Of a stretch of 64,000 bases of DNA, positions 1-64,000 are shown one piece after another. How positions within the stretch are numbered: the first letter of the stretch is position 1; each line of letters opens with the position of its first letter. A model generated the notes under the pieces. It was not told where the DNA came from. It did not search any database and saw only the letters and a list, made by a program, of their open reading frames with translations. The stretch lies in the NCBI GenBank assembly GCA_964016885.1, contig OZ024741.1, forward strand, positions 281,728,001 to 281,792,000, given 5' to 3'. Position numbers and translations under genes: made by a program. The stretch comes from Eledone cirrhosa (lineage: Eukaryota).

Positions 1-159
1 TTGACACTGCATTATGAATTAAGGGGAAATTATTCTTGTTGCAATGGAGTCATAGGGTTGATGTTCTAACACACTGCATGTCTTGGACATTTCAAAACTG
101 ACAGAGCACCTCTCTCTCTCTCTCTTTCCAGTTGATTTCTTTCAAAAACAGAACGAATC

Positions 160-240
160 GACCCCTGTAATTAACTGGTATTTTATTATTTATTGAGGAT
201 GAAAGGTAAAGTTGACCTTGGCAGCATTTGAACTCAGAAT
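160..240 (-). mobile_element. tRNA-headed SINE fragment (family A)
   Basis: Reverse complement contains TTCTGAGTTCAAATGC (B-box) followed by GGTCAACTTTACCTTTCATCC and AAAATACCAG, matching many other copies in the window. Confidence 0.75.
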
Positions 241-445
241 ACAATATGTCGGATGAAAATTCTCATGATAATTTGTTCTAACATCAACTATGTTTCAGTG
301 TGGACAGTGCTTTTTGTCATGTCACCAGCATGACCACATTACAGGGTGGATTGGGAGCTTTTTGTTATGCCACCAACATGACCATGTTACAAGATGGAGT
401 GGCACTGGATCAACATACAGATTTTTCCTTCAGTATGTGGCTTAA

Positions 446-740
446 CTCTTTTGTTACTATATTTCTAATGAAAAACACTGCCATAATTTTCAAATCAATT
501 TGATAATAATCAAGCTGGTGTTTTGAACATAGAGGTTCTTACTTAAAAATATGGTGGAAAGATTTTTGTATCAGATTTGTATCATATAACCAAGGGCTGT
601 TTCAGGGGGTTTGGAACATAACTTAATAAATGTCCTTATATAAAATTATGATTGATAGTATTTTAGATAAATAAACAATTTAAAACAAACAGTATTGTAT
701 CATAGAAGCAGAAGTTTCAGGTGGGTCGGTATCAAAAGGG
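446..740. mobile_element. piggyBac-like MITE (family P1)
   Basis: TTAA at 442-445 and 741-744; termini CTCTTTTG and CAAAAGGG; internal motif ATATTTCTAATGAAAAACACTG shared with many copies. Confidence 0.75.
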
Positions 741-1234
741 TTAAATTAAGCAAAGATATGTGCCATTAAAAAAGCTAGCTAAAGTAACCATACATTTATC
801 ATAAATTTAAACATTTTTTCATGTATAATAACTGAAAGTCGACTCCAAATAGATATCAAACTGAGCATTTTTAAATAAGCTAATGTTGAATTTTTTGTTT
901 GTTTTTATTTCTTATTCTTTATTTTTTAACAACTTTTATTTGAAAATAATGAAGTCCTATATATATAAACAACTTTTTACCAACATAAACCTATACAACA
1001 ACTAAAAAACAAAACCACAAAAAAAAGATCTTTTTTTGTATTTATTTCTTTTTGATGATGTATACTATGTAGGAACTGAGTTGGAAGACTGACATGTTTA
1101 TTTCAGCTGAGTTTTCCTTTTTCATAATAAACAAGGGGTGGGGGGAAATTGTTTTGGGTTATATTTGTTTTAGTTTTTTTATATAGTTTTTTTGTTATTT
1201 TTAGTGTATCTTTTTAAAAATTATTTTTTGGGTT

Positions 1235-1390
1235 TGGATTAGCAGAATCGTTTGAAGGTTGAAGAGAATGTTTTAAAGTATTCAGGTATTCTGTCTGCAC
1301 TAAGTTCAAATCCTGCCATGGCTCTCAAGTTTGCTTTTCACAATTCTGAGGTCGATAAAATAAGTAGCAGTCAAGTACTGGGGTCAATGT
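1235..1390 (+). mobile_element. SINE family A, diverged copy
   Basis: AAGTTCAAATCC B-box and GAGGTCGATAAAATAAGTAGCAG core. Confidence 0.7.
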
Positions 1391-1455
1391 GTACAAGCTG
1401 GAGAAAAAATTTCCAAACTGACAACTGACATGTGCTTTGATTAATAATTATTAAT

Positions 1456-3223
1456 CACCGTGTAACATTTTTCGTTCCCTGGTTCTAAGTATCATTTCCT
1501 GGTTTGTTATATCCCATTTGGGTAGTTGCTGGCCTTGTGCCTAAAGTAGAAACAATTATTATAAAAAAAACACTATTATTTAATCAGAAGTTTGGGTTTG
1601 TGGTCAGGAGTTTGATATTTCAAAATTTTCATATTTTTCAAGAAAAAACACATTTTTTTTAAATTTATCAGTTCATATAATTAAATCAACAGAGTATATA
1701 TTTATTTTATTACACAAGCTTATCAAAAGCAAACAAGTAAAAACAAATAACACTTATAAAGCAACTTATACACGTCAGAAACAACTGGATTTCCTGGATT
1801 TGCGGTTGTAGCCCAGGTCGCATTCCCGCACTAGCCCCCAGATGTAGTCCCCCATCATTTTTTCTTTGTAGTGGCCCTGGTACCTCCGCTCTATCTCTTT
1901 CACATCTTGGTGGAATCATTCGCCTTGTTCTTCTGAGTAGGCGCCCATATTGTCCTTGAATTTTTCCAAGTGAGCGTCCAGCATATGAAGTTTAAGCGAC
2001 ATCCTGCACCAGTTGCTGGTAGTTTTCAGCTCTGTAATTGCCCAGGAAGCCCTTAACAACTGCCTTGAAACAGTTCCATGCTGTTCTCTCAATCCTATTG
2101 AGCTTATTGGAGAACTCGGTAGACTCAAACACCTTCTTTATCTAAGGTCCAACAAAAATTCCACCTTTGATCTTGGCCTCAGATAAATTGGGGAAGAATT
2201 CAAGAAGGTACTTAAAAGCGGCTGATTCTTGGTTGAGAGCCTTCACAAACTGCTTCATCAACCCAACTTAATGTGCAGTGGCAGCATGAGCACAATCCTG
2301 GGATCAACCAGTGGCTCCCACATGACGTTCTGGGTCCCAACTACAAATTATGTTTGCTGCTCCCAGTTCTTTCTTTTGTAGTGGTCAGAGGTAGCTCTGC
2401 TGTCCCAAAGGCAGAGGAAGCATTGGAATTTGATAAAGCCTCCTTGGAATCCAAGCAGCAAAGCCACCATCTTGAAGTCTCCAATGATTTCCCAATTGTA
2501 CTGGTTGTATTGCAGAGCTTCCAAGAGGACTTTTACACTGTAGTAATCTTCCTTCAGGCAGACGGAATGAGCTAGGAGCAGTGTCGGGAACTTGTTTCCA
2601 TTGTGGAGGAGGACAGCCTTCAAACTTGTGGTGGAGCTGTCTATAAATAGCCGCCACTCCTTGGGCACAAACGGCACTCCAATAATGTCAAACAGTCCAG
2701 GCACGTCATGGCAGAAGCAGAGGCCATTCCTAAGAGTGTAAAAGCCTGAGAAAGGTTCATGTCGACTTCTCTGACTTGTCACCTGCACTTCCTCCTTGAC
2801 CAAGTTCCACTGCTTCATCCTGGAGACGAATAGCTCTGCATTGGACTTGGTCAGACCCATATCCCTGACTTCTTTTTAGTTTGGGAAGTGAGGAACTTTT
2901 TCTGGTACCCCAGTATCAATAAATCTCTTTAATCCACTTTTTAACAATTTTATACTTTATTGCACTTTTATAATTTTCTTTACTTTATAATTTTAATTTA
3001 ACCTGAAACATATATTAAAAAAATCATTTAACATAAGCAAATTAAACTTACATACAACGTAAAATCCAGCATACAAATATTCTAGTGAATAGCTTAGAAT
3101 GTTTACAAACCCAAACTTTTAACTGTTTAATAGCACTTTTTTAATTTATTTGAGACCTAAGCAACACAAAAAAAGTGATTACAAGCCAGGAACAGAGAAA
3201 AAAAATGTTTTTGTTACACTGTG
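1456..3223 (-). mobile_element. Chapaev-type (CMC superfamily) DNA transposon, internally deleted
   Basis: TIRs CACCGTGTAACA (1456) and TGTTACACTGTG (ends 3223); both ends flanked by TAAT; transposase remnants inside. Superfamily call rests on CAC...GTG ends and motif recall. Confidence 0.75.
1790..2900 (-). pseudogene. DDE transposase pseudogene (Chapaev3-like)
   Basis: ORF pieces with WRLFIDSS..SLKAVLLHNGN, GDFKMV, CFLCLWDSRA, LHIKLGLMKQFVKAL, MSLKLHML and SEEQGE*FHQD, broken by frameshifts and stops; N-terminus missing. Confidence 0.8.
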
Positions 3224-4203
3224 TAATCACATTATTTTAGTATTTTTTTTAAAGGCTTAGTTTATCTTAGTTGTTTTTTTTATAGTTTATGTGTAAATCA
3301 TCCGACAAAATACTTTGCAGCATTTAGTTATAGCCTTTCATGTTCTGATTTCAAATCCCACCAAGGTCAATTTTATCTATTTATCCTTCCAAGGCCAATA
3401 AAATAAGAACCAGTTAAGTATATAATTTTCCCTCCACACAAATTGCTGGAATTGTGCCTAAATCCAGTTTTTTGTTTGTTTTTCTACATTGTTTTTCTAT
3501 GTTTTTTTACAAATAAAATCAAGCAAAACATTATTGGTTATTAACTTTTAGTTAACTCCTATAATTTGACTTCTTCCTTCCCGGCCACCACTATTTCTAA
3601 TGAAAAATACTGCCTGTGATTTTCAAATCATTTTGAAAATAAAGATTTGGAGAGATTTAGTAATATAGGTCAATTTCTCATTAAGCTCATGTTTGGGACA
3701 TAGCAAAGGTTCATACATAAAATTATGATGGAAGGTTTTAGATAAATATAAACTATTTTGTATCATAGAATCAATATGCTTTGTGGCATTTGTTTCAGCT
3801 CTTTATGTTTTGAGTTCAAATCCCACCAGGGTCAACTTTGCCTTTCATCCTTCAGGGTTAGATAAAATAAAACACCAAGTTAAGAATTGAAACTGATAAA
3901 AATCAACTTTCCCTTCCCTCTCTTAAATTACTGGCCTTGTTCCTAAATTTGAATTTTTTTTTTCTTTTTTTTCTTTTTTCTATAAACAGAAAAATGAAAT
4001 TAAGCAAAATATCATAGGTTATTGATTTTTAGTTAACTCCAATAATTGCCTTTCTTCCTTCCACAACAAAAAATAACCATGTTGAGATACTGTAAGACAG
4101 TTATGAGCAAGCTGCAGCCCATGAGCTGGACGCAGACTGTTTGGTTTTTTGAATGACACACCTAATGAATTGCTTTTAGTATTGCAGCTCATCTTATAAT
4201 GAA

Positions 4204-4718
4204 CCATATCTCATGTAGCCCACTGCTAATAAAAGGTTGCCTAAGCCTGATTTACTCTATACTACTACTAGTCATATCTCATATAGCCCACAGCTTGTAA
4301 AAGGCTGCTCATCTCTGGTTTACACTATAATACTACAGTCATATCTCATGTAGCCCACTGCTAATAAAAGGCTGCCCAGGTCTGGTTTACACTATAATAC
4401 TACAGTCATATCTCATGTAGCCCACTGCTAATAAAAGGCTGCCCAGGTCAGGTTTACACTATAATACTACAGTCATATCTCATGCAGCCCACTGCTAATA
4501 AAAGGCTGCCCAGGTCAGGTTTACACTATAATACTACAGTCATATCTCATGTAGCCCACTGCTAATAAAAGGCTGCCCAGGTGTGGTTTACACTATAATA
4601 CTACAGTCATATCTCATGTAGCCCACTGCTAATAAAAGGCTGCCCAGGTGTGGTTTACACTATAATACTACAGTCATATCTCATGCAGCCTACTGCTTGT
4701 AAAAGGTTGCACAAGCCA
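4204..4718. repeat. 67-bp minisatellite, about 7.5 copies
   Basis: Unit GTCATATCTCATGTAGCCCACTGCTAATAAAAGGCTGCCCAGGTCAGGTTTACACTATAATACTACA; unit starts at 4338 and 4405 give a 67-bp period. Confidence 0.95.
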
Positions 4719-4831
4719 GCAAAAGAAATTTGTATTTCTACAAGGATTGAACTAGCCCTTCCTGTTGTTATCTTTCAACAGTAGACTTGTATTTTATGTA
4801 AAAATGTAAACTATAACAACCATACAATGAT

Positions 4832-5058
4832 GTTACACACACGATATCCCACACATTATATTACACACGTCATATTCTATACACTATATTCCACACGCAC
4901 ACACGATATTACACGTGATATTCCACACACAGTATTACACACACAGTATTACACCCACGATATTACTCACACAGTATTACACACACGCGATATTACACAC
5001 GTGATATTTCACACACAATATTATACATACAGTATTACAACCGCGATATTACACACAT
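4832..5058. repeat. Degenerate short tandem repeat (CACGATATTACACA-like, about 13-15 bp)
   Basis: Recurring ATATTACAC/AGTATTACAC motifs. Confidence 0.8.
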
Positions 5059-5226
5059 GATAAACAGGATTCATTAACATAAGGTATAAATCAATATTCA
5101 GTGACTACTGGGTCTACTGTCAATGAAACTTGAAGAACTATGTACACGTTCTAACAATAATTGGAAAGTCATTAAGAATTCAAAAGAAGGCAACTAAAAT
5201 TAACAACCCGTACACATTGAAGGCCG

Positions 5227-5448
5227 CACACACACACAACTACACTTACACAAAGACCTGAATACAGTCACACACACACACAACTACACTTACACAAAGA
5301 TCTGAATACAATCAGACACACACACAACTACACTTACACAAAGACCTGAATACAGACACACACACACACACAACTACACTTACACAAAGACCTGAATACA
5401 GTCACACACACACACACACAACTACACTTACACAAAACCTTAATACAG

Positions 5449-5482
<34 letters not shown>

Positions 5483-6410
5483 CTACACTTACACAAAGAC
5501 CTGAATACAGTCACACACACACACACAACTACACTTACACAAAGACCTGAATACAGTCAGACACACACACAACTACACTTACACAAAGACCTGAATACAG
5601 TCACACACACACACAACTACACTTACACAAAGACCTGAATACAGCCACACACACACACAACTACACTTACACAAAGACCTGAATACAGTCAGACACACAC
5701 ACAACTACACTTACACAAAGACCTGAATACAGTCACACACACACACAACTACACTTACACAGACCTGAATACAGTCACACACACACACAATTACACTTAC
5801 ACAAAGACCTGAATACAGTCACACACACACACAACTACACTTACACAAAGACCTGAATACAGCCACACACACACACAACAACACTTACACAAAGACCTGA
5901 ATACAGTCACACACACACACAACTACACTTACACATAGACCTGAATACAGTCACACACACAACTACACTTACACAAAGACCTGAATACACTCACACACAC
6001 AACTACACTTACACAAAGACCTGAATACAGTCACACACACACAACTACACAAAAACCTGAATACAGTCACACACACACACAACTACACTTACACAAAGAC
6101 CTGAATACAGTCACACACACACACAACTACACTTACACAAAGACCTGAATACAGTCACACACACAACTACACTTACACAAAGACCTGAATACAGTCACAC
6201 ACGCACACAACTACACTTACACAAAGACCTGAATACAGTCACACACACACACAACTACACTTACACAAAGACCTGAATACAGTCACACACACAACTACAC
6301 TTACACAAAGACCTGAATACAGTCAGACACACACACTACACTTACACAAAGACCTGAATACAGTCACACACACACACAACTACACTTACACAAAGATGTA
6401 AACAGTCACA
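5227..6410. repeat. Compound minisatellite: constant ~30-bp core plus variable (CA)n, roughly 27 copies
   Basis: ACTACACTTACACAAAGACCTGAATACAGT repeated with CA runs of varying length. Confidence 0.95.
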
Positions 6411-7415
6411 CACACATACACACAGCTGCACTTACACAAAGACCAAAACACAGTTACACTTACACAAGGATGTAAACAGAGTCACACATACACAGAACTA
6501 AATACACAGTCATGCACATACGCTGTTATATTTATACAATGACCTAAACACACAGGCATACACCTACACGTACAAAGACCTGAACAGTCATAAACACACT
6601 CACAGAGTCACACAAATACCTAAACATACCCTCCATACACACACACACAGGCATAGTCATAGTCTCACACACACGCACAGTCCTACAGAGCCAGTTATTC
6701 ACACAGTCGCCCATACATGCACACACAGCCACACACAAAGTTTGACTCAAACAGAAATGAAAAAAAAACAAAAATGATGTACCTAAGTGCCACTAAGATC
6801 AATACAATAACACCTGAATAGTTATTGATATGCAGGTGTAAATATTTCAGGTGTCAAAGTATTTTGCGTGTAAATATTTAGAATGGATCACAAGATAAAC
6901 TCAAACTCATTTTTTCCCCATCTGAGTGGATTAGAACACTGTTAAATAAAGTATCTTGCTGAAGGACATAACATGCTGCCTGGTCCAGAGATGAAACCCA
7001 TGATTAGAAGACAATCAGAAAGGTATGATGCATTGTCATGATTTCTATTAACAGAAATACTGTAGTGTGATGCCGGTACTCTCACAGGTACAGTGCCCCA
7101 CTGAAAGAGGCAGAGTTCCCCTACCACTTATCTAATGATGGGTTCCTTCATTAGGTAAACAAGCACTGAAAACTGAGACAACTGTTTATTGGAGTTTACT
7201 TTTCAGTACAATCACCATACATATTTCTCAAATGGATCTTTGTGTGACTCCCACATGGGTAGTTGCCAGGTACTATGCCTTGCCAAAGGGCAACCTGGGA
7301 TTTGGTCCAGGGCTCTTATTTAATATAATCGCAGCTAACCTTCATATCTGAAAGTCGTTTCTTTATCTGCCACCTGTGAACCTGGTGTTATGAGAGTTAT
7401 CTTTTCTACAACTTA

Positions 7416-7795
7416 TTCTTGGGTCCCAAATAATAGGAGAGGGGGATAATAAGCTGGGGTGGGTGGAAAATCAGAATTTTTTCTAGTTAGTCTCTCTGGA
7501 ATTTTTTTTAAAAACCAGAATTAGTCATTTAGTTTACATATTGAGACCCCAACCCATCTTATTCATTTTATAACATGAGATTTCTTCTTGTAATGTTCTT
7601 TTTTGTCATGTATAATGTTTTTTCATCTCTAAAGAAAATTAATTATTGCAAGACTGCTACCACTAATAATAAAATTTCGCTGGAGATAGATTAGCAAAAT
7701 TTAATAAATGGGAGGTGGGGTTGGAATAAGAATGGGCGAGAGGAGTCTGAAAAATGAATTAGTGAGAGGGGGGGGGGGGGTTCAAGACCCGAGAG
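7416..7795. mobile_element. Putative TA-flanked MITE
   Basis: Imperfect TIRs TA-TTCTTGGGTC ... GACCCGAGAG-TA. Confidence 0.4.
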
Positions 7796-8209
7796 TACCT
7801 GAAATTCCAAATGATATTAAGAGAAAATAATTTTTTTTTAAAATATGATCACCATTTCTTTTATGTCATGAACAGCACAAGGGTCTCTCAAAAACTTACC
7901 ACAGGTGCCCTGCCAGTGGGACTGAAATCAGCACCTCATGAGTGCAAAGCAAATTTTTTAACCACACAACCATAGTTTCTTTTTTCTTCGTTTTTGTTAT
8001 TTAGTACAGGTTCACCAGTCATGTTTTTGTTTTAGAGACCAACCACAACATGTTCTTGAAGATGACATAGATTGAAGGCAGGGGAAATTCAGGCAGCAAA
8101 GCCTACAGGGTGAGCTGGAAGAGGAACATCTATCTATGTTCAAACTGCTATAGGGGGTTGTGTATTTTTATGATTGTTGCTCTTGTCCAAAAATAGATAT
8201 CATCATTAT

Positions 8210-9160
8210 CATCATCATCGTTTAACATCCATTTTCCACGCTAACATGGGTCTGGACGGGAATTGTCCCACTTGAGGAAAGATTGGTTGTCTTGCTCAGG
8301 ACTGTCTGGCGGGTTTTCTACGGTTGGATGCCCTTCCTAACACCAACCTCGTTTACAGTGTGGGTCTGGGAGGTTTTTACTGTGTTACGTACACGGCCAC
8401 ATTACAGCGTGGACTGTGTTTTATTGTCGTGACACCTACACGTCTGGCGGGTTTTCTACGGCTGGGTGCCCTTCCCAACACCAACCACGTTTACAGTGTG
8501 TACTGGGAGGTTTTTACCGTGTTACCTACACGGCCACATTACAGCGTAGACTGTGTTTTATTGTCGTGACACCTACACGTCTGGCGGGTTTTCTACGGCT
8601 GGGTGCCCTTCCCAACACCAACCACATTTACAGTGTGTACTGGGAGGTTTTTACCGTGTTACCTACATGGCCACATTACAGCGTGGACTGTGTGTTTTAT
8701 TGTCGTGACACCTACACGTCTGGATGCCCTTCCTAACACCAACCACGTTTACAGTGTGGACTGGGAGGTTTTTACCGTGTTACGTACACGGCCACATTAC
8801 AGCGTGGACTGTGTGTTTTATTGTCGTGACACCTACACGTCTGGCGGGTTTTCTACGGCTGGGTGCCCTTCCCAACACCAACCACGTTTACAGTGTGTAC
8901 TGGGAGGTTTTTACCGTGTTACCTACACGGCCACATTACAGCGTGGACTGTGTGTTTTTTTGTCGTGACACCTACACGACCTCATTTGTTTCGGACTGGA
9001 TGTTGTGGTACCAACATAACTTCACATTTAAGGGGGTGGTGTGGATGGGGTGGCGGTAGTGGGACGGGGGTGTATTCTGTTAGAGGTGCCTACTGACTAG
9101 GTTTCGCTTTGTACTTAGGCAAGGTGGGTCTTTTGTATAACTGTGTAGCGCCAAAGATCT
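8210..9160 (-). mobile_element. 5'-truncated RTE LINE 3' end (long-UTR type) with internal ~137-bp tandem amplification
   Basis: Minus strand reads DLWRYTVIQKTHLA*, then a UTR homologous to 43209-43585, then an ACCCATGTTAGCGTGG stem and (GAT)n tail; about 5 tandem units at 8305-8980. Confidence 0.85.
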
Positions 9161-9702
9161 GTGTTAAATATACATAAATAGATATAGAAATGTATATAGA
9201 CAGACACAGGCAAACAGACAGATAGATGTTGTTTTGAGTTGCTGGGCCACTGGCCACCTTGTCAACACTACGTGGGAGGGGGGTGGGCAGATATTAAATT
9301 AACTAATGTGTGTATGTGTGTGTGTGCGTGCGCATTTGTGTTTGTACAAATAGAATGTAGAGAACCAGATTTGAGTTTTAAATACAATGTAGGAATTAGA
9401 TGATCCAGCAGGGTTTATCCTGTAAACTTTGTGGTAATTAAAAGTAAGTTGATATAGCCATTACAAGGTAAAATCAACAGCATTGACAACAAAGCAATAA
9501 CATTGGCTTTATTCTGTATATTGAGTGGAGAAGAGTTGAAATTTAATATGATGTGAACATAGAGCAAGTAGGTAGATGTTTTGTGGTTTTCCAACAGTAC
9601 ATGCTATATTCAACATTTCAAATAATTCAAATACATTATCATAGTGTCTACCAGAACCAATAGAAAAAAATATTTCAAATTATATAATGTATATTATATA
9701 AT

Positions 9703-11144
9703 TTGAAAGTTATGAAAGTGGCTGAAAGGATTTTAGCACAACTAATTAGAGAAAGGGTCAAACTAGATGAGATGCAGTTTGGTTTTGTGCCTGGGAAGAG
9801 TACAACAGATGCCCTCTTCTTGGTGAGACAATTGCAAGAGAGGTTCTTAGAGAAGAATAAGCCACTATACTTAGCCTTTGTTGACCTAGAGAAGGCCTTT
9901 GATAGGGTACCCCGATCTGTCATCTGGTGGTCCCTAAGGAAGCTAGGTGTTGAGGAATGGCTTGTGAGGACAGTGCAAACTTTGTACAGAGATACTCTCA
10001 GTAAAGTCAGGGTAGGAATGGAGTTTAGTGAGGAATTCCAGATACAAGTAGGAGTACATCAGGGTTCGGTCCTCAGCCCGCTCTTGTTCATTATAGTCCT
10101 CCAAGCCATAACAGAGGAGTTTAAGACTGGCTGTCCATGGGAACTTCTCTATGCTGACGATCTGGTTCTTATAGCAGAATCAGTAGAGGAGCTAGAGAAT
10201 AAATTCTGGCTATGGAAACAGCAGTTGGAAGCAAGAGGACTGAGAGTGAATCTAGCTAAGACAAAAGTGTTGATGAGTAGAAAAGAGGACAAAACCCTGA
10301 TTTCGTCAGGGAAATGGCCATGTTCGATATGCAGAAAAGGAACTGGCATAAATTCTATAAAATGCACACAATGCAGATCCTGGGTACACAAGAGATGTAG
10401 CGGGATAGCAGGCAAACTAATAGGTAGGGAGAAATATGTATGCAGTAGATGTACAGGGAAATTAGACAGTAGAAGTCGCATTGATAGACACATTTTTCAA
10501 ATGCAGGAGGGCGCTATAGAAGTGGTGGATAGCTTCCGGTACCTAGGAGATCAGATTAGCATGGGAGGAGGGTGTTCCGAGGCCATAGTATCTAGAATAA
10601 GGATGGGTTGGAAGAAGTTTAGGGAGCTGCTTCCTCTGTTGACGAAGAAGGATTTCTCCCTGCGTACGAAAGGCCGGTTGTATGATGCCTGTGTGAGGAG
10701 CGCGATGCTGCATGGTAGTGAGACATGGGCAGCAACTGCAGAGGACATGCGACGGCTGGAGATAAATGAGGCAAGCATGCTCCGTTGGATGTGCAGTGTA
10801 AATGTGCGTGAACGACCCAGCTTAAATGTGTTGAGAGAGAAACTGTGTCTGAGAGGGATAGAATGTAGTGTACAGGAGAGGAGACTGAGGTGGTATGGAC
10901 ATGTGATGCGCATGGAGGATGACCGATGGGTGTAGAAGTGCCAGGAATTGCCAGTTGAAGGAAGACGTGGTAGAGGTAGACCACGAAAAACATGGGCGGA
11001 GGTGGTGAGAACAGACCTCAGATCATTGAAGCTCACGGTGGAGATGACGAGGGACCATGACGAGTGGAGAGATGCTGTGCTGAATAAGACCTGTCCCACC
11101 CTTGCAAGCAGGGAAAAGCGGACGTAAAATAATGATGATGATGA
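9703..11144 (+). mobile_element. RTE-clade LINE, 5'-truncated (RT, PHD-like finger, C-terminus, short tail)
   Basis: QFGF, FVDLEKAFDRV, GVHQGSVLSP, YADD, FRYLG, HGSETW, LRWYGHV and GRPRKTW motifs; one premature TAG at 10933, frame continues to TAA at 11125-11127; (GAT)n tail; possible TATATAA TSD. Confidence 0.95.
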
Positions 11145-11232
11145 TATATAAGACAAAACAATAACTGCAATAACACATGATTATTGGGAAGTGCTATTAA
11201 GACATCAAATTAATTAGTTTCATATATGGTAA

Positions 11233-11350
11233 GGTGCATGGCTTAGTGGTTAGAAAATTTGGTTCATAATAGTGAGGTTGTGAGTTTGATTCCCATACAG
11301 GGTGATGTATTATGTCCTTGAGTGAGATACTATATTCCATGTTGCTCTTT
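11233..11350 (+). mobile_element. tRNA-headed SINE (family B)
   Basis: TGGCTTAGTGG A-box, GAGTTTGATTCC B-box, TGTCCTTGAG body; related copies at 21720-21875, 22520-22625 and 26370-26500 on the minus strand. Confidence 0.7.
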
Positions 11351-11575
11351 CAACATGCAACTGGTAGATAGTATCAGAAATGGAAAGACCAATGGAAATA
11401 TTGTTTCTTTGGTTTGATTTTATCAGTAAGCAAATGAGGTTGGATCTTGTTGATCGTAAAGAAAAAAAGAGGTAATTTTATTACTCATGTGACTGTTTAT
11501 GTTGAGCAGTTTATAAAAAACTTGATCGGAAAATTGCGCTGGCTTTGTGCCTCTACCATTAAATCAATCTAATTC

Positions 11576-11611
<36 letters not shown>

Positions 11612-11617
<6 letters not shown>

Positions 11618-11668
11618 GCCTCAAAAGTCACTATCCACCAAAATAGATAGTAACTTTTGAGATCCTCA
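11612..11668. mobile_element. Tiny palindromic mariner-like MITE inside (TA)n
   Basis: AGGGTGCCTCAAAAGTCACTATC and GATAGTAACTTTTGAGATCCT form an inverted pair. Confidence 0.55.
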
Positions 11669-11704
11669 TTATATATACACACACACATATATATATATAT
11701 ATAT

Positions 11705-11757
<53 letters not shown>

Positions 11758-12175
11758 AGAAATGTTATCAATCAGGCAAATGGCTTACTACTTTGTGGAA
11801 CCTAAATGGGATTAAAGGAGGGTCTAAGATGGGTGAGTCACTCCCATTATCAAGATAGCTCTGAGCTCTATACTGAATCAACAATTAGTTGCTCATATCT
11901 GAAATGTTTCTTGACAGTCAGTAATGTAGTTTTATCAACACTGATAACATAGGAACAAAGTATTATTCTCTGTTAAAATGTTTTCATTTTGTTATTTAGT
12001 GTATTACCTAGCATCATATAAAATATGCTTTTAACAAATTCTCAAAATGACTAAACTGGAAACTGGAAAATATTAAGAGTATGAAGGCTAGAGTGTATTG
12101 GATGGGTCATCCATCTTGCACCATACTTTGGCAAAAATTCATTCATAGTTCTCCAAGGCTCTTTTTCCACATGCA

Positions 12176-12295
12176 AGCATGGCTGTGCAGTTAAGGAACT
12201 TGCTCCTTTAGGTTCCAATCATATTGTGTGGCACCTTGGGCAACTGTCTTCAGTAGCCTTGAGTTGACCAATGCCTTATGGGTGAAATTTGGTTT
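12176..12295 (+). mobile_element. tRNA-headed SINE (family C, CORE-like body)
   Basis: TGGCTGTGCAGTTAAG head, GGCACCTTGGGCAA, GTTGACCAATGCCTT; related copy at 56140-56270 (-). Confidence 0.65.
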
Positions 12296-13539
12296 TAAAA
12301 AACTACAAAAGTCCATATATATAAAGTACCAGTCAAGTACTGGGGTAGATTCTTTCTTTATATCTCTTTCTCACTTCCGTACTGTCTATCACTCTCTATC
12401 CTTCTCTGTAGTGGAGAGGGGATGGACTCTGCCAGGTTTTTAAATGCCCTAGAAATGCCATATGTCAAAACAGTGCTCCTACGACTCAGGAGTTACAAGA
12501 CCATGCATGCATGCATGCGTGCGTGTATATATATATAGACATATACCTACACACACACACATACATTATAAAGAGTCAGGGCCTGACAGCTGAGCTCTTG
12601 CCATTCCGACAGCTAGTTCTAGGCTGTTAAAAGGGTTCCTGTGGCTTGTTCATACGAGATAAACTGTCCATTCAATTGTAAATTTTCTTTATAGGTTGTT
12701 GCAGAAAAGTTTTAGAATGAATTGATTGTATTTTATATATACAAATACACATACATATATTTTTATATATTTAGGGAGTGGTTGTATGAGTGTGTGCGTG
12801 CAAGGTAGCTTATGTGCACATCCATATGTATCTGTATGTTTACTTACGTATCTGGGGACAGGTGAGATGGAAGATTTGTTAAAAGGAAGTAGAATTGTAT
12901 TATCGAAGAGAGAGTGTAAGAGTGAGTGTGAGTGTGTGTGTGTGCGCGCGCCTATCACAGTAGGCATGTTTTTCGTGATTTGCAGATAACGGAGCCAGAG
13001 AATTGACACCACAAGAGGCTAGCTCTTACTGATCAAAGAGTAGCCCGGTCAAACTTTGACAAATTAAATATATCTTAACAAAAGAACTTGTTTCTTAGTT
13101 ATCGCCAATTAATCACAGATGTAAGATTATTTTGTTTTCATTACTGATATACAGTGGAACCTCAGTTCATGAACGCCTCTCATTGATATTACGATTGTTG
13201 CTGTTGTAATTTTGAGTGAGTGTATTAGATCAAATTCTTTTTGTTGCATGTGATACTGGTAGCTAAGCTAACACTTAAATTACCTTAAATTATGGACAGA
13301 AGTATACAATTTAAAAAGAAAAAACACATTTTAATTAAATGAGTTCTAGTACTACGGAGTTAAATGTGTGTGTGTGTGTGGAGAAGTGTGTGTATGGCAC
13401 TTATTATATTTGGATGTATGCAGGGTTTTGCCGACCTGCAAGTGTGTATGTGTGGTGTTGAAAATTATTTCAAACATAAGAATAATTGTGTATACTGTTT
13501 GATTATTGGCCAATACTGTCAGTATTGAATCACAGACAT

Positions 13540-13790
13540 CTAGAAAATATTGCTGTGCAGATATTGAAGAAAGCAATGGTGCTTTTATGGTAGAGTGGAT
13601 ATTTGTAATTGGCACCAACACATCATTACATCTTGGCCATGAAAAAAGAATTGATTGAGTAAGGAGGGTGCATGAATTTAATTAATAAATCTTTAGACAT
13701 CATTCCAATCCATTTCTGTGCATTGTAAAGGTATGCAGCAAACATGGCCGGCTTTACATCCTGTAACTGACTAACCAAATTAAACTGTTG
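13540..13790 (-). pseudogene. Decayed C-terminal fragment of a DNA transposase (possibly Sola2-like)
   Basis: FAAYLYNAQKWIG..IKFMHPP..NSF and VPITNI..TIKAP..SAQQY resemble a recurrent transposase C-terminal pattern; recalled from memory, not searched. Confidence 0.35.
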
Positions 13791-14711
13791 AGCAATTGAT
13801 AGAGTAAAAGAATTTATGTAAGCTGGATGCATATGTACTCCCGACCTCACCAGGAGATTAGTGGTTCTGATTGAGTACTGAGCAGTCTATAATGACCCAT
13901 CAACATTTACTAGCTGGGAAAACAGCCAATACTGCTGATGATATACACCAGCTAGTTACTGACAGATGCTTGACAATAACAGTAAAGTGGTGGTGGTGGT
14001 GGTTTAACTCTTTTGATACCAAACTGTCTGAAACTACTCCAGATTCTTTGAAACAAAAATGTTTATTTTATGGTGCATATATTTATGTAAAAAAAACAAA
14101 CTATCATAATATTGTTATGTTCTAAACACCAGCTTAATAATGAGAAAGTTACATAACCCAAATCCCTCCAAATTCTTGTTTATCTTTGAAATTATTTGAA
14201 AATCATAGACAATGTCTTTCAACAGAAATATGGTAACTAAAGAGTAAATTTAGTAGAAAGGTTTTTTTTACATATGGATAATTATCCCTAAAACAGATAT
14301 ATCATTCAATATAACATTTGAAACTTTTTTTTTAATAGAGAAAAAAAGCAAATGATTTTCAAATTACAATTATTATCATAGCTTAGAATGTATTTTCCCT
14401 GCTAGCAAAGATTAGACATATCGTCACAGACTGGTCAGTACTCAAACAGAGCCACTGACCTCTCTGAGTGGATGGAAGCCCAACATACAATCCTGCACTC
14501 TACCAAGTGTTTTTATTTTGCTTTATAGCAAAAACACACATATATGTTATAATCATTTTTACATTGATTTTTCTGTGCTGGTATGGGATAGATAGGACTT
14601 TTTAAGGCAATGTTTTACAGCCAGATGCCCTTCCTGACACCAACCCTTTTCATTGCTTCTAACAACAGGCTGGCATATGATGTGCCTATTCTAAACTGGA
14701 TACACATATCC

Positions 14712-14760
<49 letters not shown>

Positions 14761-15809
14761 CATTTTACATATATTTGAAAGTGCTTTTGCTATAAATCAA
14801 AGAACTAAGACGTGTGAATTTTAACTATGGAAATAGTTGTGAATAAATCGATGTTATATTATCTTTTTTTTTTCTGCCTCAAAGGGTTACATTCACAATT
14901 TATCCTCAACTATATTATAGTTACAATTCATGTGTTGTTGTGTTGTGGTTCTTTGCTTTAGAGCAAAAACAAACTTTCAAATTTTCAATTTCCCATTCAC
15001 TTTATATATATACACACATATCTTTTGCCATCTTCCACATAAGTCTGAACAAACTGATACAGTATGCGAGTTTTTTTTATTTATATAGCAAATAGCCCCA
15101 CCCCACCCCACCTTATCTTCTGTAAAGAAAGTCGTGAAGGACAGGCAACAATAATATAGCAACAAATATACCATTGCTGCTGTTGTGCAGGCTTCCTATT
15201 TTTAAAATAATACTTAACACTACATAATTACTCAAACATTCCTTGTTGTTATCATGAGCTCAGTAGTATATTCCTCCTCTATGGCTAGGTAATATCAGCC
15301 ATTTTCTGCGCTATACTGATGAACCGAAGTAACAATACAGCAAAAAGAAAAGAAAAGAATAATAATAATATTGTTAAAAATAGAAAACAAAATAAGTGAG
15401 GGAAGACCCCATGACATCATAGCAGTCACTTGGAAAATAAATCTCAGCTAAGCAGAATAAGAACTAAAAATATAAATGCAGAGAACAAGGTTGGCTGCTA
15501 AATAAGAAAAAAACAGATGATAGGAATTAGTATTAACAACTAGCCAAAGAGAAAATCGATTAAACACAAATAGATAGTTATTTGGGTACAAAATTTGGTA
15601 TTATGTGTGGAGAAATATAAAAAATTCTCATGTTCAAGTATGTTATTATTATTCAAGTGTATGTGTGATATTCAAGTTGAACAGTTAGAATTAGGCCCTG
15701 AAATCAGATAATCAGGTCAGTTTGTTTGGCATTTTACCATTTTTTAACACTTTTCACACCAATTAACCTGAAGACACCTTTGGTTCTTATAAAACTAAGG
15801 TATCTAATA

Positions 15810-16080
15810 TAAAGAATTTAATATAAATCTAATATGCTTATGCATGTAGATACTATAAAATAGCTTATGAAATAGAGTGAAGACCCTTAAAGACAGAAAA
15901 AGAAGTTGCCATTGGCTGCTAAAAGGAATCAAACCCCATATATCCCAGATATGGAGTACAATTCCTTGCAGCAGCCACTGACAACTTCTTTTTCACTCTT
16001 TAAGGATCTTCATCCTATTTTATAAGCTATTTTATAGCATCTCCACGCATGAGCACACTACTCTCTATATTAACTTTATC
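15810..16080. mobile_element. Fold-back insertion with B-box-like centre, inside a P1 MITE
   Basis: About 95-bp arms 15836-15930 and 15961-16054 are reverse complements; the centre reads GGTTTGATTCC on the minus strand. Confidence 0.75.
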
Positions 16081-16714
16081 TCTTCAGTGCTTTCTAAAAG
16101 TCAGAGAGATCAGCTACATATACATTTAGTTAGTTATTTTAAAGAGTTTATATTTATCTAAAAAAAACCTTCCATCATAATTTTATGTGAACCTTAAAAT
16201 TATGCTCCAGACACCAGGTTAATAGCATAAAAGTTATTTTACTAAATCTCTCCAAATTCTTGATTATTTTCTAAATTTATATATGAGTCTGTCATTAGAA
16301 ACATGGCAATCCAAGAAGCTCATCAGGCTGGAGATTTTCTTGGTCCCATGAGGGATTATATAACTGGGAGTAAAAGCTTAGTTTCATGAGGTATTAAGCA
16401 ACTGGAAGTAGAAGTCTGGTTCCATAAAATGTTAAGCAAAAAGGTGTACAAGACTCATCCTTGGACAGGGTGTTAATCTGTCCCAACATTAAATCACAGC
16501 TGTTGCTGGTTTCCCTCTTTTTTTTTCAGTTGAGTTAACTGGAGCAATGTAAACAATATGATCTTGACCCTCACACCTGTAGGCCATACAACTTCACTTT
16601 AATATGGTCCAAATAAAAATAATTTCTTACATCTGCCATAGATTTGAGGGAAATGTAGAGTCAGTGAAACCAATCCCCAGTAATATATCTGGAATAATCT
16701 CCATCAGTTTCAAT

Positions 16715-17030
16715 GATGAGTGTTTCAGTGGTTCAGCCAATAGGACAGCCTGTTTATAAAATTAACATTTAAGTAGCTGAGCATTCAACGGACACAGATA
16801 CCCTAGACATAATTCTGAGAGAAATTCAGCATGAGACAAGGATAGCTCTTTAAATTAAAGATACAGTCCATCTGACAGGCTTCCAAACAGTTTCCATCTA
16901 CTCAATTTCACTCACATGACATAGGTTGACCTGAGGTTATGGTAAATGATATTTGCCCAAGATGTCTTGCAGTGGAATCAAACCCATGGGCCTAATGATT
17001 GTGAAGCAAACATTTTAAAAATTTAACCAT
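16715..17030 (-). mobile_element. Composite SINE (family C head plus a second conserved domain)
   Basis: Homologous to 41510-41830 (+) and 38310-38590 (-); GCTCAGCCACTTGCACATTAATTTC-type domain. Confidence 0.65.
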
Positions 17031-18309
17031 GCTGTGAATATTTGACCAATATTTTATTATTTGAATCCCTGAAAGATGAGAAGGCAATGTTGATGTTAGT
17101 AAGATTTGAACTTTGTAAAGATATGGAACTAAATACAACATTTTGTCCAATGCTCTACTGACTTCGCCTCTCTGATGATTTGGAAAAATGAAAACCAAAT
17201 ATTTATATCTAATATGGAACAAATAACATTTTCTTCTAATATGTAGTACAGAGGTTTTAACTAAATAAGGTGTTTTAATGTCTAATTTCCTATAGTTTCT
17301 TTTACATATTCTTAAAAATCAATTGAAACAATACTCACACAAAAGTAAGTCCTATATATATATATATATACATTTTTTTTTTTTGGTTCACTGAATAAGT
17401 AATTCAAAACAAAAGCAAAAATATTTGGTTTGAAAGTGTTAATGATTATTTACAAAACTACTTTTACTTCTCAAAAGAAATCCTGTTTTTTTTTTAAGTG
17501 ATGCTAAAAAGGATATTATTGGATAGGAGAAAATAAATACATAAGTGCTAATATCAGATGTTGCTAATTGCTCAAAATCTCTTTTGGGGAATAAAAATAG
17601 GATCAACAATTTTATTATTATATATCTTGAAAACGAAAAATGAAAAGCATTTTCTCAAGATATCAAAAACAAAATCATACAAAGAAAATAAAAATCATGT
17701 TATAAGTGTTCTAAAAAATATCTCTGATATACTATTACTAGAAAATAACCAAATTAGAATAAATAAACGAAATGTAAATATGCTATGGCTTAATATCAAA
17801 AATATTCTTGATATTATAGTGAACATAGATACATGGAATTTAAATTTCACTCTTGAAGTAGTTTTTAAATTTACCACTCGCGCGCACGCAAAGCTGAGGG
17901 GATAAAGTTAATTATAAAGAGTAGTCATGTACACAGTGATGCTATAAACTAAGGTGACGACCATTCGAGATGGAAAAAGGAGTTGCCATCGGTACATCCA
18001 CATCTTTAAATTTTTTTTTCTGTAACACTTTAATGAGTGTACTTTTAATAAAATACAGTTTCAATTAATTCAAGAAAAACTTTTAAAGGATTTGTTAAAA
18101 TGATTAATTATTTCATTGCTAAGATAGAAACTTAATATATGCTTCTTATATTAAAATAAGGTAGGAATTGAAATTAGAACCATTTAAAATGGGTGGTTTT
18201 GTTTCATAGAACCAGAACTGGTTTAGGTTGGGTTGATATCAAAAGGGTTGATCAACACAGGTTTATTTTTGTTTTGATATATATATATATATTGGAGGTG
18301 GGAGATCAG

Positions 18310-18530
18310 TTTGCTCTTTGTAGTTCTGGGGAAGAAGGATTGGACAATGTTTAAAACTGAGTATGGGAGCTGAGAGACAGTATAGAAGATGACATGAACA
18401 GTGGCAGGTGTATTGAGGGAACCAAGGTGAAGGTGATATACAGTTTGATAAGTAGTAGTAGTAGCAGTAGCTGTTGTGACAGAGAAAAAGAACAGCACCT
18501 CTGTTAGCTAGTGGCAGTATGCCAAATAGG
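18310..18530 (-). mobile_element. CR1/L2-like LINE C-terminal relic
   Basis: The minus frame contains SFFPRT, typical of the CR1/L2/Jockey-group ORF2 end. Confidence 0.35.
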
Positions 18531-18630
18531 CATTTTTTTTGTTTTTGTTGGATGCTGTCTAGGACATTTATTTATCTAACATTCACTGTCACAAACAGAT
18601 GAGTAATACTTCAATATGGGTCACATTTAA

Positions 18631-18916
18631 CTCTTTTGATACAAAACTGCTGGAAACCTACCTTGGTTCATCATCATACAAATCTTTAGAATTATTTATA
18701 TTTATCTAATAAAATGTTAATCCTTTAGTTAAATGATGATGGATAGAAAATCCTGAAACACTAGTAACTAGCCATCTCATATGTCTACTGAGATAGCTGC
18801 GACATGATTGCAGCTTAAGGCAGCCATGGCAAGACATATATGCTTATTACACAAACATATCATATATACCAGCATATTCACCACTATCATTTATTAGAAA
18901 TATGGTAAAGAAAGGG
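18631..18916. mobile_element. piggyBac-like MITE (P1)
   Basis: TTAA-CTCTTT ... AAAGGG-TTAA. Confidence 0.7.
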
Positions 18917-19603
18917 TTAAATCTTGTAAAGAATCAATAACAGACCAGGAAAGAACTACATTCTAGCCATGAAGAAGACTTTCTACTTGGGGTTTCACGT
19001 GTAGCAGAGCTATAAGGGAGATCATCATGGAAGGTAAAGTTAAAAGATGAATGGAGACATAAGGGCGCCATCTTGACATGCCATCTTGGACATTTAAAAC
19101 CTGCCGGAGCCAATCCTTCTCTAGGTTGGAATACTGCTGATTTCTTCCACAGAGAGAAGGAAAGAGAGAGAGTGATCAAGCTGTGAGGAGAAAGAATCAA
19201 CCCCAGTACTAGATTCATAACCATATTGCTCCTATCAAAAGGCACTGGCTAGACTAGTATTTATTTATTGATTTTGAAAGGACGAAAGTTGACCTCAGTA
19301 GAATTTGATTTCAGACCATAGAGAGACCACCAATCTTTAAGTGGACAAGAATTTGTAGGACTTTAGCTGTGTTGTTTATCCATAAATATCATCCCTCTAA
19401 TACCAAACTGCCCAAAACAGCCCCTGGTTCTATAATACAAAATTGCTTGTTTTAAATGATTTAACCTTTTATTAAAACCTTTCATCATATTTTTAGTTTA
19501 GAAATTTTTCTTAAGAAATGTTCTAAGTATCAGCTTACTAATGGAAAACTTAGTTATTTTATTAAATTAATTGAAACACATAGGCTGTGTATTTCATTAA
19601 AAA

Positions 19604-19860
19604 TCATCATCATCATCGTTTAACGTCCATGTTCCATGCAAGCATGGGTAGGACGGGCTGACCCTTTGTGAGAGATCAGGTTGGAGGACCATGTTTCGCT
19701 CACACAGAACTGATTTTGGCTTGGTTTCTACAGCTGGATACCCTTCATAATGCCAACCACATTTACAGTGTATGCTGGGTGGATTTTGTCAAGACACCTA
19801 CATGACCACTTTCAGTGTGAGCTGGGCACTTTTTGTTGTATCGCCAACATGACCAATTTA
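19604..19860 (-). mobile_element. RTE-type 3' UTR and tail fragment
   Basis: (CAT)n then CGTTTAACGTCC, CCATGCAAGCATGG stem and GGATACCCTTC motif. Confidence 0.75.
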
Positions 19861-19910
19861 TGGTAATAAAATGGTTAGCGCAAGAATGTTTACTATATAT
19901 ATATATATAT

Positions 19911-20480
19911 CATCATCACCATTTTACGTCCATTCTTCCACGCTAGCATGGGTTAGACGGGTTGTCCTGTTGTGGGCAGTGCCCGATCAGCTGACCATGT
20001 CTTACTCATACGGGAACTGATTCTGGCTTGATTTCTACAACTGGATGCCCTTCCTCACACCAACCTTATTTACAGTGAATGCTGGATATTTTTTTCCTGT
20101 GGCGCCTACACATCCACTTTACAGTGTGAGCTGGGTGCTTTTATGCCATTGCACCTCCACGACCCCTTTGCAGTGGGAGGGGGTGGGAGCATATTGTCTA
20201 TGGGAACTCGGGTCTTCTGTATTACTGCGTGACGCCAGAGGTCACAGTCATGTGTCATCGCCTTTAAGAGGTGCAATTGGGTAAGGTCGGCTTTTATCGC
20301 CTCATCCCAGGTCTTCTTGGGTCTCCCCACTCTGCGGCTTCCATCGACCTCTAGTGCTCTGCATCTTTTTATGCAGCTGTTATCCTTCATACGCATCACA
20401 TATCCATATCAATGCAACCTCCTCTCATGCACACAACATTTGATTCCTCTTATGCTCAGTCTCTGTCTCAATTCATTACA
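19911..20480 (-). mobile_element. 5'-truncated RTE LINE (long-UTR type)
   Basis: MRMKDNSCIKRCRALEVDGSRRVGRPKKTWDE..LWRHAVIQKTR followed by a UTR with AGGAAGGGCATCC and the tail; abuts (TA)n. Confidence 0.85.
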
Positions 20481-20527
20481 TCCATCGGAGCATGCAGGCT
20501 TCGTTTCTTTCTAATCTACGCAATTCT

Positions 20528-20558
<31 letters not shown>

Positions 20559-22009
20559 AGTCTGTCTGTGTGTGATGAAATTTTCTCAAGTAATGTTCTA
20601 AATATGAGCTTACTAATGAAGATCTTAGCTATTTCTTTCATTAAACTCCTCTAAATGTTTGGATATTTTCAAAATTAATAGAAAGACATAGGCATTATTT
20701 CATTAGAAATACAGTAATGAAAGGGTTAAACATTATCATACTTCTTACAAGTATCTTGACTTCTGTTGATGATGGTATTAAGATATTGAAGGCTTCTGTA
20801 GGCTTTACAAGAAACACACTATGTCCAATGATTGTGTATATTGTAGATGTTTTTTTAATCTCATTATGTATCCTGACTTTATTTTCAAGTACCCAATTCA
20901 TTTTTAGTTGTACCAATGTATGCACATACATATATACACACACATACACACATGAATGTGTACATGGACATCATTTGCAAGTGCGCATTTCTATTTAACT
21001 GTACGCAAGTGTACACACGCACACACACACACACACACATTTTATCTATATATATGTGTACATACACATGTAATTTTACAATTAACAAGTTTCAACTGAA
21101 GAATTTCAAAATCAGAGATGGGGGGGGGGAGAAAGAAATAGATAGAATATGCATGTGAGAGAGAGAGAGAGAGAGAAAAAAAGATGGCATAAGCATGTGT
21201 GAGAGGGAGAGAGAGGGAGAGAGAGGGAGAGAGAGTTGGGCAAAAGAGAGAGTGTGAATAAGATTGTTTAAACTCCTTATATCAATAAAATGTAGGATAG
21301 TGTGAGAATCCATTAACAGAGTGGCTAGCTAACATTTATGGCTGGTTCTCCTGAAGCTGACATTAAGCATACACCAGCAGCAAGAAGTATTGATAAGACT
21401 TCTAATGTTGTAATGGGTGTAGTACAACCCGGAAATACAGACTCACCACACAACACACTACAGAGATGGAATGATAGAAAGATAGAATGGAGCTTTTAGA
21501 TAAGTTGAATACAGACCGCATATTAGATTTCAACTTTTCCATCTGCAAACTGGTTAAAAATATTTCCTAAATAACAGAACAACAACAATAATTTCTAGCA
21601 ACAAATTTTGAAGTAGTGTGGTATGAATTAAACTGACACCAGTATTTTACTGGTATTTATTTTATTCATCCAGAAAGATTTAAAAGCCAAATTCAACACT
21701 AGTATGATTTGAATGTGACATGGCTGGCAGGTACAACTCATTTTTGCCAGCTGAGTGGACTGAAGCAACGTGAAATAAAGTGCCTTGCTCAAGGACTCAA
21801 TACACCACCAGGAATTGAACTCACAACCATACCATTGTAAACCAAATACCCAAATCACAAAACCATGTGCCTTAACATATACATATATATATATGTGTAT
21901 GTATAAATGTATGTGTGCGTGTGTAGGAGAGAGAGAGTAAAATCCCGACTGCTGCACCAAGAGGTTTTGGCTTGTGTATTAAGCAATCATACACACACAT
22001 ATACACCAT

Positions 22010-22190
22010 GTAGGTGTCACAACAAAAAGCACCCAGTACTCACTGTAAATGAGGTTGGCACAAGGAAGGGCATCCAGCTGTAGAAACCAAGCCAAAATCA
22101 GTTCTGTATGAGCAAGACATGGTCACCTGACCTAGCATTTCCCACAACATGTTAGTGTGAAAACAATGGATGTAAAACGGTGACGATGAT
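22010..22190 (+). mobile_element. RTE-type 3' UTR and tail fragment
   Basis: GGTTGGCACAAGGAAGGGCATCCAGCTGTAGAAACC ... GATGTAAAACGGTGACGATGAT. Confidence 0.7.
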
Positions 22191-22301
22191 ACTATATATA
22201 TATATATATGTGTGTATATGTATATATGTGTATATGTATATATGTGTGCATATATATATATTCCTGTTTCTCCATTGTGATCCTGTCTCTATTTTGTATT
22301 C

Positions 22302-22330
22302 CTGAAGAAGGGCTTAAGCCCGACACGTCA
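22302..22330 (+). ncRNA. Minimal hammerhead ribozyme relic (Penelope-type)
   Basis: CTGAAGA-A-GGGC-TTAA-GCCC-GACAC-GTCA; the GAAA core is mutated to GACA. Confidence 0.55.
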
Positions 22331-23319
22331 AACTTTCTTTCCTTTTTCTAATATAAAGCGTGAAACTAATAAGACTGAAAAGCAGGTTAAATACCCCTAG
22401 AAAATTGCAGACAAGCAAAAATGCAAAATGTGAGGAATGGAACCACACATCTTTCGGATGTCGGATGAATGCATTAACCATTATAGTAAGAGGTGTCTAG
22501 TCCGTTACCATAAGGGCAAACAGTGAAATGAATTGGCTTGCTCATCCAAGAATTGAACCCACAACCTTATAATCATGAGTTCTATAATGGGTTCAACACC
22601 CTAACCACCAGGCTATATGCCTTCATGCCACCACCCCCTCATCACATGTGAATGTATGCTACTCTATAGGTACCAGATGATCTGGTAATGTTATACATGA
22701 CAGACTGGTATTTTATTAAGGTAGACAGATTCATCTCCCATTAGTTTCACATCATAAAACTAGATCTAGGATACTGGTAATTAAAAACCCACAGAATTTT
22801 TTTTTTTTTAATAATAATGATTTAGACAAGGAGGAAAGGGCTGTGCCCACAACACTTTTCTAATTCTCTGAGTCTAGTGAGAGGGATAGAAGAAGGTATT
22901 CTCTAACAGGAGCTCAGAACCCAAATAATTGCAACAGAATGGGCCCTGCTAAAGGTGCCCAAAAGCAAATAATTCAGCATCATCAATGTTGAACATTTGT
23001 TTTTCCTGCTAGCATGTGTTGGATAGTCCATCATAGATTAATCAGTACTCAAGCGAAGCCAATGTCACCCAGGTGAGTCGAGGCCCTGTCATATGACACT
23101 TTGCTTTACCAAGTGCATTTTATCATGGCATCAACACTAAAGAAGTTGTCATGTCCATGACACAGTTGAAGAATCCTTTGTTTACCAGGGTTACCCTTCC
23201 TAACACCAACCACTTTAGTGTACTGGTATAAATGTTTGAAGTTCAACGCAAGAAACTTAAATTAAATCTTAACATCTTGTAATGATTTGCCCTGTGTATC
23301 CCAGTTTTTAGAATATATA

Positions 23320-23750
23320 TACATCTTCCAGCCTGTGACATTCGAGAGGTTTGGAGGAGTCGGGCTACTAACTGCTAGATTCTCATCTTCACTAGCGGCT
23401 CGCCTAACAGAGGTAACTGGTAATGCTTGTGAGGGTGCTTGGTTGTTTCAACGCATCAGCCTCACCCGAGGTAACACTGAGAGCGCGCTGGCTTGCTTCA
23501 AAAATTATTAGAGAGGTTTTTCAGTGCTCCTCGCAATGTTATCTTTTGCTTTGGTAGCAGTTTGTTTGTCCACCCCTTTCGCCTGCTTTTTCTTGTATGT
23601 GGTCCTAGATGTGTGTATTACCTGCTTATGTGTTTGTTTGTTTTTTTCTCTTTATTTTCCTTTTTGTTTGCTTTCCCTTTCCTTTGTATATATTATATTT
23701 ATTATACAACTGTGTATAAAACTTTATACTTTTTGATCTGAAATAAAATT
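23320..23750 (+). mobile_element. CRE-clade non-LTR retrotransposon 3' end
   Basis: FQPVTFERFGGVG..LAARLTEVTGN..EGAWLFQRISL.RGN matches the C-terminus after the RLE domain; U-rich UTR ending in AATAAA. Confidence 0.7.
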
Positions 23751-24481
23751 ATAATTGTTTAGATTCCTATACTGTATCCCTGTGTGTCATAAGAGGAAAC
23801 TAAAATGGTTGACATGAAGCAAGGCACCAATCTGTAAAACTTTGTACTAAAGGCAAGTTAGAAATAAAAAGCTGAAAGAGGGATATTAGCAAGGTTTAGG
23901 GGAAAGAAAATTGGAAGTAGTGGAATTATATTTTTGTGTCTGTATCCTTCCTGAAGTATGCTTTTAGTAGCTGGTTTGATTGCAAAAATTTCTTATTTCT
24001 TCTACTGTCTGTAGAGTTATTGTTTATGACAATCTTGGCAAGTAGCAATTCAATTTACATAAGAAATTCTCCCCCCCCCCCCCCCACACACACACTACTG
24101 CAAATAAACACTTTAGTTTAAAAACATCAAAATTCATTATTACAAACATGAAGAAAATAAGCACACACCCACCCCGCAAAAAAAGGTTAAACAAGAAAAA
24201 CAAAATAAAAAGAAGACTCAAGTGCTGATAGGTGTTTAGATTAATACTGGGAGGCATATTTATAGATCAAACTTGTAGAAAGTAGTATTGTTGGTGAATG
24301 TGCTGGATTTCTGAGGAAAAACCATATTGCTGTTATAAATAGATGCACAAATAATAGTTCCAGAAAGAAGAGGATATACCAACCATAACTAAAAATGAGG
24401 TGAGAGTCTACTGCAACAGTAAATACATGTGTGTATTATATATGTATACATACATACACATATAAGTGTGTATGGATATGC

Positions 24482-24486
<5 letters not shown>

Positions 24487-24549
<63 letters not shown>

Positions 24550-24571
24550 GAGAGGAGAGAAGAGAGAGCAG

Positions 24572-24636
<65 letters not shown>

Positions 24637-24652
24637 GAGAGAGGAGAGAGAG

Positions 24653-24698
<46 letters not shown>

Positions 24699-24723
24699 GT
24701 GTGTGTGTGTGTGTGTGCGTGTG
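24487..24723. repeat. (GA)n-(GT)n compound microsatellite
   Basis: Direct reading. Confidence 0.98.
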
Positions 24724-24994
24724 ACAGCAGGGTATTCTTTTGACGTCAGTACACATATAGCAAGGATGGTGTGATCTTTCATGTGTATGCTTGCTTCTAG
24801 ATTTTTAGAACAAAAACAAATTTTTGGCTTCATCTTTTATTTTGTTTTATCATTCATTTATTTAATATATTTTTGATGAGAGAAGCTTCTCAGTCATTGT
24901 CATATATGAGTAGTAACATATTTACATATCGGCTAAATGGATGCAGCCCAGAGCCTCTTAGTGAAGCAGGACCCATTCCATTTTAAATATAGTA

Positions 24995-25555
24995 CTGGTG
25001 CCACAATGAAGAGCACCCAGTCTTCATTGTAGTGTTGGTGCCACAACAAAAAGTAACAAATCCATCCTGTAAGGTGGTTGTGCCAGTGCCACAAAAAACA
25101 ATTTTTTAAACCTAATCCACCCTATAAAGTAGTATTGCTGGTGCCACAATGAAAAAGCACTTTGTCTACACTGTAAGGTGACAGTGTTAGTTGCACAATA
25201 AAAAGTACTTTGTCTACACTGTAAAGTGGCAGTGTTAGTGCCACAATGAAAAAGCACCATGTCTGCAATAGAAGGTGGCAGTGCTGATGTCACAATGAAA
25301 AGCACCCAGTTGGCAATATAAGGTGTGTGACAGTGCCACAATGAAGAGCAGGACAATACAGTAGAGCCAAAGTCATGGATAAAATGCTTCCAGTACATGC
25401 TGCAAAGTGGTTGGCATTAGGAAGGGCATCCAGCCAAAGAAACCAAGTCCAAACAAGCTTGTGCAGAAGACATGGTCATCTGACCAATCTAGCCCCAGTA
25501 CATGACACCTTAACCAACCCATGCAAGTATGGAAAATAGACAAATGATGATGGTG
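24995..25555 (+). mobile_element. RTE-type UTR element with degenerate ~45-bp subrepeats
   Basis: About 8 GTGCCACAATGAA-type units, then GGTTGGCATTAGGAAGGGCATCC and an ACCCATGCAAGTATGG tail. Confidence 0.7.
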
Positions 25556-26699
25556 GTTATTAAAATATATATCAAATATAGCTATGAAACATTTTCATTA
25601 AAATTTAGAACATAATTTTTATATACATTTCCTTTTAGGGGAGATCTCTATTTTAGAGGTTGGCATTGATCAATGCTGGAATCAAAACATTCTATGTGTT
25701 AGCCTACATTCATGTACTTTTAATTTTCATTAAGTTTCTTGCAAGCAAGTGCTGAGGGTCCAAAATTTTCTCTAACCTAGAGTCCTTAGTTGTTTTAATC
25801 CAGCTTTATTTACAAGACTCAGTTTTGGGAAATTGTAAAACTTACTTGAGGAAAATAAAATAATTTTATCCCATAAAACTGTACAAAATATAATTTAAAT
25901 AATTTAATAAATATTGTTGGCCTTTTCACTGTCTCTCAAACCAGGATCCTTAAACAATGCACTTAACTATTAATTTTAACATGAACACTGCCATACCACA
26001 AATTTAATTCAAAGCAAAAACTACTGTCTTACAGTTAAGTTTTTGTTTGTTAGTTTTTTTACATGTTTAATGCCAAAGATTTATATCGAATTTAACTAAA
26101 AAATGTATTTCAATGCCAAAGATATTAGAACTGACAATGTAATTAAATTATAATATTGTTGACATTTACACAACGATTTTGGGAAATTTACAGCTCATTC
26201 CTATGTAGGTTTAGCTGGCTTCCTGCAAGGTTACATCAGAGGATGTTTCTTGAGTGTTTTAATAATAGTTGCCCCAGTACTATGATATAAATTGTTGTTG
26301 TACCTCATACGTATGCAGGTTTAGCTGGCCACACATGAGGTTACATCTTATAAAGAGGCATTGTGGGTGTCAGGAAAAGCTATGTAAAGTGAAGCATCTA
26401 TCTCAAGAACACAATGTGCTGGCTAATCTAAAAGTTGAACCCACACTACAATGATTGTAAGTTCAATACCTTAACCACGAGGCCACACACCTTCACTATG
26501 TGAATGATGATGACTGCCAAATACAAAACCAAACTTAACTGGAAAGTATGAATGGATTTTATAGTATATCCTTATCAGGGTGGTGGATTGGCAGAGTTAT
26601 TAGCGTATCAAAGAAATACTGAATTGTATTTATTTGGATTTTACTTTCCGAGTTCAAATCCTGCTTAAGTTAACTTTACCTTTCATCATTCCAAGGTCA

Positions 26700-26930
26700 A
26701 TGTAATAAAGAGAAGAAAGAATGGAATGTAAAATAAGGAAATATAAAAAAGGAAAAGAAAGGCAAGGGCTCTAGTGTCACAGAGGGAAGGGGGAGGGGGG
26801 AGGGTGATGGGCCTAGGGTGTGGCAGTACTGGGCTGCACCCCAAGGACAAGACCGCAAAAGCATTCCTGCGGAAAATGGCCAGCGACACCTGCTCCAACA
26901 GCCACCCTGCCTCACATGGCTCCTTCAAAT
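26700..26930 (-). mobile_element. Second CRE 3' end, inserted into a family A SINE (26580-27005)
   Basis: EPCEAGWLLEQVSLAIFRRNAFAVL resembles the 23320 peptide; GC-rich island that splits the SINE core. Confidence 0.6.
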
Positions 26931-28909
26931 ATCAGTCATGTACTTAGGTTGATATAATTGACTCTCTCCCTGCTCCACCCACCATTTCTGGCCTTGTCAG
27001 AAATTGTCATCACATTATTATGGTAATTCATTGTTTTACTTTTATTCATTTAGTGCCAATTTCAGCTTCTGATCATTGGTACAGTATTTTGGATTGTAGT
27101 GGGAATTTCAGTCTGGGCTACCCCTGAAGAAGGGTCTCTGTAATAGTTGACCCTATAAATTTAACCTAAAGAAATAGTTTTTGAAATTCAACTTTTACAT
27201 AAGTATATACTGGATATATAATTTTCCTGGCGGGGCTTAAAATGGCTATCATTGTGCATGTGTAGGACAGGTCTATAACTGCTCCACACATGCACAATTC
27301 AGACACTTGAACCAATTAAGGAAGAATACAATAGATTTTGTTTTGCATCATTGGGGGGGGGGGGGCATTTGTAAAGAGGGAATTAACCCTGAAATATACT
27401 AGGTAAGAAAAACATTGTTTTGTTTTATTTGTCATTTTTTTGCTCTTTATATATTTCTATCGTATTGTATCTACTTTCTGAAATTATCAGTTATTTATCA
27501 CATACCTCAAAATGCTTCATATCAACTTACTACTCTGCACGCGTGTGCATGATGTGGAATTCCTCCTCCCACATCCAGTGAATCCCCAAACCATTTTTAC
27601 ATTCATTTATTTATATTTTCACTAGGCACAAGATCAATTTTATATGGTGGAGAATTATAATCAGTTGAACTAACACAAACACAGATAAAACCAATACATC
27701 ACATTATGGAGGGTTGAAAGGCAAAAGCTGACCCCATTTACACAGTTATTTGTTATTAATGATAAGAAAGAACATTTTGGATCTTTCAATCTCAGATGAT
27801 TTCAATTTCTAAATAACATTCAATTGGATACTCAGCTGCTTTCTCATTACTGAACTTTAAAAAAAATTGCTAAGAACAGATGTTTTCAATGAAAAAGAAA
27901 AACACTGAATCTGATTATCCTCATTTAAACATCTATCCTGGCTCCTCTTCCATTCTGTCATGGATTCAAGAACAGTATAACATTATGACATGTTTTCATG
28001 CTTCTCAATGTCAACTCCCGAGCAGATGGAGTAAGTTGGCTGTTATTTAGAGGTTTAAGATCAGTAAATCAAATTTCAAAAGAAATCAATACTTCATTAT
28101 ATCTGATTGGATTTTTTTTATTCAAAGATTTTTATTTATTGCAGGAATGGAAAAACATACAGTAGCAAGATGATATCAAAAGTATTCATCTAAAATCTAC
28201 ATTTTTTATTTTATATGTGAACATTTAGTAAATGGTGACCGAGAAATTGAGAGGTCTTCTTTGCCAACAGCTCACTAGTTGCTGCAGACTATGACTAACA
28301 GTAGCACCCCATTATCTCATGGCAATCAGGAAGAGATGGAGATTGGAGAAGGGCTAAAATCTACAACTAAGAAACAAAAAGAGACAAAGCAAAAAAGTGA
28401 ATTTGGACACAAGGCAGGTAAAAACTTAGAGGACCCTCACAAGAAAATTCGCCATCCCTATAGAGTACCTGAACTCTACACCATACTTTAAAAATGCAAC
28501 GTTAACCTATCCTACCAACGCCAACACTAGACCCTACCATATAATGAAGTAAATACTGTGCTGATTTTTAAGGACAGTGGGTGACAATTTTCAGGAGTCC
28601 TTAGGTGATGGGTGGCTAACAAAGAACACATCAGTAGTCAATCAACAGCTGAGGGCTTATGCCACTAGGGCATGTAGAGTCGTTCACAGCTTGGCCAAAG
28701 CTGAAATTGCTTGGGAGCAATTTAGGAGAACCCACTTTGAGGAAGTGATTTGAGAGGCACATGGTTAGAGTTACAAAGTCACATAACTCCTAGGTGGCAG
28801 CTTCTCACTTGTGTGTGGGAGAGAAGAGGGCTTTTTTATTCTATTATTTATTTTGTGCCATTTTTGTTATCTGTCTTAGTAAAATGTATTTTATTTTTGC
28901 TATCCAATC

Positions 28910-30540
28910 TGATTGACAGTATCGGCAGAGCATCAGACAACATGCCTTGTGACATCGAGTTATGGCCCTTTACGTTCTGAGTTCAAACCCCGTCGAGGTT
29001 AACTTTCATCTTTATAGGGTCGATAAAATAAAGCACCAGTAATGCACTGGGATAATTACTAGCCTTGTGTCAAAAGTAGAAACAATTATATATAAACACA
29101 CACACACGTTACTGTTAGGCATGTGTGCATGAGAAAGAGATGAGTGTGTCTACATCTCACACAAGTTTTGTGCTGTATGTATGAGTCCTGGCAGAGCTGT
29201 TAGAACTTCAAACAAATGCTAAGTAGCATTTGTTTAGGCTCTTAACTTTCTGAGTTCAACTTCGCATTTCATCCTTCTGGGGTATAGGAGCGGGGATGGA
29301 GTTGATAAAATGAAGTAAGAGTCAAGTACTAGGGTCAATATAGTCAACTTTTCTCTCCTCCTTCCTTAAATTCCAGATTTTCTGCCTAAATTATAAGCAA
29401 TTATATATAGAAATAGATACACGTTTGTTATGCGAGAGAGATGTGTACACGCGAGAGAGATGTGTACACACGTGTGTGTGTACATCTCCCACTGGTTTGG
29501 CCGAATTGTTAGTGCGTCAGACAAATACTTAGCAGTATTTGTTCTGGTTCTTTACTTTTTGAGTTCAAATCCCACAGAGGTCAACTTTGCCTTCCAGGAT
29601 CAATAAAATCCTTCCAGGATCAATAAAACAAAATACCAGTAAAGAAATAGGGTCAATATGATTGGCTTTCCCTTTCCCACAAATTACTGGCCTTATCGCT
29701 AAAGTAGAAATCATTCTGAGTTCAAATCCCACCAAGGTTAACTTAGCCTTTCATCCTTATGGGGTCGATAAAATAAAGTACCAATCACGCACTGGGGTCG
29801 ACTTTCCCCTCCTCCCAAATTGCTGGCCTTGTGCCTATATAAGAAACCATTATTATTATTATTTTTATTCCCGCTGCGGTTAACTTTGCCTTTCATCCTT
29901 TCGGGGTCGATAAAATAAAGTACCAGTAATGCACTGGATAATTGCTGGCCTTGTGCCAAAAGTAGAAACAATTATTTTTATTATTATTATAATCATCATA
30001 ATCATTATTGGTGGATTGGCAGTATCGGTAGAGAGTCGGACGCCATGCTTTCCAGCATAGTTACGTCCCTTTACGATCTGAGTTCAAATCCCGCCGAGGT
30101 TGACTTTGCCTTTCATTCTTACGGGGTCGATAAAATAAAGTACCAGTGATGCACTGGGTATTTGCTGGCCTTGTGCCTAAAGTAGAAACAATTATTATAA
30201 CTATCATTAACAGCAGTGAATTGGCAAAATTCATAGAGCATCGGACACCATGTTTTGCAACATAAAGTTACAACCCTTTACATTTGGAATTTAAATACTG
30301 CCAAGGTTAGCTTTTACTTTCCCTTCTTGGACAATAAAATAAAATACCAGTAACACACTGGGGTTGATTTAGTCGACTTTCTCCTCCCCAAAAAATTGCT
30401 GGCCTTGTGCCTAAATCAAAAACCAATCCCGCCGAGGTTAACTTTGTCTTTCATCCTTACGGGGGTCGATAAAATAAAGTACCAGTAATGCACTGGGTAA
30501 TTGCTGGCCTTGTGCCAAAAGTAAAAACAATTATTATTAA
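28910..30540 (+). mobile_element. Cluster of about 8 co-oriented family A SINEs
   Basis: Repeated TGGCAGTATCGG A-box, GAGTTCAAATCC B-box, GCCTTTCATCC..GGGGTCGATAAAATAAAGTACCAG core (resembles the MESC/Meta-type domain) and TAGAAACA(ATT)n tails. Confidence 0.9.
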
Positions 30541-30581
30541 GATTGCTAGAAGCAGCAATGTTACAAATAAATAATATAAAG

Positions 30582-30781
30582 NNNNNNNNNNNNNNNNNNN
30601 NNNNNNNNNNNNNNNNNNNNNNNNNNNNNNNNNNNNNNNNNNNNNNNNNNNNNNNNNNNNNNNNNNNNNNNNNNNNNNNNNNNNNNNNNNNNNNNNNNNN
30701 NNNNNNNNNNNNNNNNNNNNNNNNNNNNNNNNNNNNNNNNNNNNNNNNNNNNNNNNNNNNNNNNNNNNNNNNNNNNNNNNN
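30582..30781. other. Assembly gap (200 N)
   Basis: Run of N. Confidence 1.
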
Positions 30782-31160
30782 GAGTGAGAAAGAGAGTGAG
30801 AAAGAGAGAGTGAGAAGAGAGAGTGAGAAAGAGAGAGTGAGAAAGAGAGGTGGAGAAAGAGAGGGTGGAGAAAGAGAGGGTGGAGAAAGAGAGGGTGGAG
30901 AAAGAGAGGGTGGAGAAAGAGAGGGTGGAGAAAGAGAGGGTGGAGAAAGAGAGAGAAAGAGAGGGTGGAGAAAGAGAGAGAAAGAGAGGGTGGAGAAAGA
31001 GAGAGAAAGAGAGGGTGGAGAGAGAAAGAGAGGGTGGAGAAAGAGAGAAAGAGAGGGTGGAGAAGAGAGAGAAAGAGAAAGTGAGGGTGGTGAGAGAGAA
31101 AGTGAGGGTGGTGAGAGAGAAAGTGAGGGTGGTGAGAGAGAAAGTGAGGGTGGTGACAGA
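30782..31160. repeat. Purine-rich tandem repeats (GGTGGAGAAAGAGAG 15-mer, then a 21-mer)
   Basis: Direct reading. Confidence 0.95.
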
Positions 31161-31559
31161 GAAACAGTAAATGAGAGTTAAACAGAGTGTGAGTTACTCG
31201 AGGGGGGGTTTAAAGAGAGGAAGATAAGGGCAGAAAAAGAGCAAGAGTAGACTGTAATGATGATGATGATAGCAATGGTGTCTTATAGCTCACTGGCTTG
31301 TTGCAAGACCACTTTCCACTTCCACTTTCATATTAGCAAACCTGAGATCAGCTCTCTCGTAATTGAATTCAGATACATTTTTCTAAGCATGAGAATTATG
31401 AGAATTCCAGTTTGAGGGGGGGGGGGGGGGGGTTAATGGATTAAACTGGGCATTTAACTCTTAATGTCCCGTACCACATGAAACCACACTGGCAAAATAT
31501 TCTTAAAGAGTACACAACAGCATGATGACTGCATCACATTAAAAGATTAAAGTCTATCT

Positions 31560-31650
31560 AATGACCAAGGTCTGTCAGTGAGTTTCTGGCGTTACCTTCG
31601 GGATCTACCACCTTACCAACCTGATGTATGCGGACGACACCACATTAACA
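31560..31650 (+). pseudogene. Small reverse transcriptase fragment
   Basis: Translates as GVTFGIYHLTNLMYADDTTL. Confidence 0.65.
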
Positions 31651-31721
31651 AATATGCTCTTCCTTTTTCCCAGCCAGTATATCTTGGACTACATTATCAA
31701 ATAACGTACTACAAATAACGT

Positions 31722-32315
31722 ACTAGAACCTGTGGCAGTGTACTATTAAAAGGGTTAAGTAGAACCCAAGGCAGTGTACTCTTAAAAGGGTTAAGTAGAA
31801 TCTGAGGCAACGTGCTATTAAAAGGGTTAAGTAGAACCTGAGGCAACGTGCTATTAAAAGGGTTAAGTAGAACCTGAGGCAACGTGCTATTAAAAGGGTT
31901 AAGTAGAACCTGAGGCAACGTGCTATTAAAAGGATTAAGTAGAACCTGAGGCAGTGTACTATTAAAAGGGTTAAGTAGAATCTGAGGCAGTGTACTATTA
32001 AAAAGGTTAAGTAGAACCTGATCAAGTGTACTATTAAAAGAGTTAAGTAGAACCAGAGGCAACATGATATTAAAGGGTTAAGTAAAACCAGAGGCAACAT
32101 GATATTAAAAGGTTAAGTAGTACCTGAGTTTGTGTACTATTAAAAGAGTTAAGTAGAACCAGAGGCAACATGATATTAAAAGGGCTAAGTAGAACCAGAG
32201 GCAACATGATATTAAAAGGGTTAAGTAGTACCTGAGGCAACATGCTATTAAAAGGGTTAAGTAGTACCTGAGTTTGTGTACTATTAAAAGGGTTAAGTAG
32301 TACCTGAGGCAGTGT
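31722..32315. repeat. 36-bp minisatellite, about 16 copies
   Basis: Unit GTAGAACCTGAGGCAACGTGCTATTAAAAGGGTTAA. Confidence 0.97.
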
Positions 32316-32476
32316 TTTAACCTCACTAGTCAGAAAGAACATACAAGGATTATCAGCACAGCTGATCTTGTTCAAGCTAACTAACAACAAAAAATGTGAA
32401 TACAAAAGATCTAAACCAACTGAAGTGGAATGAGTAGATAAAGTATGGACTATTGGAAAGTTTGAAGGTAAGTTAA

Positions 32477-33170
32477 CCCTTTCATTATTATATTTCTAAT
32501 GAAATACACTGTATTTGAATATATTAAAGAATTTGGAGCGATTTATTGAAGTCATTACTTATTTCATTACAAAAAAATAAATAATGTTGGAAGGAATTGA
32601 AATAGAAATAGAAGCTTTGCCATAATATTTTGACTAAATGATATAGTCTAACAATGGGGCATATAAACCCACTGAATGGAAAAAGATGGGTATCAGCACA
32701 CATGGGAGTCGAACACACACCTTGTTTGCCAGATAAGTACGCTACCATAATGGTAGTGTACTTATCTGGCAAACATGAACCCACCCAGCTTTTTCCATTG
32801 TTTCAGCACCATTTATAAATAATGGAAAAAGCTAGATGGGTTCATTGGTGTAATGGTAGCGTACTCGTCCGGCAAATGAGAAGTGTTGGTTCAACTCCTG
32901 TGTGTGCTGATACCTATCTTTTTCCTTTCACTGGATTTATATACCTCATTATTAGACTATATCATTTAGTCAAAATATTACCGCAAAGCTTTTATTTCTA
33001 TTTCAATTCCAAACTTCACTTGCGGCATTCCAAATATACTTCCTTTGTTTAATGTTGGAAGGTTTTAATTTAAATAAAAACCCTTCAAAATGGGTGTGTT
33101 TTTTTTTTGGGGGGGGGGGGGGGGGGTCATAAAATCAGATGCTATTTGGGATAGATTGGAATCAGAAGAG
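32477..33170. mobile_element. piggyBac-like MITE (P1) hosting a fold-back insertion
   Basis: TTAA-CCCTTT ... GAAGAG-TTAA with the P1 internal motif. Confidence 0.7.
32595..33049. mobile_element. Fold-back element with two divergent tRNA-like heads and a 13-bp TSD
   Basis: TAATGTTGGAAGG at 32582-32594 and 33050-33062; inverted arms spanning 32593-33010; A-box TGGTGTAATGG and B-box GGTTCAACTCC. Confidence 0.85.
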
Positions 33171-33398
33171 TTAAGAAAGGAACGGAACATCAGAAATATT
33201 TTCCACTGCATGATAGTGGAGTAATTTGACAGGTATACATATATATTTAAAAAAAGGAACAATTTCTGATGAATGAAAAGGTGTTATGAGTCGATTGTAG
33301 AAGAGTAATCTGATGGAGACTTAAAAGCTGCTTTAAGTTTTTATGAAAAAATAAGCCTTAATATGATGGTGGCAAATTTTATGATGAGGATTGTAAAT

Positions 33399-33620
33399 AT
33401 AAGAAGTGCACTAGCAGCCAAAGTGTATGATAAAGTTATATCTGTATAAATACAGAGTGTGAAGCCGAGATTGCACCAATGTGCATAAATATATACACAA
33501 ATCTAATATGTAGACATGTAAATATGTGTATATGTTTATACATGTTGGTACATCTCAGTTATGTATTTATACAGATATAACTTTGTCATATACTTCGGCT
33601 GCTAACACACTTCTTACATA
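33399..33620. repeat. ~220-bp imperfect palindrome
   Basis: TAAGAAGTG..AGCAGCCAAAGTGTATGATAAAGTTATATCTGTATAAATAC is mirrored by GTATTTATACAGATATAACTTTGTCATATACTTCGGCTGCT..CACTTCTTA. Confidence 0.85.
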
Positions 33621-33920
33621 GAGAAGGTATTTTCTGGCTGACTTGAGTGTGCCTAGTGGCCTGGATCTTTGTAAAATGCACTTAAGCAATGGCAATTGGG
33701 CGTGATAATCCCCAATTTTCAAAAAGGGAGACAAGAGGGGTTACTCCAATTAGGCAAAGAGATGTAAGGAGATTGTCAAGTCTAAGCTAGCTGATGGACA
33801 GTGTGGTTTTCATACTGGATGCAGCATAGCTGACCAAATATTCACACTATGGCAGGTCTTGGAGAAATCGTGGGACTACAACCAAGAGGTGTACTCTTGC
33901 TTTTTAGACCCTAAGAAGGA
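33620..33920 (+). pseudogene. RT fragment of a second RTE family (Expander/Rex3-like)
   Basis: REGIFWLT, WQLGVII, FKKGDKR and DQIFTLWQVLEKSWDYNQEVYSCFLD. Confidence 0.75.
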
Positions 33921-34995
33921 AAAGAGGAGGAAGGAGAGGAGGAAGGAAAAGAGGAGGAAGGAGAGGAGGAAGGAGAGGAGGAAGAGAAGGAGGAGGAGAA
34001 GGGAGAGGTGGAAGGAGGAGGAGAGGTGGAAGGAGGAGAGGTGAAGAGAAGAGAAGAGGTGGAAGGAGAAGAGAAGAGAAGAGGAGAAGAGAAGAGAAGA
34101 GGAGAAGAGGAAGGAGGAGAGGAAGGAGGAGGAGAAGAGGAAAGAGGAGAGGAAGGAGGAGGAGAGGAAGGAGGAGAGGAAGGAGGAGGAGAGAAAGGAG
34201 GGGGAGAGGAAGGGGAAGGAGGAGGAGGAGGAGAGGAAGGGGGAGAGGAGGAGAGGAAGGGGGAGAGGAGGAGAGGAAGGAAGAGGAGGAAGGAGGAGGA
34301 AAGGAAGAGGAGGAAGGGAAGAGAGGATGAAGGAGAAAGGAGGAAGGAGAAAGGAGGAGAGGAGGAAGGAGAAAGGAGGAGAGGAGGAAGGAGAAAGGAG
34401 GAGAAGAGGAAGGAGGAGAAAGGAGGAGAGGAGGAGGAAGAAGAAGAGAAAGGAGAAGAGGAAGAAGTGGAAGAGGGAGATGAAGAAGGAGAGGAGGAAG
34501 AGGGAGAAGGAGAAGAGGGAGAAGGAGGGGGAGGAGGAAAAGGAGGAAGGAGAAGTGGAAGAGGGAGAAGGAGAGGAGGAAGAAGGAGAGGAGGAAAAGG
34601 AGGAAGGAGAAGTGGAAGAAGGAGAGGAGGAAGAAGAGGAAGGAGAAGAAGAGGGAGGAGGAAAAGAGGAAGAAGAAGAGGGAGGAGGAAAAAGTGGAAG
34701 GAGAAGAAGAGGGAGGAGAAGAAGAGGGAGAAGGAGAAGAAGAGGGAGGAGGAAAAAAGTGGAAGGAGAAGAAGAGGGAGGAGGAAAAAGTGGAAGGAGA
34801 AGAAGAGGGAGGAGGAAAAAGAGAAAGGAGAAGAAGAGGGAGGATGGAGAAGAAGAGGGAGGATGAAAAAGAGGAAGGAGAAGAAGAGGGAGGAGGAAAA
34901 AAGGAGAAGAGGGAGGAGGAAAAAGAAGAGGAAGGAGAAGAGGGAGGAGAAGAGGGAGGAGAAGAGGGAGGAGAAGAGGGAGGAGAAAGGGGAGA
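33914..34995. repeat. ~1.1-kb almost pure A/G tract
   Basis: GGA/GAA/GAG mosaic with very few pyrimidines. Confidence 0.97.
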
Positions 34996-35657
34996 TTCTA
35001 AATGTACATGGCATTTCATTTTTTTATATAAAAAAAAAATCATTTTTAATAAGATTATACAATAAAATTTCATAAAAGTAATAAAAAAAAAAAAATCAAT
35101 GTCAAATGCATTGATACGGAATATATAGAACTTTGATAGGTTTTAGTTATGTGATCCATAAAATCAAGATTGCAAAAAAAAAAAAAAAAAAATGAAAAAA
35201 AAAAAAAAAAAAGAGGAAAAATATATATCCAGATTGTCAGGAAAGATGGAATTTCTTAAAAGATGATATAAATAAATAATATGCTATTGTAGATAAACCA
35301 ATCAGGTAATAATAAATATTGAGATTGTATGTAGTTGGTTTAGTATGTTATATTGCTGTGGAAGAAGTTAGCTGAACATCTGATGTATAATAGATGTGTA
35401 TATGAAAACATATACAATATGTTTATGTATAATGAACAAACATAAATCTCACTGTGTTTTAACCCTTTCATTTTCATTGAGACTCAACTTGTCGGCCTCG
35501 AAAACTGATCATTGATTTCTGACCTTGATCAGGTGAACGACAACAACCTGAGACAGCAACAGTCATATATGCAAGAATAATAAGAAGACCCTTTCATTGC
35601 TGTATTTCTAATTTCAATTAATTAGTGGAGAATTTTTAGGGATTTACTAACATTATT

Positions 35658-35972
35658 AGAGTTCAAATCCCGCCGAGGTTAACTTTGCCTTTCATCCTTA
35701 CGGGGTCGATAAAATAAAGTACCAGTAATGTACTGGGTAATTGATGGCCTTGTGCCTAAAGTAGAAACAATTATTAGTTAGGGCAGTGAATTGGCAGTAT
35801 CGGTAGAGGGTCGGTCGCCATGCTTTGACGCATAGAGTTACAGCCCTTGCCATTCTGAGTTCAAATCCCGCCGAGGTTAACTTTGCCTTTCATCCTTACG
35901 GGGTCGATAAAATAAAGTACCAGTAATGTACTGGTTAATTGCTGGCCTTGTGCCAATAGTAGAAACAATTAT
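35658..35972 (+). mobile_element. Two tandem young family A SINEs
   Basis: Near-identical cores to the copies at 30009 and 50178. Confidence 0.9.
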
Positions 35973-36160
35973 TAGTTATTCTATTGCAAAGATAGTGACT
36001 TAACATATAGTGACTTAACATATGGTTCTTATACCAAATAATGTTGGAAGATTTTAATTTAAATAGGTATTTTGATACCAGCCTGCTAGTTTTAAGCAGG
36101 TTTGTATCAAGAATGATTATAGCCGAGATCACAGCACAGCTACCTCAGTAACTATGTAAT

Positions 36161-36347
36161 AATTGTTTCTACTTTTGGCACAAGGCCAGCAATTACCCAG
36201 TGCATTACTGGTACTTTATTTTATCAACCCTGTAAGGATGAAAGGCAAAGTTAACCTCGGCGAGATTTGAACTCAGAATGGGAAGGGCCGTAACTATGTG
36301 TCAAAGCATGGTGTCCGACCCTCTACCGATACTGCCAATCCACTGCC
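36161..36347 (-). mobile_element. Full-length family A SINE with TSD
   Basis: CTATGTAAT duplicated at 36152-36160 and 36348-36356. Confidence 0.9.
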
Positions 36348-37069
36348 CTATGTAATCATGCCAAACAGTGTTTCAATACTGTTTATACATCAGCTTACTC
36401 ACTCAGTATAGAGACAAGAATAAACTATAGCTTAAATACATTTTGCATATAAAACATCTGCTGGAGATGCTCATTATGCTCATCTGCATACTGTGCAGGC
36501 TTGACTAGCTGAGGCTAATCAGAAGTATCACTAATATAGCGTGATTCATATACACCTCTATTATAAATCCTGATATGTTAGTGTTACTGGTAATCTACTG
36601 TAAAGAATAGAAGAGTTTTAGAATAAAAGGTTATCATTCACTATTTACAGAGTACAGATAGAATGTTTGTGTAAACAACAGAGAAAGAAGCAGAGTAGAG
36701 AATGAGGGTGACTATTTGAATAGAAATGGGTGGAATAGAAATGGGTGGAGTGAGAAGGGTAAGAAGAGATAAAAAAGAGGACAGAAATAAATGTGGTGAA
36801 ATATTTAAAAAAAAAAAAAAATTCAAAACCAGACCAACTTGCTATAAAAGTCTAACAGATCTATTTCTAAAAAATATTTCAGGAATTATATGCCATAGTA
36901 GTAATATGGAATCATTCAAACATTGTATTTGTTGTTGAAGAAAAGAGTTGCTACACGATTACCATTTTTGTTTTCTTTGAACATGTTAAAATCTATTTGA
37001 ATAATAGAAATCCAAATATATATTACTATTAGTAAGAACAGATTAATGGCTGATTTCAGTTACGGTTAA

Positions 37070-37701
37070 CCTTTTCATGGCCATATTTCTAATGAAAAAC
37101 ACTGCCTGTGGTTTTCAAATAATTTTGAAAATAATTAAGAATTTACAAAGATTTAGTTAATATAACTTTCCTGTTATTAGACTGGTGTTTGGAACAGAAA
37201 TTAACAAATGTTCTTACATAAAATTATAATTGTTTCTACTTTTGGCACAAGGCCATCAATTATCCCAGTGCATTACTGGTACTTTATTTTATCGACCTCG
37301 TAAGGATGAAAGGCAAAGTCAACCTCGGCGGGATTTGAACTCAGATCGTAAAGGGACGTAACTATGCTGGAAAGCATGGTGTCTGACCCTCTACCGATAC
37401 TGCCAATCCACAAAATTATAATGGAAGGTTTTTAGATAAATATACACTTTTTAACCCTTTGTTATTGCATTTCTTATTAAATACAGTGCCTATGTGTTTT
37501 AATTAATTTTGAAAATAATCAACTAGTTGGAGGAATTTAATAAAATAACTAACACTTTCATTAATAATTTGAAAATTTGAAAAATTATTTAACAAAATTC
37601 CTTAAAATTATGATAGAATTTCATATAAGTATAAACATTTAAAATGAACAGTTTTGTATCCTCAATCCAGGATGGTTTCAGGTGGTTTGGAACCATAAGG
37701 G
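37070..37701. mobile_element. Nested or tandem P1 MITEs containing a SINE (37231-37411, minus)
   Basis: Two TTAA-CC starts (37070 and 37455), AAGGG-TTAA end; SINE TSD AAAATTATAAT at 37220-37230 and 37412-37422. Confidence 0.75.
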
Positions 37702-39434
37702 TTAACTAAACTGAAAGGAATTTGTTATATGTTTTGTTTCAAGATCACGCGTTTATAGTACTAAGTTGAAATTGTAACTTTACAGTGACATTCCAGTTTC
37801 CCAAACAAATAGGCCAAACTCTATATATACATACATTCTCAGGCTGTTAACATCATATCTCTTCCCTTTTCCACATACCCACACAAAAACAAACATACAT
37901 GAGAAAGGTTAATTCCTATGAACAAAACAACAGTTTTAGCTATCTCTTATACTTTCGGTGGAAATGTATATAGTTTCATTTATGTATTTGTTTTGCAAGA
38001 CAAGATGGAGTAAACGGATTATGATCAAAAAGTAGAGGACAGGAGACACAGAAGAATAACAAATGTCATTGAGGAGGTCACAGAATGTGTAACAAAAGAG
38101 CTTTGAGGAACTAACTAATAACTAATAATAAAGCTGAAATGAAAATTGAATTGCGTATGTGTTTTATTGGCAAAATCAGCAAAATCACCACCCCGAAATA
38201 TAACAATTTATAGTTTCAATTGTACGATAAAGATTAATGTCAATAAAAATTGGTGAAAAATTATTATTTCAACATGACTTAAAGGAAATTATTGGATGGA
38301 GCTCCATTGGCTTTCATGAGAAAGTGTTCCAGTTGTTTGATCAACAAAACAGTCTGCTCATGAAATGTGTAAGTGTCTGAGTATTCCACAGACACGTGTA
38401 CCCTTAATGTAATTCTTAGGAAGATTCAGCATGATGCAGTGTGTGACAAGGCTGGCCCATTGAATTACAGGCACAGTCCATCAAACAGGCTTCTCAATAG
38501 CTTCTGTCTACCCAATTTCATTCAAAAGGCTATGGTTCAACCCAAGAACCTAATTATTGCAAAGTAAACTGCTTAACCAATAGGCCATTCTGTGTCCATG
38601 CATCCAAGGAAATCACACACAGAATATCGGTGTATCTCATGCAACACTACATAAAAAGGAAAATCAGAGAACAAAGAACACAAGAACCTTGTTACAGGGA
38701 ACTATTACTTAGCAGTAAAAGTTCATTAATGCTTTTTCGAGAATAAATCAACTTGACAGACACAATGACCTTTTGCTAGTGAAGAACTGGAAACATGGTT
38801 ATATCATTATATATATATATATATGTATGTATGTAAGTGTATGTGTATATATATATATATATGTATATACATGTGTGTATGTATGTGTGTATGTATATAT
38901 ATATGTGTGTGTGTATATATATATATATATACACACATACATACATATACACACATATATACACATACATATGCATATATGCACACCCATGCAGCTACAC
39001 TGCAAAAGATTCTGGTTATCTGTCATCAACTTGTAACAAATATTATTGCTGCATATTGGTGGGCGAGATGCTGTACTTTGTAAAGCTGAAGGTATAAATA
39101 ATATATGTGTTCTGGGTATTGAATGTCTGATTGCTGACTGAAACAGTCTTGAGATCACAAGGCTTCATTTGACAGAGAATAGTGATGCATGGACAGATAC
39201 TCTATTGGAAGCTGGTGTGTAAAAAGAAAAAAAAACATAACATAAGAAAAAACTTTTGTTTGTCAATAGTTTCTAGACTAAATAATCAATACATTAAAAG
39301 TTAAACTTGCAAACATGCCATCCCCCAAACTTTTTTTTAACACCAAAGAACATCAAACATGAAACACCAACAACGCTCACACTGAAGAACATCAACAGAT
39401 CACACACACAGAAACAATGTTATAAAAAAAAAAA

Positions 39435-39620
39435 TATTAGGCAAAAAGCACCCAGCACACACTGTCAATGTGGTTGGCATTAGGAAGGGCATCCTGTCAT
39501 AGAAAACCAACTAGAAACGACCCTATATAAGCGAGGCACGGTCACTCGATCCAACTTGTCTACATGGGACCCGTCTAACCCATGCTGGCATGGAAGATAG
39601 ATGTTAATTGATGATGAACA
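39435..39620 (+). mobile_element. RTE-type 3' UTR and tail fragment
   Basis: GGTTGGCATTAGGAAGGGCATCC ... ACCCATGCTGGCATGG ... GATGATG. Confidence 0.75.
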
Positions 39621-39869
39621 TTCATAGTGTACATAGAAGACATAGTAAAAATATAAGAAATTATACACAAAGGACACTCAATAGATTTGGCCAAGACAAA
39701 GCGACAGAATACTAGTGTACAAACAAAATATTAGATCCCTCATGTCTGTAACTCAAACACCTCTTCTTTGTCCACTTATTCCTGACAGTTCTTTCCTTAG
39801 ATATTCTAACCATTTTCCATACTACAGGAGCTGTGATCTTTCAATGTCGGGAAGTAACAGCTCTATCTG

Positions 39870-40065
39870 TAATGACTCCCTGGTCTCCGAATTACACACA
39901 CTATTGAGTAATGTTACTCCAGAGACCCTTCAGAGGAACTCCATTTCAGTCACTTCTATTCACAATGGCATTCTCTTGGTCACTACCCAAGATTCATGAC
40001 CATTGATAAGGGTAGCCATGAATACCAAATTAAAGATAGCGAGTTTGGCTTTTAGCCCTACCTCC
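39870..40065 (-). mobile_element. Expander-like RTE ORF fragment
   Basis: Homologous to 48660-48785 and 63000-63220; minus frame gives EMEFL.RVSGVTLL. Confidence 0.65.
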
Positions 40066-40671
40066 ACAATAAATTACAACTACAAACAACATCAAATGAT
40101 ACACAACAGATTACATAGGGGAGGATGATCTTGATAATGACAGTAATTATTATCCCGCGGCCTCCGCCAAAATAGACTTAACGATAGATCTCCACGTAGG
40201 TCTTGCACTGCTTAGATCCCAAACATCAATACCAATCTCTAGCTATAACATTCAGTTAGGATTGTGTCTTCTTTGACAGATGTTGGTTTTCAAAGCAGTA
40301 AAGGAGACGCAACTTCATTTGAGGTGCAATGGCAATAACCTATAGATCTCAATCTCCTCTTTTGCATAATATTAGAAATAGAAAAACCAGAGTTTAACAA
40401 GACAAAATAAGTGGGGCCCTTGAACTGAAGTAGTAAGATGTTTACACTGGGTTTGAAAAATGTAAAACTTGAATTTGGAAGCTGAAATTTTTCAAATAAA
40501 AAAAAAAAACTACCCCATGTTCTTTATTGTTCGTCAGAATTCAAATTTTAGTAACCCAGTCTTCCAAAATACAACTAATTCTTTCTTTTGTAAGAAAAGT
40601 CAACAAGGAAAATAACACATACAACACAAAGATGATATATTAGTTTAAAGTTGAATATAGAAGGAAAAGAA

Positions 40672-40704
40672 TCTTAACATTTCGGATATTAGTCCTTCAT
40701 TGGA
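40672..40704 (-). ncRNA. Degenerate hammerhead relic, same family as 22302
   Basis: Minus strand: CCAATGA-A-GGA-CTAATA-TCC-GAAA-TGTTA, then a pyrimidine tract and AAACTAATA as at 22330-22370. Confidence 0.4.
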
Positions 40705-41907
40705 AAATAAAATGAGAAATAGAAGAGATGTTTAGGAGAGAGAAAAAGAAATATGAAAACAGATGAGAGTAAGAAAAGAAAAGAAACATGTAAAAGTTAA
40801 ACAGTCAAAGGGAGGATAAAAAAAAAATTAACAATTAACTCTTGACAGCCTTTAATAATTTAGCAGAAAATCTACAAAAAAAAGGTTTGTTAATTCAAAT
40901 GTTTATAGTATCTTTACTAGTGGGCAGATTGTGAAAATTTACAGTAAACTAAAGTAAAGAATTCAATTTTTAATGTGATACAGTTATAGTGATGTTTTGC
41001 TGATATAACATCATGTAGCACATGAAAGCCTGAGTTAAATTAAAACAAACTGTTTAGTAAAAAATGTGAATGAGGCAGGTGCTTGAAAAGGATACATTTT
41101 TGAAGGGATCAATTCAAAGTACCTGGTATTTGAAAATAGTTGCAATTTCTGAAGGGATCAGCTCAAGGTATCTGGTATTCAGAAATAGATGCAATGATAC
41201 ACGTGTGTGGATAAGTTGAAATCAAAGATAGGAAACTCTAGATAAGAAACAATTATTTTCAGCAATTAAAAATATACTTTATAATAATTTGATCCTTTTA
41301 CATATCCCATAGGTTCCATGAGCCATAATTAATTCCTGTTTCTAAAAATATTAATCAGATAAGAGATAACTCTCGATTTGGATAGGATTTTAGTGTAACC
41401 TGAGTAATTTACTCAAAAAGGTCTGATATATGTTCTCCAGGTAACTTAACTGAAAATAAGTATTAAATAAACCTATCTTTACAGCACAGAACATTCAAGT
41501 GCATGGTATAGCATGGCAGAATGATTAGGAAATTTACTTTGCAATCATTTAGTCCTGTGTTCAATCCTTACTGAATGGGATTTTGGATAAATGTCATTTA
41601 CCATAGCTACAGGTTGACCGGTGTCCAATGAGAGAAATTAAGTAAAGCCTGTCAAATGGACCGTACCTGTAATTCAAAGAAAAGGTTAACCTTGACACAC
41701 AGTGCATCACAATGAATCTCCCTGAGAATTACATTATGGATACAGGTTTCTGTGGAATGCTCAGCCACTTGCACATTAATTTCATGAGTAGGCTGTCCAA
41801 CTGGAACACTCATCATTGAAACTGACAGAGCATTGATTTCACTGACAGAGTTATATCAAGAAAATATAAAATATTAAATTATTAGAAACACACACTCACA
41901 AATAATG

Positions 41908-42115
41908 CTTTCTGATTTAGGCTCAATGCCAAGAATTTTGCTGAAGGGGAAGTCGATTTAATCAACCCCAGTGCATTACTGGTACTTTATTTTATCAACC
42001 CCCTTACGGATAAAAGGCAAAGCTAACCTCAGCAGGATTTAAACTCAGAATGTAAAGGGTCATAACTATATGCTGCAAAGCAATGTTGCCCAATGCTCTA
42101 CCAATACTGCCAATC
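41908..42115 (-). mobile_element. Family A SINE with ~17-bp TSD
   Basis: CACACTCACAAATAATG at 41891-41907 and 42116-42132. Confidence 0.9.
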
Positions 42116-43179
42116 CACACTCACAAATAATGAAATCTTACAAGTATTTTTCATCCATCTTTGATAATATGACTTTCCTGAGAATCTATATCTTGGATGA
42201 GAGAATTCTTTATATCCGACTAAACCTATCTCATAAATCATGAGTGCTATAGAATATATAGTAAGTTAATGACAAGCTGACTGTAAATTGATTCTATGAA
42301 ATAACTTTTTCAATTCACCACAAAAGTTATGAACACCATACATTCTATTTCCCCCTCCTTTTAACATCTTAGGTTTCAAGCTTATCAGAAATATGTTATT
42401 AGAAAATTAATCTACTGAACTTACTCTAAAGTACTGATCATATCTAAATTTGTCCATTATTATTATTGTTAATCTTATTTTTATTACATATCATCCCAGC
42501 ATTACCAAGTACAGCTCTACATTCCTGGGACATGTGCAGTGCTGTTTTTGGTGTTATTTCTACCAAATGACTAAGTTCCTCAAAATTCTTTATTATTTGA
42601 AGATCATAGGAGCATCTTTTATCAGAAATATGGCAACAAAAGGGTTAAAGCCTTTAAAATATAAAATTGGAAATTTCAAAAAAATCTTACAACCATTGAA
42701 ATTTGGAATAATGTTTTTCCAAAGAAAAGTTCAAAAGCTTATCTAAATTGTAGATTATTTTGTTTTGTTTTTGTAATTAAGAAGAAAAGAATAATTTAAT
42801 TAGAATCTTAGGTATAATCTTGACAAAATAATTTCAACAAGAAAAATAGTATTTTGATTGTGCAACTAAATTAAGGAACCAGTACATGTGTGATATAATT
42901 CAGTATTTACATCAATGCACATAAATACTTCCATACTTTTTATTTATTTTTCCTACAATTTCAGCTGCATATAAATGTGCAGGCTTATATTAAACATTAT
43001 CTTATCTTAAAAATATAGTGTAATAAATTTGTTTCTTAGAATTTGATATTCATTTATCATATACATAGCAGCACACGTAATGCAATTAACTTTAAATGTT
43101 TCACAAATAGTTACCATATTTGACAGCTTATAAGATGCATGGGCTTATAAGACAAACCTCAATTTGGGAAGGCATTTAA

Positions 43180-45821
43180 CCCTTTAGCATTTACATTACT
43201 CTATATATATCATCATCAACGTTTAACGTCCGTGTTCCATGCTTGCATGGGTTTGGACGAGGGTAGTCCCACTTGAGGCAAGAGTGATTGTCTTGCTCGC
43301 ATAGGACTGTCTGGCAGGTTTTCTACAGTTGGATGCCCTTCCTAACACCAACCACATTTACAGTGTGGGTCTGGGAGGTTTTTACCGTGTTGCCTACACG
43401 GCCACATTACAGCGTGGACTGTGTGTTTTTTTGTCGTGACACCTACACGATCTCATTTGTTTCGGCCTGGATGGTGTGGCACCAACATAACTTTACATAG
43501 AACGGGGTGGTGTGGATGGGGCGGGGGGGGGGGGGGGTATTTTGTTAGAGATGCCTACTGGCTGTAGTAGATTTTACTATGTATTTAGGTAAGGCGGGTC
43601 TTCTCTGTTACTGAGTACCACCAAAGGTCTCGGTCCAGTGACATTGTCTTGGAGAGGTGTAAGTGTGTGAGGTCGGAGTTTATCAGCTCGTCCCAGGTTT
43701 TTCTAGGTCTGCCTATTCCGTGGCTACCGTCTATCTTTATTGCCCTGCACTTTGTTATACAGCTATCGACTTTCATGCGCATCACGTGTCCATACCAACG
43801 TAGCCTTCTCTTGAGTAAACAACATCTGATCCCTCTTATTTCTAATTTTTTCCTTAGTTCGTTTATGCTTTGCCGTTCACGTATATTACTGTTACACATC
43901 CAGCGGAGCATGCAAGCTTCGTTCCTCTCTAGTCTGCGTATATCCTCTGCACACAATGCCCAGGTCTCACTGCCATGCAACATTGCTGTTTGTATGCAGG
44001 CATCGTACAACCTGCCTTTCATTTTTAGGGAGAACCCTTTAGCAGCTAATAGTGGTATAAGCTCTCTGAACTTTTTCCAACCAGTTCTGACTCTAGCTAC
44101 TGTACTTTCAGAGCACCCTCCCCCACTGCTAATTTTATCACCCAGGTAACGGAAACTGTCCACTATTTCTATAGAACCCTCTGCGCAATTGAAAGAGCTA
44201 GTATTTTGTGGGCACTTGCTGCTACTTATTGCACCAGAGCACCGGCCACATGTAAAATCTATGTTCTTAGTTAACTTACCTGTGATCCCACTACATCTTT
44301 TATGCACCCATACTTTGCATTTAGGACATAAAATGGAGTTTCTACCTACGCCTTTCCTACACACCGAGCATGACCATTTCCCAGAAGGGACCGCCGCCTT
44401 ATTTTCTTTCCTACAAACTAGAACTTTAGTCTTAGCCAGGTTAATTTTAAGTCCTTTTGATTCTAGGCCGTGCTTCCATGTTTGGAATTTCTTTTCTAGC
44501 TCGGCCATTGATTCCGCTAAGAGTGTCAGGTCGTCTGCGTATAGGAGTTCCCATGGGCAGCCGGTCTTGAACTCCTCTGTTATAGCCTGAAGGGCAATAA
44601 TAAATAGTAGGGGGCTGAGAACAGAGCCCTGATGGACGCCAACTTTTACGCTAAACTCTTCACTATATTCGTTGTTAATTCTAACCTTGCTGACTGTTTC
44701 TTTATACATGGCTTGTATAGCTCTCACAAGCCATTCGTCAATGCCTAGTTTTCTAAGAGCCCACCAGATAATGGAGCGGGGGAACTCTGTCGAAGGCTTT
44801 CTCCAAGTCGACAAAAGCTAAGTAGAGGGGTTTACCTTTAGCTAGGTACTTCTCCTGTAGTTGTCGTACAATGAAAAGAGCGTCTGTGGTACTTTTGCCT
44901 GACACAAACCCGAACTGCATTTCATCTAGGTCAATTCTCTCTCTGATTAGTTGTGCTATTACTTTTTCCGTGACCTTCATGACCTGGTCGATTAATTTAA
45001 TGCCTCTATAGTTACTCCTATCTAGGGCGTCTCCTTTACCCTTATAACAGTTAACGATGATGCTGCTATGCCAGTCCTTCGGAACAACCCCATTCTGTAC
45101 GACTTGGTTAACTATGCGGGTGACCATGGTGTGTCCCACCGTGCCAGATGCCTTCAGCATCTCAGCAACTATTTCCGAAGTCCCAGCCGCCTTACCCGTC
45201 TTCATATCCTTGATTGCCTTACTTATTATACTCCCCTCGACTAACACTGCTGGTCCCTCTATTGGGTCGATATGGGGGAGACTGTCTTTCTCCCATTTAT
45301 TCTCCTCATTTAGTAGCCTTTCATAGTGACACTTCCAAGCTACCTTCTTATCAGCATCGGTGATGGCAAGTATGCCATCATCGTTAAGTACACACTTCTC
45401 CCCGACAATATCACGGTTTTCCTTGACGCATTGCCTAGCAATCCTGAACACCTCACGTTTTTGGTCATCCCGTTGTAGAACATGCTTGAACTTTCTTTCC
45501 TCAGCTTCCCTTCTTGCTAAGTACACTTGTCTCCTAGCTTCCCTCCTGGCCACTTGATAGTCTTCTCTACCTCCCCCATCCCGCCATACTTTCCAAGCCT
45601 GCTTTTTGGCCTTAATTGACCCCTCCACCTTACTATATATTTACTATTGTATTTTCCCGGTAAAGGCTTTATCTCCCATAATATTGAATCTACAAGATTT
45701 TGATGTTATTTATTTTGAGAACAATACCTTAACATCAGTATGAGTGGCTAGTTACGGCCAGTTTGAACAAAAAGAGGTGAGAGAATTCTGGGCAGATATG
45801 GCCAGTTTAAACGCTAAAGGG
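43180..45821. mobile_element. piggyBac-like MITE (family P2) interrupted by an RTE LINE
   Basis: TTAA-CCCTTTAGC ... GCTAAAGGG-TTAA. Confidence 0.85.
43209..45632 (-). mobile_element. RTE-clade LINE, 5'-truncated, long 3' UTR
   Basis: ORFs 44753-45628 and 43585-44814 are joined by one frameshift; NYRGIKL, QFGF, YADD and PHD-like finger; TSD CTATATAT at 43201-43208 and 45633-45640. Confidence 0.95.
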
Positions 45822-45987
45822 TTAAAATAATGAATAAATAAATGGATTTAAACTATGAATGTCAGATGAAGTGTATAAAGTTTGTACATTGTATTTTTTT
45901 TTTTATTATCATTCTACATCGTAATTCTAGTTGTAATATTTTAGTACATTTTTTTTAAACATAAGGAAATGTAAAAACTTAATTTAA

Positions 45988-46192
45988 CCCATTAGCATTT
46001 ACATTACAATTATATGTTCATGGTAAAGGCTTTACCTCATAATTATCTCAAATAATATTGAATCTATGAAATTTTGATATTTATTTTAAAAACAATACTT
46101 TAACATCAGTATGAGTGGCTGGTTACAGCCATTTTGAACAGAAAGAGGAGAGAGAATTCTAGCTGGATACAGCTGGTTTAAATGCTAAAGGG
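45988..46192. mobile_element. piggyBac-like MITE (P2), intact
   Basis: TTAA at 45984-45987 and 46193-46196; CCCATTAGCATTT and AAATGCTAAAGGG TIRs. Confidence 0.85.
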
Positions 46193-46884
46193 TTAAGGGC
46201 CACTGCAGCACTAGAATTCCACAAGCCAGTAACCCAAACGGACCCTTGACCTTATAAGACACGGGGTGATTTTCTGAGATATTTTAGGGTAAAAAAAGTG
46301 CGCCTTATAAGCTGTCAACTACATCAGCATAACAGTGTGACAAGGCTGACTTCTTGAGTTACAGATACAGTCTGCTTAATTCCAATCACAAGTCATCAAA
46401 TACTGTATATATTTATAAACTAGTGGACCCATGCCATCAATAATAAAAGAAATAGCATTGGACCTATTTAGTATTTGGAGTCCATGATTGGTATGTCATA
46501 TATATCAGGATTACTGGATATATGAACAATCATAGAAACTGGGAGATTTGAGTTTTGATAAATTTATGGTTTGCATAAGAGAAACCCAAAAGTTTAGGCT
46601 TATTTTAATAATTTATTTCTAGCATATAATTAGATAAATGTTCAGCATGTATGTACAAATGACATACAGGATTAAATGTATGAGTAACTTTAGAGATATA
46701 AATATTTATAGAGACAAATGTAGAGTTAAAAATCTATGACCTTGTGATAGGAAAGTGAACTTATTGTAGCAACATGACTGACACAGGAAATGCACTATGT
46801 ATTTTTGTGTGTAAATTTTAAAGTTACAGATTGATACACACACACAAGGCATATTATTATGGTTGACAATGTGGACATTGAAGG

Positions 46885-47097
46885 GCAGTGCATTGGCAGA
46901 TTTAGTGGAGTGTTGGATAAAATGCCAGTGCAAGCTTTGTTCTAGCTCTTTACTTTCTGAATTCAAATTCCGCTAAGGTCAACTTTACCTTTCAATTTTT
47001 CTTCGCTGATAAAATAAAGTAGCAGTCAAATACTGAGGTTGATTTAATCAACTTTGCTCTTCCCCTAAATTTGCTGGCTTTGTGCCTAAATTAGAAA
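46885..47097 (+). mobile_element. Family A SINE
   Basis: Head, core and TAGAAA tail present. Confidence 0.8.
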
Positions 47098-48399
47098 TGA
47101 ATATAATGAAAGCATAGAAATGTCTGGTATGCATTTCTTTACCATAATTCTTGAACAGTATCATTCTGTATAAGACAAACAATTAGTAAAATTGTTTATT
47201 TTCTATAATAGTTCTCAGTTGTGTGTATAAGCTGTAACCACACGAGTAAGGTTACACTAAGAAAGTGATGGGAAAACTTTTCAATCTGAAAGATTATTCT
47301 TAGCTTTAAAAAACATGAGAGTATCAGAGCCACATCATTTATTTATATACAAGAAAACATTAAGTTAGCTAATTTCTTCTTACTCAATGTGATTTTTAGC
47401 TTTAAATCTTATCTGAAATGCATAAGTGTCAAGGTTATAAATTGCAGATTTAATGAAATTTAAAAAAAAATTAAAAAAATCAGAGCACCTAGGATATACT
47501 GAGATAGGCTGAAGCAGTGATTCACAAACTGCTCCAGAGCGAACAAACTCATAATACTTACTTTCTCATACAGTATATTATCATAAACACTAGTTGTTTA
47601 TTTCAGCTCTTTTCATACCAATCCATATAAAACTGCTTCTGATTTTTATTTAAATTAAAATCTTCCAACATCATTTTATATAAGAACCATATAAGTAAAA
47701 CTATCTTAGTAATGAAATAATTAATTTTAGTAAATCCCTCATTAATTAATTGAAATAGAGTGTATTTCACTAAAAATATGGTCACAAAAAGGCTAACAGC
47801 ATCAAATTTGGGGAAAGGGCAAAATTGGTTAAATCAACCCCAGTACATGACTGGTACTTTGTCTTTCATTCTTTCCGGGCTGATAAAATAAAGTTGACAA
47901 TGGCAGGATTTGAACTTAGAATGCAAAGAGCTAGAACAAATATCATAATGGCATTTTATCTGATGGCCCACTAATTGTGCCAACCCATCATCCTTTACGA
48001 GAAAATAAAATTGTCTAATACTTTTTATGTTGTATTTTCCAAATGTTCTTATGTTTTGAGTGAACAGCTCTGAAAGTACTAGATATTTATAAGAATTTCT
48101 CTTTTGAGTTTTAATGGCAGGATATATCAACAACATAACTTACATATAAATACGAAATATATTTTTATTACGTAAACGCCACATATTAAAATGTTCCTTG
48201 TCTACTTGGAGCCATAATTTAACCCTTTCACTACCATACCTCCAGTGGAAGACACTGTCTATGATTCATAAGTACTTTATCAACTGGTATTTGAAACAAT
48301 GTGATAAGGTTCTTACCTAAAATTATGATAGCTTTTAGATAAAGATATCTATACCAACTGCCAGGTCTTACACTTAAAACTCCAAAGCTTTCTATCTTC

Positions 48400-48785
48400 T
48401 TCTTTGCCCATTTATTCCTGAGAGGGTCGTGATGGCAGAGTCCTTAATCACACCTTCCAGTGAGTCCTGTTAGAAGCAACCATCTCTAACTGATCCAGCT
48501 GGATTCCTAAATGAGACCAACTGTTATCCAACCATCTTGCTCGGGGTCTACCCCTGGGTCTCCTGTCAGTTGGTTTTGTCCATAAAATTTGTCCAGCAAT
48601 TCTTTCCTGAGATATCAAGCCCATAGTGTCAGCGGTGTGATCTCTCAATTCAGAGAAGTAGTGGCTCTACCTGGAGTCACTCTTCGAGCTACACACACTA
48701 TCGAGTAACGTTACTCCATTTCAGCCGCTTGTATTTGCGATCATATTTTTTCGATCATTACCCAAGATTCATGATCATAGGTAAA
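48400..48785 (-). mobile_element. Expander-like RTE 3' end inside a P1 MITE
   Basis: QERIAGQILWTKPTDRRPRGRPRARWLD; homologous to 62740-63300. Confidence 0.75.
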
Positions 48786-49554
48786 CTTTCTATTTACCAT
48801 CAGTATTCTGAGCTCACCCATAGAATCTATCAATCTATCTATGCCAACTGCCAGGTCACCCATCTTTTATTACACTTGCCCTCCAAAGCTCTCTATCCAT
48901 CATTCTGATCTCTCCCACACTATCCACTCTGGTATCTTCCAACAGTTTATCAATGTAATTTCTTTTCCTTCTACCCCTGTTTGTGTATCTATCTAATGAT
49001 TCCTACAAGATCACTAGCTACCTCCTCATGGTGACAAACACAGTGACTGGCAAATTTCATTCTCCACTGTTTTCTTTTCTTTTCTTAAATCAGTTTTGTA
49101 TCAGAGAACTAGGGGCATTTCAGGTGGTTTGATATCAAATGGGTTAAAAAAAGTGTTGTGATTTGAACCTCTGTGTTTTGACTCACAAAGATAATTGTTT
49201 CTACATTTTGCACACGGCCAGCAATTTGAAGGGATGGGAAAAGCTAATTAAATTGACCCCAGTGCATTACTAATACTTTATTTCATCAAATTCCACATTA
49301 AGATGAAAGGCAAAGCTAACCTCTGTGGGATTTGAACTCAGAATGTAAAGGGCCATAACTATATACCGCAAGGCATGTTGTCCGACGCTCTATTGATACT
49401 GTCAACTTCAGATATTTATGTTGTCCGACGCTCTATTGACTCTGTTCAACTTCAGATATTTAATAATATAGAAAACTAAGTGAATAAATGAGATCATAGA
49501 AATGGTCAACAGGCAAAAAACAAGTAGTAGGTAGATGTGAGACAAGAAAATCAA

Positions 49555-49710
49555 ATCAGCATCATCACCAAAAACAATATCAACACCAACAATATCAACA
49601 TCAACAATATCAACACCAACAATATTAACACCAACAATATTAACACCAACAATATTAACATCATCAAAAACAACAAAAACACCATCATCAACATCATCAT
49701 CATCAACAAT
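49555..49710. repeat. AAC/ATC trinucleotide-based repeat
   Basis: Direct reading. Confidence 0.9.
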
Positions 49711-50177
49711 GTGTGTAAATCAGTCACAGCTCAGCTCAACTAACCAACTTCCTCTGGTGACAAATTAAGGACCAAAATCTACAAAACTGTGTAATCATGA
49801 CAACCTTCATGACAGTTAAAGTTCAAGTAGTACTAAGTTAAGTTAACACATCAAAAAGGTAAGAAATAAACAAAACATTTGAGAATCTACATAATTACAA
49901 TATGAAATCTTAAAAAAACAATAACAAAAAAATACTGAAGTGGTTAACTTGAGAAGCATTGGGATAATTTCAAATGTGTGTCCCATGTAAATGAGCATAA
50001 AAATAATAATAGTCAGTCCTATAAATAATAGTTGAGAAAAATCAGGTAAAGTATCCCTGAAGACTTGAAAGATATAGACAAAGCTGGTTGCAAGGAATCA
50101 AACCCTGCAGTCAGAAATGCCTGTGAGAAATCGATCCTTCCCCACACACACATACGCACCAACAACAACAACAACAA

Positions 50178-50978
50178 TAATTGTTTCTACTTTTGGCACA
50201 AGGCCAGCAATAACTCAGTACATGACTGATACTTTATTTTATCGACCCTGTAAGGATGAAAGGCAAAGTTAACCTCGGCGGGATTTGAACTCAGAATGGA
50301 AAGGGCCGTAACTATGCGTCAAAGTATGGCGTCCGACCCTCTACCGATACTGCCAATCCACGAATGGTTTCTAATTTAGGCACAAAGCCATGTATTTGGG
50401 GGTGGGGTAAATCCAGTAAATCGAACCCAGTGGCGTTACTGGTACTTTATTTTATTGACCTCGTAAGGATTGAAGACAAAGCTAACCTCAGCAGGATTTG
50501 AACCTAGAACTTAAATGGCCATAACTATGCCACAAAGCATGTCTGACGCTCTACCAATACTGCCAATCCACTGCCCTAAAAACAATAATAATTTCTACTA
50601 AAGGCACAATGCCAGCAATTTTGGGGGAGGTGAAAGTTGATTAAATTGACCCTTGTGTATTACTGGTGCTTAATTTTATCGACCACATAAGGATGAAAGG
50701 CAAAGCTAACCTCGGCAGGATTTGAACTCAGAATGTAGAGGGTTGTAACTCCATGCTGCAAAGCATGTCCGATGCTCGGCCAATACTGCCAATCCACCAC
50801 CCTAATAATAATAGTAATAATTGTTTCTACTTTTGGCACAAGGCCAGAAATTATCCCAGTGCATTACTGGTACTTTATTTTATCGACCCCATAAGGCAAA
50901 GTTAACTCAGACCGTAAGGGACTGTAACTATGCTGCAAAGCATGGTGTCTGACCCTCTACCGATACTGCCAATCCACT
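50178..50978 (-). mobile_element. Four head-to-tail family A SINEs
   Basis: Four consecutive copies, each ending GCCAATCCAC on the plus strand. Confidence 0.92.
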
Positions 50979-51691
50979 ACACATAGTAATAATGGTAGTG
51001 ATGGTGGTAGTGGTAATTCTCCACCTTTATATTTACGTTAGATTTGTCTTTAAAAACAATTTACAAAGACAAGAGGATGGTGTGTCTAAATTGCAGAGAA
51101 ATCTTCACAAATTGCCACCTTAAACATATGCTACCACTTTAGATATCCATTCTCTTGAGACTCTATACATTCATTTGCTTCAGCTGTATTAAATATTAAA
51201 TATTAAGAATATAAAATACAAAGCAATGCTGTATATATTTATTGTCCAGTCTGCACCACTGGTTAATGAATTCTAGATGTCAATAAATGATTATGACTGC
51301 ACCAAAATTGAACGAGGGCATGATAGTTTGAATTGTAATAACATAATTGTCAGCTGTACATATTCTCTGAGTTTATAACCACAAAGCACTTATGACAAAA
51401 CTCTCTCTCTCTCTCTCTCTGTATACATATATCTGTATGTGGTTGACAGCTGAGAGAAAAGAGTACTCAATACTGAAGTAGGGTTTAAATATTCATTTTA
51501 TTATGGTTAAATGATGAGACTTGTTATTCTAGAGTTTCGCCTGTTTATCACACACCATATATAGATTCACGCACACACACACACTATAATTATGATACAT
51601 ATACATACACATTCAAAAAAAGGTGGGTAAAGTCAACAGTAAAATGGACAAAACACAGGACAGTCCCTTCTCATCAGTCAACCTCTGGAGG

Positions 51692-51730
<39 letters not shown>

Positions 51731-51859
51731 TATGATTTATTTATATATATGTAGTATGAATTACAGAATGGTTATTTGTTAGTTGCATGAAACTTATGTC
51801 CTGTTACATAACTAAGAAATATTTTCAAAAGCAAAATAAACTATAATAATAATAATAGA

Positions 51860-52213
51860 TTCGGATTTTAGGCACAAGGCCAACAATTTGGGAGGAGTGG
51901 GGAAAGTTGATTAAATCTACCCCAGTGAGTTACTGGTGCTTTATTTTAGACCCCGTAAGGATGAAAGGCAAAGCTAACCTCGGCAGGATTTGAATTCATA
52001 ATGGTTTATAATTTAAACACAAGGTCAACAATTTGGGGAGAGGGGAATGTCAATTAAATTGACCCTAGTGTGTTACTGGTACTTTATTTTATTGATCCTG
52101 TAAGGATGGATGGCAAAGCTAAGCTCGGTGGGATTTGAACTCAGAACATAAAGAGCCATAACTCTATACTGTGAAGCATGGTGTCCAATGCTCTACTGAT
52201 TCTGCCAATCCAT
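51860..52213 (-). mobile_element. Two tandem family A SINEs
   Basis: Core and tail repeated. Confidence 0.85.
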
Positions 52214-52745
52214 CGCCTTCTTGCAGCAGCAGCAACACCAACAATAGGAGTAATAACAATTTCTACCTCTTCCTCAAGGCTACAGATTTTCAGCACTTGA
52301 CTGCGAGTTAGTTTTATCAACTGTGGAAAGAGGAAATGCCACATAATACTAACAACTGATGACATTTTATTTATAATGGTTTATTTTGGTATCAGTGGGA
52401 GTGCCAGTGGCCAAGATCTTCTCAGATCCTCAAGAGACTGGTAAGATTAATGGCTCTAAATATCCTTGAAATTCACACATTTACAGGAAAAAAAACATGT
52501 AGACTGGGAGTGATTTCCAAATGATTGATACTCTAGGGAGGAAGAATTAGGCAAAGTGGTTAGTACAAGACCTGGTGGGGGTGGGGTGAAAATGAAGATC
52601 CAGACGAGGTAATGGAAGGAAGATGCCAGATGTGCTGCATAGGCCTGGTTAGATATTGTGAAGTAACGGAGAAAAGAAGAAAAATATGTATATACATTAC
52701 CAATAAACTGTTTTTGTTTGTTTTTAAACTATCATTAATCAGTGG

Positions 52746-52790
52746 ACTTACCTAAAAAAGAAAAGAAACAAGAAAATATAGTAGATTAAC
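52746..52790 (-). promoter_or_regulatory. Candidate recursive splice site (3'SS directly followed by 5'SS)
   Basis: Minus strand TTTTCTTGTTTCTTTTCTTTTTTAG|GTAAGT. Confidence 0.45.
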
Positions 52791-53379
52791 ATTTAACATT
52801 CTGTAATGATTTAGCAGAAAATATCTAAAAAGAGAGGTTTGTTAACCTGAGACTAAACAGCAACAATTTTCCTATGTGTGAACATAGAATGGAGATGTAA
52901 GATTGCAACAAATCAAATTTTTTACTTAAACTCTAAACATCCTGTAATGATTTAGCAGAAAATATTTTAAAATCATCACTGTCTGGTTTAATGACTTCTT
53001 TACTTGTCACAAACATTGGACATTTTGGTAGCCTCTCTCAAAGCATCTCTTCACAGTGTTTGTTCCAGAGATACGTTTTCGTCCAGGTTCTACGCTTTCA
53101 GATCATCCCTGGTTACCCTTCCCAGGTTTTATATGGGAGTCCCCTTTCCCTGACAACCAGGGGCCACAATCTTGGTACATCAATGTATCTACCCACCACT
53201 ACAGTTCACCGATGCAGTTAATTAAGCTAAAAATAATGCTCTATGCTTATTAGTGTTAATTTATTAGTTATCCTTCTTACATTAGAGACTTCATTGCTGT
53301 TTTGTATTTTTCAAGAAGCCTTGCTGCTGTGTTTTCATGTGGTACAAGAAGTTAAATATCAAGAGATACATACAATCAA

Positions 53380-53621
53380 CCCTTTAGCATTTAAACCAGT
53401 CATATCCGGTCAGAATTCTCTCACCTCTTTCTGTTCAAACCGTCTGTAACCAGTCGCTCATATTGATATTAAGGTATTGTTCTCAAAATAAATAATATCA
53501 AAATCTCATAGATTCGAAATTATATGAGATAAGTATGCGAGGTAAGGCCTTACCGTGAAAATGTAATAGTAAATATAAAGTAATGTAAATGCTAAAAAGG
53601 TTAAATTGTTATTTATGTCTT
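53380..53621. mobile_element. piggyBac-like MITE (P2), opposite orientation
   Basis: CCCTTTAGCATTT ... AAATGCTAAAAAGG-TTAA; body homologous to 45988. Confidence 0.85.
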
Positions 53622-53676
53622 CATATCTCTATGAAGCATAATGACAATGTAAAGTGCTCAATTCAGGCCATTAAAT

Positions 53677-54037
53677 ACTGTATTTGATAGTTATAGGACA
53701 CATGGGATTGTTAGATGCACCTCAATTTGGGTAGGCATTTAAAAAAATAGATAAATGGGTTTAAACTATAAATGTCAGGTGAAGGGTGTAAAGTTTGTAC
53801 ATCGCATTTTTTTTATTATCGTTCTACATTGTTACATTAGAAAAGAGTTGCCATTGATGGTGTAGAAGACATCCCCACCTTCTTTACATTTGCGAAGATG
53901 TTTGCGGTTTAATTTAAGGGCCACTGCAGCACTACAACTTTGCTGGCCAATAATCCTAACTTATAAGATACAGGGTGATTTTCTAGGACAATTTTTTGGG
54001 GAAAAAAAGTTCATCTCCAAAGCCATCAAATACGGTA
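53677..54037. mobile_element. pogo/Tigger-like MITE, uninterrupted
   Basis: TA-CTGTATTTGAT ... ATCAAATACGG-TA. Confidence 0.75.
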
Positions 54038-54967
54038 ATTAACTCAAACTTAAAAATACAGGTTGGAGCTAACTAACCCAGCGTTCAATAGCCTGGTACA
54101 GTTTGCAAGACAACTGATTGATCAATTGTGGCACCATCAGAACCCCATATTGTTTATGTCTGACACAGCTTATATACCTCCTAAATGACCAGCAAGTAGT
54201 GCAAGTGGTGCAAGTGGTGGCAATGTGACATTAACTTGGTTACATAATATACTGATACAGAGAAAACTAAAGAAAGATGTGCCTTCAGAGGACTTTCAGT
54301 TGTGTCATAGACATGACAACTTCTGTGTACTCGGTGGAGTATGAGACTATACATAAGCAAGATAACAGATCAGTGGCCCAGCTTCAGTACTGACTTGGTC
54401 TATGTAGACCCATCCAACTCTTTCTAGCAGGGAAAGCAGACATTAAAATGATGATGATGATGATATATATATATATATATATTATGCTTGTAATTCTTTA
54501 AAATTTATACACAATGCATTTCCTATATCAATCACATTGCTACAATAAGGTCACTTTTCAATCACAAGTTGCTGGGTTCTAACTCTACATTTGTTACTGT
54601 TAATAGTTATTTCTCCAAAGTTACTTATATATTTCATCCTGTATGTCATTTGTACATATATGCTGAAAATTTATGTAATTATATCCAAGAACTAAATTAT
54701 TGAAATAACATTTTTATCTTTAATCATTTCCATGTGTCTATCAACTCAAATTACAGGGTTGCTCTTATGCAAACAATTAATTTATCAAAAGGAAAATGTC
54801 CCAGTTTGTATGATAGTCCATATATCCAGTAATCCTGATATGCTATATATGGCATACCATTCCTGGACTCTAAAAATAAAATACATTCAACTCTATTACT
54901 ATTATTGATGGCACAGGTTCCCAAGTAACATAATAAGGCACTCAATAACCTTATACACACACATACA

Positions 54968-55240
<273 letters not shown>

Positions 55241-55567
55241 AATGGACAGGAGGTGGAGGACTGCTTTAAAATAAATCATATATATATACATACACACACA
55301 TGCCTGCACACATATTTATACACATATACATTTCTACATATATATATAACAAACATAGCAATAGATTGATCTGCTGATCTCTTACAATCTTTATATATAC
55401 TTAAATTAATCTACACTAAGATACATATGTCAATGTTAAAACGTTAATCTCAGTCACATAGTGTACATATTCAGTAGCATGAGAGAGAGAGAGAGAGAGA
55501 GAGAGAGTGTGTGTGCGTGTGTTATACATACACATATATATATATATGTATATATATATATTATATA

Positions 55568-55981
55568 TTTGGCGCTACGCAGTAATACAGAAAAACCGCC
55601 TTACCTATGTACAAAGCGAAACCTACAGTCAGTAGGCACCAAAGATGCACCCCAATCCCGCTATCCCCATCAACACCACCCCTTTCTCTGTAAAGTTATG
55701 TTGGTACCACAACATCCAGTCCTAAATAAATGAGGTCGTGTAGGTGTCACGACAAAAAAACAAAACACACAGTCTACGCTGTAATGTGGCCGTGTAGGTA
55801 ACACAGTAAAAACCTCCCAGTCGACACTGTAAACGTGGTTGGTGTTAGGAAGGGCATCCAGCCGTAGAAAACCCGCCAGACAGTCCTATACGAGCGAGAC
55901 GACCAATCTTGCCTCAAGTGGGACAATTCCCGTCTAAAGCCATGCTAGCGTGGAAGATAGGCGTTAAACGATGATGATGAT
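55568..55981 (+). mobile_element. 5'-truncated RTE LINE (long-UTR type) between (TA)n tracts
   Basis: WRYAVIQKNRLT, then a single-unit UTR homologous to 8210-9160 and a (GAT)n tail. Confidence 0.85.
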
Positions 55982-56371
55982 AGATATAGATATATATATA
56001 TATATATATATACTATATATACATATATATATATACTATATATACACACACACATACACACACATATACATACATACATACACACATGTACATACACTCA
56101 TACACATACATGTAAATATATATGCACACACTCACACACACAACAGGTTTCCTCAGAGTTTCTGTCTACCATATTCCTTCACAAGGAATTGGTCGGGCCA
56201 AGACTATAGAAGACATTTGCCAAAAGTTGCACGCAGTGTGATTGGAACTGGAACCAAGTAAATGGTTGCAAAGATTTCATCTTGTTGAACAGAGAAATAG
56301 ACAGACAGATAGGGGGAGATAGAGATATAGACAGTCAGTTAGATGGAAATAGAGAGAGGTGGAGACATAGA

Positions 56372-58830
56372 TATATTTCTTTATTTGCCACAAGGGCACA
56401 CAAGAAAAGGGAACAAACAAGGACACATGCTGGGGATTTTACATACGATCGTGTAAAAAAAAAGTTTAAACAATCTTCGGTCTCCGTTTGACTCAGGACT
56501 GCAGCTCTGTCAGCGAGACAAGTTGCAGGAAGACTTGTCTCACAAACGGGGCCCACACCGGTTGGTCAGTGAGAAATACCTGCAGATGCAGTAGCCACAG
56601 AGCGTGTTTGCGCATCATCAGCCATGGCATTCCCAGTCCTCCGTTTGAAGGGTACTCGCAGCAGACGGATCTTCTACCAGTGGGGCTTGCTTCTTCCAAA
56701 GGAATTGGAAGAGCATGTGTTCCATCTTGATGAGGTATTCACGGAGACAAGGCACGATGGTCAAGCGGTAGTAGATGACGAACGCTATGAAAGTGTTTGC
56801 CACCTCCACTCGACCTTTCAAGGATAGTTTGCACTCTGCCTGCTGTGCAAATGCCTTGGTCATGACCTTGTTCCAGTTTTTCTCCACCTGGAGATCCAGA
56901 CCGAACCAGACTCCAAGCAATTTCACCGGTTCTCCCGTCCAGCGTCCGACGACGCTGTCGGACGGCATCGGTTTGCCTCTCCACGTTCCGAGTTGCAAAC
57001 CGATAAATCTGTCCAGGTTGAGTTTTGCTCCTGTGAGCTTTTTGTATTCTAGCAGTAAGTTGCCGATCGCCCCGATTTCTGAGGTTTTCGACACCATTAC
57101 TGTCATGTCGGCGGCATAAGCTGACACCCGCAGTCCCAACGGGATGCCCTGCAAATGCTCCTACTTCCGCAGTAGTGGCTCTAGAGTCAATACGTACAGA
57201 ATGGAGGAGAGAAGACATCCCTATCAGATGGAACGCGTGATTGGGAACGGCTCCAATAGTAGCCGTTCACCTTGACTGTCGAGCAGATGGTATGCATGGC
57301 TGTGATCCAGCCTCTGAAGACGGGTCCGAAACTGCTTCCAAGTATGGATGGTCGACCCTATCAAATGCCTTAGACTGATCTAAATTGATCAGAGCTCCAC
57401 CGAAGCCGGGTTTACACCCACCCTCTTTATGATGTATCGCATGAGGTGGAGGTTGTGAATGAACCTGGTTGGAATTGCACGAGGTTCTCGACAACAAGCG
57501 CCAGCCTCGTTGCTAACACCTTGGCCAAAACCTTTAACTCTCTGTTTAGGAGAGTTATGGCCTGAAGTTACTTATTTCATCCCCCTTGTTCCTGTCTTTC
57601 CTAATCAGCATCACTACGCCCCTGCCTACAGAACTGGGAATTCTGCCGTTCTGCTGCCAGTTGCAGTAGATGGCTTCGAGGATGCCGGAGAACAAGTCCT
57701 GCATGCATATGTAAAATTCATAGGGTAGACCATCTAGACCGGGTGATTTGCGTTTCCTGCAGCGGCCCAAAGCGTCCAGTATCTCAGTGGCTGTGATCGG
57801 TCTTTCGAGAGATGCGGCAGGCCATCGAGGTATGAACCGAAGTCCATTGCCTCGTTCGGCGCACTGCTCTGCTCGAACAGTTGCACAAAGTGCCGCTGAA
57901 AGGCCGTACACATCTGCTTGGAATCAAGTAGCACGCGTCCGTTTTGGTCTTTCAAAGACCTAATCGTGGACTTGTTGCCACTTTTCATCTCTGCCACTCG
58001 GGTCCAGCCAACAGCTTTTGCTCTCTCGTTTCCTAGAGCACATGATCTACTCTTGACAATGCAGTCTTCCTCTTTCGTATCGAAGAACTGGTCCTCTTCT
58101 CTAAGGCTAATTCTTTGCTAAAAGCTATGGACTCTACTCTAATTGCTCGCTCGAGAAAGTACCACCACCTATTGTTGACAATGGCTCCCGTCAACTGTTG
58201 CTTAACTAAACTACTTATCCGTCTACTGTAGGCTTTATGCGTCGGTAACGACATGTTCAGCTTCCAGTATCCGGGTCCCTGTCTATGCATACTATCATGG
58301 TTGACTATGCAGGTGACTAGTTTGTGGTCTGAATAGGCAACCATGTACATTTGTGGACAGCTTAACATTTTCCTGTCTCTCTTTAATTAAGAATCTATCT
58401 AATTACGATCTAGATGTCCTGCTGCGAACTGTGGTGCAGTAGGGAAATCTAGTCGATACCTATCATCCAGTTGGAATTGGCCGATTAAATTTTTGGGGCT
58501 GTTGCACCCCCCTCTACTGGGGCATGTTCCTACATAGTCCCAACGTGCATCTAGGATACCATTCCAGTCCCCCACTAAAAGCAAGACGTTCACAGAAAAG
58601 ACTCTAGACACTTAAAGATCTGGCCGCGATGTCCCAGTCGGGGCATAAACAGCCACCAGTCTGAAGGCTCCACCTCCAATACTGTTCACGTCTAGGACCA
58701 CCAGTCTACCCTCCACGTCAAAATGTATTTCGAGATCCAAGTTTTTCAAAAATATAACAGCCACTCCCCCTCCACCTCTTGGCTGACAGAGAGATGCGTA
58801 GATCTCAAAGTCATTAAAGATAGGGGTTAG
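56372..58830 (-). mobile_element. Decayed Tx1/L1-clade LINE ORF2 (AP endonuclease and RT)
   Basis: GGGVAV, EGRLVVLD, VAVYAP, VGDWN, SDHKLV, GPGYWKLN, KSPGLDGLPYEFY, NFRP, LDQSKAFDRVDH, AYAADMT and LSLKGRV; many frameshifts; AATAAA near 56380. Confidence 0.92.
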
Positions 58831-59079
58831 TTGCTGCTTGTTGTGAGACGTGTGCGTGCGTGTGTGTGTAAGCACACAAACTTACATATGTAAATGTGCA
58901 TGAACAAATTCAAAATGTATATTATATTGGATTTCTCAAATATATTATGCATACTTTCATGTATACATCGCTATTTCAGAGCACCAATCCTAATACCTAA
59001 TTTTTGCTGGACCAGTAATCGCTCTGTATAATCAGCTCCTGATTATTACTGGAATTCTATAAGAATCCAGCTTCTACAA

Positions 59080-59172
59080 TTTTCGGCAGAAACAGGGAGT
59101 GCGTGGCTCTGATGATCGCCAAACAAACAGCGTGAAACAGACTGTTAGCTTCTCTCCCTCCTTTCGCCGAAA
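59080..59172 (+). ncRNA. Type I hammerhead ribozyme candidate
   Basis: GGCT-CTGATGA-T-CGC/GCG-T-GAA-ACAG/CTGT-T-AGCT, with stem I extended by GGGAG/CTCCC and TTTTCGGC/GCCGAAAA. Confidence 0.7.
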
Positions 59173-59289
59173 AGAAGTCACTACTTTAAAACCGATAGCG
59201 TATGGTCTTCTAAATGTTTTTAATTAAACACACGGTATATTGCCAAATATACTATACATAGATTCATATATATATATATATTAAAATAA

Positions 59290-59348
59290 CAGATTAAAGT
59301 TTAAGCAAAGAATTGCTGCTTTCACCCTTAACGGAATCCTCTGAAACT
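59290..59348 (-). ncRNA. Hammerhead-like motif with U4A core
   Basis: Minus strand: AGTTT-CAGAGGA-TTCC/GGGT-GAA-AGCA/TGCT-T-AAACT. Confidence 0.45.
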
Positions 59349-59892
59349 CTTCGAGCTCTCTTCGGATTTTAGTCTTCACATTTATTATTATTACTATATA
59401 CACTACCACCTGCACCATGACAGATAAACACACAATGAGAACACAGTTGATAGAGTAACCTGCATGAACTCTACAGTGTCCAAAACTATCTAGTGTAAAT
59501 AATGACTAAGGTTAAAGCAACTTATGGCGACATATTGGCAGTGTTGTTAGATTGTCATGAAGAATGCCCATCTTAAAACAAACCACCTTGGTGCACTTTT
59601 TTATGGCGGCACCACTACTACTTTACAGAAGGTATTGTGTGTGTGTGTGTATGTTTTGTGGCACCAGTGCCAGAGAGGTTGTCATATGGTCCTCTAGGCT
59701 GAGGAGTCCTCAAACCATTATACACACATCCACACACAGTGAAATTCCATTAGAACAAAATTCACGGGGTATTTTTTAAAAATTGTTGTAATAAAAAATT
59801 CTTTATAACGAGATCAACCAAAACAAATTGAGCATTTGTTTGTTATCTCGGGGATTGAAAAAAATATACTGAAAAATTTGCTATTATATATA

Positions 59893-60627
59893 TCTATATA
59901 TCTAAAACAGAGAATGTCTGTCTGGTTCCCTAAAACTCGAGAACCACCCAACCGATTTTTTTTCAAACTTTACACATGTAATACTTATGGTCGTGTGAGT
60001 GTTTTGAGCAAAAAATATTTCAAATTTTCAATGCCCTAGGGACCGCATTAGGCGCTGTTTAGAGATCTCTTTGTCTTTCTTAGTCTGTCTATTTAGATAG
60101 ATGCATAGCTATAATGTCGCGCCCTTATAATATCTGTCTGTATGTCTGCATTACTACAGAGAGAGAGCGCGCGCGTGCGTGGTGTGTGTGTGTGTGTGTA
60201 TAGTGTGTAACGTTTTTCGAAATATTTACTTCTGCGTTCACAGATTGATTTCTTTAGTTTCAGAAGAACCCGTTAAGGGTGAAAGCAGCGATTCTTCGCT
60301 TAAACTTTAATCTGTTATTTTACTATATATATATAATTATTATATTTGTGTACAGATATTTTTGCATACACAATAAAATATAAACAAACCTATTTATTTC
60401 ACGAGCTAGACAGCAGCAAAAACAACAACAAAAAAGAGAGGGAACGCAATTACGTACTTTTGAAAAATCTTCATTGAAAATTATTTGCCTATTCACCCAA
60501 GGCGACTTCACCAATTGATGCAGAAGTCCTAATAAAAAGTGAACTTACGACAAAACTGTTTCAGAAAGTAGGATAACGATGCCAATCTATGTTTAGAATA
60601 TCGAGCAACGCCGGGCCATTCTGCTAG
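59893..60627 (+). mobile_element. Non-autonomous Helitron
   Basis: A|TCTATATA start, subterminal CGAGCAACGCCGGG hairpin, CTAG|T end, no TSD. Confidence 0.75.
60241..60314 (+). ncRNA. Hammerhead-like motif with U4A core, inside the Helitron
   Basis: AGTTT-CAGAAGA-ACCC/GGGT-GAA-AGC/GCT-T-AAACT with outer pairing CAGATTGA/TTAATCTG. Confidence 0.55.
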
Positions 60628-60660
<33 letters not shown>

Positions 60661-60965
60661 ATATATCTGTCTTTATTAAGTTATGTAACAACCCTACCTT
60701 AACGTTTATTCATGTGTATGTGTATATTTCACAAGTACACTTAAATTTTACAAAGGTTTTTATGTGAATTATATTAAGTAATGGTTTTCAGTTGACAAAG
60801 TGAGAAAGGTACTTTTTATTAGGAATTATATGTCGAAATTGGAAGTATATACATGTCTACATACAAGGTATGAACATTTTATAGTCAAATACAGCCATTG
60901 AAATTCTAAAGATAAGGCATCATGGCAAAGAAATCAATATCTAGAAACATAAAACTTCATTTTAA

Positions 60966-61715
60966 CCCTTTCGTTACTGCATTTCTAATGAAATGCACTA
61001 CCTTTATGTTTGAATTAATTCTGAAAATAAAAAATTTGAAGGAATTTAATAATATAATTAACCTTTTCATTATTTAGCTGTTGTGTAAAGTAGTGGATTG
61101 GCAAAATCATTAGACTGTCAGATAAAAGGCTTTGCATTCTGATTTCAAATTCTGTCAAGGTCAACTTTACCTTTCAGGGTCAATAATATAAAATATCTAT
61201 CAAATGCTAGGATCAATATAATCGATTTTCTCCTTCCTTTAAATTGGGGGCCTAGAAATTAGAAACCATTATTAAGTGATGTTTCAAACATCACTTAACA
61301 AAAAGTTCTTTAAAAAAAATTGATGAAAGACTTTAATATAAATACATATACAGTGGAACCTCGGTTCCCAAATGCCTCTCATCATGAACAAATTGGTTCA
61401 CAAACAATTTTTCCGAACATAAAAAGTTTTGGTTCATGGATGGTGTCTTAAGTAATGAACATGCAAGCCAGCAACAACGGTTGGCAACAAGATTGGCAAG
61501 AAAGCATCACTTGCTGAGTAGTTAGTTACTATGGTGATATCTATTTGTCTTTCACACACAGTCTCTCTCTCTCTCTCAAGGTATTTCTCTCTCAACATTC
61601 TGTATGGGAAAAATAGTTTGAGTTTACGAGCATTTCAGGAACAAATTAAGTTTGCAAACCAAGGTTCCACTGTATTTTAAAGTGGCTGGTTTCAGTAAGT
61701 TTGTTACCAAAAGGG
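60966..61715. mobile_element. P1 MITE containing a SINE (61092-61272) and a pogo-like MITE
   Basis: TTAA-CCCTTT ... AAAAGGG-TTCA. Confidence 0.7.
61351..61672. mobile_element. pogo/Tigger-like MITE
   Basis: TA-CAGTGGAACCT ... AGGTTCCACTG-TA; a lone end also occurs near 13150. Confidence 0.85.
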
Positions 61716-62199
61716 TTCATTCTTAGATGCTCTGATGTTCATGCTTTTTCCCAAAACACTGGGTCATTAAGTGAAATTAATTAGCTTCTTTCTGGAGTTG
61801 ACATCAGGTCATATACTTTGCTTACTTGACATGATAATAATAAAAAAATATTTTTATGATAAGGCCAAACAATTGAAATAACAGAGTTACCATACTCCTA
61901 ACAACTACCAATGGCAGTTTAAACCAGTTTTCTAAATTATGTCATCTTCTCAAGAAGTTTTTTGTTGAATTTTTCAAAACCACTACTTCAAAACATTAAA
62001 CATGCTCTAACGATGACAAAGCAGTTTTAGTCACATAAAATGAGTAATTTTGTTAAATTATTAATTTTTTCAAATGTGTTTTAACATTTTAGAAATGCTG
62101 TTACACAAATAGTGGAAGTAATTATGAAAAGATTTCAGAATAAGTAAACATATAGAGAGAAATGAAGCAAACATGCTCTATTTGATATGTAATGAATGA

Positions 62200-62442
62200 T
62201 GGAGCATGGATGAAGTGATAGAAAAGCTGGATATAAGAGGAATCAGATGTGCAAAATAAGACCGTGCTAGTTCAGACATGTGATGTGCTTGGATGATTAG
62301 AGCTGGATGATGCCAGTGGAAGGAAACTATAGTAGAAAACACAAGGGAAACCTGGGCATACAGAGATAAAGAAAAAATTATACTTGAAACAGCCTGTACA
62401 ACCCATGCAAGCATAGAAAAGCAGACATAAAATGATGCTGAT
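62200..62442 (+). mobile_element. Old RTE 3' fragment (short-tail type)
   Basis: EKLDIRGIRC remnant and ACCCATGCAAGCATAG tail. Confidence 0.65.
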
Positions 62443-62739
62443 AATATTTACTATTCAATACTAGTTTCCACAAGCAACTAAATTTGAAGACTCAATTATC
62501 TTTCCATTTTAATTTAGTCTGTAAAAATATCTATCCTATTAATTTAGCCTGCAAAATATCAATGCTGCCAGTAATCTTAAAGAGAAATAAAGTTCAGCTG
62601 GGTAGAAAGCCAGACCTTCACAGAAAACATTCCCAAATGATCTGGTGCTCAAATAACCAATAAAATGCTTCCAGTGCATTAAAACTTGAGATTTACAAGC
62701 TGTCAGTCCAACACTGTATCCTGTTAATTACAGCTTCTT

Positions 62740-63300
62740 TGCTCACTTATTCCAGAGGGTTGTGAGGGCAGAGTCTTCAGACATGCCTTCTCTAGGGTCC
62801 TATCAGAAGCAACAATCTCTAACTGATCCAGCTGGATCCCTAAGCAAGAACAACTAAGCTTTTAGATGTTATCCAAACATCATGCTTATGGTCTACCTTT
62901 GGGGCTCCTGCCAGTTGGTTTTGCCCATAAAAACTGTCCAGCAATTCTTTCCTTAGACATTCTAACCAATATTTATAGTACCAGAGATGTAATCTCTCAA
63001 AGCAGTGAATTAAGGCTCTACCTGGAGTGACACCTTGATCTTTGAGCCATGCATCCTATTGAGTAATGTTACTCCAAAGACCCTTCAGAGGAAACCCATT
63101 TTGTCTGCTTGTATTTACAATTGTATTCTTTTGGTCATTACCCAGGAGCCATAACCATAGGTAATGGTAGGCACAAACACCAAACAGAAGATAGCTAGTT
63201 TGGATTTTACACCTACTACCCTTCTTTTGGTGACCAAGTGCTGAAGCTGGTGCATTATTGCACCAGCTCCAGCAATTCTTGCATTTAAATTAGCCTTTCA
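62740..63300 (-). mobile_element. Expander-like RTE 3' region
   Basis: Homologous to 48400-48785 and 39870-40065. Confidence 0.75.
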
Positions 63301-63702
63301 TCACTCATGAAAACAGTATTTTATTACAGCTGATAAAACGATCTGATTACAGATGATAAACTAAAAAAAAACAAAAAAACTCCTTACTTTTCTACAATCT
63401 AGCATATTGCAGGTGTGATGCAGGATAACATTGCAAACAGGCAGGTATGATACCATTAGAAAATAAATTGCATGTGAGATAACATGTTTAATTTAAAGAC
63501 AGTACATACTGTAAGTTAGTCATACTGGTGCTATGTCAAAAAGCATTCCTTCATTTATGGACATGACAACTTCCCTAGTGTTGGTGCCATGATAAAATGC
63601 ACACAGTAAAGCATGGGTTCATATGTCAGGCCTTCTGGAGGTCAGTGATGCCACTAGAGTACTAATCAGCCTGTAACAATGTGCTCAACCCTTGCTTGCA
63701 TT

Positions 63703-63882
63703 AATTGTTTCTACTTTTGGCACAAGGCCAACAATTACCCAGTAATGTACTGGTACTTTATTTTATCGACCCCGTAAGGATGAAAGGCAAAGTTAACCTC
63801 GATGGGATTTGAACTCAGACCGTAAAGGGACGTAACTATGCTAAAAAGCATGGCATCCTCTGCCGATACTGCCAATTCACCT
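63703..63882 (-). mobile_element. Family A SINE
   Basis: Complete core and tail. Confidence 0.88.
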
Positions 63883-64000
63883 AAATAATGATAATCATTA
63901 TTATTTCTTCATAATTTCATGTAAGAACATTTTAAGCTATGTTCCAAACATCAAATTGATCATAAAAAAGTTTGTTATTTTACTAAATTCCTTCAAATTT

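What the first reader, a model, noticed from the sequence alone, without database searches (positions are those of the whole stretch)
32582..33062. Fold-back retroposon with two divergent tRNA-like Pol III heads, an unpaired tail and a 13-bp TSD
Seen: a 455-bp insert flanked by TAATGTTGGAAGG, with the empty-site sequence visible in another MITE copy near 36040. The inverted arms span 32593-33010, and each carries a tRNA-like head pointing outward (right: TGGTGTAATGG..GGTTCAACTCC; left, minus: ATGGTAGCG..GTTCGACTCC) followed by a TTTTT terminator-like run. There is an extra ~24-bp-stem hairpin at about 32724-32772 and a ~40-bp unpaired right tail with no poly(A). Known: inverted terminal repeats with a short one-sided tail are characteristic of Penelope-like insertions, and long TSDs indicate target-primed insertion. 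Inference: a SINE-like Pol III element mobilised by Penelope-type machinery rather than a LINE, and a strong dsRNA source for A-to-I editing or siRNA if read through. This is my best candidate for an undescribed system.
Basis: partly seen in the sequence, partly recalled or inferred. Interest (0 to 1): 0.75.

Follow-up and report, generated by a model that had tools for sequence, protein, structure and literature searches.

The report
Penelope-type passenger with tRNA-like core
This fold-back is one decayed copy of a widespread 261-base non-coding repeat that carries a tRNA-like segment and sits back-to-back with one short and one long end, as Penelope retroelements do, so it is likely copied by Penelope enzymes rather than by the LINE enzymes that ordinary SINEs use, and its two 'heads' are likely a by-product of that insertion rather than a designed pair.

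Summary
The anatomy is real: 13-bp TSD, head-to-head arms, 39-bp one-sided tail, no poly(A). But the unit is not a two-headed element. It is a one-headed, 261-bp, circularly permuted repeat (estimated about 1,000 segments; 138 loci analysed). Of 48 classifiable head-to-head pairs, 42 have one end at unit position ~218 and the other at ~261 (p=4e-8). The inversion point varies. TSDs of 10 bp or more occur in 23 of 42 such pairs (control 12%). That is the Penelope-like element (PLE) signature; a neighbouring ordinary SINE shows none of it. The family fails SINE membership: 34 of 39 box-A segments run on upstream of the tRNA, and a T5 follows it. It has no hammerhead. No autonomous PLE sharing its end was found among 80 PLE loci. 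5' truncations pile up at the T-stem, pointing to a folded RNA template. The left head lacks an intact box A; the arms decay independently, with no editing signal. Verdict: likely a ribozyme-free, tRNA-containing PLE passenger, a new variant of known non-autonomous PLE derivatives. The scan has noted a ~260-bp family of this description before in this genome.

The parts
32582..32594 (+). Left target-site duplication (13 bp; last 2 nt shared with the element's short end)
   Evidence: single copy in paralogous empty sites
32595..32803 (-). Inverted arm: unit positions 220 (short 3' end) down to 30
32680..32684 (-). T5 run of the inverted arm
32694..32762 (-). Crippled tRNA-like segment: box B at 32705-32715, 5' half of box A lost
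   Evidence: Rfam 20.1 bits, below cut-off 29; alignment
32723..32775 (.). 26-bp inner hairpin: local inverted duplication of unit ~65-90 replacing unit 58-64
   Evidence: exact in a short-read contig covering 32694-32872
32804..32813 (.). 10-nt unaligned spacer at the head-to-head junction
32814..33049 (+). Direct arm: unit positions 27 to 261 (long, tailed 3' end)
32821..32928 (+). Clamp stem enclosing the tRNA-like segment (32821-32835 with 32914-32928 here; 17 bp with one mismatch in the family consensus)
   Evidence: longest in 60 shuffles: 12 bp
32839..32909 (+). tRNA-like segment, anticodon GGC; box A 32846-32856, box B 32888-32898
   Evidence: ARAGORN; Rfam 30.8 bits
32919..32923 (+). 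T5 run 10 nt after the tRNA-like segment
   Evidence: runs of 5 or more T in 92 of 129 segments
33011..33049 (+). One-sided tail (39 bp) between the two preferred 3' ends
33050..33062 (+). Right target-site duplication (first 2 nt shared with the element)
32473..33098 (.). Host: a very high-copy MITE-like repeat beginning TTAACCCTTT into which the element inserted (right end approximate)

Best explanation
The insert is a head-to-head copy of a 261-bp non-coding, tRNA-containing repeat that was likely copied into the genome in trans by a Penelope-like (PLE) reverse transcriptase-endonuclease. Shown: two preferred 3' ends about 40 nt apart (unit ~218 and ~261), pairs that use one of each, variable junctions, 8-17 bp TSDs mostly on paired insertions, AT-rich or (TA)n targets, partial tandems up to 1.4 units, and 5' stops clustered at the T-stem. 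Inferred: the enzyme nicks both target strands about 10-13 nt apart; each nick primes a cDNA at one of the two internal start sites; both cDNAs stall at RNA structure and their ends are joined head-to-head; repair leaves the TSD and the one-sided tail. Inferred, weaker (about 40%): the intact A and B boxes made the tRNA-like part a Pol III promoter that drove the next unit in a tandem source, with the T5 read through; the template must be multi-unit or circular because most copies run past the head. This copy is old and inert; both cDNAs happened to run almost a full unit, which gives two heads.
For: Architecture: 72 head-to-head pairs in 138 loci; of the 48 with both outer ends classifiable, 42 short+tail, 5 short+short, 1 tail+tail (p=3.9e-8). 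TSD of 10 bp or more (one mismatch allowed) in 23 of 42 versus 12% for cross-paired flanks and 7 of 72 single copies; exact TSDs of 8-17 bp in 13 of 24 pairs free of (TA)4. Only 4 of 72 junctions invert at the same unit position; short arm longer in 21, tail arm in 18, tie in 3. Control: the ordinary SINE in the same loci starts at its head in 70 of 130 hits and gives 0 head-to-head among 18 adjacent pairs, against 71 of 91 for this family. RNA template: 28 of 44 segments reaching unit 109-116 stop there, against 10-25% per 8-nt bin downstream (p=7e-11, and upstream flanks are random at 23% identity). PLEs with GIY-YIG domains are abundant here (150 scored of 10,596 candidates; Hydra-like 150 of 42,798). 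Literature: partial tandems, inverted 5'-truncated copy and 30-40 bp one-sided tail (PMC8557442, passages); two internal RT start sites bounding the tail, both strands nicked and extended, predicted dimer (PMC11167929, parts 1-2 of 4); 8-10 bp TSD with inverted pLTRs and none with a direct-only insertion (PMC3846280, passages).
Against: No autonomous partner found: the unit has no significant match to 50 GIY-YIG loci (best local score 44.5, shuffles up to 45) or 30 Hydra-like loci; six short motifs had no hit in the held Craig 2021 supplement. No hammerhead, which canonical PLE pLTRs carry. 19 of 42 short+tail pairs show no TSD of 10 bp, and 24 of 72 pairs have an unclassifiable end. No array of two full units was found (longest run 367 nt), so the source is unseen. 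The T5 after the head is predicted to stop Pol III before either start site (established knowledge, not tested). End classes were defined after seeing the first 40 loci, and BLAST ends are fuzzy by several bases. Frangieh et al. report no difference in start site between strands, so the one-of-each rule is not yet shown in vitro.
Confidence: 0.8

Rival explanations
1. The 261-bp unit is the 3' end (pLTR) of an autonomous PLE that captured a tRNA gene, and the short copies are its truncated insertions.
For: PLE copies are mostly 5'-truncated (PMC8557442); only a few of many PLE families were sampled.
Against: Every copy that runs upstream of unit position 1 runs into the preceding unit, never into an ORF (21 segments; 7 of 11 junction matches, the other 4 stop at unit 9-11). 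No shared non-unit flank other than nested repeats in 40 loci.
Confidence: 0.08
2. An ordinary tRNA SINE mobilised by a LINE, with L1-style twin-priming inversions.
For: Perfect A and B boxes in the consensus, cloverleaf called by ARAGORN; TSDs of 8-17 bp; RTE-like LINE ORFs in the window.
Against: Only 5 of 39 box-A segments start near the head; poly(A) after 1 of 80 single 3' ends. Arms overlap in unit coordinates and end at two fixed internal sites, unlike twin priming on a poly(A) RNA (recalled). The true SINE beside it behaves differently.
Confidence: 0.05
3. A foldback/MITE or Helentron-type DNA element with asymmetric inverted repeats.
For: Long inverted arms; terminal hairpins predicted in the tail.
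Against: Arm length and inversion point vary copy by copy; ends are asymmetric in 42 of 48; TSD length varies; 80 single-direction copies exist; truncation at RNA structure. Helentron features (no TSD, fixed subterminal repeats) are recalled, and not met.
Confidence: 0.03
4. PLE-mobilised as in the best explanation, but the tRNA-like segment is a captured tRNA gene with its own terminator and plays no part; the RNA comes from Pol II read-through or a pLTR-type promoter. This rivals only the promoter step.
For: T5 sits about 10 nt after the tRNA 3' end, as in tRNA genes; most copies lack the head altogether (75 of 119 stop downstream of unit 116).
Against: Boxes A and B match the recalled consensus perfectly while the acceptor stem is degenerate (3 Watson-Crick, 3 G-U, 1 mismatch), the pattern of a promoter under selection; a 17-bp clamp encloses it.
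Confidence: 0.35

Closest known systems
Penelope-like elements, EN+ clades (Craig et al. 2021 PMC8557442; Frangieh et al. 2024 PMC11167929; Arkhipova et al. 2013 PMC3846280)
   Same: Head-to-head inverted copy, partial tandem, ~40-bp one-sided tail between two 3' ends, TSD with inverted insertions, AT-rich/(TA)n targets.
   Different: No ORF, no hammerhead, 261-bp unit, contains a tRNA-like segment; no shared terminus with a sampled autonomous family.
Metazoan non-LTR retrozymes (Cervera and de la Pena 2020 PMC7229834, passages; Li et al. 2026 bioRxiv 10.64898/2026.07.22.740005, parts 1-2 of 5 plus term search)
   Same: Short non-coding permuted unit of similar size, proposed PLE-mobilised, longer TSDs.
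   Different: Retrozymes are defined by a type I hammerhead and multi-unit arrays; here none, and at most 1.4 units. 'tRNA' and 'Pol III' occur 0 times in Li et al..
Schistosoma Sm-alpha / Sj-alpha SINE-like elements (seen second-hand in PMC6765202; the primary paper is not held)
   Same: Pol III promoter in a tandem unit, upstream unit transcribing the next one.
   Different: Sm-alpha has an active hammerhead that releases monomers; PLE-type insertion anatomy was not described in the passage read.
Non-autonomous Chlamys elements such as MRC1 (PMC8557442, passage)
   Same: Non-autonomous PLE passengers without canonical hammerhead, with pLTR-like tandems.
   Different: Green algae; they share 3' ends with autonomous partners; no tRNA-like part reported in the passage read.
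tRNA-derived SINEs, including octopus OR1/OR2/OK (Ohshima and Okada 1994; only cited in PMC4824008; sequences not seen)
   Same: tRNA-like segment with A and B boxes; short, non-coding, dispersed.
   Different: Copies do not begin at the head, have no A-rich or simple-repeat tail, and insert head-to-head.

Membership tests
Non-autonomous PLE derivative | Inverted 5'-truncated copy head-to-head with the direct copy | tested here: met
   71 of 91 adjacent pairs; 72 pairs in 138 loci
Non-autonomous PLE derivative | 30-40 bp tail at one end only, between two 3' ends | tested here: met
   42 of 48 classifiable pairs; ends about 40-43 nt apart
Non-autonomous PLE derivative | Partial tandem (pLTR-like) organisation | tested here: met
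   Runs up to 367 nt on a 261-bp period
Non-autonomous PLE derivative | Variable TSD, AT-rich or (TA)n target | tested here: met
   23 of 42 versus 12% control; (TA)4 at an end in 18 of 42
Non-autonomous PLE derivative | 3' end shared with an autonomous PLE | tested here: inconclusive
   No match in 80 loci from a few families out of tens of thousands of candidates; Naiad loci not sampled in this genome
Non-autonomous PLE derivative | Mobilisation by PLE protein shown | not testable with these tools
   Needs an in vitro assay
Non-LTR retrozyme | Type I hammerhead in each unit | tested here: not met
   No ribozyme hit inside the unit in the window copy or 12 loci; no CUGANGA core seen in the consensus on either strand (by eye)
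Non-LTR retrozyme | Arrays of two or more full units | tested here: not met
   Longest run 1.4 units in 138 loci plus 5 new; the sample is partial
Non-LTR retrozyme | Circular RNA | not testable with these tools
   No RNA holder listed
tRNA-derived SINE | tRNA-like segment with A and B boxes | tested here: met
   best copy 48.6 bits
tRNA-derived SINE | Full copies begin at the tRNA head | tested here: not met
   5 of 39 stop near the head, 34 run upstream, 21 into the previous unit
tRNA-derived SINE | A-rich or simple-repeat 3' tail at one fixed end | tested here: not met
   Two internal ends; poly(A) in 1 of 80
tRNA-derived SINE | LINE-derived 3' end | not tested
   No LINE 3' ends were collected for comparison
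tRNA-derived SINE | Pol III transcription through the body | not testable with these tools
   T5 after the head in 92 of 129 segments argues against
MITE / foldback DNA transposon | Symmetric terminal inverted repeats | tested here: not met
   6 of 48 symmetric
MITE / foldback DNA transposon | Fixed TSD length | tested here: not met
   8-17 bp

The most novel reading that the evidence does not exclude
A ribozyme-free 'retrozyme': a PLE parasite in which a clamped tRNA-like module has taken the hammerhead's place, serving as Pol III promoter and as the site where host tRNA-processing enzymes cut and close a unit-length circular RNA, which a PLE dimer then copies twice from two start sites. That would be a SINE-like class that rides Penelope enzymes instead of LINEs.
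Probability: 0.2. Interest if true: 0.75.

Novelty: new variant of a known kind. Interest (0 to 1): 0.5.

Why it matters
SINEs are taught as LINE parasites, and the known short PLE passengers in animals are defined by a hammerhead. A tRNA-containing, hammerhead-free passenger with a clean PLE footprint widens both pictures; such families are probably filed as unclassified SINEs or MITEs by pipelines. The 261-nt RNA is also a compact test substrate for an open question, how PLEs make inverted copies, tails and TSDs: the one-short-one-long rule (42 of 48) and TSDs confined to paired insertions predict that the two internal start sites seen in vitro are used one per target strand. The locus itself is an old, inert copy with no sign of function.

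Tried and rejected
Partner search: unit against 30 + 20 GIY-YIG loci (Neptune-like and Penelope/Poseidon-like by motif) and 30 Hydra-like loci gave nothing above shuffles. Hydra-like ends are 67 nt apart and carry an ACTC..GAGT hairpin past the short end that this unit lacks (by eye). A second family (F2) shares 19 of 24 terminal bases by eye but was not traced to an ORF; two patterns for it found nothing (the first was mis-spaced). Covariation: decayed copies give no consensus structure (-1.1 kcal/mol), so folds rest on the consensus alone. Parent tRNA: the tRNA search scored only 63 candidates; best identity 48 of 71 to a repeat-borne Ala(GGC) sequence, so parentage is undetermined. Editing: A>G 3.3% versus T>C 2.2% raw, 2.4% versus 1.9% after dropping 27 polymorphic columns and CpG-like sites (p=0.04), with other A changes skewed alike; rejected as an ADAR signal. 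Expression: no RNA holder listed. Inner hairpin as a dated late event: its arms share three derived changes, but L217 has a near-identical palindrome centre and L217 and L330 have rearrangements at the same unit 62-90 bounds, so formation at insertion followed by homogenisation cannot be excluded. Literature: searches showed no paper describing a tRNA-containing, hammerhead-free PLE passenger; only listings were seen for most hits. Dfam, Repbase, the Zenodo library of PMC13282606 and bioRxiv supplements could not be seen and may hold this family. An upstream-identity line had an index bug and was redone.

Full report
Observation. The 13-bp repeat, the 455-bp insert, the arms, the inner hairpin and the 39-bp one-sided tail are all present at the stated places, far beyond chance (z = -25 as RNA, -22 as DNA). 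The right head is a recognisable tRNA-like sequence. The left one has lost half of box A and falls below the Rfam cut-off. The target is a very high-copy MITE-like repeat starting at 32473; paralogues carry the 13-mer once, and contigs skip from ~32510 to ~33052, so the repeat is a true TSD. Short-read contigs match 32694-32872 and 32843-32977 without differences, so the centre is not an assembly artefact, though that run may be the window's own sample. A second organism's run holds related pieces.

The family. A genome search gave 1,340 first-look candidates, 40 scored. With further DNA and pattern searches I collected 167 loci, 138 after removing duplicates. The unit is 261 bp and circularly permuted: a tRNA-like segment at unit 52-122 inside a 17-bp clamp (34-50 with 124-141; shuffles reach 12), a T5, then a row of predicted small hairpins. 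One 21-mer occurs 113 times exactly (control 0) and in 8 of 54 BLAST-found segments, which suggests about 800 or more segments. Median non-CpG divergence is 8%, CpG sites are about one third decayed per base; the sample leans to good copies. The window copy is unit 220 down to 30 on the minus strand, a 10-nt spacer, then 27 to 261 on the plus strand. It is unusual only in that both arms are long.

Insertion signature. 3' ends fall in two clusters, ~207-228 and ~244-276. Among 72 head-to-head pairs, 48 have both ends in these classes: 42 short+tail, 5 short+short, 1 tail+tail (p=3.9e-8 against independence); the other 24 have a broken or unclassified end. TSDs of 10 bp or more occur in 23 of 42 against 12% for cross-paired flanks, and in 7 of 72 single copies. 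Clean exact TSDs run from 8 to 17 bp (13 of 24 pairs without (TA)4). Junctions vary; 30 of 72 overlap by microhomology and 39 have a gap; either arm may be longer. The ordinary SINE that nests in these loci starts at its head in 70 of 130 hits and never pairs head-to-head (0 of 18), against 71 of 91 for this family. These features match the PLE descriptions in PMC8557442 (passages), PMC3846280 (passages) and PMC11167929 (parts 1-2 of 4), where the tail lies between two internal RT start sites and both target strands are nicked and extended.

RNA template. In the pattern-selected sample, 28 of 44 segments that reach unit 109-116 stop there, at the 3' strand of the T-stem, against 10-25% in downstream bins. 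Three copies have duplications or a deletion bounded by unit ~62 and ~90. Both point to reverse transcription through a folded tRNA-like RNA (inference). Copies do not begin at the head: 34 of 39 box-A segments run upstream, 21 into the preceding unit, and all 7 junction-pattern copies that extend past position 1 enter the preceding unit. So the template was multi-unit or circular. No run exceeds 367 nt. A T5 or longer follows the head in 92 of 129 segments, which a Pol III transcript would have to pass to reach either start site. Boxes A and B match the recalled consensus while the acceptor stem is poor; I read this as a promoter, at about 40%.

Partner. The genome is rich in PLEs. By motif the sampled loci are Neptune-like, Penelope/Poseidon-like and Hydra-like. 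None of 80 loci shares sequence with the unit above shuffle level, but they represent only a handful of families, the unit is old, and Naiad loci were not sampled. The tail length of about 40 nt fits the canonical 30-40 bp better than the 67-80 nt of the Hydra-like and F2 families here. No hammerhead was found in the unit.

dsRNA claim. Any read-through would fold, but nothing shows selection: arms of one locus differ at 348 of 2,751 non-CpG sites (12.6%) against 14.3% between loci; in this copy 16 of 168 differ and 1 change is shared. No editing-type skew survives filtering. Expression could not be examined.

Comparison and novelty. It works like a non-autonomous PLE derivative (retrozymes, MRC1, probably Sm-alpha). 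It is not a retrozyme (no hammerhead), not a textbook SINE (no fixed head start, no tail) and not a MITE. Nine literature searches showed no description of a tRNA-containing, hammerhead-free PLE passenger; the 2026 retrozyme preprint does not mention tRNA. Repeat libraries that I could not see may already list the family under another label (PMC13282606, part 1 of 3, passages and its small supplement). The taxon is inferred to be an octopod and was not confirmed. Earlier notes of this scan describe a 259-260 bp tRNA-containing PLE passenger in this genome and related families in other genomes; sequence look-ups returned nothing, so identity with those rests on size and description. They are not independent evidence; the two-primer wording of the mechanism was seen there before I wrote it.

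Verdict. Real feature, correct broad mechanism, wrong unit. New variant of a known kind; interest 0.5.

Noticed in passing
window 35659-35974, 36141-36360 and many others; L011:1297-1482: An abundant ~186-bp tRNA-type SINE; it abuts or interrupts the 261-bp unit in 41 of 138 loci, mostly at unit 160-190, a strong insertion hotspot.
   Followed up: partly
L113:287-1532: Four-copy tandem with a 319-bp period made of that SINE plus unit 161-258; a composite minisatellite. L207 and L177 show 57-bp and ~35-bp local tandem amplifications of the unit.
   Followed up: no
L099:6587-7042; L218-L277: Family F2: younger (TA)n-targeted fold-back with two ends about 80 nt apart and a hammerhead-like GAAAC stem; its long end resembles this unit's at 19 of 24 bases by eye. 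No ORF found upstream.
   Followed up: partly
L278-L307: Very abundant Hydra-like PLE family with a minimal hammerhead and two 3' ends 67 nt apart, inserted in (TA)n.
   Followed up: partly
L310, L312-L320: A dispersed repeat with long shared flanks that carries a well-formed tRNA (53-71 bits), usually with the anticodon GGC, unusual for eukaryotic tRNA-Ala (recalled).
   Followed up: no
window 32473-33098; 36037-36065; 47643-47692; 18124-18195: Host repeat starting TTAACCCTTT, piggyBac-like by recalled terminus, at extremely high depth in contigs.
   Followed up: partly
window 31720-32310: Minisatellite of about 38 bp, roughly 15 copies, just left of the host repeat.
   Followed up: no
window 9688-10935, 43585-45640, 56618-58386: LINE reverse-transcriptase fragments (the first two RTE-like by appearance); an unidentified 175-aa frame at 2348-2875 (-).
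   Followed up: no
L309, L311 (G000:C1 243.65-243.68 Mb): Cluster of tRNA-Thr genes in repeated context.
   Followed up: no
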